From assembly GCF_009834535.1 (NCBI RefSeq), contig NC_045696.1, forward strand, positions 73,720,001 through 73,784,000: a stretch of DNA of 64,000 nt, given 5' to 3'. Below the pieces are notes generated by a model. It made no database searches. It was not told where the DNA came from and worked only from the letters and a program-made list of their open reading frames with translations. The first letter of the stretch is position 1, and the number at the start of each line of letters is the position of its first letter. Source of the stretch: Camelus ferus. Lineage: Eukaryota. This document shows, in pieces, positions 1-64,000 of the stretch. The position numbers were made by a program, and so were the translations under genes.

Positions 1-810
1 TGCAAATATTTTCCCACAGCAGTTAGGATGAGCAAAGAGGAGTAGAGAAGAGAGAAGGGAGGAAAAAAATCAGGTCACAGCTAAGATCCAAGTCCAAATG
101 TAGAAAAATGGAAGAACTCCAAAGCTGAAGAAGAATAAGTAAGAAATTTAGGATTAGAGAATCAATGTTCATCAACTGTCCACCGGCCTGTTCCTACATG
201 AGTCAGGCCCCATCCTCAGTGAATGTACTTTAGAAAAATGTTTATTTATAAAATGTTAATTAGTTCCTCACTTTTAAAGCCCTCATAATATTGAAATGCT
301 ATATGACACGTATTCCATATGTGAGATATTAATATTCAAAACAGCCAAATGAACCAATAAAGTGTACTTTTAAAACTAGTACGTATTTGCTACATGCAGT
401 CTAGGCACAGTGATTAGCATAATTTCATGTTCACTTTTCCTAGAGGCTAGGCAAAAGATAAATCCTAGTAGTATCACTACCATCACAAGGTTTTTAATGG
501 AAATTGTATACAACTGTATGAGGGAAATATGTGGAAAACAAGCTGCATACATATTTATTCTAAATATTTAGAATAAACATGATCATGAGCTATAAACTTA
601 ACAAAAACATTTCATTTCATTACACTGCTACTTGAACACTACATATCTTTTACTGTCATTAATACAGAGTATGCTGTCACAACTATTAAGACATAGACCT
701 CAGAATCATCTCCTGCCCTCAAAGTCAAAAAGTGATGAACTAAATAATAATAAGCAAAATGTACTGGAGCACCTCAACTAGTATTACCCCCAAAAAAAAT
801 GTTTTATTAC

Positions 811-873
811 CATAACCGGAGGTGTAATTAGGGCCCCGACGACCTCTGCCTCTTCCACTATAAGACCTAGAAC
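811..873 (-). CDS. FXR1: FXR1 exon 13 (63 nt, [20 protein letters not shown])
   Basis: gtacaag acceptor, ATG|GTAATA donor. Confidence 0.95.
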
Positions 874-960
874 CTTGTACAGAAGAGACGGTACTTTCAT
901 CAGTGGCATATCCTTTCTCTTTTTCAGGCCCTCTGGTGGAAGAAGGTCTGAAACCCATAC
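874..960 (-). CDS. FXR1: FXR1 87-nt in-frame retainable intron (adds [29 protein letters not shown])
   Basis: GT...AG, 87 nt, no stop codon, contiguous ORF through exons 12-13. Confidence 0.85.
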
Positions 961-1018
961 CAATCTGTCGTAGCTGTTCATCAATCTGTAGGCGTTCCAT
1001 TCTTAGCTGTTCTACTTC
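961..1018 (-). CDS. FXR1: FXR1 exon 12 (58 nt, [23 protein letters not shown]-containing region)
   Basis: attatag acceptor, TTG|GTATGG donor; overlaps ORF 740..1000. Confidence 0.95.
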
Positions 1019-1832
1019 CTATAATCAAAACAAAAAAGTGTAAATCTTACATATATTTTTTTTGTCTTCCTAAAGCCTAGAGATCAAGCTATACTCCCTA
1101 CCAATAAAAGAGGCTGCGATCTGGGGCTGTTATTAGGTAAAGTGTAACTGTGTTCCTAGTGAATTTATGTTTTAAAATGTCCCAACCATACTAAATGCAA
1201 AAAAGACATGGACTCTCCTCCTTTAAGGGAATGTTTACAGACAAGCATCAAAATAACCTAGAGAATGTTTAACAGTCAAGTGTTAAAATAACCTGTTTAT
1301 TAAATAGCTAATGATTACACAGTATTACCAGATCTAACCCTCAAGGAGTAAAAACTGCTAAAGGAGGTAAGGTACCATTAATAACCTGCTTTCCTATCAA
1401 AATAGTGACACACTAGAGTTGTCACTTAGATGAACTGGGAGACTTGGTCATTCAGAAATTAAGGTCAGAAACAAAGGTAAGGTGTCTAGAGAAAGCGCTT
1501 GGCTAAAAGGTAGTAGAGTTGTGGAATATAAAACATGGAATGCCATATTGAATTGAGACCTAAAGATGAGTTTCAAAAGAAAGGAATGACATTATCAGGG
1601 ACACTTTCAAAATACTAACATAGCAGCAGTAGTACAAGTGACTAAAAGGAAAACATACTAGAGACAGAGCAGATGAGGTACTATATGCTAAACAAGAAAA
1701 ATACAGCACAAATAAAAATTGAGTATAAAACAACAACTCCAACTTCTAATAATTTATAGGGCATTTCTTTTAGTTCTAAAACCTTTGCTCTTTACTTACC
1801 AACTCAATAGTATATAAAGAACAACGGGTTAA

Positions 1833-1950
1833 ATGTGACAATGAATATATGTATGTTCATGTATAACTGAAAAATTGTACTCTACACTGGAATACGACAC
1901 AACATTGTAAAATGACTATAACTCAATAAAAAAAAAAGTTAAAAAAAAAA
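1833..1950 (+). mobile_element. Lineage-specific L1 3' terminal fragment
   Basis: Matches the reverse complement of the L1 3' end at ~56205-56300; aactcaataaa plus A-tail. Confidence 0.8.
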
Positions 1951-2392
1951 GAATGATGGTTAAGGATTATCAAATGATGTCTATGAGGGTACTGCATCTA
2001 ATTCAGGGAATACCAGTTATCCAGAAAAGCCCACCTTCATTCATGGTTCTGTGCCCTATTTGCATATAAAACAGAAAGGAAAAAACAAAATGGTTCCAAT
2101 ACAGAACATGTAGATACAAAAGTAATGACAGTTAAGTTACAAGAACACAAATGTGACCATGTCTTAAACAGGAAAGAAATGTAGAAGTTCAGAGGAAAAG
2201 AGAAACAATGTGCATGAAGCCAATCATTTTATTATGGCAAAGGACTCTTTATTTTTAAACTCTCATGCAGGAAAAAAGGGCAAATATGAACTCGAAATTA
2301 ACAAAAATATTTAAAGATTTAAAATTTACTACAAATATTAATTTTAAGTTTAATGTGTGGAGCAACAATATGAATGTGAACAATATACAAAC

Positions 2393-2479
2393 CTTTAGAT
2401 AAGCAATATGATACTCTAAAAGAACTTGCACATTTCCAATGCTTTCTTTAGTGCCAACAAATACAAATGGAACCATCCC
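2393..2479 (-). CDS. FXR1: FXR1 exon 11 (87 nt, [29 protein letters not shown])
   Basis: ttcttacag acceptor, AAG|GTTTGT donor; overlaps ORF 2255..2476. Confidence 0.97.
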
Positions 2480-5400
2480 CTGTAAGAAAACACAGCATCC
2501 TCAGTATTTAATATTTTTTAAAAAGTTCTAGCCTAAATATGACATATCAATATATATGGAAAAATTTTCTAAAATGAGCAGTAATTTACTTCAAAGTTTA
2601 AAAATAAACTTTTAAAATATCAATATAATTTAAAATACTGAGATTTTTCAATAAACTGCCTTATTTACACTATAATTTAGCATTTAAGTGTGCTAAAAAT
2701 TTTTAATTACTTTCTAAGTATCAGTTTATATGTTTTCTAATTTCTAATTCAATCTAATTTTCTAGTTATGGAAACCAATTTAAAAAGAAATTTTCCTTCA
2801 AATTGGCATGAATTTTCAGACTAGATACCACCTTAGTAGTGTTGCCTTAAAAGCATAATCAAACACATTAGCCAGGTTATCCCTACAATATGTGCTCAGA
2901 TAGCAGAACCTTAAGTGTCAGTGTACTAAAAGGAGTGCTTCGTGACCATTAACATAAGTATCATCTACAGACTCTAAATATTTACACGATGTAAAATAAA
3001 GGAATTACTGATGTAAGCAAATAAGTCACCAGTTATTAAAGCAAACGAAAAGATCAACCTGGACCTGGCTTATTTTACTAAATTTCAAAAGAGGAAGGTT
3101 TTAAAAAGTGGGAAGGAAGAGAAATAAGACAGCTAAATGATGGGTTTTTCCCTTTAAAGAAATACACTTCAGTTTCCTACTGGCTAAGGGAAATGAGTAT
3201 AGCCTAAGTAAACTTACCCAGTTGCGATGTCTTTCCTTACTTTCCTGATTGTACAGAACAGTTCCTAACAGTTATTTTAAACATGGGAGACTAAAAAGAA
3301 GAATCGCACTAGGGCAGGTACTAAGGCTACAGTACAAAGCACAGCTATTGTGGAGCCTAGTGACTAAAGAAGTAACTACAACTAGGAAGGCATAAATAAG
3401 GGACTCTAAAGTGAAAAAAGTCTTGACCCTGTCCTCAGGAATTCACAGGTAGATAATACAGGATACAAAGTGAGTAAGAGATGGGGGTGGGAAGAGAGAG
3501 CTAAAAACTTTTAAGCATGTATCGTATTTCCAAGAGTGTATTATTTACGTTCATCATTTAATGTTCATTAAAGTCACTTTAAGAAATATCTCAATTTTAC
3601 AGCTGAGAAAACAATTTGCCCATAGTCGTAAAATCAGCAACTGAGCCAGCCAATTTCATATCCAGTCACCTAATTCCAAATAACATCCACTTGTTAACTG
3701 CCAGAATCTATGTTAAGGAATAAGAACAAAGTCCCTGTTCTAAAGGTAACCATAACCTCAGAAAGGATACTAAACATTCCTATAATACTACTGTACAGCA
3801 TTAGTGATAGGAATTAAAAAAATGGCAATATTAGGTGGAATGTGAAATTATGCCACCCCCAGATGTGGAAATTTAGGGGAATTCATCAGAGTATTATCCA
3901 TTTAAAGTGAATATTAAAAACAACTAGAATTTTACCAAGTAGATAAAGATGGGATATTCATTCCAGACAATCAATCTGCAAGGATTACGAGAAATAAAAT
4001 GCCTTAACCCTGAACTGGCGATATTATCACCAATAGTTACCTTCAAAGAAAAGGAGAGGTAAAAAGGCATCCTTAATGGTGTATATTTTATACAATACTT
4101 TGATGGCTATTATAAACCATAACAAAAACATCTGGAATAAAGAGTAGGTGATTATTACTGCATATAAGCATTCACATCTAAGTAATTCCAGTGAACTTTC
4201 TAGATTAAAAAAATTTTAACTGATTATTTACAGTTAATAGATGACACTGAGACAAACAACTAGCACTCAGAAAAAAATTAAAGCTTATCCCTGCTCCCGA
4301 TACATTATACGAAACAATTTCTAATTGGAGAGAAAAATTTAGTCATTAAAAGAAAAACAAACTCAAACTGGAGGGGAAAATATAAATGCGATTCTGAATG
4401 ATCTACAGGTAGGAAAGACTTTGCCAAACAACATATAAAATGCACAAGTCATAAGGCAAAAGTCAGAAAAAAAAAATCCAGTACAAAAAAATTTGAATGC
4501 CTGCACAGGAACAAAAAAAAAGTCAAAAGAAACAAATATTTGCCACATACATGAAAAGAGAAAAGACTAACTTCCACCAAATACAAAAAGCTCTTACAAT
4601 TCAGTAACAAAAAAGACAAAAAACATGTAAAGGACAATATGCTTTCAGAAAATGCCTTTCAAGCAAACGGAAAGGTAACACGTATATCTTCTGGAATGGC
4701 ACTAATTAAAGTTTGATAAAACCCCAATATTGGCAAACGTGGAAACTAGACATTTCCTATACTGGTGGAAGGAATGTGTGGGAAAACTAACAAGATCTAA
4801 AAATTTAAACGCCCTTTGATCTAACAAATGCACTTCCAGGAATTCACTCTCCAGTCACAAGGAACCTTTGCTGCAGCATTGTTTTTAACAGTGAAAGACA
4901 TGAAAAGGCAACCTGACAACAGTCTTAAATCTATTAGGCATGATGGAGAAAGACAGACATGGACAGGACACAAATATATTTTTACACTCTACTCGAGTTA
5001 TTCTTTCACATAAACCTATTTCTTTACAATTAAAAACTCAAACTTATCCTTTAAAAAATCTTAATAAACTCATAAGATATTTATCAGGTGTCTACTCTAT
5101 ACAGTTCACTGTGCTAGGAAAGAATGGAGAACATGAGAATTCAGATTTAATTTTTTGACTTCAAGGAGATCATAACGTGGCTTGGAGACACAAGATAAAC
5201 CAGAAAACAACACATAAAGCTTAAAGAAAATATTAAATACACAATTACACAGACAATAAAGGCTGCAGTTACAGGTGGGAAAGGTCATTTCAGGCCACAG
5301 GTAAATTAGCAAAGACTTCAAAGGAAACAAGTTATAAACTGACTCTCCAGGGGAGTTAGTTTAAGTTGTGAAATAGTGGCTCTAAATAAGTCAGTATTAG

Positions 5401-7075
5401 CCTTCTAGATATAACATGCAATCTTTTGAAAATTGAAAAATTTTTGTGTATTATTGGTTTCATCTTAAAAATATTGGAAGATACAGCAACACATAATACA
5501 TGCATTCCTACATGGCAACCAGATTAAACCTGAGCAGCATCTGCTTCTTTTACAGAAAGACACAATGTGCCCTCCCATCACTATCTTGTGCTTCCCAACC
5601 TGCTTAATCATTTACATAATCTGTTTGGTATGTTTAAGCATTTTAATTTCTTAGCCCTGGCAGAGAAATGGCAGTGACAATGACCAAAACTATAAACACA
5701 GGAAAGTACAATAACTTCTTAATTTATGAAGGAGGACCTGAAAAGAACTAGCTTGCAACAAGACAGTAAATACTGGAAAACAACTGGGAATAGAATAAGT
5801 CAAGCTAAGGGAAAACCAGATATTAGGATCAAGCTAAGAAATTTATAGCCGAGTCAAATGACCCTGGTCAGTAAACATCTTGATCTTCAGATCAATTTTA
5901 GGCAGTAGCTGTATGCCAAATGGATGACATATTTTACATATTAAGTATAAATGGGGAAAGCACCAATTTTTAATAATATAACACCACCGATTTTAACCAT
6001 TATGTCAAAGGCATCTTTAAGTCATGAAAAATGGGGTCACCCCCTCCACCACGTGGGGCATAGTGTTTGCTTTACAGGAGGTTAAAATTACTTGAGGTTT
6101 ACGGCAATTTTTGAAGCAGTGTAGGATGAAATCAATCCACAAGAACTCATTTGTATAACACTAAGTTAATTCTTTCCCTCATTCATTTCTAAGTGTATAT
6201 TTATCTCTACATTCTAACTAATTAAAAGGAATAAAGGAAATGGCTATCTTTCAAAGGTATCTTTACAGCATTCAATAATTAGCGTGAAGCTATTTATCTG
6301 AACTAATGCCTGCAGTTCTCTTTCTCCCTCTCCCTCTTTTTTCTGTCTTTAACAAGACTTATCCTATTCAACAGGCTAACAATCTCTTCAAATAGTTATC
6401 TATTGTACAAAACTGAAGAAGATGCGAGCATACTACTTTCTGGGAGGTAATTTGGGAGGGAAATCCTTCCCTTGTATTCAGACATACAACTATATACAGA
6501 GTTGACCACTAGAGTCACAAAGGTGAGAAATGTTGAAAGTAAACAAATGAAAAGTAAAACACAGTTCTGTGAACAAAACATCAAAATGTAAGAAAACTGA
6601 AGAAATTACAGAAAGTTATCAGAATTAAGAGCAATATAAAGCTTCAAGATTTCAATAAAGAAATGGTCAGAGCTTTCAAATTCTTTAAAAAAAAAAAGTC
6701 AAAGAAAGTGTTACTAAGAATTCCTTTACAGCAGACTGTTTTAGAGTATCAAATTTTACAGCTTGACACTCCAAAAAAGAAACAGAACTGTTAAGATTAT
6801 CAAACTGAAGCATTTTTATCAAAAAGTAGCTTTTTTACTGAAGTACTGAGAAACCAACCAAGAGCCCAAGGCCCGCAACTGAAATATGACTTGTTTTCTA
6901 AGTGTATAAAGCAATATTATAAGGAACAGAATTTTTTTAAAAGAAAAATCTGCTGCAGAGTGTAAGTAGTTCACTGGATATAACTTTCCTACAACTCTGA
7001 AACTGTAACATTGTAAGTAAACCAAGAAAACATGGAAAAAAAAAAAAGACGAATTAAATTATTTTAAATACTTAC

Positions 7076-7185
7076 ATCTTCTCTAGGCAGTTTATTTTCA
7101 TTGTCTCCTTCAATTCTCACCCGAACCACACCAGATTTGTCCACTATTTCTTGAATAACTTTGCCATTTTTCCCAATTACTTTTC
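7076..7185 (-). CDS. FXR1: FXR1 exon 10 (110 nt, KH2: [37 protein letters not shown])
   Basis: GxxG loop IGKNG; acceptor ttattaaag (AAG type), GTAAGT donor. Confidence 0.97.
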
Positions 7186-10100
7186 CTTTAATAAGAAGAA
7201 ACAAATATAATGATAAGTTAAAAACCAATATTATCATTTCAACACCAGCCCAAATAATTTATGACTTGCTATCAAATTAGAAAAACCAAGCAAAGCTCCA
7301 CCTTGTCACTCTCAGAGTGAGGAATTTTATCCTTGGTCTGAAACCAGCTTCTCTTCAGTACACCTAAGGTTACTACTATTAACTGGGATTCATAGTGCTG
7401 CTCACGTGAGACATTTTCAAAGTCTTAAGTATTTTTCAATATGTTCTGTATCATTTTTATATTTTTATAATATCAAGCCCAACCCATTTCAAAAGCTTGG
7501 AAATATAAATGAAGACAGAAAGAAAACTTATTTTGGCATTAATCATATCAATTTATTACATATTACATATATTATTCAAACAACTAATAAATTCAATCTT
7601 GCATTTATTTTCAAGTTCCTATTTGTTTAAAAGACACCTAGGACTTGAAGATTCTTATAAAATGAATATTCTCTTCACAGAAATAAAATGTTTACATTTA
7701 ACAAGCATTACATTCTATACCCATAAATTCTTAAACTACTTCACAGATATGCAACTACATACAACATGTATATGTTTTGCTGTCTTTCTAGATATGAAAT
7801 ACTGTAAAATGAAATAAAATTCAAATTATTTACCTTCATCACACTTTGTAAGTCTGTCAAATAGCAGTTATTGAGTATCCAACAATTAAAGGAGAACATG
7901 AAGATGCTCTTCCCCTTAGGAACGCACTTGTTATAAAGCTAACACACACTCAAATAACAAAGCAATACTGAGTAGTGTTACCTGGTAACAAAAGTAAATA
8001 TTCAGGTAACCACCACTATATGGAATAGATGTATCCCTTATAGTTAACAGCAATACCATATTTGTTATTAAGTCCCAGTTCTCAATTAATTAAATTTTTA
8101 TACTATATCAGCAATTTATTAGGACAATAAATTTCGGTTGAAAGAGGTTAAAATGGAAGTATTTCCTATTGCATGCTTAAGAGAACAGTTTCCAATAAAG
8201 AATAAATAAAGGAACAATGGCAAAAGTAAGCCAGCCAATACAGCAGACACTATTATAGGATTTTCTATCCCTAGTCTCAAACCTCCTTCCCCAGTAACCC
8301 TAAATTTAAAAGCAGCAGCAACTGAGAGGGAAAAAGAAAAAGAGTAGGAGAGGAAATTCACATGATGTACGTCTTCTCTGAGTAGCCCTAGCAGCATCAT
8401 ACAAAAGCAACCTTCATGTTAACAGTGACGCTCAAGCAGCAACTCCATCCTTGACCCTGCTAAAAATAAGCAAATATCTTTTCGAAAATACAAAAGTCAG
8501 GTTGATATATCATAATCACTCCCCAAAATCTTTGCCCCTTCCTTCTTGTGAACTGTACCAGTGGTGAGTGAACATTCATCATCCTTCTGGGGTCCATGGC
8601 AAGGATCTAGTTGACAGTTTTATTTAGTCCCACCAGAGACTGTTAATATTTTAACTGATCATTTCCACAGTTCAAATTTCAAAGCATACTGACAAATTGA
8701 AGCAGACCTGTAGTATAATTTGAGCATTGAGCATAAATGCTGAAGGGACAGAGTAGAGAAGTGATTAAGGAAGGCTTCCAGAAGTTGAAAGGTTTCAATT
8801 CACTTTCAAACCAATTATCATATAATAAATTTCTTTTGATTTGGGAGGGATGGGAATTTTTGGTCAAAGTCTAGAACTCTTAAAACCTGAATATGTATGG
8901 AAAACCTCTCTGCTCTGTAACTTACCCAAGCAGTCCTCATTCTCTTTTACTCCTCAGTCCTCTTTTTCTCTTTCACTTGAACTAAGAATGCACTATTTTT
9001 TGAAAGGCTGCTTCACCCATAAAACACTTGAGACAAATGTAGTATTATTATACACAAAAAACAATTGAAGTTTTCCACTACTTTTGAGTATTTCACCAAC
9101 ACATGTAATACTCACTAATACGTATTTCCTAAACAGTAAACACATAACCCCTAATCACCAAAGCCAACCAAGCCAGAATAGAGGGGAAAAAAGAAAAAGG
9201 ACTGGACCTAACAATACATAGATAAAATGAATAAAAAGAATCTGAGAGCTACAAATACATCCAACTTCCTTATTTCTGAAGTATCAGGAATTTTTACTCA
9301 AAACTAACATTACCAAAAATTCAACACCAAGGCTATCTTCTATTGAATTGTTGGGTTGGAAACAACACTGACTCCCTTGGAAACACTCACCTCCAAATCA
9401 TTTTTACAAGAAATCTAAATTAAATTATGTTCTGTAAAAGGAGCAACCACAATGTTAGTATGTCAGTGATGGAGTATGATTTAAGTAAAGGGGATCATTT
9501 TCAAAAGCAGCTTTCTCATCAAAGATGTTTTCATTTGACAAAAATAAGCATTTGGTAACATTCTATTATATTAACATTTATTAAAATTATACAGAATTCA
9601 TGAAGCTTATATTCAATTTTAACATATCAACTCATTTCTCCAGCAACTCAGTGTACAGTGAACAACAGTTTCCAAGAACAGATAAAAGTGGAGCTTAGTT
9701 AACTGGCAAGATGTCATACCCATCCAAATGTGGGGGCAGAAGTGAAAAGCTTTTTAGATAACCAACAGTTGAACACAAAAAACTATCCAAATTCTTGTGT
9801 TGTGGACTACTGTTTCAAGTACACTACTTGTTACTGGCCAAAACAAACATCTTTTTTTTTACAGTGGAAGTGTACTGTTTTTTTAAATCTTCTCCTACTG
9901 ATGTTTTGACCGAAAAACACATACAGAATTCTTTTCCTAAAGCCAGAACAGAAGTAACTATATATAAATGGAGCCCAAGCGGCTCTCTTTTACTAAGGTC
10001 AAAAAACTAATCAATAGATAATCCTCTCCTCCCTCCAAAAAAAAAAAAAAAAAAAATCATTCCCCTAGTAAACTTCACTACTTTATGTTGATGCTTATTT

Positions 10101-10865
10101 TTATATTAAACTTTCAGAATAATCAGAGTATTTAACATGTGACTAAAGTGTTCCCATATGTTTCAAACAGCATTTAAAAGGGCAGCACAGATATAGGGGA
10201 TGTTAATAATAAAGCTATTAAACAACTAATCCCAAGCTATAATGCTGTAACTTCAGCTTCAAATTCAAAAACTTTTGTAACTTAATTTACAACCCATGGG
10301 GTACAGTGATTTTCATTAACAGTGTCAAAAACTTTATAGTGAAACCTCCCCTTATATCCTTCTCTCCTGCCCGTGACTTCTTACCTTATTCTATGTCTTT
10401 GCAACAACCAATTATTATTTATTCAGGGCCTACTGTGTAGAAGTTTATTACCCTATTGTTAGTCCACTCATTTTTTCTTCTGCACTAAACAAAAGAAAAA
10501 AATTATCACAAATACCTTCTCAAAAAGTACTATGACAATTTTGATGGATAAATAAAAGATAAAAAGACATGAAGCAAATGACAAGAAAGAGCTCAAAGGA
10601 TGGAGAGGCTTAAGAAAAACTAATGACAAACTTATAAAAATTGTAAGTCTTATTAGTGGGTCACTCTGTACAGAAGAAAACATTTTAACATGACAATAAT
10701 GAGATACAAGTAACATACATTATTATAAAAGAAGAAAAGGAAAAGAAAAACACTCCACATAACTTTAAGTGAAATAAGGTATCACAAAAGACTAATTGTC
10801 AATTAAGTCACTGTGTGTAATTAAGTAACATTTAACTTATTTAACATTTAGTAGAAGTTACTTAC

Positions 10866-10944
10866 CAACAAGATTCCTAGGAACCTGAATAAAATCCTCC
10901 ACAAATTCCAAGAAACCTCTAGCCTTTTTCACAGCATCAGCACT
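10866..10944 (-). CDS. FXR1: FXR1 exon 9 (79 nt, [26 protein letters not shown])
   Basis: cccttacag acceptor, GTAAGT donor. Confidence 0.97.
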
Positions 10945-11589
10945 CTGTAAGGGGGTGGAGGAGGGACACAAACATGAAATACAACCCTGAAGAAACCCAC
11001 AATCCATAAAACACAAAAAATGAGAAAAAAAACCTTATGCTCTAATACAAGATTCTGCTCAGCCCACCAGTGACATTTCAAATCAAGTAATTCATGAAGT
11101 TTTTTTTAAGTCAGAGTAATTATTAAATGGATACGAAAAAAGTCTATTAGAATCAAAATGTTAGATATCCCTAAGGTCCCTTTTAAGCTCCTGAGAAAAT
11201 GAGCAAAAGAGTCTAACTTACTTAATCCTAAATACATCTGGCCCATACTCCTATGCTGAATTTCTCCAGGTGGATGTTATAACTCAATTGTTCATATTAT
11301 CTGTACTGTCTGCACTGATTTTTTTCATTCTCACCATTAGAAATGACTTAAAAGACTGTTTTTACAGCAATGCATTTTTTTAAGTTCGTATTGATAATAC
11401 CATTTAAATTCCTAATTTTTAATGGGTACAATTTTAAAAGACTAAAAGATAGGGGGGGTACCTCTCTAAAAGGAATGTATAGTTCTCTGTAAGTTAACTT
11501 TCACTTTAATGTTTGCCCTTTAATAACCATAAATCAAGTATATTGTGTGCTCACTATATCATACACAACAAAAAATTTAAAACTGTATT

Positions 11590-11762
11590 TAACTCTCCTA
11601 AACTGTAAGGTAAGCACTATTATTATTCTCATTTTACAATAAGGAAAACTACACAAGGAAGCTGAGTAACTTTCTCCAAGCCCTCTCAAAGTGGTAGAGG
11701 CAGAATTCTAATTCAGGCAGTATAGCTCTAAAGCCTTTCATCTTAATTACTTTGTTATACTG
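11590..11762 (-). mobile_element. MIR SINE
   Basis: attattctcattttacaataaggaaaact MIR core in antisense. Confidence 0.7.
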
Positions 11763-12325
11763 CCCACTTCTAAAGATTTCAGAAATAAAAATCAGGCCAC
11801 TATTCAGATTTACTGTATGACTCAAATGAAAAGTCAAGACTTGAAATTATCACTCCAAAAAACCTCATTCATTTATTCTAATGTGAAGGATGGTCTCAAT
11901 GACAAAAAGTTTATTTTTCAGATTTATTATTTTCCTGTCCACACAAATGTCACAAGTAACCAACGACAAATTACTACTCAAATTCAAGTTCCATAAAAGC
12001 TATTCTATTATATGCTATTTACAACTGTCAGTGCCTGACACATAGTAAGCACTCAAAAAATATTTGAATAAATTATTTGTAATGCACATAAAACAGAGTA
12101 AAATTCAAAAGCAGCTGGTTGGTTAAGGAACTTCTGAAAATAGTACACAATAAATACTCAGCAAATATTTCAATGCCCCATAAAACACAGTATCTTCAAT
12201 CTACCTACATACATGTACCGATTGCTGGGCTGACTGGTTTTAAAGTATTTTACCAGGAAACTGAATTTCTAAACAATAGTTAATGTTATCGTAAAAGCTA
12301 CCCAACGTAGGGGACAGCAGCTTAC

Positions 12326-12496
12326 CTCTCCATAGATTCTAAATGTTCCAGTATCTTCATCTAGCTCAATAGCTGTAACTCCAGGAACCTTCCTAGCTTG
12401 CTGTATATTACTACCATGCGTTCCTATCGCCAGGCCCATCAAATCTTCTCTCACAACAAATTCCTCATGAAAAGCTGCTGCAAGTTGTTTTGTGCA
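12326..12496 (-). CDS. FXR1: FXR1 exon 8 (171 nt, KH1: [57 protein letters not shown])
   Basis: GxxG loop IGTHG; tttactag acceptor, GTAAGC donor; overlaps ORF 12269..12454. Confidence 0.98.
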
Positions 12497-12554
12497 CTAG
12501 TAAAAGAGGCAAATTAGAATTTATTATAAAAGATCAGAAAAAATAAAATTTTTG

Positions 12555-13025
12555 TATACCCATGTTCATAGCATTATTCACAACAGTCAAGAGGTGGAAG
12601 CAACCCAAATAAATGTCCACTGACTAATGAATGGATAAACAAAATGTGATATATATTCATACAACACAGTATTATTCAACCTTATAAAGAAAATTCTGAT
12701 ACATGCTACATACAACATGGACCAGCACTGAGGACAGTATGCTTAGTGAAATAAGCCAGTCACAAAAAGACAAATACAGGCTTATTCCCTTATATAAGGT
12801 ATTCACGGTAGTCAAATTTATAGAAACAAGGTAGAACAGTGGTTGCCTGGAGCTGGGGGGAAGGGGAAATGGGAAATTGTTTAATGGACATAGTTTCAGT
12901 TTTGCAATATGAAAAGGTTCTGTAGATTGATCAATAATATGAATACACTTAACACTATGAAATGCACACTGAAAAATGGTTACTTAGGATGGCAACTTTA
13001 TTTCACCACAGTTAAAAAAAAGAAC
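12555..13025 (+). mobile_element. L1MB-like 3' end
   Basis: cccatgttcatagcattattcacaacagtcaagaggtggaagcaacccaaat...gaatggataaacaaaatgtg...gttttgcaatatgaaaaggttctg...A-tail. Confidence 0.8.
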
Positions 13026-14567
13026 TAAAAAAAGGAATAAAGAAAATTACTTGGGATCATATAATGGAAAGGAGAAAAAGTTTGATCAGTCTATTTAATC
13101 ATGGTCACAGAAAACAGTAATTTTAAAACAATTTTCCAGAATTACTGATACAGGCAGTTTTTCAATTCAGATGATTCATGTTTCAAAACTCATTCCCATT
13201 TTCCTTGTTTAGAACTTTTAAATTAATAAGGGCACTTGTATACCTGTCCTAGAGAAACTGATGTATGTTTATCTTTAAGACAGTGTGTGTGCATGTGTGT
13301 TTGGGAGATGGTGGGAGAAGCTAAGTCTAATAGTGTGGCAGTGAAGAATAGAAGACAGGAGTACCTTAGGACAGGGTAGAGAGAAGCAACAATCAGCTTT
13401 TTTTTTTAAAAACTACAAGCTGTGTGTCCTTCCTCTCTTACACAATGGTTGTATAGTGAACTACTTACTAATGAAGTGCATTGTGACTGACAGACAACAG
13501 GGTAGAAAATACAGAGTAAAGAACCAGTAGTACAGTTCTACTGGAAATCCCTAGCGATTTTCTAAGCTCTCTGGCACCTGTCATCTAAGTCCTAAGAAAT
13601 GACTCAACGGGCATTTAGCAGACAAAAGGCTATGTTTGAGGGGTTCCGGTCAAGATGGCAGAGTGGTAGGACCACGAGCTTGCCTCTCCTTGGGACTACA
13701 ATGAAACCACAACTGAATGCTAAACAACCATTTAAACCACTGAAAAAAGACTGGAACCTAGTAAAAAAAAAGATCTTCTGCAACTGGAAACAAAGAGGGA
13801 ACCACAGTAGGAGGGGCGTGCTCTCGATATAACTGGGTCCCATACCCCCTGGGTGGGCAACCCACAAGCTGAAGATTTGTTACAGAGGACCTCCCACAGG
13901 GGTGAGAGCTCTAAGCCCCACATCAGGCTCCCCAGCTGGGGGAAGAGGAGGAGACCCCAGTACCTCTGGTTTTGAAGGCCAAGGGGGATTGGCTCTGGGA
14001 GCCTCATGGGACTGGGGAAAACGGAGACTCCATTCACTTGAGGCATACACAGAAACTAATGTGCACCCGGTCCAAGGGAAGAGGCAGTGATTTCATAGGA
14101 ACCTGGGCCAGACCTGCCTGCTGGATTTGTAGGGTCTCCTAGGGACACAGGGGGTGGCTGCGGGTCACTCAGGAGACACAAAGGCTGGTGGTGGACATTC
14201 CGTGAGTGTTAATCTACATGAGCTTTCCTGGAGGCTGATATATTGACTGGATCATTAGCACCAAGAGACCTAGCCCCACCCAACAGCCTGTAGAGAAGTC
14301 TCAGGCCAAACAACATACCTGGTGGGAACACAGCCCCATCCATCATCAGACCTCCTGAGCCACAAAGGCCTCTAGACACAGCCCTGCCCACCAGAGGTCC
14401 AGGACCAAGCTTCACCCAGCAGTGGGCAGGCACTGGCTCCTCCTGCCAGGAAACCTGCATAAGCCTCTAGCCCAGACTCATCCACAAGGGGCAGATACTA
14501 GAAGTAAGAAAACAATAATCCCAAAGCCTGTGGAAGGAATCCACTAACACATAGAAAGATAGACCAA

Positions 14568-15460
14568 ACGAGGTGGCAAAGGAATATCTCCCAGGCCAAG
14601 GCACAAGATAAAATCCCAGAAGAAGAAATAAGAGATAAGGCGATAGCTAATTTATCTGAGAAAGAGTTTAAAGTAATGATGGCCAAGATGTTCAGAGAAC
14701 TCAAGAGGAGTATAGACGCTCAAAGTGAAGTTCTTACCAAAGAGCTGGCAAACATAAAGAATACCCAAACAGAGTTGAAGAATAAAATCAATGAAATGAA
14801 CAGTACACTAGAAGGAAACAAGAATAGACTAAATGAGGCAGAAGAATGGATCAGTGAGCTAGAAGACAGATTCGTGGAAATCACTACTTCAGAACAGAAA
14901 AAAGAAAAAAGGAATGACGATAGTTTAAGAGAACTCTGGGACAACATGAAGTGTTCTAATATTCACATTATAGGGGTCCCAGAACAAGAAGAGAGACAGG
15001 AAGGACCTGAGAAAATTTTTGGAGAGACAGTAACTGAAAACTTCCCCAACTCGGGAAAGGAAACAGTCCCCCAACTCCTGGAAGCGCAGAGAGTACCACA
15101 CAGAATCAACCCAAAGAAGAACACAAGGTACACACCAAGGTACATAGTCATCAAATCGACAACAATTAAGGATGAGGAGAAAATACTAAGATTAGCAAGA
15201 GAAAAGCAATGAGTAACATACAATGAACTCCCATAAGGTTATCAGCTGATTTTTCAGCAGAAATTCTACAGGCCAGAAGGGAGTGGCACGATATATGTAA
15301 AGTGATGGAAGGGGGAAACTTAAAACCAAGAATACTCTATCCAGCAAGGCTCTCGTTCAGACTTGATGGAGAAATCAAAGGTTTCACAGATAAATAAAAA
15401 CTAAAAGATTTCAGCACCACCCAACCAGCTTTACAACAAATGTTAAAGGACCTTCTCTAG
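14568..15460 (+). pseudogene. L1 ORF1p pseudogene (coiled-coil/RRM/CTD)
   Basis: ORF 14676..15212 is L1 ORF1p-like (LRELWDNMKCSNIHIIGVPE, AQRVPHRINP, TPRYIVIK). In-frame ACG at 14568 is the likely decayed start; TGA at 15210 and small frameshifts precede ...PALQQMLKDLL* ending at 15460. Confidence 0.9.
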
Positions 15461-15519
15461 TCATCAAACCATAAAAGAGAACAAAAAGAAGAAAGAAAAA
15501 AAAAGAGAGACCTACAAAA

Positions 15520-15795
15520 GATTACTTTGGCTGTCTGGGGTCTTTTGAGGTTTCTTATAAATTTTGGAACTGTTTGTTCTAGTTCTGTGAGTAATGTTGT
15601 TGAGTATTTTGATGGGGGTTGCGTTGAATCTGTGGATTGCTTTGGGTAGTGTGGCCATTTTGATAGTGTTGATTCTTCCAATCCAAGAGCACAAGAAATC
15701 TTTCCATTTCTTTGTGCCATTTCGGTTTTCAGAGTATAGGCAACCTCCTTGGCTAAGTTTATTCCTAGGTATTTTGTTGTTTTTGATGTAATGGA
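15520..15795 (-). mobile_element. Inverted L1 ORF2 fragment (end of RT / post-RT region)
   Basis: Minus strand encodes [15 protein letters not shown] and [29 protein letters not shown], hallmark L1 ORF2 motifs. Confidence 0.9.
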
Positions 15796-15915
15796 AATGT
15801 CTCTGCCAATTATAAAATTCTAGTTTTTGAAGTGAAAAAAAAGTGAATGAAGGGCCGCAAAAGGCAAAATATCCTTCTTTTTATGGGTGACTTCTATTCC
15901 ATTTTACATCTACAT

Positions 15916-15960
15916 TATATATATATATATATATATAAAATATGTATAAATATATATATA
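15916..15960. repeat. (TA)n microsatellite
   Basis: Interrupted TA dinucleotide run inside the composite element. Confidence 0.9.
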
Positions 15961-16210
15961 CTGCATCTCCAATATCTATTCAACTATTGATATGCACTTA
16001 AGATGTTTCCATATCTTGGCAATTATAAATGATGTTGCTGTTAATAGCAGGGTGTATGTATGTTTTTGAGTTAATTCTTATTTTGTGGTTGGTTTTATTC
16101 CTTTGATAACTATGTAAGTTTAAAAAGCCAAAGCTCTAAACATTCAAAGAAACAACGAACAGTACATACACGTAAATTAAAAACCACATGTGCAGTAAAA
16201 AAAAAAAAAA

Positions 16211-16725
16211 GATCTATCAAGCCATGAAAGACATAGAAGAAACTTAAAAGTCATTATTACTAAATGAAACAAGCCAGTCTGAAAAGGCTACAAACTGTAG
16301 GATTCCAACCAAATGACATTCTGGAAAAGGCACAGCTACAGAAACAATAAAAAGATCGTAGTTTCCAGAGGTTTGGGGAGAGGAAGGGAGGGAGAAATGA
16401 ATAGATGGAGAACAAGAGATTTTTAGGGCAAATGAAATTATCCTGTATATAGTATAGTGGTGGCTACATATCACTATTCATTTGTCAAAACTCACAGAAT
16501 GTACAATATGAAGAGTAAACCCTAATGTAAACTATGGACTTTGGTTGATAATAACGTCCCCATGCTGGTTCATCGATTGTACCAAATATGCCACACTGAT
16601 AAGGGATGTTGAGGGTAGGGGAGTATATACGTGTGGGTGGGGAGGGCTATGTGGGAACTGTATTTTCTGCACAATTCTGTTGTGAACCTGAAACTGCTCT
16701 AAAAGAATAACTATTAAAAGATTTG
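16211..16725 (+). mobile_element. Ancient L1MC1/2-like 3'UTR end (inside the TSD-bounded composite)
   Basis: ctatcaagccatgaaagac...ccctaatgtaaactatggactttgg...tgtgaacctgaaactgctctaaaa resembles L1MC 3' termini. Confidence 0.75.
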
Positions 16726-16925
16726 TTTTAAAAAAGGCTACGTTTGAGAAAAATAATAGAAAAAAGCAATTCTTCGAAGGACATATGACTCCAGGTATTA
16801 GCCAAAAAAACAGATCCCAGGTTGCCTTACCTAACAGTCAAGTAGTTTTGAGACGTGGAACTTAAATAATGTACTCATGAAACTAAATGGGACACACATA
16901 AAACCTTTTCAGTAAACCTACTTAC

Positions 16926-17042
16926 TTCTAAGTGCTTAGTGGCCTCTTCATTTCTGGACATAAGCATCAACTTTGTACGAATACTCCGCAAATGCATGTC
17001 ACTTAAAATATTTACTCTCTTCACAGTTGCTTCACTGGCAGA
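16926..17042 (-). CDS. FXR1: FXR1 exon 7 (117 nt, [39 protein letters not shown])
   Basis: tgtttag acceptor, GTAAGT donor. Confidence 0.97.
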
Positions 17043-17380
17043 CTAAACAAACAAGTTAATCACTCAAAAACTTAAATGCCTTTTCAAGATAATACAAACA
17101 CAACCTTCCACATAGGGCCTTCCTTGATTTTCGTCTACTGTACTTCTCTCCTCACCTAACATGCCCACCTCCCATTAGTAATCTTTCATTTCTTAACCTT
17201 TGTATTATTTAGATCTGCTCTTCAAATTATGATGGGGAAGTGGAATCCAAGAATCCACACATTAAGAATTTTATTATGTTAATAATGTCATACAAAAAAT
17301 TTTCCTCCTTACTCCAGAGGAGATTTTAAAAATTAACATTATATAACTGCAAAATATTTTTTCTCCCACACTGTATTTTA

Positions 17381-17530
17381 TTTATTTATTTTTAAATTTT
17401 TTGGAGTGGGGGAGGCAATTAGGTTTATTTATTTATTTACTTATTTTTTAATGGAGGTACTGGGGATTGGACCCAGGACCTCATGCATGCTAAGCACAAG
17501 TATACCAATGAGCTCTACCCTCCCCCAACC
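17381..17530 (-). mobile_element. tRNA-derived SINE (Vic-1-like)
   Basis: Pol III A/B-box head (tagagctca...ctgggtccaatcccc), AT-rich tail, approximate TSD acac(t/a)gtatttta. Confidence 0.85.
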
Positions 17531-17643
17531 AATACACAGTATTTTAAGCCACTTATACCAAGTTAGCTTTTATCTTTGGAAATATTTACTTATAAAAACT
17601 ATGCAATATCCATTAGCTATCTTAAAATATGGAGTTCACTTAC

Positions 17644-17737
17644 CAGTATCATTAGCTGCGTGGTTTCCGGATGGTAAAAAATTCTGCATGCTCCCACTGC
17701 TTTCTTAAAATCTTTATGTGCATTTTCATTAGCACAC
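17644..17737 (-). CDS. FXR1: FXR1 exon 6 (94 nt, [31 protein letters not shown])
   Basis: ctccttag acceptor, GTAAGT donor. Confidence 0.97.
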
Positions 17738-17967
17738 CTAAGGAGAAATTAATTCATGTTTAAGACCTAAATAATAGGTTAAATTTAAGAGGGCAATTAT
17801 AATGCAAATTAAGTAGTTTATTTTAGCACCATCCATTAAAACTTTTGTGTACTAAAAAGATTTTCTATCAAAGTTTTTGATTGGGTATTTAGGGAAAAGA
17901 GATTTTTGTAGTACTGAAAAATCCTCTTAATTCACAAAGCAATTCAATAGTAAACAAAATTACTCAC

Positions 17968-18116
17968 GCCTCTCTCAAATCCTCAGGAACATCCACTGTG
18001 CATTTAAAGAAGGTATTTTTTTTGACAGTTTTATTTTGATTGACAGGTCGAAGTCGTTCAAATGTGACTATTTCATTGTAAGTGGCATCACAAGCAGCAT
18101 ATTCAATGACATAAAA
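17968..18116 (-). CDS. FXR1: FXR1 exon 5 (149 nt, [50 protein letters not shown])
   Basis: cttttag acceptor, GTGAGT donor. Confidence 0.97.
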
Positions 18117-18526
18117 CTAAAAGACATCAAAATACTTTAAAAATCCCATCTGAACAAAAATAATGAGCTTTAAATGAAGTCCTAATTACCTTGCTCAGCT
18201 TAACCAGTAGACCCTCCCCCTGTGGCATGAAAACACAGCTTAAATTACATCAATCTGATTTGCCTGAACTAGATTATAGGTTCTTAACAAGCATGAACCT
18301 TGATGGTCCTTACATGCTTGTGGTATACCTCTAGAGAGGAGCTTTGGCGTTTGCAAATCCAGAACACAAACAGAAATTAAGGGTCTCATGAATTTTTTGA
18401 ATGTGTGACTATTTCTGAAGTAGGCTTTTAGAAACAAAACTAAAAGTTGGAGTAACATTTATAAAAACCAACAGTCGAAGTACTTCCTTGGAAACTAGTC
18501 ACAAAGCAAGCGTTAACAACACTTAC

Positions 18527-18598
18527 TTCTCCCTTCATCATTCGAACTTTAGCCAACCACCATCCACATGGTTCTTGATCATTTGCTCTTGAATATAC
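18527..18598 (-). CDS. FXR1: FXR1 exon 4 (72 nt, [24 protein letters not shown]), Agenet 2
   Basis: cttgttag acceptor, GTAAGT donor. Confidence 0.97.
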
Positions 18599-20741
18599 CT
18601 AACAAGAAAAAACAGATCCTTATTCATTCATTCCAAGATTTCAACACTGTAAGTAATGCCTTATTATAAATGCCAAATTCCATTAAACTCAAGAATCAAA
18701 AATGTTATTATATTGAAACTGGCATACTACACATAGCTTAATAAAAAGAGTCACGCATGCTTAAATTTTACTACTGAAAAATAAAACCGAATCCTTTTTG
18801 GGTAATTTGCCTCTTTGGAAAATGAACTGCAAATTCACGAGGGTTTACTAAACATAAATAAATATTATTGTAAAGAATTGTTTCTTACAAGGCAGTTTTA
18901 TACATAGTGAAAAACACAGGTCTTTCTGTTTTTGTCAAGACTGTACATCAAGCACTTCATTTTGATGATTCAAGTTATGATTCAAATATCAAAAGTAAGA
19001 ATAAGCTACAACTTCAATAACATGTATTTTAAGTCTGATGTCAGTATTTATAAAATGTTGAAATTAAGAACTGTATTCAGAAAGTGATAAACCCTATTTT
19101 AAAATTCCTTCAAGGTTATGACATTTAAATCCCTTGCTGAAGGACTTAAATGTACTAAAAACTTTAGCTGAACAACAAAAAAATTACACACATTCAGCAT
19201 CTAGCAGAATACGTTAAGTATCTTAGAAAACCTCCTACCTAAAGAAATCTGTATCTTATATACTCTACATCTATAATTATCAAGTATTTTTAAACACAAC
19301 TTTAGAAGTTTCCACTGAGGATTAGAGTTATTTCTTATGACACAGCAGCTTGTTTGATGTATTTTCAATACACGGAAAATGGGGGCAGGGGGTTGTGAAG
19401 AGATAATTAATACCCCCACAAAAATCTTGGTTAAAGTAAGGTTGCCCCGGTACAGGTGGCCAGAGAACTCTACCAATCAATACATGTCGATCAATACATA
19501 AAGCCATCTATGAAATAATGCAAACAACTACGGACAGGCAAACAGTTCTGGAAAACCTGAAGTTTCTATCAACATGATCTGAGAGTTATCTCGGAAGTGG
19601 TAGACTATTAAAAGTAAAAATAAATTATGCCAAAACTTCATGATCAACTTTATCATATGCCATAATTAGAGAAAAAATAAGAGCGATAAAGGAAAAAAAA
19701 AAAAGCAAGGCCTCTATAATAATCTCCAGTAAATTCAATTTTAGCTTCTGCATTTCTTTTATGAGCAAATCTATTTCATGACTTTTATCCTTTCTTATAG
19801 ATCTCCCAAAAAACATGAAATTTTACTTTTTAAGAATAGAATAAAACTCTATCTTACAATTATTATATGCATCCAGTGAATCCTATCACAAATCTAAGGC
19901 AGAATCCATCAATCTTATTTTTTCTATACACTGAAAAACTTTGCTATTTTCATCATCATTCATCAATTATTCACACCTATGCTTTTAAAAAATTTTAAAG
20001 AAAACAGAAGGATGATGGCATCACCTGGAAAGGATACAACAGTACATTTTATTGTTACTACTGCATCATCTTCATTTCATAGTCTTTCAAGAAAGTATAT
20101 AAAAAGGCTGGAGATATCACTCTTGTAGTCTGCTTTTGGCTGTCATTAAACAACTGGAAATTCAGAATTTCTATTTTATACCCATTAATTGCAAAGAGAA
20201 AAAAACTGAGAGGAAAGATTTTCACGATTATGAAAGGGATCAATCAGACTGATGCAGTGAGACAGATAACAACACTCTAGATTCTAATGATGAATGTGAA
20301 ATTATCTTATAAGCAGAATCTCAGACTATGACGTCTTCAGGTGGCAACATACTTGCTGAATATTCCCAACCAACATACTTCTAAGGAGAAAAATGTAATC
20401 TTTAGTATTCTCACCCAGCTAGTCATTCAACTGTGACTTCATCATACAAAATCCTGCAACAAGATTTTGGACCACAGTGTTTTTCTAAAAGGACACATGA
20501 CAGTATTCTTTCACCTTTTTATGTCTGCATACCAAAATGTACTTGATACAGTTCACAAGAGAACAAAAGCCAAAAGCAGCTGGGTATAAAAAGAGAACTA
20601 GAAATAAAACAGATAATGAAATGCACTGAATACAATGAAATAGTCAATCCCATTGGTTAAATATGAAAATGGTTTGATTATAGTGCAAAGATGACAATGC
20701 TCTGTTCAATAAGATTAGAAGTCACCAAAAGTTCCAAAATA

Positions 20742-20958
20742 CAAATGACCCTTGAAAAGCACAGGAGTTAGGGGCATCAATCCTCCATGCAGTCAAAAAA
20801 TCGAGAATAACTTTTAGCCAGCCCTCTGTTTATGCAGTTCCACATATGTGGACTTAGTCAACCACTGATCACGTAGTACTGTAGTATTTGCCACTGAAAA
20901 CAATCCAAGTGTAAGTGGACCCATGCAGTTCAAACCCATGTCGTTCAAGGGTCAACTG
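20742..20958. mobile_element. TcMar-Tigger2/MER8-like MITE
   Basis: TIRs caaatgacccttgaa / ttcaagggtcaactg with TA on both flanks. Confidence 0.85.
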
Positions 20959-21049
20959 TATTCTTAAAGTACTGCATTCTGATAACTCAAGTGTTCAGAT
21001 AAAATAGAAGAAATGATAAATTACAACTTCTTAGAGATGGACTGTAACT

Positions 21050-21210
21050 TTTTTTTTCTAAATTGAAGTGTAGTTGATTTACAATGTTAGTTTCAGGTAT
21101 ACAGCAAAGTGACTCAGTTATACGTATACATATATTTTTTTTTTTTCAGATTCTTTCCCATTATGTTATTACAAGAAACTGAATATAGTTCCCTGTGCTA
21201 TACAGGAGGT
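21050..21210 (-). mobile_element. L1 3' end fragment (laurasiatherian type)
   Basis: ttgaagtgtagttgatttacaatgtt...tgaatatagttccctgtgctatacag. Confidence 0.8.
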
Positions 21211-21429
21211 CTGTGGACTTTGATATCAGTATTTGCAAGATGGGTATGTTCTGGGTTTACACACGACAGCTAATGAGCAATAAGTAACTTTACTCATTTT
21301 AGGTGTATATATATATTGTCAAAACCAGCAAGATATAGAAAACTTGGACTTTTGTTTAAATGCTTATTAAAAAGAATAATGCTAATATCTTCACCATCCT
21401 CTTATTTTTACTCCTATAAAATTGTATGT

Positions 21430-21576
21430 GGGGGAGAGTGTAGCTCAGCGGTAGAGCGCATGCTTAGCATGCTCAAAGTCCTGGGTTCAATCTACAGTAC
21501 CTCCACAAAAAAATAATAAAGTAAAATAAAAAATAAACAATTAAACCTAATCACCTCTCTCCAAAAAAATTTTTTT
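21430..21576 (+). mobile_element. tRNA-derived SINE (Vic-1-like)
   Basis: gtagctcagcggtagagcgcatgcttagcatg...ctgggttcaatc; TSD aatt(g/a)tatgt at 21420-21429 / 21577-21586. Confidence 0.9.
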
Positions 21577-22601
21577 AATTATATGTAAAACTATTTTAAA
21601 ATATATAAAACAACAAAAATGGTTCACTGGACCCAACTATTTTCCCTAGTATACTGAGGATTAAGAAAAAAAAAAAAAAAGGAAACCTAAGAACAAGGAA
21701 AATGCCCATTCCAGGCACTATCTCAGAAAGGCAGTTGAGCTAAACAGACTGAAGTATCTCTTGGTGACCTGTAGTGGATGGGTGCACCCTTAGCTTGAAT
21801 GCTGAAAAAATGGGTCTTAAAACTACCTGTTCTAATTCTTTTTTCACCAAAGAATAACCTTCTAGGAATCTGGCCTCCTACATAAGTTTACCTCTGAAAA
21901 AGACAATAAACCATTTTGGATTGCCTTGAGACTTTCTCACTGAATATTAAATGTCAGATTCTGTTTTATACTTACATCCACCTCTTTAAGCTTCATTAAT
22001 AACTATACCCCTGACGGACAAAGCCATCTCATAGACCCAAATAAACCTAATTTCCTGGCCTGAATCAAAATGCAATGGATTTGGCTCCACTTGAATGTTG
22101 CAGGTCAAATCAAATCCTTTACAAAATGAACAGCATTATCTCGACACAATAAAAAAATCATTTTAACAACCCAGCATTAAAACTGTGCCCTAGTGTACTA
22201 TACCTGAGATGTTGATTACTAAACTTACGACTATGTCATTAGAGTAAAAGCACCTCATAGAAATTCCCTTACTTCAGATTTCACTTACATCTCCAAACTA
22301 TTCCAAGGGAGCAATTAACACTCTAAGGTAATGGCCCTCATTGCTCTAACATTCTAAGCTTCTTCAAATCCAAAGAAGTTTTAAAAAAGCAGAAGACTAA
22401 GGAGTGCCCATGAGAGACTTAAAAACACAGTAGTTCTCAGAATGAAGAAGGAAGGCTACAGTTTCCTGGAATAGGGGATGAAATATGAAGAATCAAATTT
22501 CAAAAGCCTGTTTCAGGACTCTTTCTACCAAATGAATCCAAGTCAAACCTTATTATAAAATGGTCTTCAAATTGCAGCACACAATCAAACTAAGACACAA
22601 T

Positions 22602-23031
22602 GGAGAAACAGACTCACAGACACAGAAAACAAATTTATGGTTACCAAGAGAGGAAGGGGGTGGGAAAGGATACAATGAGAATTCAAGATTTGCAGACACT
22701 GGGGGGTGGGTCGATCGCTCAATGGTAGAGTGCATGCTTAGCATGCATGAGGTCTTGGGTTCAATCCCCAGCATCTCTACTTAAAAAAAAAAAAAAAAAT
22801 TGCAGACACTAACTACTACATATAAAATAGATAAATAAGTTTATACTGTATAGCATAGGAAACTATATTCAGTATCTTGTAGTAGTAACTTATGGTGAAA
22901 AAGAATATGAAAACAAATATAAGTATGTTCCTATATGACTGAAGCATTGTGCTGTACACCAGGAATTGTCACAACATTGTAAGCTGACTATACGTCAATA
23001 AAAATTTTTTTTTTAATTTTAATTTAAAAAA
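22602..23031 (+). mobile_element. L1 3'UTR fragment interrupted by a SINE
   Basis: gaaacagactcacagacacagaaaacaaatttatggttacc...acaacattgtaagctgactatacgtcaataaa; TSD aagaca(c/t)aat at 22592-22601 / 23032-23041. Confidence 0.85.
22701..22799 (+). mobile_element. tRNA-derived SINE (Vic-1-like, short form) nested in L1
   Basis: tRNA-like head, A17 tail, TSD ttgcagacact at 22690-22700 / 22800-22810. Confidence 0.92.
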
Positions 23032-26000
23032 AAGACATAATTCCAGTCTGGATCCTAATGTTATCAACTTTTCATTCAAGTTAATGTTCAATATGCCTTT
23101 CAAAGTTACAACCAATTGAGACAAGAACACCAGCAGTAGAGAATTTTTAACCAATTTTTACCAAATTCTAAATAATGTTAAGCATTAAACTGAATATGGA
23201 ATCATAACGACCTATTTTACAACTACATGAAATAAATTTATTTAGCAGTTACCCCATATTCACTATTTCATCTCATTACAATCAATGAAGAAACAGAAAT
23301 TGTACATGATGAAAGCAAGCTTAACATCTAGGATACACTAATGTAATTTATCTATTTACACAAATAGTATTACTTCATTAGCATTTGAGGCTGGTACTTT
23401 AACAAATGGGTTTCCTAAGTCTTGGAAACCGGCCATTCCCAAAAAGAGGAAGATATAAGTAATAGAAAAGAATATGTTTGCCATTTTTTTAATGTATGAG
23501 CATTTCTATGCAGTAAGACTAAAAATGGACTTGGGTGTTATGTGAGAGACAACTTTAACTACAAACAGCTAAAATTTCCAGACTGGTTCCAAGAATCAAA
23601 CATTTTTAAAGATAAGATGTAAACTATACAAGTATATCATACTTTTTTAAATAAGTAAAATATTAAATTTAAAAACCGTAAGGTAAGGGAGTATCCTTTC
23701 TCAAATTATTCTTATTCCCTTTACCTAATTTCTCTCAAGGGATCTATCCCAATGTTATAACTAAATTATAAAGATGTATAACTATAACAACTGACTATCT
23801 ACTATAAAAGATGGAAGAAAAGGCATATGTCCAAGAACAAAAACTTGCCAATCCCTATTTTAACCAGAAAACATCACAATTCAGGAAAAAAAAAGTTTTT
23901 AGTATCAAATATGTTAAAATCAAGAAGAAAATTTTTTGTCTTATAAAATTATGTATCAGCTTGGGCTGATACATAAAGCTTCCTATGTAACATGTGTGTG
24001 TGTATATTAACTTGCTGAGTAAGTCAGGTTTCTTATAAAGACAAAGCATCCCACATGTGAAATCACTGGAGAAAAAAAATTTTTCTACTGCCCTTACAGT
24101 ATCTCAGAAAGTTATATATCCAGCTCAAGAGAATCTAAAGAACTCTTCATTTTCCCATTGCTCCAACTTTACAAGGTAAGCATTATTTTCCTAGCAATCT
24201 TCAGTTAGCAAACAACAGTCAAGAAAACACTTACCAAAAAATTTAATCATATTAAATAATATAAAGATTTTAAAATATAATGCTACCATTTTTTAAGAAA
24301 TCAAATAAAAAGCCACTAATTAGATTTAAAAATAAACTTTGAATCTTAAGACTTTTCAAAACCAACTTTCTTTTACAAATCATATAATGTCTTCTTGAAG
24401 CCATTACTACACCATGACACAAATTTATGTTTTATAATTTCACAGGAGCCCCCTAAGTGGGCTGGAAAGCAAACCTGAAGCAGCCAAATATGTTTTCAAA
24501 GTAATAGAATTTTAAAGTAAACCATGAAAAATCGTCAATGTTCAACCATTCCTGACCTACAAAAAGAAAAGATATTTCACATGGCCGAACTTTAGATAAA
24601 CGCCTGAAGAGCTCAATGAAAAGCTCTTTCCTGGATCATTTGTGTTCTAAATCAATTACTAATGGCCAAATCAAAGTCACCTCTTCCTCTTTCAAAGAGA
24701 AAAGGTTCCTAGAGCTGCAAAAGAACAAGTCAGGAGTCTGACACAAAAGTGACAACACCCTGTGAATACAACATGACATATTAAAGAGAATAGTATTTAG
24801 GACAAAAACTAAAACTGGTTATCGGCTTCCCAACCTTCAGGCTATATGACTTAAAAGGTTAATAAAGTATTCAGAGTTTAGAAGAGGCCTTCAAGAGACT
24901 GTTATGTCAAACTGAGATAATGTGTTTAAAAAGCCAGTTAGTTATATATTATATAGGTTAGTGTTATACAAATGTCAGCTGTTATCACTGCTATTACAGT
25001 ATTTGTGACTAGCAGAAAGAGAACAACGGCCAATGACAATTTTAAAAAATATATACTAGTCAATAAATTTCCCTGGAGAAAAGAATCAAGTTATATCAAA
25101 AATCTAAATACTCTAAAAAAAAAAAAAGCCAACATCCGTAGAAATACTAAAATGGATTATCTTGGAGGCCACAAAGAAAAAATTGGCAGATCTGAGCAAA
25201 AATATAACTTTACAAGCCACTAAGCAGTTTTTTAATGACTGCCTGAGAGAAAACACAATACATAACAGATAAAAAACTTTCCCATAAAATGCAAACATTT
25301 CCTACATCAAAAACTACATGGACCAAAAAAAAAAAGCCTACATGGACAAAAAATAAAAACACAATCAACAGAACATGGGGCTAACAGCCAATAAACAATT
25401 TAAGACATTTTATATCCCTAGTGATAAAGATTCAGAAGACCCAGAAGGTAACAGCTTTCTTCTATCATGTTTATAAAATTTTACAGATTAATAATAATTC
25501 AGCAAGTCAGTCTATGAGGAAACAAACATCTTCATGTGTTAGCAAAATTAGGAATTGGTAATTGAAAAAGCATTTTTGGAAGACAAAATGTTCCACTGAA
25601 ATTTTAAATACTCTAAGAGGGAAGGTTCACTTGTTACTTCATATAACTCTGTATCATTTCTTTTCCTACATTAAGCTTTATTACTTTGAATTTAAAGGGG
25701 AGGACTTAACATAAAGTCACTGGGCTCAAAACAAAAAGCACTAAATAACAGAATACCTTAACATTCAATGTCGTTTGGATAAATTCCTAAATGATGGTGG
25801 CATGTCAATCAATCCACAGGTGGCAAGATTAGACTTACGTGAATTTTCAAAAATTTCAAAAGCAAGAATAACATCTTAATTCCAGATCATAATTCTCACA
25901 ATTTTAAGGAGCAAATTTCACCAAGACTGAACCATAAAACAGAAAGTGAAATAAAACACTCTGTAATCATCCATTTCCAAATCATTCAATGTTATATACA

Positions 26001-27910
26001 CAACTGGGGAGGCAAGTCACAAAGGTGGTCCAGGAACTGGACAGGACCTTCCCAGACTGAGACTGGGGAAAGCATACTATAAATAACACCCTCAGCACTC
26101 CACCAACTTTTTCCTCTAATCTGAACCTTTATACTACTAGTAACTGTCTGAACAATTATTAAAAGTATGAAAAGCACTACTCTCAGAATTGACCACATAC
26201 ATTTCTAATTCTAGCATTTTCAAAACTAAGTCATTCCTTGCCTGACCTGACTCATAATTCCAGAAGAAAAAACTTTCTAAAATGGAAATAAACTTTAAAA
26301 AATGAAAACAAATCAAGCTCTTTTATCCATCCTCACAGTAAGATGTTGATTAGAAAAGGATATAATATTAAGAAAAACATTATCACTGGAGTCTAAAGCC
26401 CAAGTGAATATGGAACAGTAATCAGCAGCATCACTGTTACAATTCATAGCACCCATCAAGTACCCCCAGTACTAATTAATATTCAGTAGTCACTTTGCCA
26501 TATTATTTCCCCAAATCTTCCCGTATCATCAGTGACATTTCCCTCAAGGACACAAATACACAAAACACCTAGATTACAGTTAAAGGTCTCTTCACAAAAA
26601 AATTCTTAGTATCCATTTTTGGTGTTAATCAACTACAAAAGAAAAAAGTAAACTTGAAAGCTGTAATACTAGGGAGTGGGCTCATGGAGCCCTGACACAA
26701 TTAAGTTACAACATGCTTTGATTTAGCAAAAGCAGAAGACTTCAATAAACTTAGAGCAGGTAATTAAAATCTAGGCAGGATTTTAGAATGTGATTTCAAG
26801 TTGTTAGGGGTTAAAGTCCTACAATTTGGTTTCCTAGCCTAACATCTACAATTAATGAGAACTCAAACAAAATGTAACATTAAAGCAATAACGAAGAATA
26901 AAAGTGGCAGGTAACTAAATGAGTTCATCTACCAAGTACTCAGAACAGTGTCTGGCACAGAGTATGTACTGTTAAGTGTTTATAATTTCAACACTAAAGA
27001 TTCTCCTATGCCCCCAATTCTCCTACCCCAGCCTACATAAACTAGTACAAATGAGATTTAAAAATCTCTTTCAATATTACCAAGCCAACTCCTTATGAGA
27101 AATATATTTAGCACATTTGAGCTCCTCGGAGTTATCAATCTCTTGAAAATCAAAAATCAAATTTCCTATCTCCAACAAACTCATTATACTTCTGTTTGAT
27201 AATTATTTCCAAGCTTCTTTTTACAAAACAGCAGGCGTTATTAATCAAAAATATTAACATATTGTAGACAGACACCCAAGATCTACCAAGTGTGAAAAAA
27301 GCACAATACAAAGCAGGAGTATTTTTATTTTTAAAAGGAGGAAGAAGAGCCTAGGGATAGATATGTAAATCAAGAAATGCGTTTTTTATATCTGGGCAGT
27401 GATTTTTGGTTTTTCCTTTTTGTTTTTCCTTTCAAATTTTTCTGAAAATTCCCAGAATTGTCAACAAGGCAATACACTAATTACAATATTTCATGTTGTT
27501 ACAAATGAACTATATTATTGATCACTACAATAAATAACTATTTTTACAAAGATACTGAGGAAAAAGACAAAATTAGCAAAAAGAAGAAAAATAATGACCA
27601 ACGTATATAGTTCTCTGCCAGATTCTGTGCAAAGTAACTCAAACCCCTATCATATTTAACTCTCAAATTATTTTTTAGTAGTGAAGAAATCTGACAAGGG
27701 CTACAAAGCTAAAAATGGTAGAGCTGAGACATCTCAGTTCTGACTCCAAAACTCAAGCATTGCTACATGACACAGCCATTACCAATTAAAAAGAACAGAA
27801 TAAAGGAATTAGATTTATTCTCTCTCAACTAAACAGATTTTCCTACAAGAATATTTATTTAAAACAAAACAAAAATAGGCACACAAGAAAATAAACTTAC
27901 AAATACATAC

Positions 27911-28004
27911 CTCTACTTCATCTCCTTCACTAATTTCTTTTTTTATATCAGGTGGTGGTGGTAATCTAACTTCATTAAATGGAACCTGGCGTTCTGGTTG
28001 CCAA
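27911..28004 (-). CDS. FXR1: FXR1 exon 3 (94 nt, [31 protein letters not shown])
   Basis: ctttag acceptor, GTATGT donor, translation matches the family. Confidence 0.97.
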
Positions 28005-29467
28005 CTAAAGGATTAGAAAATGAATTACCAATGTTAAAATATATTATTCTAATAGCACCTAACATGAAAGCTATATAGTCTATAGTTAGTGCTGTATATT
28101 TTTCAAATCAATCATTTAGCTTTCCCAAAAGAAAATCAACCTCCGTATTAAATCTTTCTCCCAATAATTAGTTTGTTGAGGTCGAACAGACTCTGTATTA
28201 CTTGATGAAGTTTAACATCACTGATGATAATTATGTAATACCTTCCAAATTACTCACCCTAAGGTAACAGTACATACATTATTCTGCAAATGAAACAGGC
28301 TAAGTTCACAGTAATGATTGAGATTCAAAATAATGTCATTTCTACACTGCTGCAATGGGATCAACTTACTGCAAACACTTTTACAACTTTACAAACTGTC
28401 AAAGGAACACAATCTCAGAGATTATAAAACAACATAAACTGCTTAATTCCCTTCTGGTGTACATGTTCACAGAAATAAAGAAAACTATTCAATTATTTTG
28501 AACAGTTGATTTATAAAATATTTCATTTTCTTACACAGAATTTATCTTTTCTACAATGAACACATAACACATACATTATAATTAAAACTTACAAAAAGCT
28601 TACTTTAAATCTTCGTAGCAAATATGAATGTATTAAAGCTACTTATTTAGCTGTTGTTTAATTTGTATTTTATACGGTTAAGTTGATAAAGTTAAAATTC
28701 TTCCCTACTTTAAGTCCTAAAAGGTCATTTATATGCCTGGGAGGTACCCCAGCACGTAAAATATTCCTACAGCTTCTATGTGCCAACGTTGGGCAAAATG
28801 CTAGACAAGTAAAAGACATGAATGCTTTTTCTTTTCATCTTTACTGTCTAAATGGCACCTGCTCAAATACAGAAATCATCTCAACATTTGTTTCTACATG
28901 AAACAGCTGTTGGGCATATTTCTTTTCAGGCAGCTCCAGAAGTAGCTTAAAAGCAAAAAGTTGACCAGTTCTTTTCTGACCTTCAATTATACAGTACTCC
29001 TTCATAATGCTTCCTATCCATGTCTTTCACATTTTTACCTAATCTTTACAAAATCTGTAAAATTAATAAGCAAGCAGTTAAAGGCAGACTAATACTTATT
29101 CTATCAGTAGTCACTTGGAAAGCCTTCTAACAACATCGTTTCAAAATTCTGGGTTTTTAAGAACTAAGCATATGATATAAATCCCATTTGTGCCATCTAT
29201 CTTTGCAAAAACCACTTACTAATTCATGTCCACATGTGATCTAACAAAGAAAAGTGTCACGGAAAAAGAGACAAGTGAATTGTGGGCAGAAAAACAGGTG
29301 AAATTACCAAAACTAAAATTGCATAAACTCTTAAAATGATCAAACCATCAAAGAGTCTCACCCAAAAGCCAACTCATTGTCGACTGGCAATAGGAACAGT
29401 CAAAAACCAACAGTTTTGCACTACCAATCTTTAAAATTAAGATCTCTATCAATAAAAAATAACTTAC

Positions 29468-29520
29468 TTGTTCTCAAAAACAACTGTGAGGGAGTCTTCA
29501 TGAACATCTTTGATAAATCC
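29468..29520 (-). CDS. FXR1: FXR1 exon 2 (53 nt, GFIKDVHEDSLTVVFENN), Agenet 1
   Basis: tttacag acceptor, GTAAGT donor, in phase with exon 1. Confidence 0.97.
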
Positions 29521-30283
29521 CTGTAAAAAAATTAGAAGAATATCAATACTCAATTAAATGTTACGTTAACTCTAAAAGGCTATATTAGAGGTACAAAGAC
29601 AACATGGACTGATAACAAACCAGAGTTTGGAATTAGGCTGATCTAGGTCTGATTTCCATCTCCATCATTTGTGAGATGTATGACCCTGGAAGTTACTTAA
29701 CCTCAGTTTTCACATAATATCACCTACCTCAGAATTAGGAAAAACAAATGCACATCCCTGAAACATCACAGGTATTAGTCAAGACTCAAACTGGGTGAGG
29801 CAATATTTAGTACTTGGACTAAGAGTTCAGGCTGCCAGGATTCACATCCCAGGCTGTATCACTTATGTATTATTGAGCATAGCTTTAACCTAACAGTCCA
29901 TTACTATTTCCTACCTCATGGAATTATAAAAATTAAGTAAAATAATTAATGTTTACCAGTGTTATAAATATTAAATTATAGCTCACCTTTAATAAAAGGA
30001 ATGACTACATTTTGAATGCTAACCTTACCTTTAAATTATGCATTTTTCCTACCAACTTCTCTTTCTCCTTAGCTTAATAAAAACTGAGCCGTAATGAGTA
30101 TACTGCCTCAGAAACATTTTGGAATGAATATGGATTCTCAATAAAAATCAGTGGTCATTTTCTAGCCCTAACATTAATTTTGAATCTAGTCTTTTTATTC
30201 TATCTTCATTTGATTAATACAGCTGAAAGGAACCATAAGATCTGACATATTAAAGGAGGAGCAAATGACTTGGATGTAGAATA

Positions 30284-30473
30284 CAGTCATCCCTCAGTAT
30301 CCACAGAAGACTGGTTCCAGGACTCTCAATACCCTCTCACTCCCAGCAGACACCAAAATCCAAGGATGCTCAAGTCCCTTATATAAAATGGTGTGGTACA
30401 CCTGACCCTCCATATCCATGGGTTCAACCCACAGTTGGCTGAATCTGCAAATGTGGATACCAAGGACCAACTG
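30284..30473. mobile_element. MER2-like TcMar-Tigger MITE
   Basis: cagtcatccctcagtatccac...gtggataccaaggaccaactg, TA flanks, internal caccaaaatccaaggatgctcaagtcccttatataaaatgg. Confidence 0.85.
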
Positions 30474-33400
30474 TAATTGTTGTTCAAGTCCTTGCTCCAT
30501 CACTATGTAATCTTGGGCAAGCAGTCCTTGCACTTCTGTGATCACAACTGGCATCAAATGACACTGTACATTACTGTCAATCAGAACTGCAAAGTTCTCA
30601 ACCTTAGTCAAATGCTTACAAACTGAACCACTAGGTACTTAGTAAATACGTTTCTAAAACAACTATCACACTAGACTTTCATAATGTGCACTAAAAACTA
30701 GCTAAATAGACACACATATTTGCAGTACCTGGTTAAAACATGATAAAAATAAATACATCTGTTTACTTCATCTCCTCCCAAAAGTCTATTAACTACTACT
30801 AAAAGAATTTTAAGGCATAACCCTACAAGGGAAAAAAAAAAAAAACCAAAGAGGAAAAACTTACAGTAAAATTTGGGAAATTTATAAAGCAGAAAAGGAA
30901 TAACAGTAATTTAAAAAGCAGCAATTACCAACATATAAATGCTTACGGCGTGTCAGACATTATTTTAAGCAAATCAGCAAACCAAAGACTATAAAACAAA
31001 TTGGTGGTGGAAAAACCAAAAAGCAAGCAGATTGGCACTATCATCCTAGAAAATCTTTGGAACTGAAGATACAAAGTCTTGGAGAGAAGGTAACAGATGG
31101 GGCTGAAAATAAAATCATTTTATTTTCTTTAATAATGTAGGATCACCAATCATACAGTATATAACTCATAAATCTAGTTTCCCAGCACCCTCCTCCCACA
31201 TGTGTTACTCAATTGTATGATTCTGTAATTTGGCCTTGCTCTCTCTCCAGCTCCAAATGCTTGTTATCGATTTATTTGTGTGCTACCAGATATTTCAATG
31301 CAAATATCCTACTGTACGGCCTAACCTTAAAGACACCTGCCTTTCAAGAGTGCTACAGTAGCTCTTGCCTTTTATTTCTGAAGACATTTTTTGTTCCTTT
31401 CTCCTCTCAAAGCTTAAAATTAAGAGCTACCACATAGTTTAAGCGCTGATAATCTGATACTGCTGTAACAATGACTTCCTGGCCAGCTTCTCTATTTCTA
31501 CTAGTCCATGTAATTTCAGCAATCATATTGGTCAACACTTTCATAGTTATGTCACCAGTAAATCTATCTGTATTATACTCGTGCCATTTCTAAGGAATAT
31601 TTCATAAACTGAGATTTACCAAGTTCATAAATATTAAGAGTAAAACATCTATTCATCAGAGGTTAGTCATATTAAAACTTTCACTAACATTCTTCTGGTC
31701 CTTCACAAACAACTTTCAGAGTTTGGGCTGTTACATTAATTAATCATTTCTGTGTAACTTGCACCATGGATAAGTTCATATCAGAGCTCCAAGTCACTGG
31801 GAGAGTCTACTCTTCGTTATAATAAAAATCTTTTTTTCTATCTAAAAATCAGTGTTTATATCTCTCCCCACTTCTACTTTACTTCCACCACAAAAATCAG
31901 CATCAGCTTTGTTTGGGTGCACACTTTAAGAAAAAATACAGCTCTGGAACCTACTCATATTGCTAGTATCCTTCAGGCATGAGACTGAATAAAGTAAAAA
32001 CCTGACACCCACTCCTTTAAGTATACTTGAACTGTAGTGAACAATTAGAAAACATCCCCAAACTCTAGATTCTAGGTATAAGGGGCTTCTGATGGTTAGA
32101 TCTCTATAAAATTTGAGTCCATTTGATGCAGGACACAGTCAACACTTTTCCAGTCACTAGAGTGACTGTAGTTCCCTATATAGTAAAGAGATGCAAAATG
32201 GCAGAGTTAGGTCTTTGCCAAAGTATGTGAGGACCAGGGAGACATCCAATAACAATGGCAAGAATTTGCCTGCACAAGGCTAAGGGGACTTTATGACTTT
32301 AAGTCTGCATAACTCATGCCCTGCTAGTCCAAGCTTTGGGTATCTTCCTATTCACACTCATGTAGCCCAGAACCCGTATTTCTCAAAAGAAATCCTTTGA
32401 TATTTTTCTCTTTCCCATACATATGCAAACATGGAAGATTCCAAGCCATCATAAAATGGCCCTTTAATTTGTTCATTAACACAGTCTGATACATACTTAT
32501 GTTTCAAACTCTTCACTATAATTTAAAATAATGATTGATAGGTAATAAGGCACTTTAACATACATAAAGTGCAATCAAAATATCTTAGAATGCTATCCCT
32601 GACAAAGTAACAAATAGAGCATCATATAGCAAAAGTCCAGGAATGCCATAAATCATCTATAAATTAGGAGTAAGGGAGGGGATGGAGGGAATAGCAGGAA
32701 TCCCTAAGCACTGGAAGCACCATTTGAAGAACTGTTTTCTCAAAATCAACCTAGCCTAAACATAAAAACTTTAAAAAGACACTCTAAGGTTCAGTAATGT
32801 GTCAAGTTAACCAATAATCAAGTAGCTAAAAATAAGAAGCTAGAAAATAAAACAGACAAAAAATATTCTACTAACAACAGCCATCAAAAAATAAAGGCCT
32901 AGAAATGCCCTCAATAACAACACACACACACACAAAATGTGCAGGACCTATGTGCAGAAATCTCTGAAACTTGACTAATGAGTATAAATAGAATATTTAG
33001 GAAAATGTAAACACCCATCACATTCTTAGGTCTTGATATTGTAAAAATCTCAAAATGCCTCTAAATGAGATCCCACTGAAGTATTAAGGGAGTATATAAT
33101 TCTGTTGGGGGAATAAGGAATAACCTTAATAAAATTAAACCAAAGTCTATTTTGAAAACAAGGCACTCAAAAAGGAAATTTTTAAATGGGGGTAGCAGAT
33201 AACAAAACATTATCCATACCAAATACTAAAGTTTATTTTAAAGCTACAATAATCAAAACAAAAAAGATATTTTAATAGAACATAGATCCTAAAAATAGGT
33301 CTAAATCTTTTAAGAAATTACAAACGGGGAAAAAATGATTATTTTTAAATGAATGGTACTGGAACATTTAGATAATTATTTGGAAAAATAGAAATTGATG

Positions 33401-36400
33401 TCTTCACCAACAATAAAACCAATGGATCAAAGACTCCAGGAGAAAGCTTAAGTAAATTATTTATAACCTCAGATTAAAGAAGGCTTCTCTAACCAAAAAT
33501 CAAAACCCAAAAGCCACAAACCAAAAGTTTGATAAATTTATACTACCTAAAAGCCAAATATGATCAATACGTGGTGTTACATACCAAAAAAGGAAAGGGA
33601 AAGAAAAGGTAAAAGGGAAAGAGGAAAACAACACACAACAGAATTGAATTCTCAATTTATAATATTCTCAGGTGAGTTAAGAGAAGGTAACACTGGGTAT
33701 GAACTATGAATGGTAATTCACAGAAAAAAATAGATTATAATTTTACTAATATATAAATTCTCTTTAAAATGTTACATATTCATTCTATACTTTTCTCTTC
33801 ACATTTCATACATTTCTTGTAGACTCTTATCAGAAGATCAACCTCATTTTAAAAAACATTTTATAAGGTGTTTGACAATCCTGATGTGGGAGCTTATAAT
33901 GACCTGTGCAAAGAACAAGGTGCACTTCAAGATATCTCCCTAACTTGGACGTACAGTTTTGAAGTTACAGAACACTACAGCTAAAAATAGAAGGTTTTTT
34001 AACTTGTGGAGGGTAGTCATAGGCGAAAAAAATTCTACTGGTTAAGCAGAAAGAAACACGGTATGAATGTATTTCGCAAATTGAAAGACTTGAGATTATA
34101 TAGCTAAAAATCAGAACAGACGAATCATGGACCCTGGCTGTGGGAAAGACTGAAGATAAAGACAATTTCTTTTACAGACCTACCAGATCCCTCGTGTTAA
34201 GAGAAAGGAAAGCTGAAACCATACACATCCTTACAGCACCACAGTTTTATTCCTGAAGTTATAAATGCTGAATTTAAAACCTCATCTTCTGTCTGAACTC
34301 TTTTCATTAAATCATTTTCAATTTGATAATAAAATGCTTTTGCCAGTTTGCAGCTTTAAACTCCAAAAGGTTAAGTCTGGTCGCAACTCTATTTTGAAGA
34401 AAAGGCTTTTTCCTAAAAAGCCTATGTAAGGCAAAGTCCCAGAACAAAAACATAAAAAATCTAATTCAAAATCTAAACTGGAAAGGCAGCTATCTTGTCC
34501 AAAACATGGACTGAGGTTAAATAAACTAAAATTCTTATGTTTGAAATACTGATCAATTTATCAGAGACTTTGCTTGAGCGGTAACTTAGAAATCTACAGA
34601 TGCATGAATTCCTTTGAAAACATGCCCACTAAACTCAGTAAGAATGTTATCATCCTACTCTAAAAAAAATTCCTCTGACTATAAAGTATCATTTCAAATT
34701 TACCTCTACTTTAGATTTTTCAGAAAACCACTAATGACCTGTTATTGCAATTCATTACCACACCAAATTTATATTCCTTATAAAGAGGGAAATAGAAACT
34801 TAAATCCTTAATACTCAGTGAACTACTACCAGAAGTCAGACAGCTTGAATCCTCAAAGATAGGTTTAAAGTGGAAGAACAGATCCAAAAACTCGAGACTT
34901 ACACCCTAAACTAACTCTTAAGCTTCAAAATTCCTGTTGGAAGAGTTTGCTGATTGCCAAAAGACTGAGCAAAAAAAAAGGCCATCAAGAAACAGAACAA
35001 TCTTCCTAATTAGAGTGTAGATTTTTAAAAACTATAATGTCAAGTTGTAAAAGCAAGGATTCATCAGGAATCAAAACCTCTAGTTCACATTTATCCTTTT
35101 AAGTAAAAACCAAAAAGTTCTCACACTCACATTACTGCCTCCTTCAAACCTGATCAAGTATTCTTACATAATTTAAGATCCACTCTAGCTTTCATACTTC
35201 TATCAAAGTTTTTGTTTTTATAAGTCTTCTCAAGACCACTGGAGTGAAATTTAAAGATTTTTTAAAATATTTATTTGCCAGAACTAACAACTACATTTTA
35301 GATGCCTTTTCCAATATGTTAAGGCATTACAGTCCATGGCTTAATTACTGAAGCAAACTTGTGATAAAACACTGCATTTCTAAAATTAAACTGATTAAAA
35401 TAAATTTAATATATAACTTATTAGACATTGGGATCAATTTGTTCTATCCTGTAGGGCCTTTCCTCTGACTCGGTAAATGCTCCATTTTCCCCAACTCCAT
35501 CAGTTAAAGTTTACTGCTGTGGATAAATGTGATGAGATAAATATGACCCAGGAGAAAGGAAAAGTTAATAGTACAATTTATGCAAAATGCACCTCAGGTT
35601 TTTGCTTTTCAAGAACTGGCAAAATGATCACTTGTTATTCTTTGACCAATTATCCAGTTTATTGAGATTCATTCTCTAGCCCCAGTCTACCTTCCCAGCC
35701 CATCAATTCTAACAATTTAACATCCCTGAAATGAGGGATGCTTCTTACAACTGAACAGCCGATAGCCGAATGGCAGTCAGGATATAAATGTCATTATTAA
35801 GCATGCTCAAACTTGGTTTGCTTGAACTTTTCTGTGGTACGTGACTGTAAACCCTTTGATAGTTTATTCAGCAAACCAATGAAGTATCATTTTAGAAAGG
35901 ACTAAGGTTTCTTACCAGAAGGTTGTTCTGTTGACACCTTCTGATAAAATCAAGAAAGCACCAGCATCAAAACTTGCAGAGTGGGTGAAAATTCTTGGAA
36001 GAAAATCCTAGAGATAATAGAGGAGAGCTCTTTTAAAGTATGCTTGCAACATCAATGCTCTCCACGGCACTAAGGAAGATATTCTAAGAAGAAACACAAG
36101 CATCTGAATGTGTAGATGTTCTAACCAATTCATTTTGCTTTTATTTTCCATTTTATGTATGGGTTTAAAGATAATCTTTCAACAAGTATGTTACAAGAAT
36201 TCTAAAAGATAAAGCTATCAGTTATAAATTAACTGGCAACATTTCTTCTTTCTTAGTGCCTCTTAACAGCTGTTGTGCTTCTAGATACAATGAAATCATA
36301 GCGATCTTTCACTAATTTCCCAAATCTACAAAAGAAAAAATAACCTGTTCCCTGGATTCTAAAACCCAACTTTCAACTATATAGACATCCCTACCCATCG

Positions 36401-39400
36401 CTTACTTTATACCTCAAATCAGTATGTTAACAGTGAGAATCATCTACTATCCAGCTTTTGCACTCTACATATGTATGATCCATTTTACAGGATTAAAAAG
36501 AGAAAAGTGAATACAGCAAACTATTAGCTACAGTTCTAAGAGAATAGAGCTCAATCACTAAGGCACTGTGTAGTGAACTTCTAGACTGCATCTAGAATCA
36601 TACTAGTTATGCACAATCCTTGGAAGAATTGAGAAAATGGTGTTTCTGTATCATTTAAGTAGATAAGAAACTCTATTAGGTTTACAAACCTGACTTAGGG
36701 GCTCCCAGATCCAGGTGGTCATCTTTACCTAAGCAATTTTAAATATGAGTCTCAATTTACAAACTGAAGGAGTTGAAACTTCCTAAACTAAGGTAAGGTA
36801 TTCCTAGGCACCCAAAGTTGTGCCAGAAGTAAAGCTACTCCTCTCCCCAAAAATATACCATAATCTTCCTGGAGCTTTTATATCAAGCAATTTAACAATA
36901 AAACAATCATGTCATGTTTCTGGATGGTGCATACAGTTAACAGTTACAGAAAGAACTCCCTATTAAGGAAATGAAAAAAAACATGGTATACTGGTTTCAC
37001 TGTTAAAACTGGTCTCAGATCCACTACTATGTGGTAGGTCAAACAACAGAAGGCTCAGAGGATTAAAGTAAAGAAAATAAGACTCTTAACTGGCTTTATT
37101 TGCCCAAAGCTAAGTCACAATGTCCTCCCCTCAGGGACTCTTTATGATCTTTGCAGAGAACCCCAGAGACTTTTTGGAACAATTCTCAGAAGGTTCTATC
37201 AACCCTGAATGGAACCCAGCTCTCCAAGATTCTGGACATCCTCCTCCTGTCTCAATCCTAGAAGTGAGGAATATCTGGTTAAAGAGAACAAGTATCTAAT
37301 TTCCCACATGCAAAAAAAAAAAACCTTGAAAACAGAGATTATTTAATACATGGTGCTAGCACAACTGCCTACGAATATTCAAAATAAGTCTTGATGTAGT
37401 AGACATGAAATAAATAAAACTCTATCAGAAAATTTTAAAAATTATATGTTAATCTGGACACAGGCTGTCTTAACCAGGACTGGAAACCCTGAGCCTTAAC
37501 AGGTAAAAGTAAAGTTCAGTATGTAAAAAGTAGAACTTCTCTATGGCCAGAGATACTGGAAAGTTAACAGGTATAGACAGGGAAAGGGCATTATAACAGA
37601 ATCCTTAAAAAAAAAAAAAAAAAAAACTCAAAAAGTGAAATAGGACATCCCAAAAGGAAAATAGAGAAACAATAGGCAATTTATGGAAAAGCAAACCCAA
37701 ATGGCCAAACATTAAAATTCACAAGTGGGGATTTGCAAATCAAAGTTGCAAAGAGATAACCTTTCACATCCAAAGGACTAGCAAAAATCAAAGATTATAA
37801 AACCCATTTCTGGCAAGGATGTAAAGAAAAGAGTTAACATTCATCAGCAGAGAAAATAGGAAGTGTTAAACTTTTCAGAATGTAATCTGTTAACATTTAT
37901 TAGAGTTAAAAAAAAAAAATCCCTTCCAGTAAGCTGTCAAACTCTTTGAAACCTATCCAATGGAAAAACATACATGGAGCGGCAAAAATCTGAAAACAAA
38001 GTGTCTATTAACTGGGGAATGGCTAGATTTCATAATTTTTACCAAGAAATAACCATTAAAAAATTATACTCCAAGACAATACAGCCAAGGTGTAGATTAT
38101 CTTATTTTTATAAAGCAGTACTGAAGAAAACCTACATTTGTACCTGAATGTGTACCTATGTACATTCTATGAGTATTAAGAAAAATCTGGTATGATGTAT
38201 GTATACTCAGCTATAAAGAGGCTACCTGAAATGGAGTGTGGATAAGAGATCAAGTGAAGGGAAGCCAAGGAAAAAAAAAAAGGAAAAAAAATTTACAATA
38301 GAGTAAATTTGTATATGCTTATAAATATATATAAAATTAAATAAATGTGTATTTTTAAAGAGTTGATATATATCTTTAATGCTTTGTCAACCAGCACTTT
38401 TTCCATATAGCATACATATACATTATCACTACCCAATCTTTTCCAACTCTAGTGATCTCAAATCTACATTCTAAGTAACAAACTTGTTTGATGTTTACAA
38501 CACCTAAAAGATCTGAGTTGCAATCTGATTTCAGTAATAAACACAAACATTCAAGACTGCTACTTCAATCAAAAACTTTAACTTCAAACAATACACTTTT
38601 TTAAAAGGACCTAAACCTATAAATGGAAATCATTTCAAATCAATGGACACATATTCTACAAATAAAGTCCACAGATTTACTAATTACATCATTCATTACC
38701 AAAATAATTTCATCATTCTGAAATAAGTTCTATTAAGGAAAAAAAGTTATTCAAGGCAAGCCTTCAGCATCCATTACTACTGAAAATTCACCTTTTCTGA
38801 ATAAAAAAATGACAATGAGAATGTAAGGATTTCGTAAGAATACATGAATACATTATGCTTGCATAATAGTAATGTTCTTGGCTCATTAATTTCACAAGTT
38901 TATAATATCCAACAGTTCTTGAAATGGAATGACTCAGATTTCAAATGGCCACACAAAACTATAATGATTTTCCTGTTACAAAGAGTTTAAGTTCCTTATA
39001 GTTTATGTATGCATAAAGTTCTGGGACAATATCTGAACTCGACCAAGATCAACACATAACCCATTAAAAAAATTCAAGTTCAGTCTGAAACAAAATCAGA
39101 AAAGATGAAGTTTGTACATATGCGGTTATATAAAGATTAACAACAAATCAAAGAATGCCCAGAAACCGAGAATGATTCGTTTGTTCATTCAACAAATATG
39201 TACTGAAGACCTACTATACTAAATACACACAGAGTCAGGAAAGAGTAAGGAAAACTTAGACTTGAAAATAACCTGGGAGACTACTAAAAGCAAAAAGCTA
39301 TGAAGCAAGAAAGAACTTAAACGATGATTAGCCAAAATAAGAAAGGCACAGAGACAGAAGTCTGAAAGTTGAGATTCCTGATGCTGAAGAAATCTTGACA

Positions 39401-39999
39401 GGGAAATGTCATGTTCCTTTGCCAACAATAACTATAAATTTCATAGTTATTAATGAGGAGACCTCTACTCATGCTCCCAAAAAAGTTAAGCAAAAAATGC
39501 TTAGAGTACAGGACACAAGTTACAACAACTGACATTTAACTGAGATTTAATTTTGGTTCAGTCTTCCCACAGCTTACAGCTTCTTTAATGTAAAGAAAAA
39601 TAAACTGAAGAGACTGCTGTATGTGCAAATATCCATGTTCAGATTAACAAAAGCAACGCTTTGCATAGCTTAATTTTGTTTCACTCAAGCTATTCTTTAT
39701 GAGGATTCAGTCCTAGAAGATTTACTCCTAGAAAATTCAATAGAAGCATCACAACAGAACTTATTACTATTAGCTAAAAAATCTGCGAAAGAATTTTCTA
39801 AAACCTTTTGATACTACTGTACCAATGTTACCAAGATGTGACACATCTTAAGAAAACTTGAGTAGAAATTTTCACATATATACCTATATAAAAAAGCACT
39901 TCAAATATTTCCCAGAATACCATACACAACCAACAATATAAACTGAAGATGGTATAAATCATAACCATCCAGCACAAATTATAATTTGACCCACATATC

Positions 40000-40240
40000 T
40001 AGTTTTAAAAGTTCTAGGTGTATTAAAATACATAAAAAGTAACAGGTGGAGTTAATTTTAATAATTTTAACCATATGTATCCAAAATATTATTTCAACAT
40101 GTAATCAGTATTTTAAAATTACAGAGTCTTACATTCCTTTCTTTGAAAAACAGCATGTCTTTGAAATTTAGCATGACTTTTACAATTAAAGCACATCTCA
40201 ATTCACACTAGCACATTTCAGTCCCATAGCTAGTGGCTCA
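40000..40240. mobile_element. MER3/MER33-like hAT-Charlie fragment
   Basis: atccaaaatattatttcaacatgtaatca...agcacatctcaattc...cacatttca...tagtggct. Confidence 0.7.
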
Positions 40241-40394
40241 ACATAGAAAAGATTTTTGTAAAGGGAAGACAGCTCAAATCATTTCTAGAGGAATCCTCCC
40301 AATTCAGTTCTCTTGACTTCCACTGTATTAATCAGTAATAATTTATAAGTAATGATCATTTATAAGCCATATATTTATACTTGGAAAAAAAATC

Positions 40395-40605
40395 ACATAA
40401 TGGTTAAAGAGATAGGCGCTCTGGAGCCTGAAAGATCATTCTGAATGTTGAATCAGCCTATTTTACAGACCTAGATTCCCTTAGCCTCAGTTTCCTCAGC
40501 TGGTTGTAACTCTCTTTCACTATGATTGAGAGGGCTTAATAAGATAAACTGATGTAAAGTACTTTCACATAATCTGATACTCCTGAGTGCTCAATAAATA
40601 ACAGC
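40395..40605 (+). mobile_element. MIR SINE
   Basis: tggttaaaga...ctctggagcc...gcctcagtttcctca...gtgctcaataaat. Confidence 0.75.
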
Positions 40606-43600
40606 TGTTGCTAGAGCGGGATGGGACTTTAGTGAAGTAACCTAGCAGATTCCACACTGTCTTTTAAGAGAAAACCCAGCGCCTCACACTGCAGATGAAA
40701 AACCCAAGGTCTCACAAGTAGTTAGTACGATCATAGAACACATATTGCTCTTCCCACAACAAAAAAAGCAAGTTTGCTACATCCTTCATCATGGTAGAGA
40801 ATGCACTTCTTGAGTTACCCAGTCAAGTGTCTGCCTTATCTCCCTATCTAAAGCATAACCTTAACTACTTACTACCCTCAGATTTCCTTTGGAGAACCTC
40901 TGATGCTATGCTAAACTTATACAACTGGAAGTTGAGAAGCCCTAGAGCTAAATCTCATTTCAGTACAGTATAATTGGGACAACTTACTTAATCATTATTA
41001 GTTACCTAATACGTAAAACGAGGATAAAAACACATACCTCACTGCAGTCCTTGAGAGAATAAAATTAGTTAGCACATGTATAAGCCGCAACGAATATACA
41101 GTAAATAATAGGCACTCATACTAAATTATTATCTTAGTCACAGAAGGCACACAAATACCTGATGATACAGAAAATACACAGGGGCATAAAAATAAAAATG
41201 AGGGAAAAAAATATTTTCTGTAAGCAAAGCCAAAGCTTTTACAATATATCCTAGATGAGACTTTTTCTTTTTTCACTTTTCTGTTTTCAGATTTTTCCTA
41301 ATTACATATAGTTCTTGTAATACAAAACCAAACTTCACAGGAAAAATATTTAATTTCAATTTCTAAAAATTAAGTGGCCTTTTCAAGTAAGTTAAATCTT
41401 AGTTCTTTTAATATTTATAAAAACTGCATTTTAAAACATGCACAAAAGTAGCTTCAAAATACCTGTAACTGTGTGCTTTTAACTTAATAGAGTGGCCCTA
41501 GTATTAAGACAGCCACTATCTTTTCCTGAATTACTAATCTCCAGCAACATATCAAAACATTCTGTACTAACACTGAAAAGTCAGTAGTCTCAAAACAACT
41601 CTTTCACTGTAACTCTGTAGGTCACCTTCATTAGTGATAATAAGCCTACTGCAAAATTTAATTATTCTCAAATCTCATTTTAATATTAAGCTAAAGCTAA
41701 AAGGAAATTCTGGAAATATCGCAGTACTTTGAAATTTGTTTTGCAAACAATTAGCGTCAAAAGCAGAAATCACAGAGTTCCAAAAGTAATTCTATTTTCT
41801 ACAGAGAAGGCTTGAAATTCATTCAGCCATCTTAGAGATCACACATTTCCTTGGAACACCATGGAAACTTTCCTCTACAAGAGCCAGAAACTGAGTGACT
41901 TACTTTCAACTTCTAGTTAAAATTATATTCTGCCCACGGCTATGCAAGTTGCAATGCTATTACAAAGCTTAATATCACACACATGAGTTAAAAAGTATTT
42001 TAATTATTCCAAATGGGCACGAGGCTTTTCTGGGGTTAATAGAGATGTTAAATAAGATTGTGGTAATTGTTACACAACTCTGTAAGTACACTATTATAGA
42101 ATGTAAAATCTATCGAAAAGCTAAAGGAAAAGGTGAGGGGCGGGGGGGGGGGCACCTTAAATGACCAGTAGTATAAACCCTAAGATGCTACACTCCGGTA
42201 GAAAAGGCAAATTTTTATATAAAATTACATCCCCTATCATAACATATTTCCCATTTTTCCCAATCCCCAAAGAGTTACAGGGCTGCAAACAGGAGCATAT
42301 CAAATTTTTTATCTTTAACAACCACAGATCCACTGTTAAGTAAAAAGAACAGGATGCAGGACAAAGTATTTAGTGTGCAACAGTCTGTGTAAATATTTTC
42401 GGGGGTGTGGGGGGGAGACTATCCTATTTTTAGGTCAACTCTTCCGCTTTTCCCTGGTTCCAATTACTATGTGAAATGAAGTTTCAGTTCTACTAAAAAT
42501 CTTAAATCAATGTCCATAGAGCAATGCCTTAGGCACTGATGATACTGGCTACTAATCCCATGACTCTGAAATTCTTCAATGACAATTCACATTTACAGCT
42601 GGGGGGGGGGGGAATCAGAATCACCTGTATGTTTAAAACCACCACTAAAAAAATACACCGAAGTGTTAACAGCTGTTATCGCAAAGCAACTTGTTTTTTC
42701 CTGACAGTTTCCAAAATTCCCTCAATGACCATGTATTAATTTTTAAATAGGAAAAAAATTATTTAAAATGAAACTATCGCTACACCAAACAGAAGACGCC
42801 AAATTTTGAACTTTACACAGTATTCTCTATGATTCTACATTTAGGACATTGTGGAAAAGGTAAAACTATGGGGACAGAAACCACCATAGGTTCTGGGAGT
42901 GAGAGAAGTTGACTACAAAGGGGCATGATAGAAATTTAGGGAATGGTAGAACTATTCTATCACTTCATTGTGTTCGTGGTGGTTACATAAATGTCACCAT
43001 TTATAAAAAGTTTACATAACCATGTCAAAAAACGTATTTTACTACATGCAAATTAATTTTAAAAATTCATGGAGTTGAAATTAATAAAGTGTGCAATGAG
43101 CCAATTTTTTTTTCCAAGTGGACAGTTTCCTGGGATAAAAAACACTGCAGACTACTGAACTACTTCAAACCCCTCACTTTACAAAAAAAGAAAATATGCC
43201 CAAGGAAATTTGTTCAGGATGTTATTATTGCTAGATACATTTAAACCGAGGTACAGACCTAGAATTCCCACTTGTTTAATTTCAAATGCAGGGCTCCCTC
43301 CTCTTCATCATCCTCACGCTTCTAGAGTTCTGAAGATCATAGTTGCCACACATGTACAAGCGGATTATGGCAGGACATAAAATTCCAACTGTGTGTGCTT
43401 TTTCAGTACATACAAATGTGGCTAGGGTCCTTCCCAACCTCTGCCAAAGAACCACATTACTTTATTTTGTTAGGTAAAAATGGGTAATGAAATCAAAGTC
43501 TAAGAATTTGTATAGATAATAATCAACAATAAACACTTTAGAGTTTCAAAATGGATTCGACTACTGACGAAACAAAGTAAAAGGAAAAAAAGAGACAGAA

Positions 43601-45049
43601 AAAGTAAGATGGTAAACAATCTTCACTAAAACTTTCAAAAAGACCATCTTATTACAGAATCTTATGAATTTAAAAAGTGTATTTACAGCACGTGATATCA
43701 TAAAAATATGAGTAAAAAGAAATGTTTTACCTACCATTGACATGCTGAAAATAATTCGTTAAGGCATAGTAATCCTTTTCTACTTTTCAACAGATAACCA
43801 GGAAAAATGCCAGTATGCCAGGAAAAAATGCATACATCCATTGAACAAGAATTGTATGGCCAAATAGCAAGAATTTGAAATTTTTTCATGGGGTGGGAAG
43901 ATGTTGATGCAAAAATGAACCTTATCTACCCTTGAGAGGAAAGGTATGATAAGCCCATTCTTTGTGCATTATGCCACAACTGTATCTGCAGTTGTTCAGA
44001 GAACGCAACCATTAGGCTTAAGAAGTTAATGAAGTATCTACTCTTGTCTGACACCAAGTTTTAAATCTAGACTGATAATATAAAATTTGTCACGCATTAA
44101 AAGACTCCTTTCTACCAGTCATTGTTTTTACTTTATGCTGACCACCTAAACAGATTTAAACTTGTAAAAAGCTTAGGGAGATCGTTTAGACGCCAACTGT
44201 GATTCCCCACTACGCTATTACCACGTGACAGCTAAACCAATTCCACACAGCTCATTAGTAAACAAGGAAAGGCAAAAACAACGCTGAAAGTAAGAGATTA
44301 CGACTACCTATTAAATTAAAATACTGTGGGGGATAAAAGATACGCTAAAACGAAACTCAGTGAGAATACATTCTGCATACCCACAATATTCCTGTTATTA
44401 GGAGACGGCCCTTAATAAAAATAGCCAGGACTCTCAAACATTTGAGATGCTGGCTTAGTGAGACTGACTGACAGACAACAGCTGGGGAGATTTTGTATTG
44501 ATCTTGTAACACTGAAGGCACACTCTGGGAGAAAAGGAGAATTGGGAGAAGAGACCGTTATAATGGCAAAACTAAACTAAGGATTTCATTTTCATTTCTA
44601 TGACCCCTACATCAGAAGCCCCTACTGAATTCCTCTACTCTCGAATTCCTCTTCCATGTGCCAGCCCCGATCCCATAGCAATGCATCTCCTTCCTCCCGC
44701 TGGAAACTAACAAAAACCTCGGGGGAGGGGGGGGCAAAAATCAACACCTTCTTCCAAAAACACCAGGGAACTGATTAAAAGCAAAAAACCTAGTCACGTC
44801 CCCACCTGTGTCTCCCTGATCCCGTTTCACGCTTTAATTCTTAAAGGCTAAAACTCTTCGCCGTTTCTTCCGTAATAGAGGGGCTAAGGCGCCGCCCAAT
44901 CTCCCAGGCTGCAAAAAATATTTCTACTAGCCACATTTCAAGGGTTTCTGGTTTTCTCTCTTTGATCCTAACCCTTAATCCGGTATCCGCTTCCCTTTCA
45001 GACACTAAAGTTTATTAGCACAAAACCCTAGTACAAAGGTGAATTCTTA

Positions 45050-46030
45050 AGATTCCGCGACGCGCCCCCCAAGGGGGTGGGGAGGGGTCAGAGCAGCGAG
45101 CCGAGGCGCTCGCGCTCGGCACAGTCCGAGGGGCGGGGGAGCGGCTGTGACCACACAATCCCACTACCTCCTTTCACGACTCCCCCACCTCCCGGAGCTC
45201 AGGCCTGCTCCCGAGGAGCTCCCTGCGGCCCTGCAGCCACTCAGCTTCTCCTCACCGGCCCGCCAAGGGCCTCGCACCCAAGAAGAAGGTTCACGAGTAG
45301 AAAAACTCAAGAGGTGTCCAACGTGTTGTTTCAAAACATAACGGAGCCGGGGCCCCCGAGACCGTTAAACCGCGGGTGGAGGGGGGAGAAGCGATGAACC
45401 CAGCGGCCTCGGGCTTTGGCCTGGCCGCCTTTTTCGACCCCAAAACTCAGTCTCCTGGACCACCACCCCTCCCCCAAACCTGCCCCAGCCGCCAGAATAC
45501 CCAACAAAGCGCCAAAAGGCTCGGTACCTTGTAGAAAGCCCCGTTGGAGCCGCGAACCTCCACCGTCAGCTCCGCCATGTTGGAACCGCAAAGGCCGCTG
45601 GGAAGAGATTCTAGAAACTTTCCAACCAGAGGGGAGGAGGGGGGAGGGGCGTGAAGGAGGCAGGGGGAGGGACGGGGAAAACAGGGCGGGGACTGGGATC
45701 CCCCGCCCCACACCCCTGGGGTCTCACCTAGCCGCTCCGACTCTCCCTGTGGGATCCCTCCGCCCTTTACATCACTCGCCCACGGCTCCGCCCGCCGCCG
45801 CCGACGCCCAGTTTGCCTCCCGACACAATCGCCCGACCTTTGCTGACCCGCCCCTACGTCCCCGCCTCCCAGTGCCCGCTGCTTGCCCGCCCCAGCGGGT
45901 CGGTCCCTCCAGCCGCCGGGGAGTGAACTGACCGGGCACCGCCTGTCCCGCGCATCTGTATTCCTCTGCTCTCGGGCATCTTGCCCTGAAACTTCCTTGA
46001 AATTCTAGTAGCCCTGGAGTAGCGTCCTCA
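45050..46030. promoter_or_regulatory. FXR1: CpG island / FXR1 promoter and 5'UTR
   Basis: Abrupt GC- and CpG-rich block around the ATG with multiple GGGCGG/CCGCCC GC boxes in an otherwise CpG-depleted window. Confidence 0.9.
45528..45578 (-). CDS. FXR1: FXR1 coding exon 1 (51 nt, [17 protein letters not shown])
   Basis: ATG in CCAACATGG Kozak context at 45578-45576; donor AAG|GTACCG. Confidence 0.98.
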
Positions 46031-46868
46031 CCTCGGGAAGAGCAACTTTGGGGGCTCCAATTGTCCATTGGCACAAATTTTGGAGGAAAGAGGAAGACTA
46101 AAAATGTGCATGCTATGTGCTCTGAATTCTTTCGCCTAGCTCAATTTTTAAAAATCGGTGGCCTTCTCTTGGCTCAAATTCCACAGTTCCACACCACCTC
46201 ACACAGTTCAGTCGAGCCCTCTCCCCACCTGTTACAACGTTAGCTGCTGAAAAAGTCAAGCTAAGTTCAACTTTTTGCGGTTCAATTTAGATGTGTTCAT
46301 AACCTGCAATAGAGTTTAGGGTAATCCTCATTGTTAGAAGTAATCAGGGAAACTTAATAGGAGACGACGTTTTCCCCTGCTGCAATGAATAGGAATGTCC
46401 ACAAACAGGATCAAAGCAGAATCAACTTGTGTGTTTTTTCTACCAGCACCTACCCCAATACTGTTAAGCATTATAATGGAGATGTTTTTAGTATCTATTA
46501 TTTTCCCAAAGCAAGGCCTGTGGAAATACTACTTAGAAGTATTCTTTTGTGTGTTGTATTACTATTTTGACAAAAAAGCTTCAGAAAAGGATGATTTGCT
46601 GGCACTCTACACTCAAGGAAATGCCCACAGGCATAGCCCTAGTCTTTCTGAAGAAAGGAGGTCCCTAAAAAATGTACATAACAGTTTGATCAGCACTTCT
46701 ACATCTCTAAGGATTGGGGAAAGAAATGGAGCCCGTAGAATTGCCCCATATTACTATATACGGAATACTTTTTTTAAAATACTGATCATGGTGAGGAAAA
46801 TGTAAACAAACTAAACACACTCGAGTAATAACCACTATTTATTAAGGGCTTCATCTGTCCAATGCTTT

Positions 46869-46954
46869 TTTTTTTTTAATTATTTATTTATTTTAATGGA
46901 GGATTGAACCCAGGACCTCTGCATGCACTCTACCACTGAGCTATACCCACCTCC
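46869..46954 (-). mobile_element. tRNA-derived SINE (Vic-1-like, internally deleted)
   Basis: gattgaacccaggacct...ctctaccactgagctatac; TSD ctgtcca(a/g)tgcttt at 46855-46868 / 46955-46968. Confidence 0.88.
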
Positions 46955-47019
46955 CTGTCCAGTGCTTTATATACCATTTTATTACGATCCTTCAGAATTA
47001 TAATGCCCTAGTTTGCTTT

Positions 47020-47664
47020 TTTCAACAGCTTTATTGAGATATAATTCACATATCATACAATTCATTGATTTAAACTGTAAAATTCAATAGTTTTTAGTAT
47101 ATTCACAGAGTTGTGCAGCCATCACCATAATCAATTTTAGAACATTTTCACCACTCCAGAATAAAAACTCTATACTTGTTGGCAGTCACTCCTATTTCAC
47201 CCCAATCGCCAGAGCCCTAGGCAACCACTAATCTACTTTTTGTCGCTATTAGATTTGCCTAGTCTAGATATTTCATATAAATAGAAGCATAGAATGTGTG
47301 GTCTTTTATGGCTGGCTTCTTTCAGTTAGCACAGTGTTTTCAAGGGTCAGCCATGTTGTAGCATATATCATCATTCATTCCTTTTTATTGTCAAATATAC
47401 CATTGTATACCACAACATTTTATTTATTCATTCAACTGTTGGTGGACATTGCCGTATTTTCACTTTTTTAGCTGTTAGGAATAATATATGAAGATTACAG
47501 TTATTGTATAGACAGACCTTTTAATTATTCTTGAGTATATGGTTAGAATTGGAATTGCTGACTCATAAGGTAACTGCATGTTTAACCTTTTGAGGAATTG
47601 CCAGACTCTTTTCCAAAGCAGCTGCACCATTTGCATTCCCACCAGCAATGTATAAGGGTCCTAT
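47020..47664 (-). mobile_element. L1MB-like 3' end
   Basis: acagctttattgagatataattcacatatcatacaattc...ggcaaccactaatctactttt...ccaaagcagctgcaccatttgcattcccaccagcaatg. Confidence 0.85.
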
Positions 47665-48213
47665 TGTTACCAAACTCCAGTTCGGCTGCTCACTGCTCAA
47701 AAATCAATACTCAGGAGAGACAAATGTTGATAGAAAGGAAAGTTGCTTTTCATCAGAATGCTGGCCATGTGGGGAGGTGGTGGACTCAGGGTCCACAAAA
47801 ACCAACTCTGAAGATTCTGCTTAGCCGAGAAAGTTTTAAAGGGGAAAGAGGAAGAAATCTCAGTCAATCATTGAGATAGGGGGTCAGAGTTGTCACTATC
47901 CCCCACTGAGTGCAGGCTTGTCGACTTCTCCTGATCTTTTCTGTAGATGCTTTCTTGTTCACATAGTTTGTTCACAAGATTACTGAAGGAGAAGCTAGAG
48001 AAGAGACCCGGTCATCTGTTAATTACTTATTCTCCATTCCTACTTCTTTGATCTATGAGAAGAATGGACATGTTAGGCAAGGTATTGTGCGATCAAGATT
48101 TGAAAGGTGTGTGAGGGCCAGACATGAGTAAAGCATGGGGGTGCCTGGTTTAAGGTTGGTGATAAGACAAAAGGGGTTTCTGGCTGAGGGGCTTTTTCCT
48201 GCAAAGGGCTACT
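47665..48213 (-). mobile_element. Probable ERV solo LTR
   Basis: ~550-bp block of distinct composition starting TGTTACC right where the L1 homology stops; LTR-like appearance, TSD not clear. Confidence 0.5.
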
Positions 48214-50977
48214 TACTACTACTTTTGCTTTATGGATTTTTCTTTCTCTCTCTCTCTCTCTTTATTTGTTTTGGCCTTCAGTGTATTACTTTCCTTTTTT
48301 TTTTTCTCAATGTAAATGACTTTGGGTAAGTCTACGAAAGTTCCATTTGGACCCAGGTCAAAGCATTCGGTATCATCTAATCTTTGAAGAATAAAGGTTG
48401 GTCCTCTTCAGGTCTTTCATGCCAAAAACATTTGAGTTTGGACACCCCCACCTCACCTTCCTGCTAATACTTTACTATTCCTGCTAGGTAGACCTTATGA
48501 TTTCCATTAAACAACTGAGATTTACAGCAATCAGTTTTTTTTTTTTTTTAAATCACACAAGTTCTAGTAGTAGAACTAGGATTTAAGTTCCCCTTTCCAT
48601 TTCCAAAGCCCACATCAATGTCTCCATGTTATATTCCTAATGGAATATTACACAAACTTTAAAATTTTTATGTAGAGCTATTTTCATTATCTTGAAAAGA
48701 CATTCATTATTAAAAGGGAAATAATGTCAATTATATCTCAATAAAACTGGCAATAAATTAAAATTAAAAGTTTTTTAAAGAGAGGAAAAGTCACAAAACA
48801 GCAAGCATAATCACATTTAAAACAGTGTGTGTGCATGTGTTTATGTGTACACATAAATGGCCAGAAAGTTAATAGTTGTATTAAATTTCCAGAAGGTGGA
48901 CTTATGGTTGACATAAATTTTATTTTTTTTTTTTTTGCATCATCTGAATTTTTTTGGAATGAGCATACTACTTGATTCTCAGGAAAAAAAAGTATTTACA
49001 TTTTTAAAACACTATACCATGGAATATTCTGCAGCCATTAGAGAACTATTTAGAGGAATATTATTAATATGAATAAATGTCTATAATGTAACTATAAAAA
49101 GAAGAATGTCAAATACTGTATGTGGGATCAATTTTGTACAGAAAATATATACATATATCATATGAAAATATATTATAAATATTTACCAAAATACAAATGT
49201 TTACCAAAATGTTAACAGTGGTTATCTTCAGGCAGTAGCATTATGAATTTTTTTTCATGTTTTCTGTATTTTACAAGTTTTCTACACTGAAAAGTAGTAT
49301 TGTTTCTAATTTTAAAAAATTATAAATAAAAAATATGTTATTTAAAAATAGATTAAATACACACATAATGAAACCTTGTATACACAGCTACTGGAACACA
49401 AAGAACCTAAGATTTTGATCAATTTTGGGGCACTATATTTAGTTTGAGTTGTCTTAGTGAAATGTGATATGGAAACATGCTATCATCATTTTAAATCTTC
49501 TCAAAGTAGTTCACTTGAAAATAATTTTAATTTGACAAAATTGAGACTGTAGGAGTTTTTCTTCCTCAAGAAACAAAGACTTCAAGTCTAAAAGTACTTT
49601 TAATATTTCTGCCAATTGTTTCCAAAACAAACTATGCATATTTTATAAATAGCTAATGAGAGACTAAGGAGTCACAATTCAAAATATTTCAACTTTCGTT
49701 CCATAGGCATCTTTGTTTTTTTTTTTTTTAATCACAATATATTATCAGACATTAAGTATAGGAGTTAGTATCAAGGAAAGTTACATTAAACCAAACTGTT
49801 GTGTTCAGTTTTCTTGATATTGTAGAGTCCCTCGATGTATTTCTTATGATATAGGCTGCCCAGGATGAAAATAGAAAGAAACTATAGTGGTTTTATTTTG
49901 CAGGTCAGAAATTGAGCCTCATTCCTCTTTAGGCCCTAACCTAATGGGATTTTGAACTTAAAGCAAAAAGGACTAGATCACATGCCCCCTTGATGAACAA
50001 CAAATAGAGATAAGAGCATGGGCTCTGAATGTGGATTGCCCATTTTGAGTCCAAATGAAGTCTGTCATTTTCTAGTTTGGACTCTGTGTTAGAGAGAAGG
50101 GAATTTTTATTAATGTTGTACCACAAATATTTAGGGTGGTTTAATGTGGCAGTTAGCATTAATTAAACTCTCAAATGCATAGCCTTACTTTACTGCTTAT
50201 GTCAAAATAAATTCCAGTTGGAACAACAATTTAAGTGCAAAAGTAATCAAGAAAACAGTACAAGAAAATATGAGTAAATTTGAAACTACTGTTTGTTTCT
50301 GCCATAACAAAATGCCCAGCAGCCAATGGGGAAAGACTTGTAAATTTGAATACATAAACACGTAAAATTACTCAAAGGGAAAAAAAGTACCATAAATAAA
50401 GTTAAAGAATAGCCAGGAGAAAAAAATGACTGAGTTTCTTACTAAATAAATATCTCTTGCAAATCATAAGGAAACACAAATAATCCCATAGAAAAAGTGG
50501 ACAAAGGATGTAAACAGTTGACATAAAACTAAATATAAATAGTCACTAAATATAGTAAAAATGCTCACAACTAAAATGCTCAACAAAAAGATACATATTA
50601 AAACATCAAAGTTTCATGAAACAAGTGTTAGAAAAAATTAGGAAAATGGTCATGCTGATACACAAATATGTAACTTGGTTTATCCTTTTCGGAGACTTTT
50701 TTTTAAGTATCAACATTTAAATTAATCATACCATTTAAGCCAGCAATTCAATTTATAGGAATTTATCCTACAGAAATACTCAAAAAGATTGCAAGATTGC
50801 TCATAAGGAATTTTCATGGATGGAAGAATCTCACAGTCACAATTAAGAGAAAAATGAAAGAAAAAAGGAAATAAAAACAGGGAAGAGCCTAAGTTAACCC
50901 TTAATAGAGCAACAATTTAAATAAGTTTATCCATAAAATTGGTTAATATGCACCCATTTAAAGGAATGGGATGGGGC

Positions 50978-51526
50978 CAGGGTTCCTATATTGTGCAACA
51001 AGAAGCACCAGGACATGGCAGTGAATTCACAAGAGTGCTTTGGGATATTTTACATTTTTGAAGTAAGCACACTGATGCATGATACCTGTTGGACATTGTG
51101 TATGCAGCTATCTCAAGGGAGTTCAGTTTCAATATTAGATTATGCTACATTCCATTTGATGATTTCATATCTTTGTAATCATGGTTTTCAGCAATTAATG
51201 TAACAATAAAGCAAAAAATCAGTATCAAACAGGAAATGAGGGTGGCAGTGTCCACTGTGATTCCAAGAGAGGTGTGTAGTGACCAATGAGTTTGCACACC
51301 CTACTAGCAAGAAACTGATTATTTAAGAATAAGATTAAAATATTTCTTCTACTAGTTTACACTTTTTTATTTTTCACATGTATAGTAAATCATTAGGACA
51401 TAAATGTTCCTTAAGTTTTTAGATCTAACTACTTAATAAACAGAATCATTAAGTATTTATTTGAGCAGTATACTGAGTACTAAAATACTAAGAATGTTAT
51501 GAACCAAAACAGTTTGGGAACCTTTG
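50978..51526. mobile_element. hAT-Charlie (Charlie4-like) DNA transposon relic
   Basis: Imperfect TIRs cagggttcc / gggaacctttg; internal gaaatgagggtggcagtgtcca...gattccaaga resembles a Charlie transposase C-terminus. Confidence 0.6.
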
Positions 51527-51794
51527 AAGTAAGAAGTACATCTAGATATACAAATATGGAAAGCTTTTCCTCACATATTAAAAGACATGAACTGCAGAAT
51601 AGTTTATTTATGGGAGGGGGGAACTGGTTTCTTTCATGTATTTCTTGTTACTTTTTTCTTTCATGTACATATGTTACCTTTTGTGATTTTTTTTTTAAAG
51701 TGAAATTTTTAAAATAAAATGACATGTTCCCCAAAAAACAATAATCAAAATGTCAATTGCCAAAATTCTTGCCTGCGTATGGTAAGGTATTTAA

Positions 51795-53040
51795 AATTTG
51801 TTTTACTTTTCTATTGCTTCATAAAAACAAATTACTGCAGGTTTAGAGGCTTAAAACAGCATATATTATCCTTTCAAAATATGTATTATACCTCACCCTC
51901 CCTAATGTGGGTGGATCTCATCCAATCAGTTGAAGCCTTAAAAGGCTGAGATTTCCCCAAAAGGAAGGAATTCTATCTCCCGACTTGCCACCTCAACTAC
52001 CTCCAGAATTTCCAGCCTGAATGGTAGAAATGTCTTTTGTTATTCATAAGGAGACTTAACAGCAGAGTATATTCTAAGAGGTGACTTAGGGTAGGGCCCC
52101 TAGGTAGCCTTAGGATGAGGCTGGTTGTCCTAAAGACCAAGGGATTAGAATTTTCAACCCCACCCCTGGTTTCTGGGAAGGAGAAAGAAGGGAGACTGAA
52201 AATTAAGTTCTGTAAAAACTCTTTAGCAAGGACATTTGATGATCAACCGAATTGGTGAACACATGCACGCGCTACGAGAGTGGCGCACTCTTATTCCCTA
52301 GGGACAGAAGCTCCAGCGATTGAGACCTCTTCCTGTGTACCTCTTCTTGTGGTTATTCATCTATATCCTTTTTAATATCCTTTATAATAAACTGGTAAAC
52401 ATAAATAAATGTTTCTGTGAACTGCTCTAGCAAATTAATTAAATTCAAAGAGGGGGTTGTGGGAATCTCCAGTTTATAGGTTGGTCAGAAGCACAGGTGA
52501 CAGCCTGGACTTGGAGATTGGCATCTGAACTGAGGGCAGTGTTGTGGGACTGAGCCCTTAACCTGTGGAATCTGATGCTATCTATCTCCAGGTAGATATT
52601 GTCAAATTTTAGTTAAATTTGTTGGACACCCAGTCATTGTCCACTGGGAATTGTAGTAGTATTGGTACTGGAAAAAACACATCAGAGAGCAATCTACTTT
52701 ATTTAAAATCTACTGTTTTAAATGTTAATCATATCTTTAAAATACCTTTAGCAGCAACATCAAGACTAGTGTTTGACTAAACAACTAAGTTGACAAATAA
52801 AATTAGCCATCATAGCCTCTGACCTGTAGATGCTCTTTTAAAAGGCTCACCTGATTAAGTTAGGTCCACCCAGGAAAATCTCCCTTTTGATTAATATTCA
52901 CAACCTTAATTGCATCTGCAAAACTTTACCTTTGCTGTATTTTATTGGTTAGCAGCAGCTTACAGGTTCAGCCCATAGGAAAACATGGATAACCAGGAGG
53001 CAAGTATCACAAAGGCTATCTTAGACTGCTGCCTACCATG
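51795..53040. mobile_element. Nested LTR cluster: MLT1-like, MLT2-like and MER21-like pieces
   Basis: ccctccctaatgtgggtggatctcatccaatcagttgaagcc (MLT2-like); tgtgggactgagcccttaacctgtggaatctgatgcta (MER21-like); aagttgacaaataaaattagccatca (MLT2-like end); ttagactgctgcctacca (MLT1-like end). Confidence 0.75.
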
Positions 53041-53129
53041 GTGTAAAGAGAGCAGAACCTAGCAGTAACTCTGAAAATCTGTCAAGTATAGCTTTAACCA
53101 GCCAACTTCTTTCTAGACTCTTTCTCTCA

Positions 53130-54700
53130 TTTATTCATTCATTCGTCTCTCCATTTATTCACCTTAGAAAAAACCAGACACATAGTAAATAGTAAAATAC
53201 TGACTGCTTTCATGTTTATTTTTTATGTTTTAAACAATTATCCATAGTTTATGTCCAGTGCTAGGTGTGGTAGAAGGGCATACAAAGAAAAATAAGACTG
53301 ATCTCTGTTTATAGTCTGGGGTTGAGGTCAGGGGCAGACCTGTAAGTAAGCAATGACAATTCAACAGACAACGTGATATTGCAACTCTGCACCATGTAAG
53401 ATGGACAAAGGAGGAATGCAAATTCTGTGCTGAGAAGTCACTGTGTTTCTACAGGGCAGAAGACAATTTAGTAGCATCCAGAAGAAACTGTAGTTTGTCA
53501 TATAGTCAAGGAAGGAGACATTCTAAACCCAGTAACAACAAGAATAATGACTAAAGTATGAAAAAGAGAGATTCAACCCAGATGAAGCTTTTTACTCTGT
53601 TTCATAGAATTAAGCATATTTCTATTTCATTGAATTACACTACTTAATTGCAAATTTTGCCCTCATGTTATTTTCATATTAATATGAAAATTCATTTAAT
53701 ATTTTTCTCATATTATTTTCCACCACCTGTAAGCTCTTTGAAGGAAGTTTTTTTAATACCTAATTATACATGTATTTAATACATATTTAATGAATAGATG
53801 TCTGGATTTTGGATCCAATTGGAAAACATAATATAAGCCACATTAAGAGGTTTAGAATTAGTATATTTCTGAAAGGCAGCTGTAAGGTACTGTTAAGAGC
53901 AACAACTCCAAACTCAAACTACTAGCTCTGCCCACTTACTAATGCTGTAACCTTGACCAAATTATTTAAATTCTCCATTCCCTGGTTTCCTCATTCATAA
54001 AATTGGAATGATAATAGTAGCTACATCAAAAGGGTTGATGTGAGGATTAAATGAAATGAAATATATAAAGTACTTAGAAGAAGGCCTAGGATATATTAGG
54101 TGTTCAATAAATGATGGTGATAGTGTCAGATAATAAAGAAGCCATCAGAAGTTTGGAGGTAGGGAAATCACTTGACTACTTTTGGGTTTTAGGAAGAGAA
54201 TTTTTATCAGTCAAGAGGAAGAAAGATTTAAAAATCACGACAGAGATGGCAGAAACCAGTTAAAAGCCTATTGCAAGTGTAGAGGAGAGATAAGTAGAAC
54301 CTGAACTAAAGCAATGAGAGGGAAGAAAAAGAGACAAAATTGAGATATTTAAAATGTTGAAGCAATGGGGCATAGTGACATGATGAGAAATGAGGAGAGA
54401 CTTGAGGATAAATTTAAGTTTTTACTTGGACGATTGGATACATAATGATGCCATTAATTTAGAACATAAGGGAAGATCTGTGGAGAGACATAAGGAGTTC
54501 TGTTAGGAGAAATACTGCATTTGAGATGTCTTCAAAATATTCAGTGAAGATTTTAGTAGAAGCATAGTGTAGAGATTAAGTTTGGAGAGACTATGGTGAC
54601 TAGCTTTTAAAATCAGGAAAGCAAATGAGATTTCCCAGGAAAGTTTATGAGGAGAAATTAGAATAAGAGTAAATGCAATTTATAGATGGGATTATTTGAG
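53130..54700. mobile_element. L2 LINE fragments (interrupted by MIR)
   Basis: cattcattcatt, gtgctaggtg, gaaaccagttaaaagcctattgcaag, gagttctgtt...tttgagatgtc L2-like motifs; heavily decayed. Confidence 0.6.
53875..54115 (+). mobile_element. MIR SINE
   Basis: ctgtaaccttgaccaaattatttaa...gtttcctcattcataaaattggaatgataatag...gtgaggattaaatga. Confidence 0.8.
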
Positions 54701-56185
54701 GAAAGAGGCTACACAGTGTAATTTACGTAGCATAGGCGATCATATTATTTTATTAATATAGACTGAGTATTTAATAATAATACTAATAAATGATAGAAAG
54801 CAAAGTGTCTGATTAATGTAAACCAGACATAAACTCCTCTAGAGCAACCATTCACTTTTGCTTCTGCACATTATCACGCCTAGTACTCAAAATATTGTAG
54901 GCTCCAAATATAAGTGAATGAATGAGACAGGAATAATAAAAATAAATACCTAATCTATGTAACAACATGGAAAATGCCTGACAATATGTGGATAAAAACT
55001 AAAGCAGGAAAGTTGATCTGCACAATGATTACAACTATGTAAAACTTATATGCACAAATCGATAAGAACAAGATGAGCTTAAACAAATGAAAATAGTTTA
55101 ATTTCTTAGAGTGATTGCAATGTTGCTTTTTTTCCCCCCTGTGTTTATTTAGAGTTCCATTGATAATGTAATTTAATATGAAAGAAAACTATGAAAACTT
55201 GATCAGAGGGCAAGAGAACTCTCTATGGCAGGCCCAATTCTATTGTGATTACCCTATATGATCAAGTCACCTCTCTGAGGAAGCACCATTGTGTAGAACC
55301 TGAAAAAGCTGATTCCAGATTTAACAAGGTACAATGGGGACAGTAGTAAAAGGGACAATATAATAGTCAGAAAAAAAATTGTGTGAATGCCCCCAAAGTG
55401 TAGAATGACTGGTGTATAGAGTACAAGGGAGATGTGGCAAGAAATGACCTTGGCTAGAGATCCCTGGAAAACAACCAAGGGGTTTAAATTTTATACTAAG
55501 GACAAGGGGAACCCATTAAGAGTAAAATAAAGCAAAGATGTGGCTCATGCAAGACCAGAATCTCACACTGGAGAGCCTAAAGTTTCATCAAAATGTAGAG
55601 CTTAGAGCAAAGACTATCACAAGATAGCTGACTTGCCTGTCCAGGTGACCTAAGGAAAATTCTCAACTTCTGTAAGTATGAAACATTGAAAATAGATGAT
55701 CTCAAATTCTTATCATATGGGGCCTGTGACTAACGTACTAAAAATTTGCTCACCTCCTCTTTTCTCTGAATATTTTCCAGAATTTATTTAGAAAATTATA
55801 GGTCTCCTGATTCCAAGAATTATTTGCTTTTAGTTCTTTATTAGTGTTACTGTTATTGAATTATATTTCTTTTTAATACATTTTTTATTTTGAAATAATT
55901 TTTAATTTACAAAAAAATTACCAGGTTAATACAGAGTTCCCACACACCCTTTAGATTGTTTCCCCTAATGTTAATATCTTACATTACCATCATACATTTG
56001 CTAAAATCAAGAAACTGACATTGCTATATTGCTATTAACTGAATTCCAGACTTTATTAAAATTTCACTGATTTTTCTACTAATATTCTTTTACTGTTCGA
56101 GGATTTGATCTATGACACCAAATTGCAAATAGTTACCATCTCCCTTTGTCTCCTCTGGCCTGTGACAGTTTCTCAGCCTTTCTTT

Positions 56186-57905
56186 CTTTCTTTTTTTTTT
56201 TTTTCTTATTGAGTTATAGTCAGTTTACAATGTTGTGTCAGTTTCCAGTGTAGAACACAATTTTTCAGTTATACATGAACATACATATATTCATTGTCGC
56301 ATACTTTTTCACTGTGAGCTACCACAAGATCTTGTATATATTTCCCTGTGCTATACAGTATAATCTTGTTTATCTATTCTATATATACTTGTCAGTATCT
56401 ACAAATTTTGAACTCCCAGCCTGTCCCTTCCCACCCCTCCTCCCCATTGGCAACCACGAGTTTGTATTCTATGTCTATGAGTCTATGTCTGTTTTATATT
56501 TATGTTCATTCTTTTTTTTTTTTTTTTTTTAGATTTCACATATGAGTGATCTAATATTGTATTTTTCTTTATCTTTCTGGCTTACTTCACTTAGAATGAC
56601 ATTCTCCAGGAGCATCCATGTTGCTGCAAATGGTGCTATGTTGTCATTTTTATGGCTGAATAGTATTCCATTGTATAAATATACCACTTCTTCTTTATCC
56701 AGTCATTTGTTGATGGACACTTCAGCTGTTTCCATGTCTTGGCTATTGTAAATAGTGCTACTATGAACATTGGGGTGCAGGTGTCATCCTGAAGTAGGGT
56801 TCCTTCTGGATATATGCCCAGGAGTGGGATTCCTGGGTCATATGGTAAGTCTATTCCTAGTCTTTTGAGGAATCTCCATATTGTTTTCCACAGTGGCTGC
56901 ACCAAACTGCATTCCCACCAATAGTGTAGGAGAGTTCTTTTTTCTCCACAATCTCTCCAGCATTTGTCATTTGTGAACTTCTGAATGATGGCCATTCTGA
57001 CTGGTGTGAGGTGATGCCTCATTGTAGTTTTGATTGGCATTTCTCTGATAATTAGTGATATTGAGCATTTTTTCATGTGCCTATTGATCATTCATATGTC
57101 TTCCTTGGAGAATTGCTTGTTTAGGTCTTCTGCCCATTTTTGGATTGGGTTGTTTGCTTTTTTCTTATTAAGCCATATGAGCTGCTTATATATTCTGGAG
57201 ATCAAGCCTTTATCAGTTTCATCTTTGACAAAAATTTTCTCCCATTCTGTACGTTGTCATTTTGTTTTTCTCATGGTTTCCATTGCTGTGCAAAAGCTTG
57301 TAAGTTTGATTAGGTCCCATTTGTTTATTCTTGCCTTTATTTTTTTTAATATTTTTAAAATTTTTTATTTATTTTTGTATTATTTAGTTACTTTATTTTG
57401 GCAGGTCGGGGGAGGTACTTAGGTTTATTTACTTTTAGAGGAGGGGCTGGGGATTAGGACCTTGTGCATGCTAAGCATGTGCTCTACCACTTGAGCTATA
57501 CCCTCCCCCTCTTGCTTTTATTTCTATTGCTTGGGTAGACTGTTCTAGGAGAACATTTTTGAGATGTATGTGAGATAATGTTTTGCCTATGTTTTCTTCT
57601 AGGAAGTTTATTGTATCTTGTCTTATGTTTAAGTCTTTGATCCATTTTGAGTTGATTTTTGTGTATGGTGTAAGGGAGTGTTCTAGCTTCATTGATTTAC
57701 ATGCTCCTGTCCAGTTTTCCCAGCACCATTTTCTGAAGAGATTGTCTTTGTTCCATTGTATATTCTTGCCTCCTTTGTTGAAGATTAGTTGATCAAAAGT
57801 TTGTGGGTTCATTTCTAGGCTCTCTATTCTGTTCCATTGGTCCATATGTCTGTTTTTGTACCAATATAATGCTGTTTTGATTACTGTAGCTCTGTAGTAT
57901 TGTCT
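56186..57905 (-). mobile_element. 5'-truncated lineage-specific L1 (ORF2 C-terminus + 3'UTR + poly-A)
   Basis: ORFs 57471..57956 ([26 protein letters not shown]) and 56636..57091 (CCHC region, [14 protein letters not shown]...[18 protein letters not shown]); TSD ag(c/t)ctttcttt at 56175-56185 / 57906-57916. Confidence 0.93.
57343..57509 (-). mobile_element. tRNA-derived SINE (Vic-1-like) nested in L1 ORF2
   Basis: TSD tcttgc(c/t)tttattt at 57329-57342 / 57510-57523; tRNA-like head. Confidence 0.9.
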
Positions 57906-58837
57906 AGTCTTTCTTTGTTTTTCATGACCTTGACAATTTTGAGAATTACCGATCAAACATTTTTTAGAGTGTTCCTCAACTTAGTTTTGTCTGTTAGTTT
58001 TCTCATGATTAGACTGGAGTTATGGATTTGGGGAAAGAATACTGCAAAGGCAAAGTGTCCTCATATCTCAGAGGTAAAATGTCATCAACATGACTTATTC
58101 CTGATGATATTAACCTTGATCACTTGGTTAAGTAGTGTTTTCTGATTTCTGCACTGAAGTTGTTCCTTATCCACACTGTACTCTTTGAAAGTAATAAATT
58201 TGACTTGCATTCAAGGCAAGGAGTGGAGGGAGAGTGGAGAAGGGGAAGCAGGATTAAGCTCTACTTCTAGGAGTGGAGAATATCTATATGTATTATGTGA
58301 AATTCTTCAATAAGGAAACTTTATCCCTTCACTCCCATTTATTTATTTATTCAATCACTTATTTATGTAAGTATGGACTCATGGTGATTTGTTTTATACT
58401 TTGTGCATAATCTGATACTACTTTGTTTACTTTGTTCAAATTATTCCAAATTGTATTTAAAAACCAAGGTCTGGGTGATAAATATATATCTACTTCTTCT
58501 AAGACATAAAAATTTTTAAACATTTTTCTAAACTAAATTTATTTTTTAAGACTTTAGAATTTTATTCTTAGGTATAAAAGATGAGCTAGGATGCAATAGA
58601 CTCCAAAAATTTCCTTTTTGGACTTCGGTAGTCCTGAAAACTAGCAGTTAACTTATTGTAAACATGGACTTGACCTTAGACTTTCATTATAATTTCTTGT
58701 AGCAAAGAACTTGAGAAACACACACAATTATTTATACTATCTTTAATCTACTTTTCCATAACTGTTCTTTTACTTAAAAGGAGAGGACCACCACTACCTT
58801 TGAATAGCATGCTTCCCTCCTATCAACACTTAGGCCA

Positions 58838-58944
58838 GCAGAGAGAGTATAGTTCAGTGGCATGCCTAGCACACACAAGGTCCTGGATTTAATCCCCAGT
58901 AGCTCCATTAAAAATAAATAAAAACTTAATTACTTAAAAAAAAA
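58838..58944 (+). mobile_element. tRNA-derived SINE (Vic-1-like, degenerate)
   Basis: TSD acttaggcca at 58828-58837 / 58945-58954; ggtcctggatttaatccccagt. Confidence 0.85.
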
Positions 58945-59204
58945 ACTTAGGCCAATGTTTCTCAAACACTTAAATAAATCCTTACTAGTACAAAGTACTT
59001 TGGTTTATTCCTTATTACTTTGTGTTGTAGTTTTAAAAATGTTGATAATGATCACCTGAATTGATTCCATGCTCCAACAGTGAATCAGACTAGTGAATCA
59101 GGACTAGCAAAAGGGCATCAAGTACCCATAATTATTTCAAATAATTGGATCTCATATTTAAATTAAAATACTGATTCTAACAGTAATACTCTTCTAGAGT
59201 TTAT

Positions 59205-59445
59205 TAATAATGATTGAGCACGTATGACATGCCAGACACTGTATTCAGCATCTTCACATACATTGCATCATTTAATCCTCTCATTAACCCTTAGAAGTGG
59301 CTGTTATTATTCTTAATTTCACAAAGAGGAAACTAAAACTCAGAAATGTGAATTATCTCACCAAAGACCATATGGCAAATAAAGAATCAAGTCGGAATTC
59401 AAACTCAGTCTTTCTGATTCTAAAGTTTGTGCCCTTAACACCTAT
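59205..59445 (-). mobile_element. MIR SINE
   Basis: attgagcacgtatgacatgccagacactg...catttaatcctc...gaggaaactaaaactcaga. Confidence 0.8.
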
Positions 59446-60419
59446 ATGACAATATCTTAATACCATTAGCAACTTAATTAAGGTGGAGTAGGCATAAGAG
59501 TTGGATGATAAGAGTTGCCTAAAGAGATTGGTGGAGGAAGTCAGCTTACGAATGGAGAAATGATTTGATAATGTGAGGTTGAAATAGGAATCTAAACTTG
59601 AGAACTAAATCTTACCTATTGACCTTCTGAACATCCTTCCACTTCTCTCAGTTACCACTGGTGCTTCCAGACCTCAGAGTTTCAGTCCTGAATTCTCTGC
59701 AAAGCACACACAATACACTTTCCTTCTTTTTTAAAAATTATATATCACCTCTTAAGCTTTTCTTTTTGCCAAACTTATACCTAATTTAAAGAATCAGTTA
59801 GTTCCCAAGGAATTTTAGAAACTGCTGTACCCTACTCCCATCTATAATCATTACCCCTTTCCCAGAAACAACCACTTTTAACTTTTTAGCTTATTATTTT
59901 TGCTATCTTCTATATTTTTTTTGTCTTACTCACATTTTATTTTATTTTATTTAACTTTTTTTATTGAGTTATAATTATATTTTTAAATCATATGCTAGCA
60001 TTATCTGTGGACTTCTCACTATGCAAGAGGAGGCCTTAGTTCTCTTCTTTTTACTGCCTCTCCTACAACATTCATACTTTCTATTGCTTTTCCTCCAATT
60101 TAGTCTTATTGAAATTTGGGTGAGATCAATATCATATATATGACTATATATTCATATACTCAGTGCTGAGCCATAAGATAAATTAGGATACTTCCTTCAC
60201 CATCCTCTTTTTTAGAGTTTTAAATTATTTTTTAAACTTAATGTTCTAACTACTTATCAACAATTCGATTCCAAAGTCTTTCCCAGAGAAATTTTTACCT
60301 CCTTTAAATTGGGCTGGTTATACTTTTCACCAGATACACACGTATTATCTGAGATCTCACTGCACCAACACCCTGGGGAATTTTTTCACCTCTCTCCTGT
60401 ATTAGTGTCCCTTGTTAAC

Positions 60420-61165
60420 CTTGCTTGCTTCCTCAGAAAGACTGTAGGGAGGTAAATTTTACTGCATTTTTCTCTGTCTTTAAGTTTCTCTATTCTGCTT
60501 CATAGCTGAAGATAGTTTGGCTGGCTATAAAATTCTCAGTGATAGAGTGTTTGCCTAGCATGCATGAGGTCCTGGGTTCAATACCCAGTACCTCCATTAA
60601 AATAAATAAATAAACCAACCAAATTGCCTCCCCTTCCCCCCCCCCCAAAAAAGAGAGAAAATAAAAATAAAAAAATTCTAAGTCAGAAATCACATTCCTT
60701 CAGACATTTGAAGTGCATTGCTCAAGTATCTTCTTGTTTCCAATGTTGTTATTGAAAGGTCTAAAGCAATCCTAACCCCCTGTCTTTTGTATGGGATCAT
60801 TCTTTTATTTATGGAAGCTTGTAATATCTTTGTCTCAAGTATTCTGGAATTTCATGATGACATGTTTTGTTGTGGGTCTATTTATATCCATGTGTTGAAC
60901 ACACGGGAAGGTCTTTCAGTCTGGCACCACATGTTTTTCTTTTGGGGCCATGTTCTTGAATTATTTCATTGACAGTTTCTCCTCCTCCTTTTTCTCTGTT
61001 CTTGCTTTCTAGAATGCCGACTGAATATAGTATCTCCTAAACTGATATTCTAATTTTCTTTTCTCTCCTTGTGTTCATTTCTTAATATTTTTGCTGTATT
61101 TTCCAACTTCCCTATTGAGTTTTTCATTTTTTGCTATCATATTTTTAATTTTCAGAGGCTCTTTC
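60420..61165 (-). mobile_element. Ancient L1M/HAL1 ORF1-region fragment
   Basis: gatagtttggctggctataaaattct...tttgaagtgcattgctc...tttccaatgttgttattgaaaggtct resembles antisense old L1 ORF1. Confidence 0.6.
60537..60671 (+). mobile_element. tRNA-derived SINE (Vic-1-like, 5'-truncated)
   Basis: gcatgcatgaggtcctgggttcaatacccagtacctcc; TSD aaaattct at 60529-60536 / 60672-60679. Confidence 0.88.
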
Positions 61166-61198
61166 TAATTTTCTAAAATAAATTAATAAATATATAAT

Positions 61199-61470
61199 TG
61201 TCTTAGTCCATTTGGGTTGCTATAACAAAATACCACAAATTGAGTGGCTTATAAACAACAGAATTTTTTTTCTCACAGTTCTGGAGGCTAGGAAGTCCAA
61301 GATCATCGTGCTGGCAAATTCAGTGTCTGGTGAGGGCCAACTTCTTCCTAGATAACTGACTTTTCACTGTAACCTCAAGTGGTGGGAGAGGCAAGGGGTC
61401 CCTCTGGGGCCTCTGTTATAGGGATGCTAATCCCATTCATGAGGGCTTCACTCTCAGGTAAAACCACTTC
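61199..61470. mobile_element. MLT1A/MST-like MaLR LTR fragment
   Basis: tgtcttagtccatttgggttgctataacaaaataccac...ctcacagttctggaggctaggaagtccaagatca...ctaatcccattcatgagggc. Confidence 0.85.
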
Positions 61471-62796
61471 CCATTGCATGTATGCAATATAGTGTATATA
61501 TTTTATATACTTCTGAGAAAAATATATATACACCTTCCTGTTAACCTTGATGATGTTATTGAGTAATGATATTTTGTAAGTTTGTCCATCTTTCATTGTC
61601 TCTGTATCTTCCAAGTTGACTTACATTCCTGTCCTGATAGATGTTCTGCCTATTCACTTATGGCTTTACTCACTGACTTCTTAAAAAAAGGGCTCATTTG
61701 CACTTTCAGGGAAGCTGAAGATTATAACATACAAACTGTTCAGTTTCTATTCTCCTTGGAAGGTGTATGTTAACAGTGGCAATATAGCCCTTCTGTATAC
61801 ATCTAGGTTCAGGGTTGTTACTCAAGAAACTTAACAAGAAACATGAAATTGCTTAAGGATGGGTGATACAAACTATAAAGAAAAGTAAGGGACTATTTAG
61901 CAGAGAAGTCAGGATAGCGGTTACATCTTGGGATAGGAGAAAGAAAGATTTTCAGTCTGGGAGGGACATGAAAAGACCTTCAAAGATACTGGTATGTTTT
62001 ATATTTTATGTTTTATATTTCTGCTGTTATTTTTATTCTCTAGACTAATTTTTATATGCTTCATGAATACATGATACATCTAAAATTTTTAAAGATGATC
62101 TGCAAACTTAAAAAATGATAGGCATTTTCAGTTTTTACTATAAAATTCCTGTATTTTGGACTTACCTGCTTTTGCTTGTTTTGACTATACCACTTCTAAT
62201 AAGGTATTTTGAAAGGTAACTGCAGAGGATACATAATTTTTAGTACTTTAAAAATATTTTGGATAAGTAAAACTACTTTGAAACATGTATGAAATTTAAT
62301 AAGGTTTTCTCCAACTTCCAATATAAAGGAAGTCTCAAAGCCAAAAAGATGGAAATTCATACGTTTCAAAAATTTTATTATCCAATACTCTCTTAATAGT
62401 CTAGGTTTTATAAAAAATATTTTTAAACAGTCCATATCATTTCATAATGGTATGAAACATGCATCAAAGAAAATAATTCTAAAACTCTATAAAGCACAAC
62501 AGTACCACAGTTCTGGTCAATTATGATAAGAGGAATTGGCTGGAACTCATATAATCTGCATGTGAATTTGATTAAAATTGTTTTGCTTTAAATCTATACT
62601 TGGTGATGTTAAGAAGAAGATACTTCTATACAAAGAATGTTAAAGATGCAGTTGGGCAAAAATGGGCAAGAAGAGAGTAGATAGAAAATTTTTTTGGTTT
62701 TCTTGGGTTTGATGAATCTTTTGACCTGGTTTAACTATTTTGTTTGTTATTCTTCTGTGAGTTTTTCATTCTGTTCCCTGAAAATAAGGTAATGAT

Positions 62797-62797
62797 T

Positions 62798-62848
<51 letters not shown>

Positions 62849-62850
62849 TT
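62797..62850. repeat. (TTTA)n microsatellite derived from the SINE tail
   Basis: About 13 tandem TTTA units. Confidence 0.9.
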
Positions 62851-62985
62851 ATTTGTGTGTGGGGGGGCAATTAGGTTATTTATTTATTTAACTTTTTTTT
62901 TCTTTATGGCAGTAATGGGGATTGAACCCAGGACCTCATGCATGTTAAGCACACACTCTACCATTGAGCTATATCCTCCCCTCAA
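62800..62985 (-). mobile_element. tRNA-derived SINE (Vic-1-like) with (TTTA)n tail
   Basis: ggggattgaacccaggacctcatgcatg...ctaccattgagctatatcc; TSD taatgatttt at 62790-62799 / 62988-62997. Confidence 0.9.
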
Positions 62986-64000
62986 TTTAATGATTTTTAA
63001 AAAGGAGTTGCAGTAATATTAATGACATAGTACTATTAAGTTGTCTTAAAAGCAGAGGATGTAAAGGCTGAATTGGATTTAGTCCACTGAATAAAGCTAG
63101 GTTTTTATCCATAAACAAGGTTTTTTCCCTCTACCAAGCATTATTGGATATATTGGTTAACATAATCCACGTGACCAAATACACATTTGTATGGAGTTTA
63201 AGATAGGATTTTTGAAAATTCTAATGTGCTATTACGAAAAACTGATTCTTACAAAAACTTTTTCATTCACTCATCAATTAAACATTTCTGGAATACATAC
63301 AACAAGCCAAGCATTTGTTAAGTGCTAAGTGTGTAAAGAGCAAAAGAAAAAACATGGTCAGTTTCTTTGAATCTCATATTCTTTTGATGGGTATATGTTG
63401 AATAAAATTTTTTTTTAATTACGTGAATTCCCCATCCCCTCCCCAGGAAGTAAAGAGTGGGGGGAAAAAGAGGAGAAAAAGGAGATAATTCTTGGACCCT
63501 CAGTTCCCTTTGAATTCTCTAATTTACTAATTACATTGCACATAAGCTTTAATATTAAGATAGTAACCATAATACTCTTGTTCATAGGTCATATTTTTTG
63601 TTTAAATGAAGAGTGGCTTGGCATTCATCATGAGAAATACCAAAGAATATATAACTTAACCAAGGAAATGGGTTGAGAACCTAACAAAATTGTTTATACA
63701 CCCAAGCAGTCTTGACATTTTATCACAATTTTGTTTTCTGAAAGTTGCTTATAGATTTATTTTATTTCTTTTTCTGATCTTGCTTTGAAAATTCTTTTTC
63801 TACCATGGCAGGAAAATAGAAACATTTTTTTCTTCTCTTCTAAGAATTATCTTCGTAGGGAAAAGGATGTCTTTGATAAGACGACATTTTTGGAAAATAA
63901 TATGTAATTAATTCACAGCAACTCAAAAAGTATGATAATTCTGAATTTCATCTTCTTGATGATCACTCATTCAAAGACATTGGTTATCTAGGCACATATA

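Follow-up and report, generated by a model that had tools for sequence, protein, structure and literature searches.

The window analysed here (the whole 64-kb stretch of Camelus ferus DNA, 64,000 nucleotides) contains exons of FXR1, which is encoded on the minus strand. Exon 5 matches the Tudor structure of FXR1 (3kuf) at 42 of 42 positions, and exons of 94, 72, 149, 94, 117, 171, 79 and 110 nt, which we take to be the FXR1 exon sizes, are all found. Between exon 8 (12326..12496, minus strand) and exon 7 (16926..17042, minus strand), both bordered by AG and GT, lies a 3091-bp insert in the orientation antisense to FXR1, with the donor of exon 7 located 177 nt from the element. The earlier note had assigned this insert to intron 7, an assignment that is borne out by the flanking exons, with the intron number following from the presumed exon sizes. 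The insert is enclosed by a 17-nt direct repeat on the plus strand, which forms the 5' (13624-13640) and 3' (16732-16748) target-site duplications; the two copies are identical in 16 of the 17 positions and differ by a TG/CG mismatch, as the note had described, and the final G of the 5' copy may be the element's own. No second copy of the element was found in the 64-kb window.

The insert starts with the head of an L1 element on the plus strand. The full-length 5'UTR (13641..14567) shares its start with the L1 loci L001 and L022-L024, to which it is 63-65% identical, has a CpG observed-to-expected ratio of 0.12 and contains, at positions 13651-13659, the motif CAAGATGGC, presumably a YY1-type core, which is not found anywhere else in the window. 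It is followed by a dead ORF1 (14568..15460, plus strand) that matches the Pfam families PF02994 (E 2.7e-11) and PF17490 (E 1.6e-14) and is 52-61% identical to 18 L1 ORF1 relatives, including those from porpoise and pig; no relatives of L1 ORF1 were detected in viral contigs. The ORF is of full length and carries few breaks, namely, the loss of the start codon, a stop at 15210 with a single frameshift right after it, and another stop at 15395, upstream of the natural stop at 15458-15460. The adjacent remnant of the inter-ORF spacer (15461..15519, plus strand), which matches L002 1122-1182 and L024 8545-8610, is joined to the ORF1 stop via a shared TAG and halts ~20-25 nt short of the ORF2 ATG. 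Comparison of 15295-16748 with 28 L1 loci yielded no match to a sense ORF2, and the ORF2 coding capacity is absent, with nothing left of this gene but two antisense scraps with deletions.

The 3' half of the insert is a mosaic. Scrap A (15520..15795, minus strand) corresponds to L1 ORF2 codons ~760-860, with 73-79% identity to L005, L024 and L008, and overlaps the spacer by 2 nt (AA). A 57-nt linker (15796..15852, minus strand), which may be a degenerate continuation of scrap A, separates it from scrap B (15853..16070, minus strand). Scrap B derives from the end of L1 ORF2 (codons ~1185-1250), shows 67-70% identity with both L005 5326-5548 and the L1 end located at 56.6-56.8 kb of the window, and is split in the region of 15915-15960, where a (TA)n tract has expanded. 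The scraps do not follow each other collinearly: the codons run from ~860 to ~760 and then from ~1250 to ~1185. The next segment (16071..16196, plus strand) is unplaced, its comparison with four L1 3' regions giving no alignment above shuffles, and contains an ATTAAA at 16176, 15 nt upstream of an A14 run (16197..16210, plus strand); an ATTAAA in this position has a background chance of 6.8%. The insert ends with an old L1M-type 3' end (16211..16731, plus strand; ATTAAA at 16713), which we take to be L1MC-like and which aligns with an old L1M piece at 47069-47495 with a score of 95, compared with the shuffle maximum of 40 and with scores of 24-48 for the younger L1 3' ends in the window. No A-run of at least 8 nt precedes the 3' duplication; loss of a poly(A) tail by decay would be expected at the age of the element.

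Much of this anatomy agrees with the earlier note, which had recognized a complete L1 5'UTR with a YY1 motif, a full-length decayed ORF1, the absence of a sense ORF2 and an unrelated older L1 3' end. Other parts of the original description have to be amended: the inter-ORF spacer is present but comprises the last ~60 nt only of the long spacer seen in L002 and L024; of the presumed antisense ORF2 and L1 3' fragments, both are indeed antisense, but the second is the end of ORF2 rather than a part of the 3'UTR; and ATTAAA and A14 are both there, but the A14 sits on the A-rich motif of L1M-type 3' regions and, accordingly, is not necessarily a poly(A) tail. The A14 may be an inner poly(A) left from a shorter form that preceded the element, or else an expanded version of this A-rich motif.

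The insert appears to result from a single insertion by target-primed reverse transcription, a conclusion supported by the target-site duplication, the intact 5' end and the endonuclease-like site AC/AAAA at the point of insertion; the same evidence supports the original proposal that the entire mosaic was retrotransposed as one RNA. Direct repeats of this grade are not rare, with 49 complex pairs of at least 17 nt and at most one mismatch in the 64-kb window, the L1 type of the tail is older than that of the head, and there is no terminal poly(A), so one could imagine that an L1M fragment was already present in the intron, that younger L1 pieces landed alongside it and that the 17-mer recurs by chance. 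This succession of independent insertions is, however, very improbable: the repeat directly adjoins the 5'UTR at its first base and the tail at its last, the chance of its recurrence no more than 60 positions from the 3' end being ~3e-7 given the base composition, no inner target-site duplications were found within the insert, and the inner junctions recur in a second copy (see below). A single L1 rearranged by twin priming, or by inversion of its own ORF2 after insertion, would account for the 2-nt microhomology at the 15520 junction, and scrap A, which resembles living L1s (73-79%) to about the same degree as ORF1 does, could derive from the parent L1. Nevertheless, an explanation of this kind is extremely unlikely, given that the 5' part is in the sense orientation, that the two antisense scraps are not collinear, that the tail differs from the 3' end of the young lineage and that the same structure recurs in the second copy. 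A twin-primed, 5'-inverted L1 was likewise rejected on the strength of the sense head, the non-collinear scraps and the non-cognate tail, although twin priming or inversion may be the route by which the master element first formed. A greater age of scrap A than of the head finds no support, the two being similarly close to living L1s.

The second copy was found as P0121, an unnamed database protein seen as a translation of 149 residues alone, with a 1027-bp contig as its source. This protein is a chance reading frame that runs over the junctions and deletions of the element and covers 15460-15902, with the junctions at 16070 and 16200 lying outside its reach; 123 of the 149 residues are identical. 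When compared with 15902-15460 in five successive segments, P0121 shows 14/17 (across one junction of scrap B), 14/19 (the linker), 15/19, 63/73 and 17/21 identical residues, shares the internal deletions of scrap A and has the same spacer junction and the same terminal stop. The best values among five ordinary L1 loci, with either strand considered, are 49/73 for the ORF2 core and 3/17, 8/19, 7/19 and 10/21 for the remaining segments. Four motifs that span junctions or deletions are present in P0121 and in none of the 296 other L1 ORF2-like proteins compared, which represent the highest-ranking matches out of 6840 and 6894; no further junction-bearing copy was found among the best 150 of the 6840 representatives and the best 120 of the 6894 proteins. 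Viral and prokaryote contigs contain neither exact junction patterns nor relatives of P0121, an uninformative outcome that is expected for mammalian DNA. The two known copies are diverged from each other and share the junctions in 15460-15902.

The identity of 123/149 fits a DNA divergence of ~8-9%, with a simulated band of ~6-12%; in the simulations, a divergence of 2.3% yields 92-98% identity, and one of 20% yields 54-69%. The 66 core residues include 9 differences, 6 of them specific to the window copy and 3 to P0121, so that both copies have decayed independently. DNA runs of three organisms contain 0.46-0.48 of the words of 13300-17100; because the flanks make up only 18% of this region, close relatives probably carry this locus, at a divergence of at most 2.5%. 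RNA runs contain 0.13-0.44 of the words, an observation from which no claim on expression is made. These distances bear on the possibility that the insert is a one-off chimeric retrocopy, produced by a template switch from host RNA to L1 RNA or by read-through of a deleted L1, and that P0121 is a segmental duplicate or an orthologue from another species. Such an origin would fit the resemblance of the mosaic to captured genomic DNA and the detection of a single further copy, which comes without flanking sequence. It is nonetheless improbable: 8-9% is too far for close relatives that hold the locus at 2.5% or less, and a random 1027-bp contig is far more likely to come from a family of many copies than from a single duplicate. 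Neutral divergence between camelids and non-camelids is ~20%, so that 8-9% is also too near for an orthologue from a non-camelid. The split between these groups is dated to 55-60 million years ago (PMC12127551). Judging by sequence, the element is very probably not a one-off, which supports the family reading of the earlier note.

Taken together, these observations suggest, with a probability of about 0.85, that the insert is a full-length but dead copy of a non-autonomous HAL1-type retrotransposon, lineage-specific and probably camelid, that was moved in trans by L1 ORF2p. The master element would have originated on a single occasion, with an L1 cut off just ahead of the ORF2 start and the remaining 5'UTR-ORF1 head fused to ~1.2 kb of L1-rich DNA consisting of the two antisense ORF2 scraps, the unplaced piece and the old L1M 3' end, which would have supplied the polyadenylation signal. 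The master would be transcribed from the internal L1 promoter, its RNA would be coated by the ORF1p that it encoded and copied in trans by the ORF2p of autonomous L1s, and the copy in the window would have entered intron 7 of FXR1 at the AC/AAAA site, duplicating 16-17 bp of the target and decaying neutrally ever since. An engineered RNA consisting of the 5'UTR and ORF1 (ORF1mneoI) is moved in trans by ORF2p and requires RNA-binding ORF1p, as described in the pertinent part of PMC11260458. This construct is an experimental model for the mobility of the insert, although it is synthetic and human and lacks antisense scraps; together with the integration hallmarks, it points to probable trans-mobilization by L1 ORF2p and, by analogy, to a likely requirement for ORF1p in cis. 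The family probably is confined to camelids, and its age would be roughly 20-45 million years, as estimated from 4-5% divergence per copy and assumed rates.

HAL1 ('half-L1') families have arisen repeatedly and were reportedly treated as non-autonomous L1 derivatives by Smit in 1999 and by Bao and Jurka in 2010. The insert resembles them in possessing the L1 5'UTR and ORF1 without ORF2, a target-site duplication and the recurrence of its junctions in a further copy, which is P0121 for 15460-15902, and apparently also in its reliance on L1 ORF2p. It differs in having its own junctions, a 3' half in which antisense ORF2 scraps are combined with an L1M end of old type, no visible poly(A) tail and an apparently independent origin. 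Excerpts of three other papers also define HAL1 as non-autonomous derivatives of L1 (PMC5753468, PMC5322556, PMC5786205). A parallel in overall build and size is the pig HAL1_SSc (L1A6, PMC6501411), at 3016 bp with a 5'UTR of ~930-945 bp and an ORF1 of ~900 bp, which likewise combines a related cetartiodactyl L1 head with a captured 3' half ending in an L1-type 3' end. However, as read by eye from its consensus, HAL1_SSc retains the first ~290 nt of the spacer, whereas the insert retains the last ~60, and has no antisense ORF2 scrap, a different middle and a tail of a younger type. Six short junction motifs gave 0 matches in the text of supplementary file 1 of that paper, where line breaks can mask matches. 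Identity of the insert with HAL1_SSc is therefore rejected, and the end-to-end match to a described HAL1, which would have argued against novelty according to the earlier note, is not seen with this one consensus. No camelid HAL1 was found in the literature searched. The sequence comparison, with HAL1_SSc as the sole reference consensus, points to a new or unnamed, probably camelid, ORF1-only family. Transcription that continued through a weak poly(A) signal, as in L1 3' transduction (excerpt of PMC13756887), would explain why ATTAAA and A14 are followed by 520 bp of an older L1 end; unlike in such transductions, ORF2 is missing from the carrier, the inner poly(A) is putative and no source locus was found.

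Scrap A displays a strand-specific mutation pattern that was noticed post hoc: on the plus strand, that of the element RNA, A>G changes affect 13/47 positions compared with 7/93 for T>C (p 0.002), an excess that drops to p 0.04 when triplets are matched across the strands. In the 5'UTR, ORF1 and the tail, the two types of change are symmetric. The excess is largely inherited from the master, and leans towards the UA context, with 9/21 changed after a 5' U, 1/9 after a 5' G and 6/11 in UAG; the neighbour preference of ADAR is U>A>C>G on the 5' side and G on the 3' side (PMC3113232, Table 3). Scrap B is skewed in the same direction without reaching significance (5/21 vs 3/44, p 0.1; 5/33 vs 5/71 with its left part included), and among five reference L1 pieces, L022 is skewed in this direction too, although less strongly (5/42 vs 2/85), and another piece in the opposite direction (0/39 vs 9/79). 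Local transcription of FXR1 as the cause of the skew is rejected by inference because the shared changes are older than the insertion into FXR1. A tentative and rather doubtful explanation is that the founder RNA was A-to-I hyper-edited in scrap A because this segment base-paired with sense L1 RNA, that the edits were fixed by reverse transcription in all descendants, and that the scrap is a candidate docking arm to the L1 mRNA and nascent ORF2p. The predicted pairing of scrap A with sense ORF2 (-248 kcal/mol vs -74 for shuffled sequences) is trivial for an antisense piece. Folding of the 3' half is not unusual (z -1.7 to +1.5, 12 shuffles each), hence no intramolecular duplex for scrap A in the window copy. 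If the editing proposal is true, the family would preserve, as a fossil in the genome, the action of ADAR on a retrotransposing RNA, and scrap A might let an ORF1-only RNA find the L1 mRNA and nascent ORF2p.

An ORF1-only way of life that borrows the copying enzyme of full LINE-1 elements is already known, and the odd feature here is the mutation pattern on one strand. If the insert represents a family, this would be one more independent origin of HAL1, a useful rather than surprising addition. Together with the pig HAL1_SSc, it would mean that the same build was reached twice in even-toed ungulates, that is, an L1 head, a cut spacer, ~1.1-1.2 kb of captured DNA and a borrowed L1 3' end, for a total of ~3.0-3.1 kb. 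Such a family would be both a lineage marker and a gap in annotation, given that standard masking would break the element into five unrelated L1 matches.

The direct repeat that the earlier note saw bracketing 3091 bp in FXR1 intron 7 is real: the copies at 13624-13640 and 16732-16748 are identical at 16 of 17 positions, with a single TG/CG mismatch. Repeats of similar quality are frequent across the 64 kb (49 complex pairs/200); this one sits directly against the opening base of an L1 5'UTR on one side and the terminal base of an L1 3' end on the other, for which base composition gives a chance of ~3e-7. The reconstructed target site, AC/AAAA, is close to the L1 endonuclease consensus, TT/AAAA. 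The element lies antisense to FXR1, between exons 7 (16926-17042) and 8 (12326-12496), with 177 nt separating it from the donor of exon 7, in an intron of 4429 nt with the insertion and 1321 nt without it. Most of FXR1 is within the window, on the minus strand; the exons were mapped by AG/GT borders and by the sizes and numbering that we take to be those of this gene, and exon 5 matches the FXR1 Tudor-domain structure 3kuf without a mismatch over 42 residues. A CpG island accompanies exon 1 (45000-46200, minus strand). The window also contains at least eight related copies of a presumably camelid SINE (17377, 21416, 22698, 46863, 57336, 58843, 60535 and 62796), and a SINE at ~22698-22800 splits a young L1 3' end at 22583-23004.

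The 5' part of the element is a complete L1 5'UTR, as had been proposed, starting with a G-run and CAAGATGGC at 13651 and aligning from an identical start, at 63-65%, with the L1 loci L001 and L022-L024. The last three, high-coverage contigs with L1 units head to tail (~3970-8900), look like an L1-derived tandem array, in which an L1 with internal deletions (end of ORF1 truncated; ORF2 jumping from its endonuclease region to its middle part) is directly followed by a second 5'UTR and ORF1. The ORF1 of the element (14568-15460, plus strand) is, again as claimed, full-length and decayed: both C-terminal Pfam domains are present, the start codon has been lost, and the frame is broken by two stops and one frameshift. 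The 18 relatives that were aligned, out of 1037 matches, are 52-61% identical to it; a short tandem duplication at 15124-15145 adds three codons compared with all 18. Three database proteins filed as hypothetical in Delftia, Neisseria and Salmonella (P0058, P0343 and P0388) are mammalian L1 proteins, that is, host contamination of bacterial assemblies, and contig L019, with an abrupt joint between an L1 ORF1 end and phage- or bacterium-like sequence (100-700), is probably chimeric. Of the reported inter-ORF spacer, only the terminal ~60 nt of the form known from loci L002 and L024, a long one, are present, joined to the ORF1 stop through a shared TAG and ending ~20-25 nt upstream of the ORF2 ATG position. 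The parent L1 may already have had this deletion, because short spacers are found in autonomous L1s as well, for example, 68 nt in pig L1A1 (PMC6501411).

Antisense ORF2 sequence follows, overlapping the spacer by 2 nt. The first scrap (15520-15795, minus strand) spans ORF2 codons ~860 to 760, with 73-79% identity to three reference L1s; after a 57-nt linker, the second (15853-16070, minus strand), previously called an L1 3' fragment, turned out to be the ORF2 end, codons ~1250 to 1185, interrupted by a (TA)n run. The order of the scraps is non-collinear, and simple twin priming is therefore ruled out. No placement was obtained for the segment 16071-16196. ATTAAA (16176) and A14 (16197-16210) are both there, but their 15-nt spacing has a background of 6.8%, and A14 coincides, in an alignment that passes through it (score 113, shuffle maximum 62), with an A-rich motif found in L1M-type 3' regions. 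The final 520 bp, which we take to be L1MC, are an old L1M-type 3' end, as anticipated, scoring 95 against an old fragment of the window compared with 24-48 against its younger L1 ends; no poly(A) tail survives at the 3' end of the element. A stack of a lineage L1 3' end with an ORF2 tail beside an older L1M end (55871-56953, minus strand) served as a reference.

Further copies were sought through chance reading frames, with the minus-strand frame 15880-15515 as the query. The best match, well above the other 34 (E 2e-39), is P0121, an unnamed NCBI protein of 149 residues from a 1027-bp contig. With three frameshifts allowed, 123 of the 149 residues match 15902-15460: 14/17 in the second scrap, 14/19 in the linker, 15/19 across deletions, 63/73 in the ORF2 core and 17/21 in the reversed spacer. 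The two share a stop codon that exists only with the spacer cut as in the element. Five ordinary L1 loci match at best the ORF2 core (0-49/73), with the remaining segments at chance level, and the four junction motifs of P0121 occur in none of 296 other proteins (the highest-ranking ones among 6840 and 6894 matches); viral and prokaryote contigs, scanned by pattern and by locus, yielded nothing. The suggestion of a recurrent family rather than a one-off is supported by the junctions within 15460-15902; those further right lie beyond P0121, which stops at 15902.

The DNA divergence between P0121 and the element is ~8-9% (simulated band ~6-12%; the identity is slightly flattered by frame choice), with six private changes in the window and three in P0121 among 66 core residues. 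Words of 13300-17100, 18% of which are flanks, are found in DNA runs of three organisms at 0.46-0.48, implying, on word sharing that may have a technical ceiling, that close relatives would carry the locus at a divergence of <=2.5%. A non-camelid orthologue is expected near 20% divergence, which would correspond to 54-69% identity. The camelid lineage separated from the remaining artiodactyls 55-60 million years ago, and the split within camelids dates to 16.3 million years ago (PMC12127551). Given these divergences, P0121 is best read as a paralogue of the element; because it is known without its flanks, it could possibly be a segmental duplicate of the element locus instead.

HAL1s have ORF1p as their sole product, flanking duplications and several origins in mammals (PMC5753468, PMC5322556, PMC5786205, PMC13756887). 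The element works like a HAL1, with the tested defining features found except for a visible tail. The closest readable consensus, pig HAL1_SSc (3016 bp, PMC6501411), shares its plan with the element, and its head is related. Read by eye, however, HAL1_SSc retains the beginning of the spacer rather than its end, contains no antisense ORF2 and finishes in a different tail; with six junction motifs of the element absent from its consensus file, identity with HAL1_SSc was rejected. Although its junctions differ, HAL1_SSc has converged on the size of the element and on its plan: a head, a truncated spacer, captured DNA and a 3' end borrowed from L1. No camelid HAL1 was found in the literature, including the accessible parts of PMC8605555 and PMC6726744; this search extends to neither Repbase nor Dfam, so that the element may already be catalogued.

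Most of the residues common to the element and P0121 and absent from ordinary ORF2 represent I>T, Y>H, F>L and W>R changes; on the ORF2 strand, 7/10 of these changes are T>C-type and 0/10 A>G-type, compared with means of 1.07 and 1.44 (maximum 5) in control fragments (280 of 293 aligned). On the RNA strand of the element, the first scrap, compared with five reference L1 pieces with no camelid ORF2 among them, has A>G at 13/47 conserved A versus T>C at 7/93 conserved T (p 0.002; 1e-5 to 3e-3 against each reference singly), an excess mostly common to P0121. The 5'UTR, ORF1 and tail are symmetric, and the skew of the second scrap is not significant. The changed sites favour 5' U (9/21 versus 0/17 on the opposite strand) and avoid 5' G (1/9), with UAG at 6/11; this is the neighbour order reported for ADARs (PMC3113232). 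This pattern was noticed post hoc and weakens to p 0.04 after triplet matching across strands; of the control pieces, one is skewed the same way but less strongly and another is skewed in the other direction. There is no partner strand inside this copy, and the literature, including the accessible part of PMC4982230, yielded no HAL1 or L1 family in which fixation of ADAR edits has been described. Fossil ADAR editing of the master is a possible explanation, though we consider it less likely than not.

The element combines a single integration bearing L1 hallmarks, an ORF1-only layout and a second copy, and we consider it, with a probability of roughly 0.85, a dead copy of a lineage-specific HAL1-type family. 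The master would have lost ORF2 and captured L1-rich DNA, an old 3' end supplying its polyadenylation signal; transcribed from the internal promoter, its RNA would have been bound by its own ORF1p and reverse transcribed by ORF2p of autonomous L1s. Experiments in cultured cells found that RNA with an L1 5'UTR and functional ORF1 is mobilised in trans, and that this is lost when ORF1p carries an RNA-binding mutation (PMC11260458). If A14 is a true tail, a shorter form of 2.57 kb would have landed in an L1M end first, with read-through later. HAL1s are a known kind of element, of which this family is a new or unnamed member.
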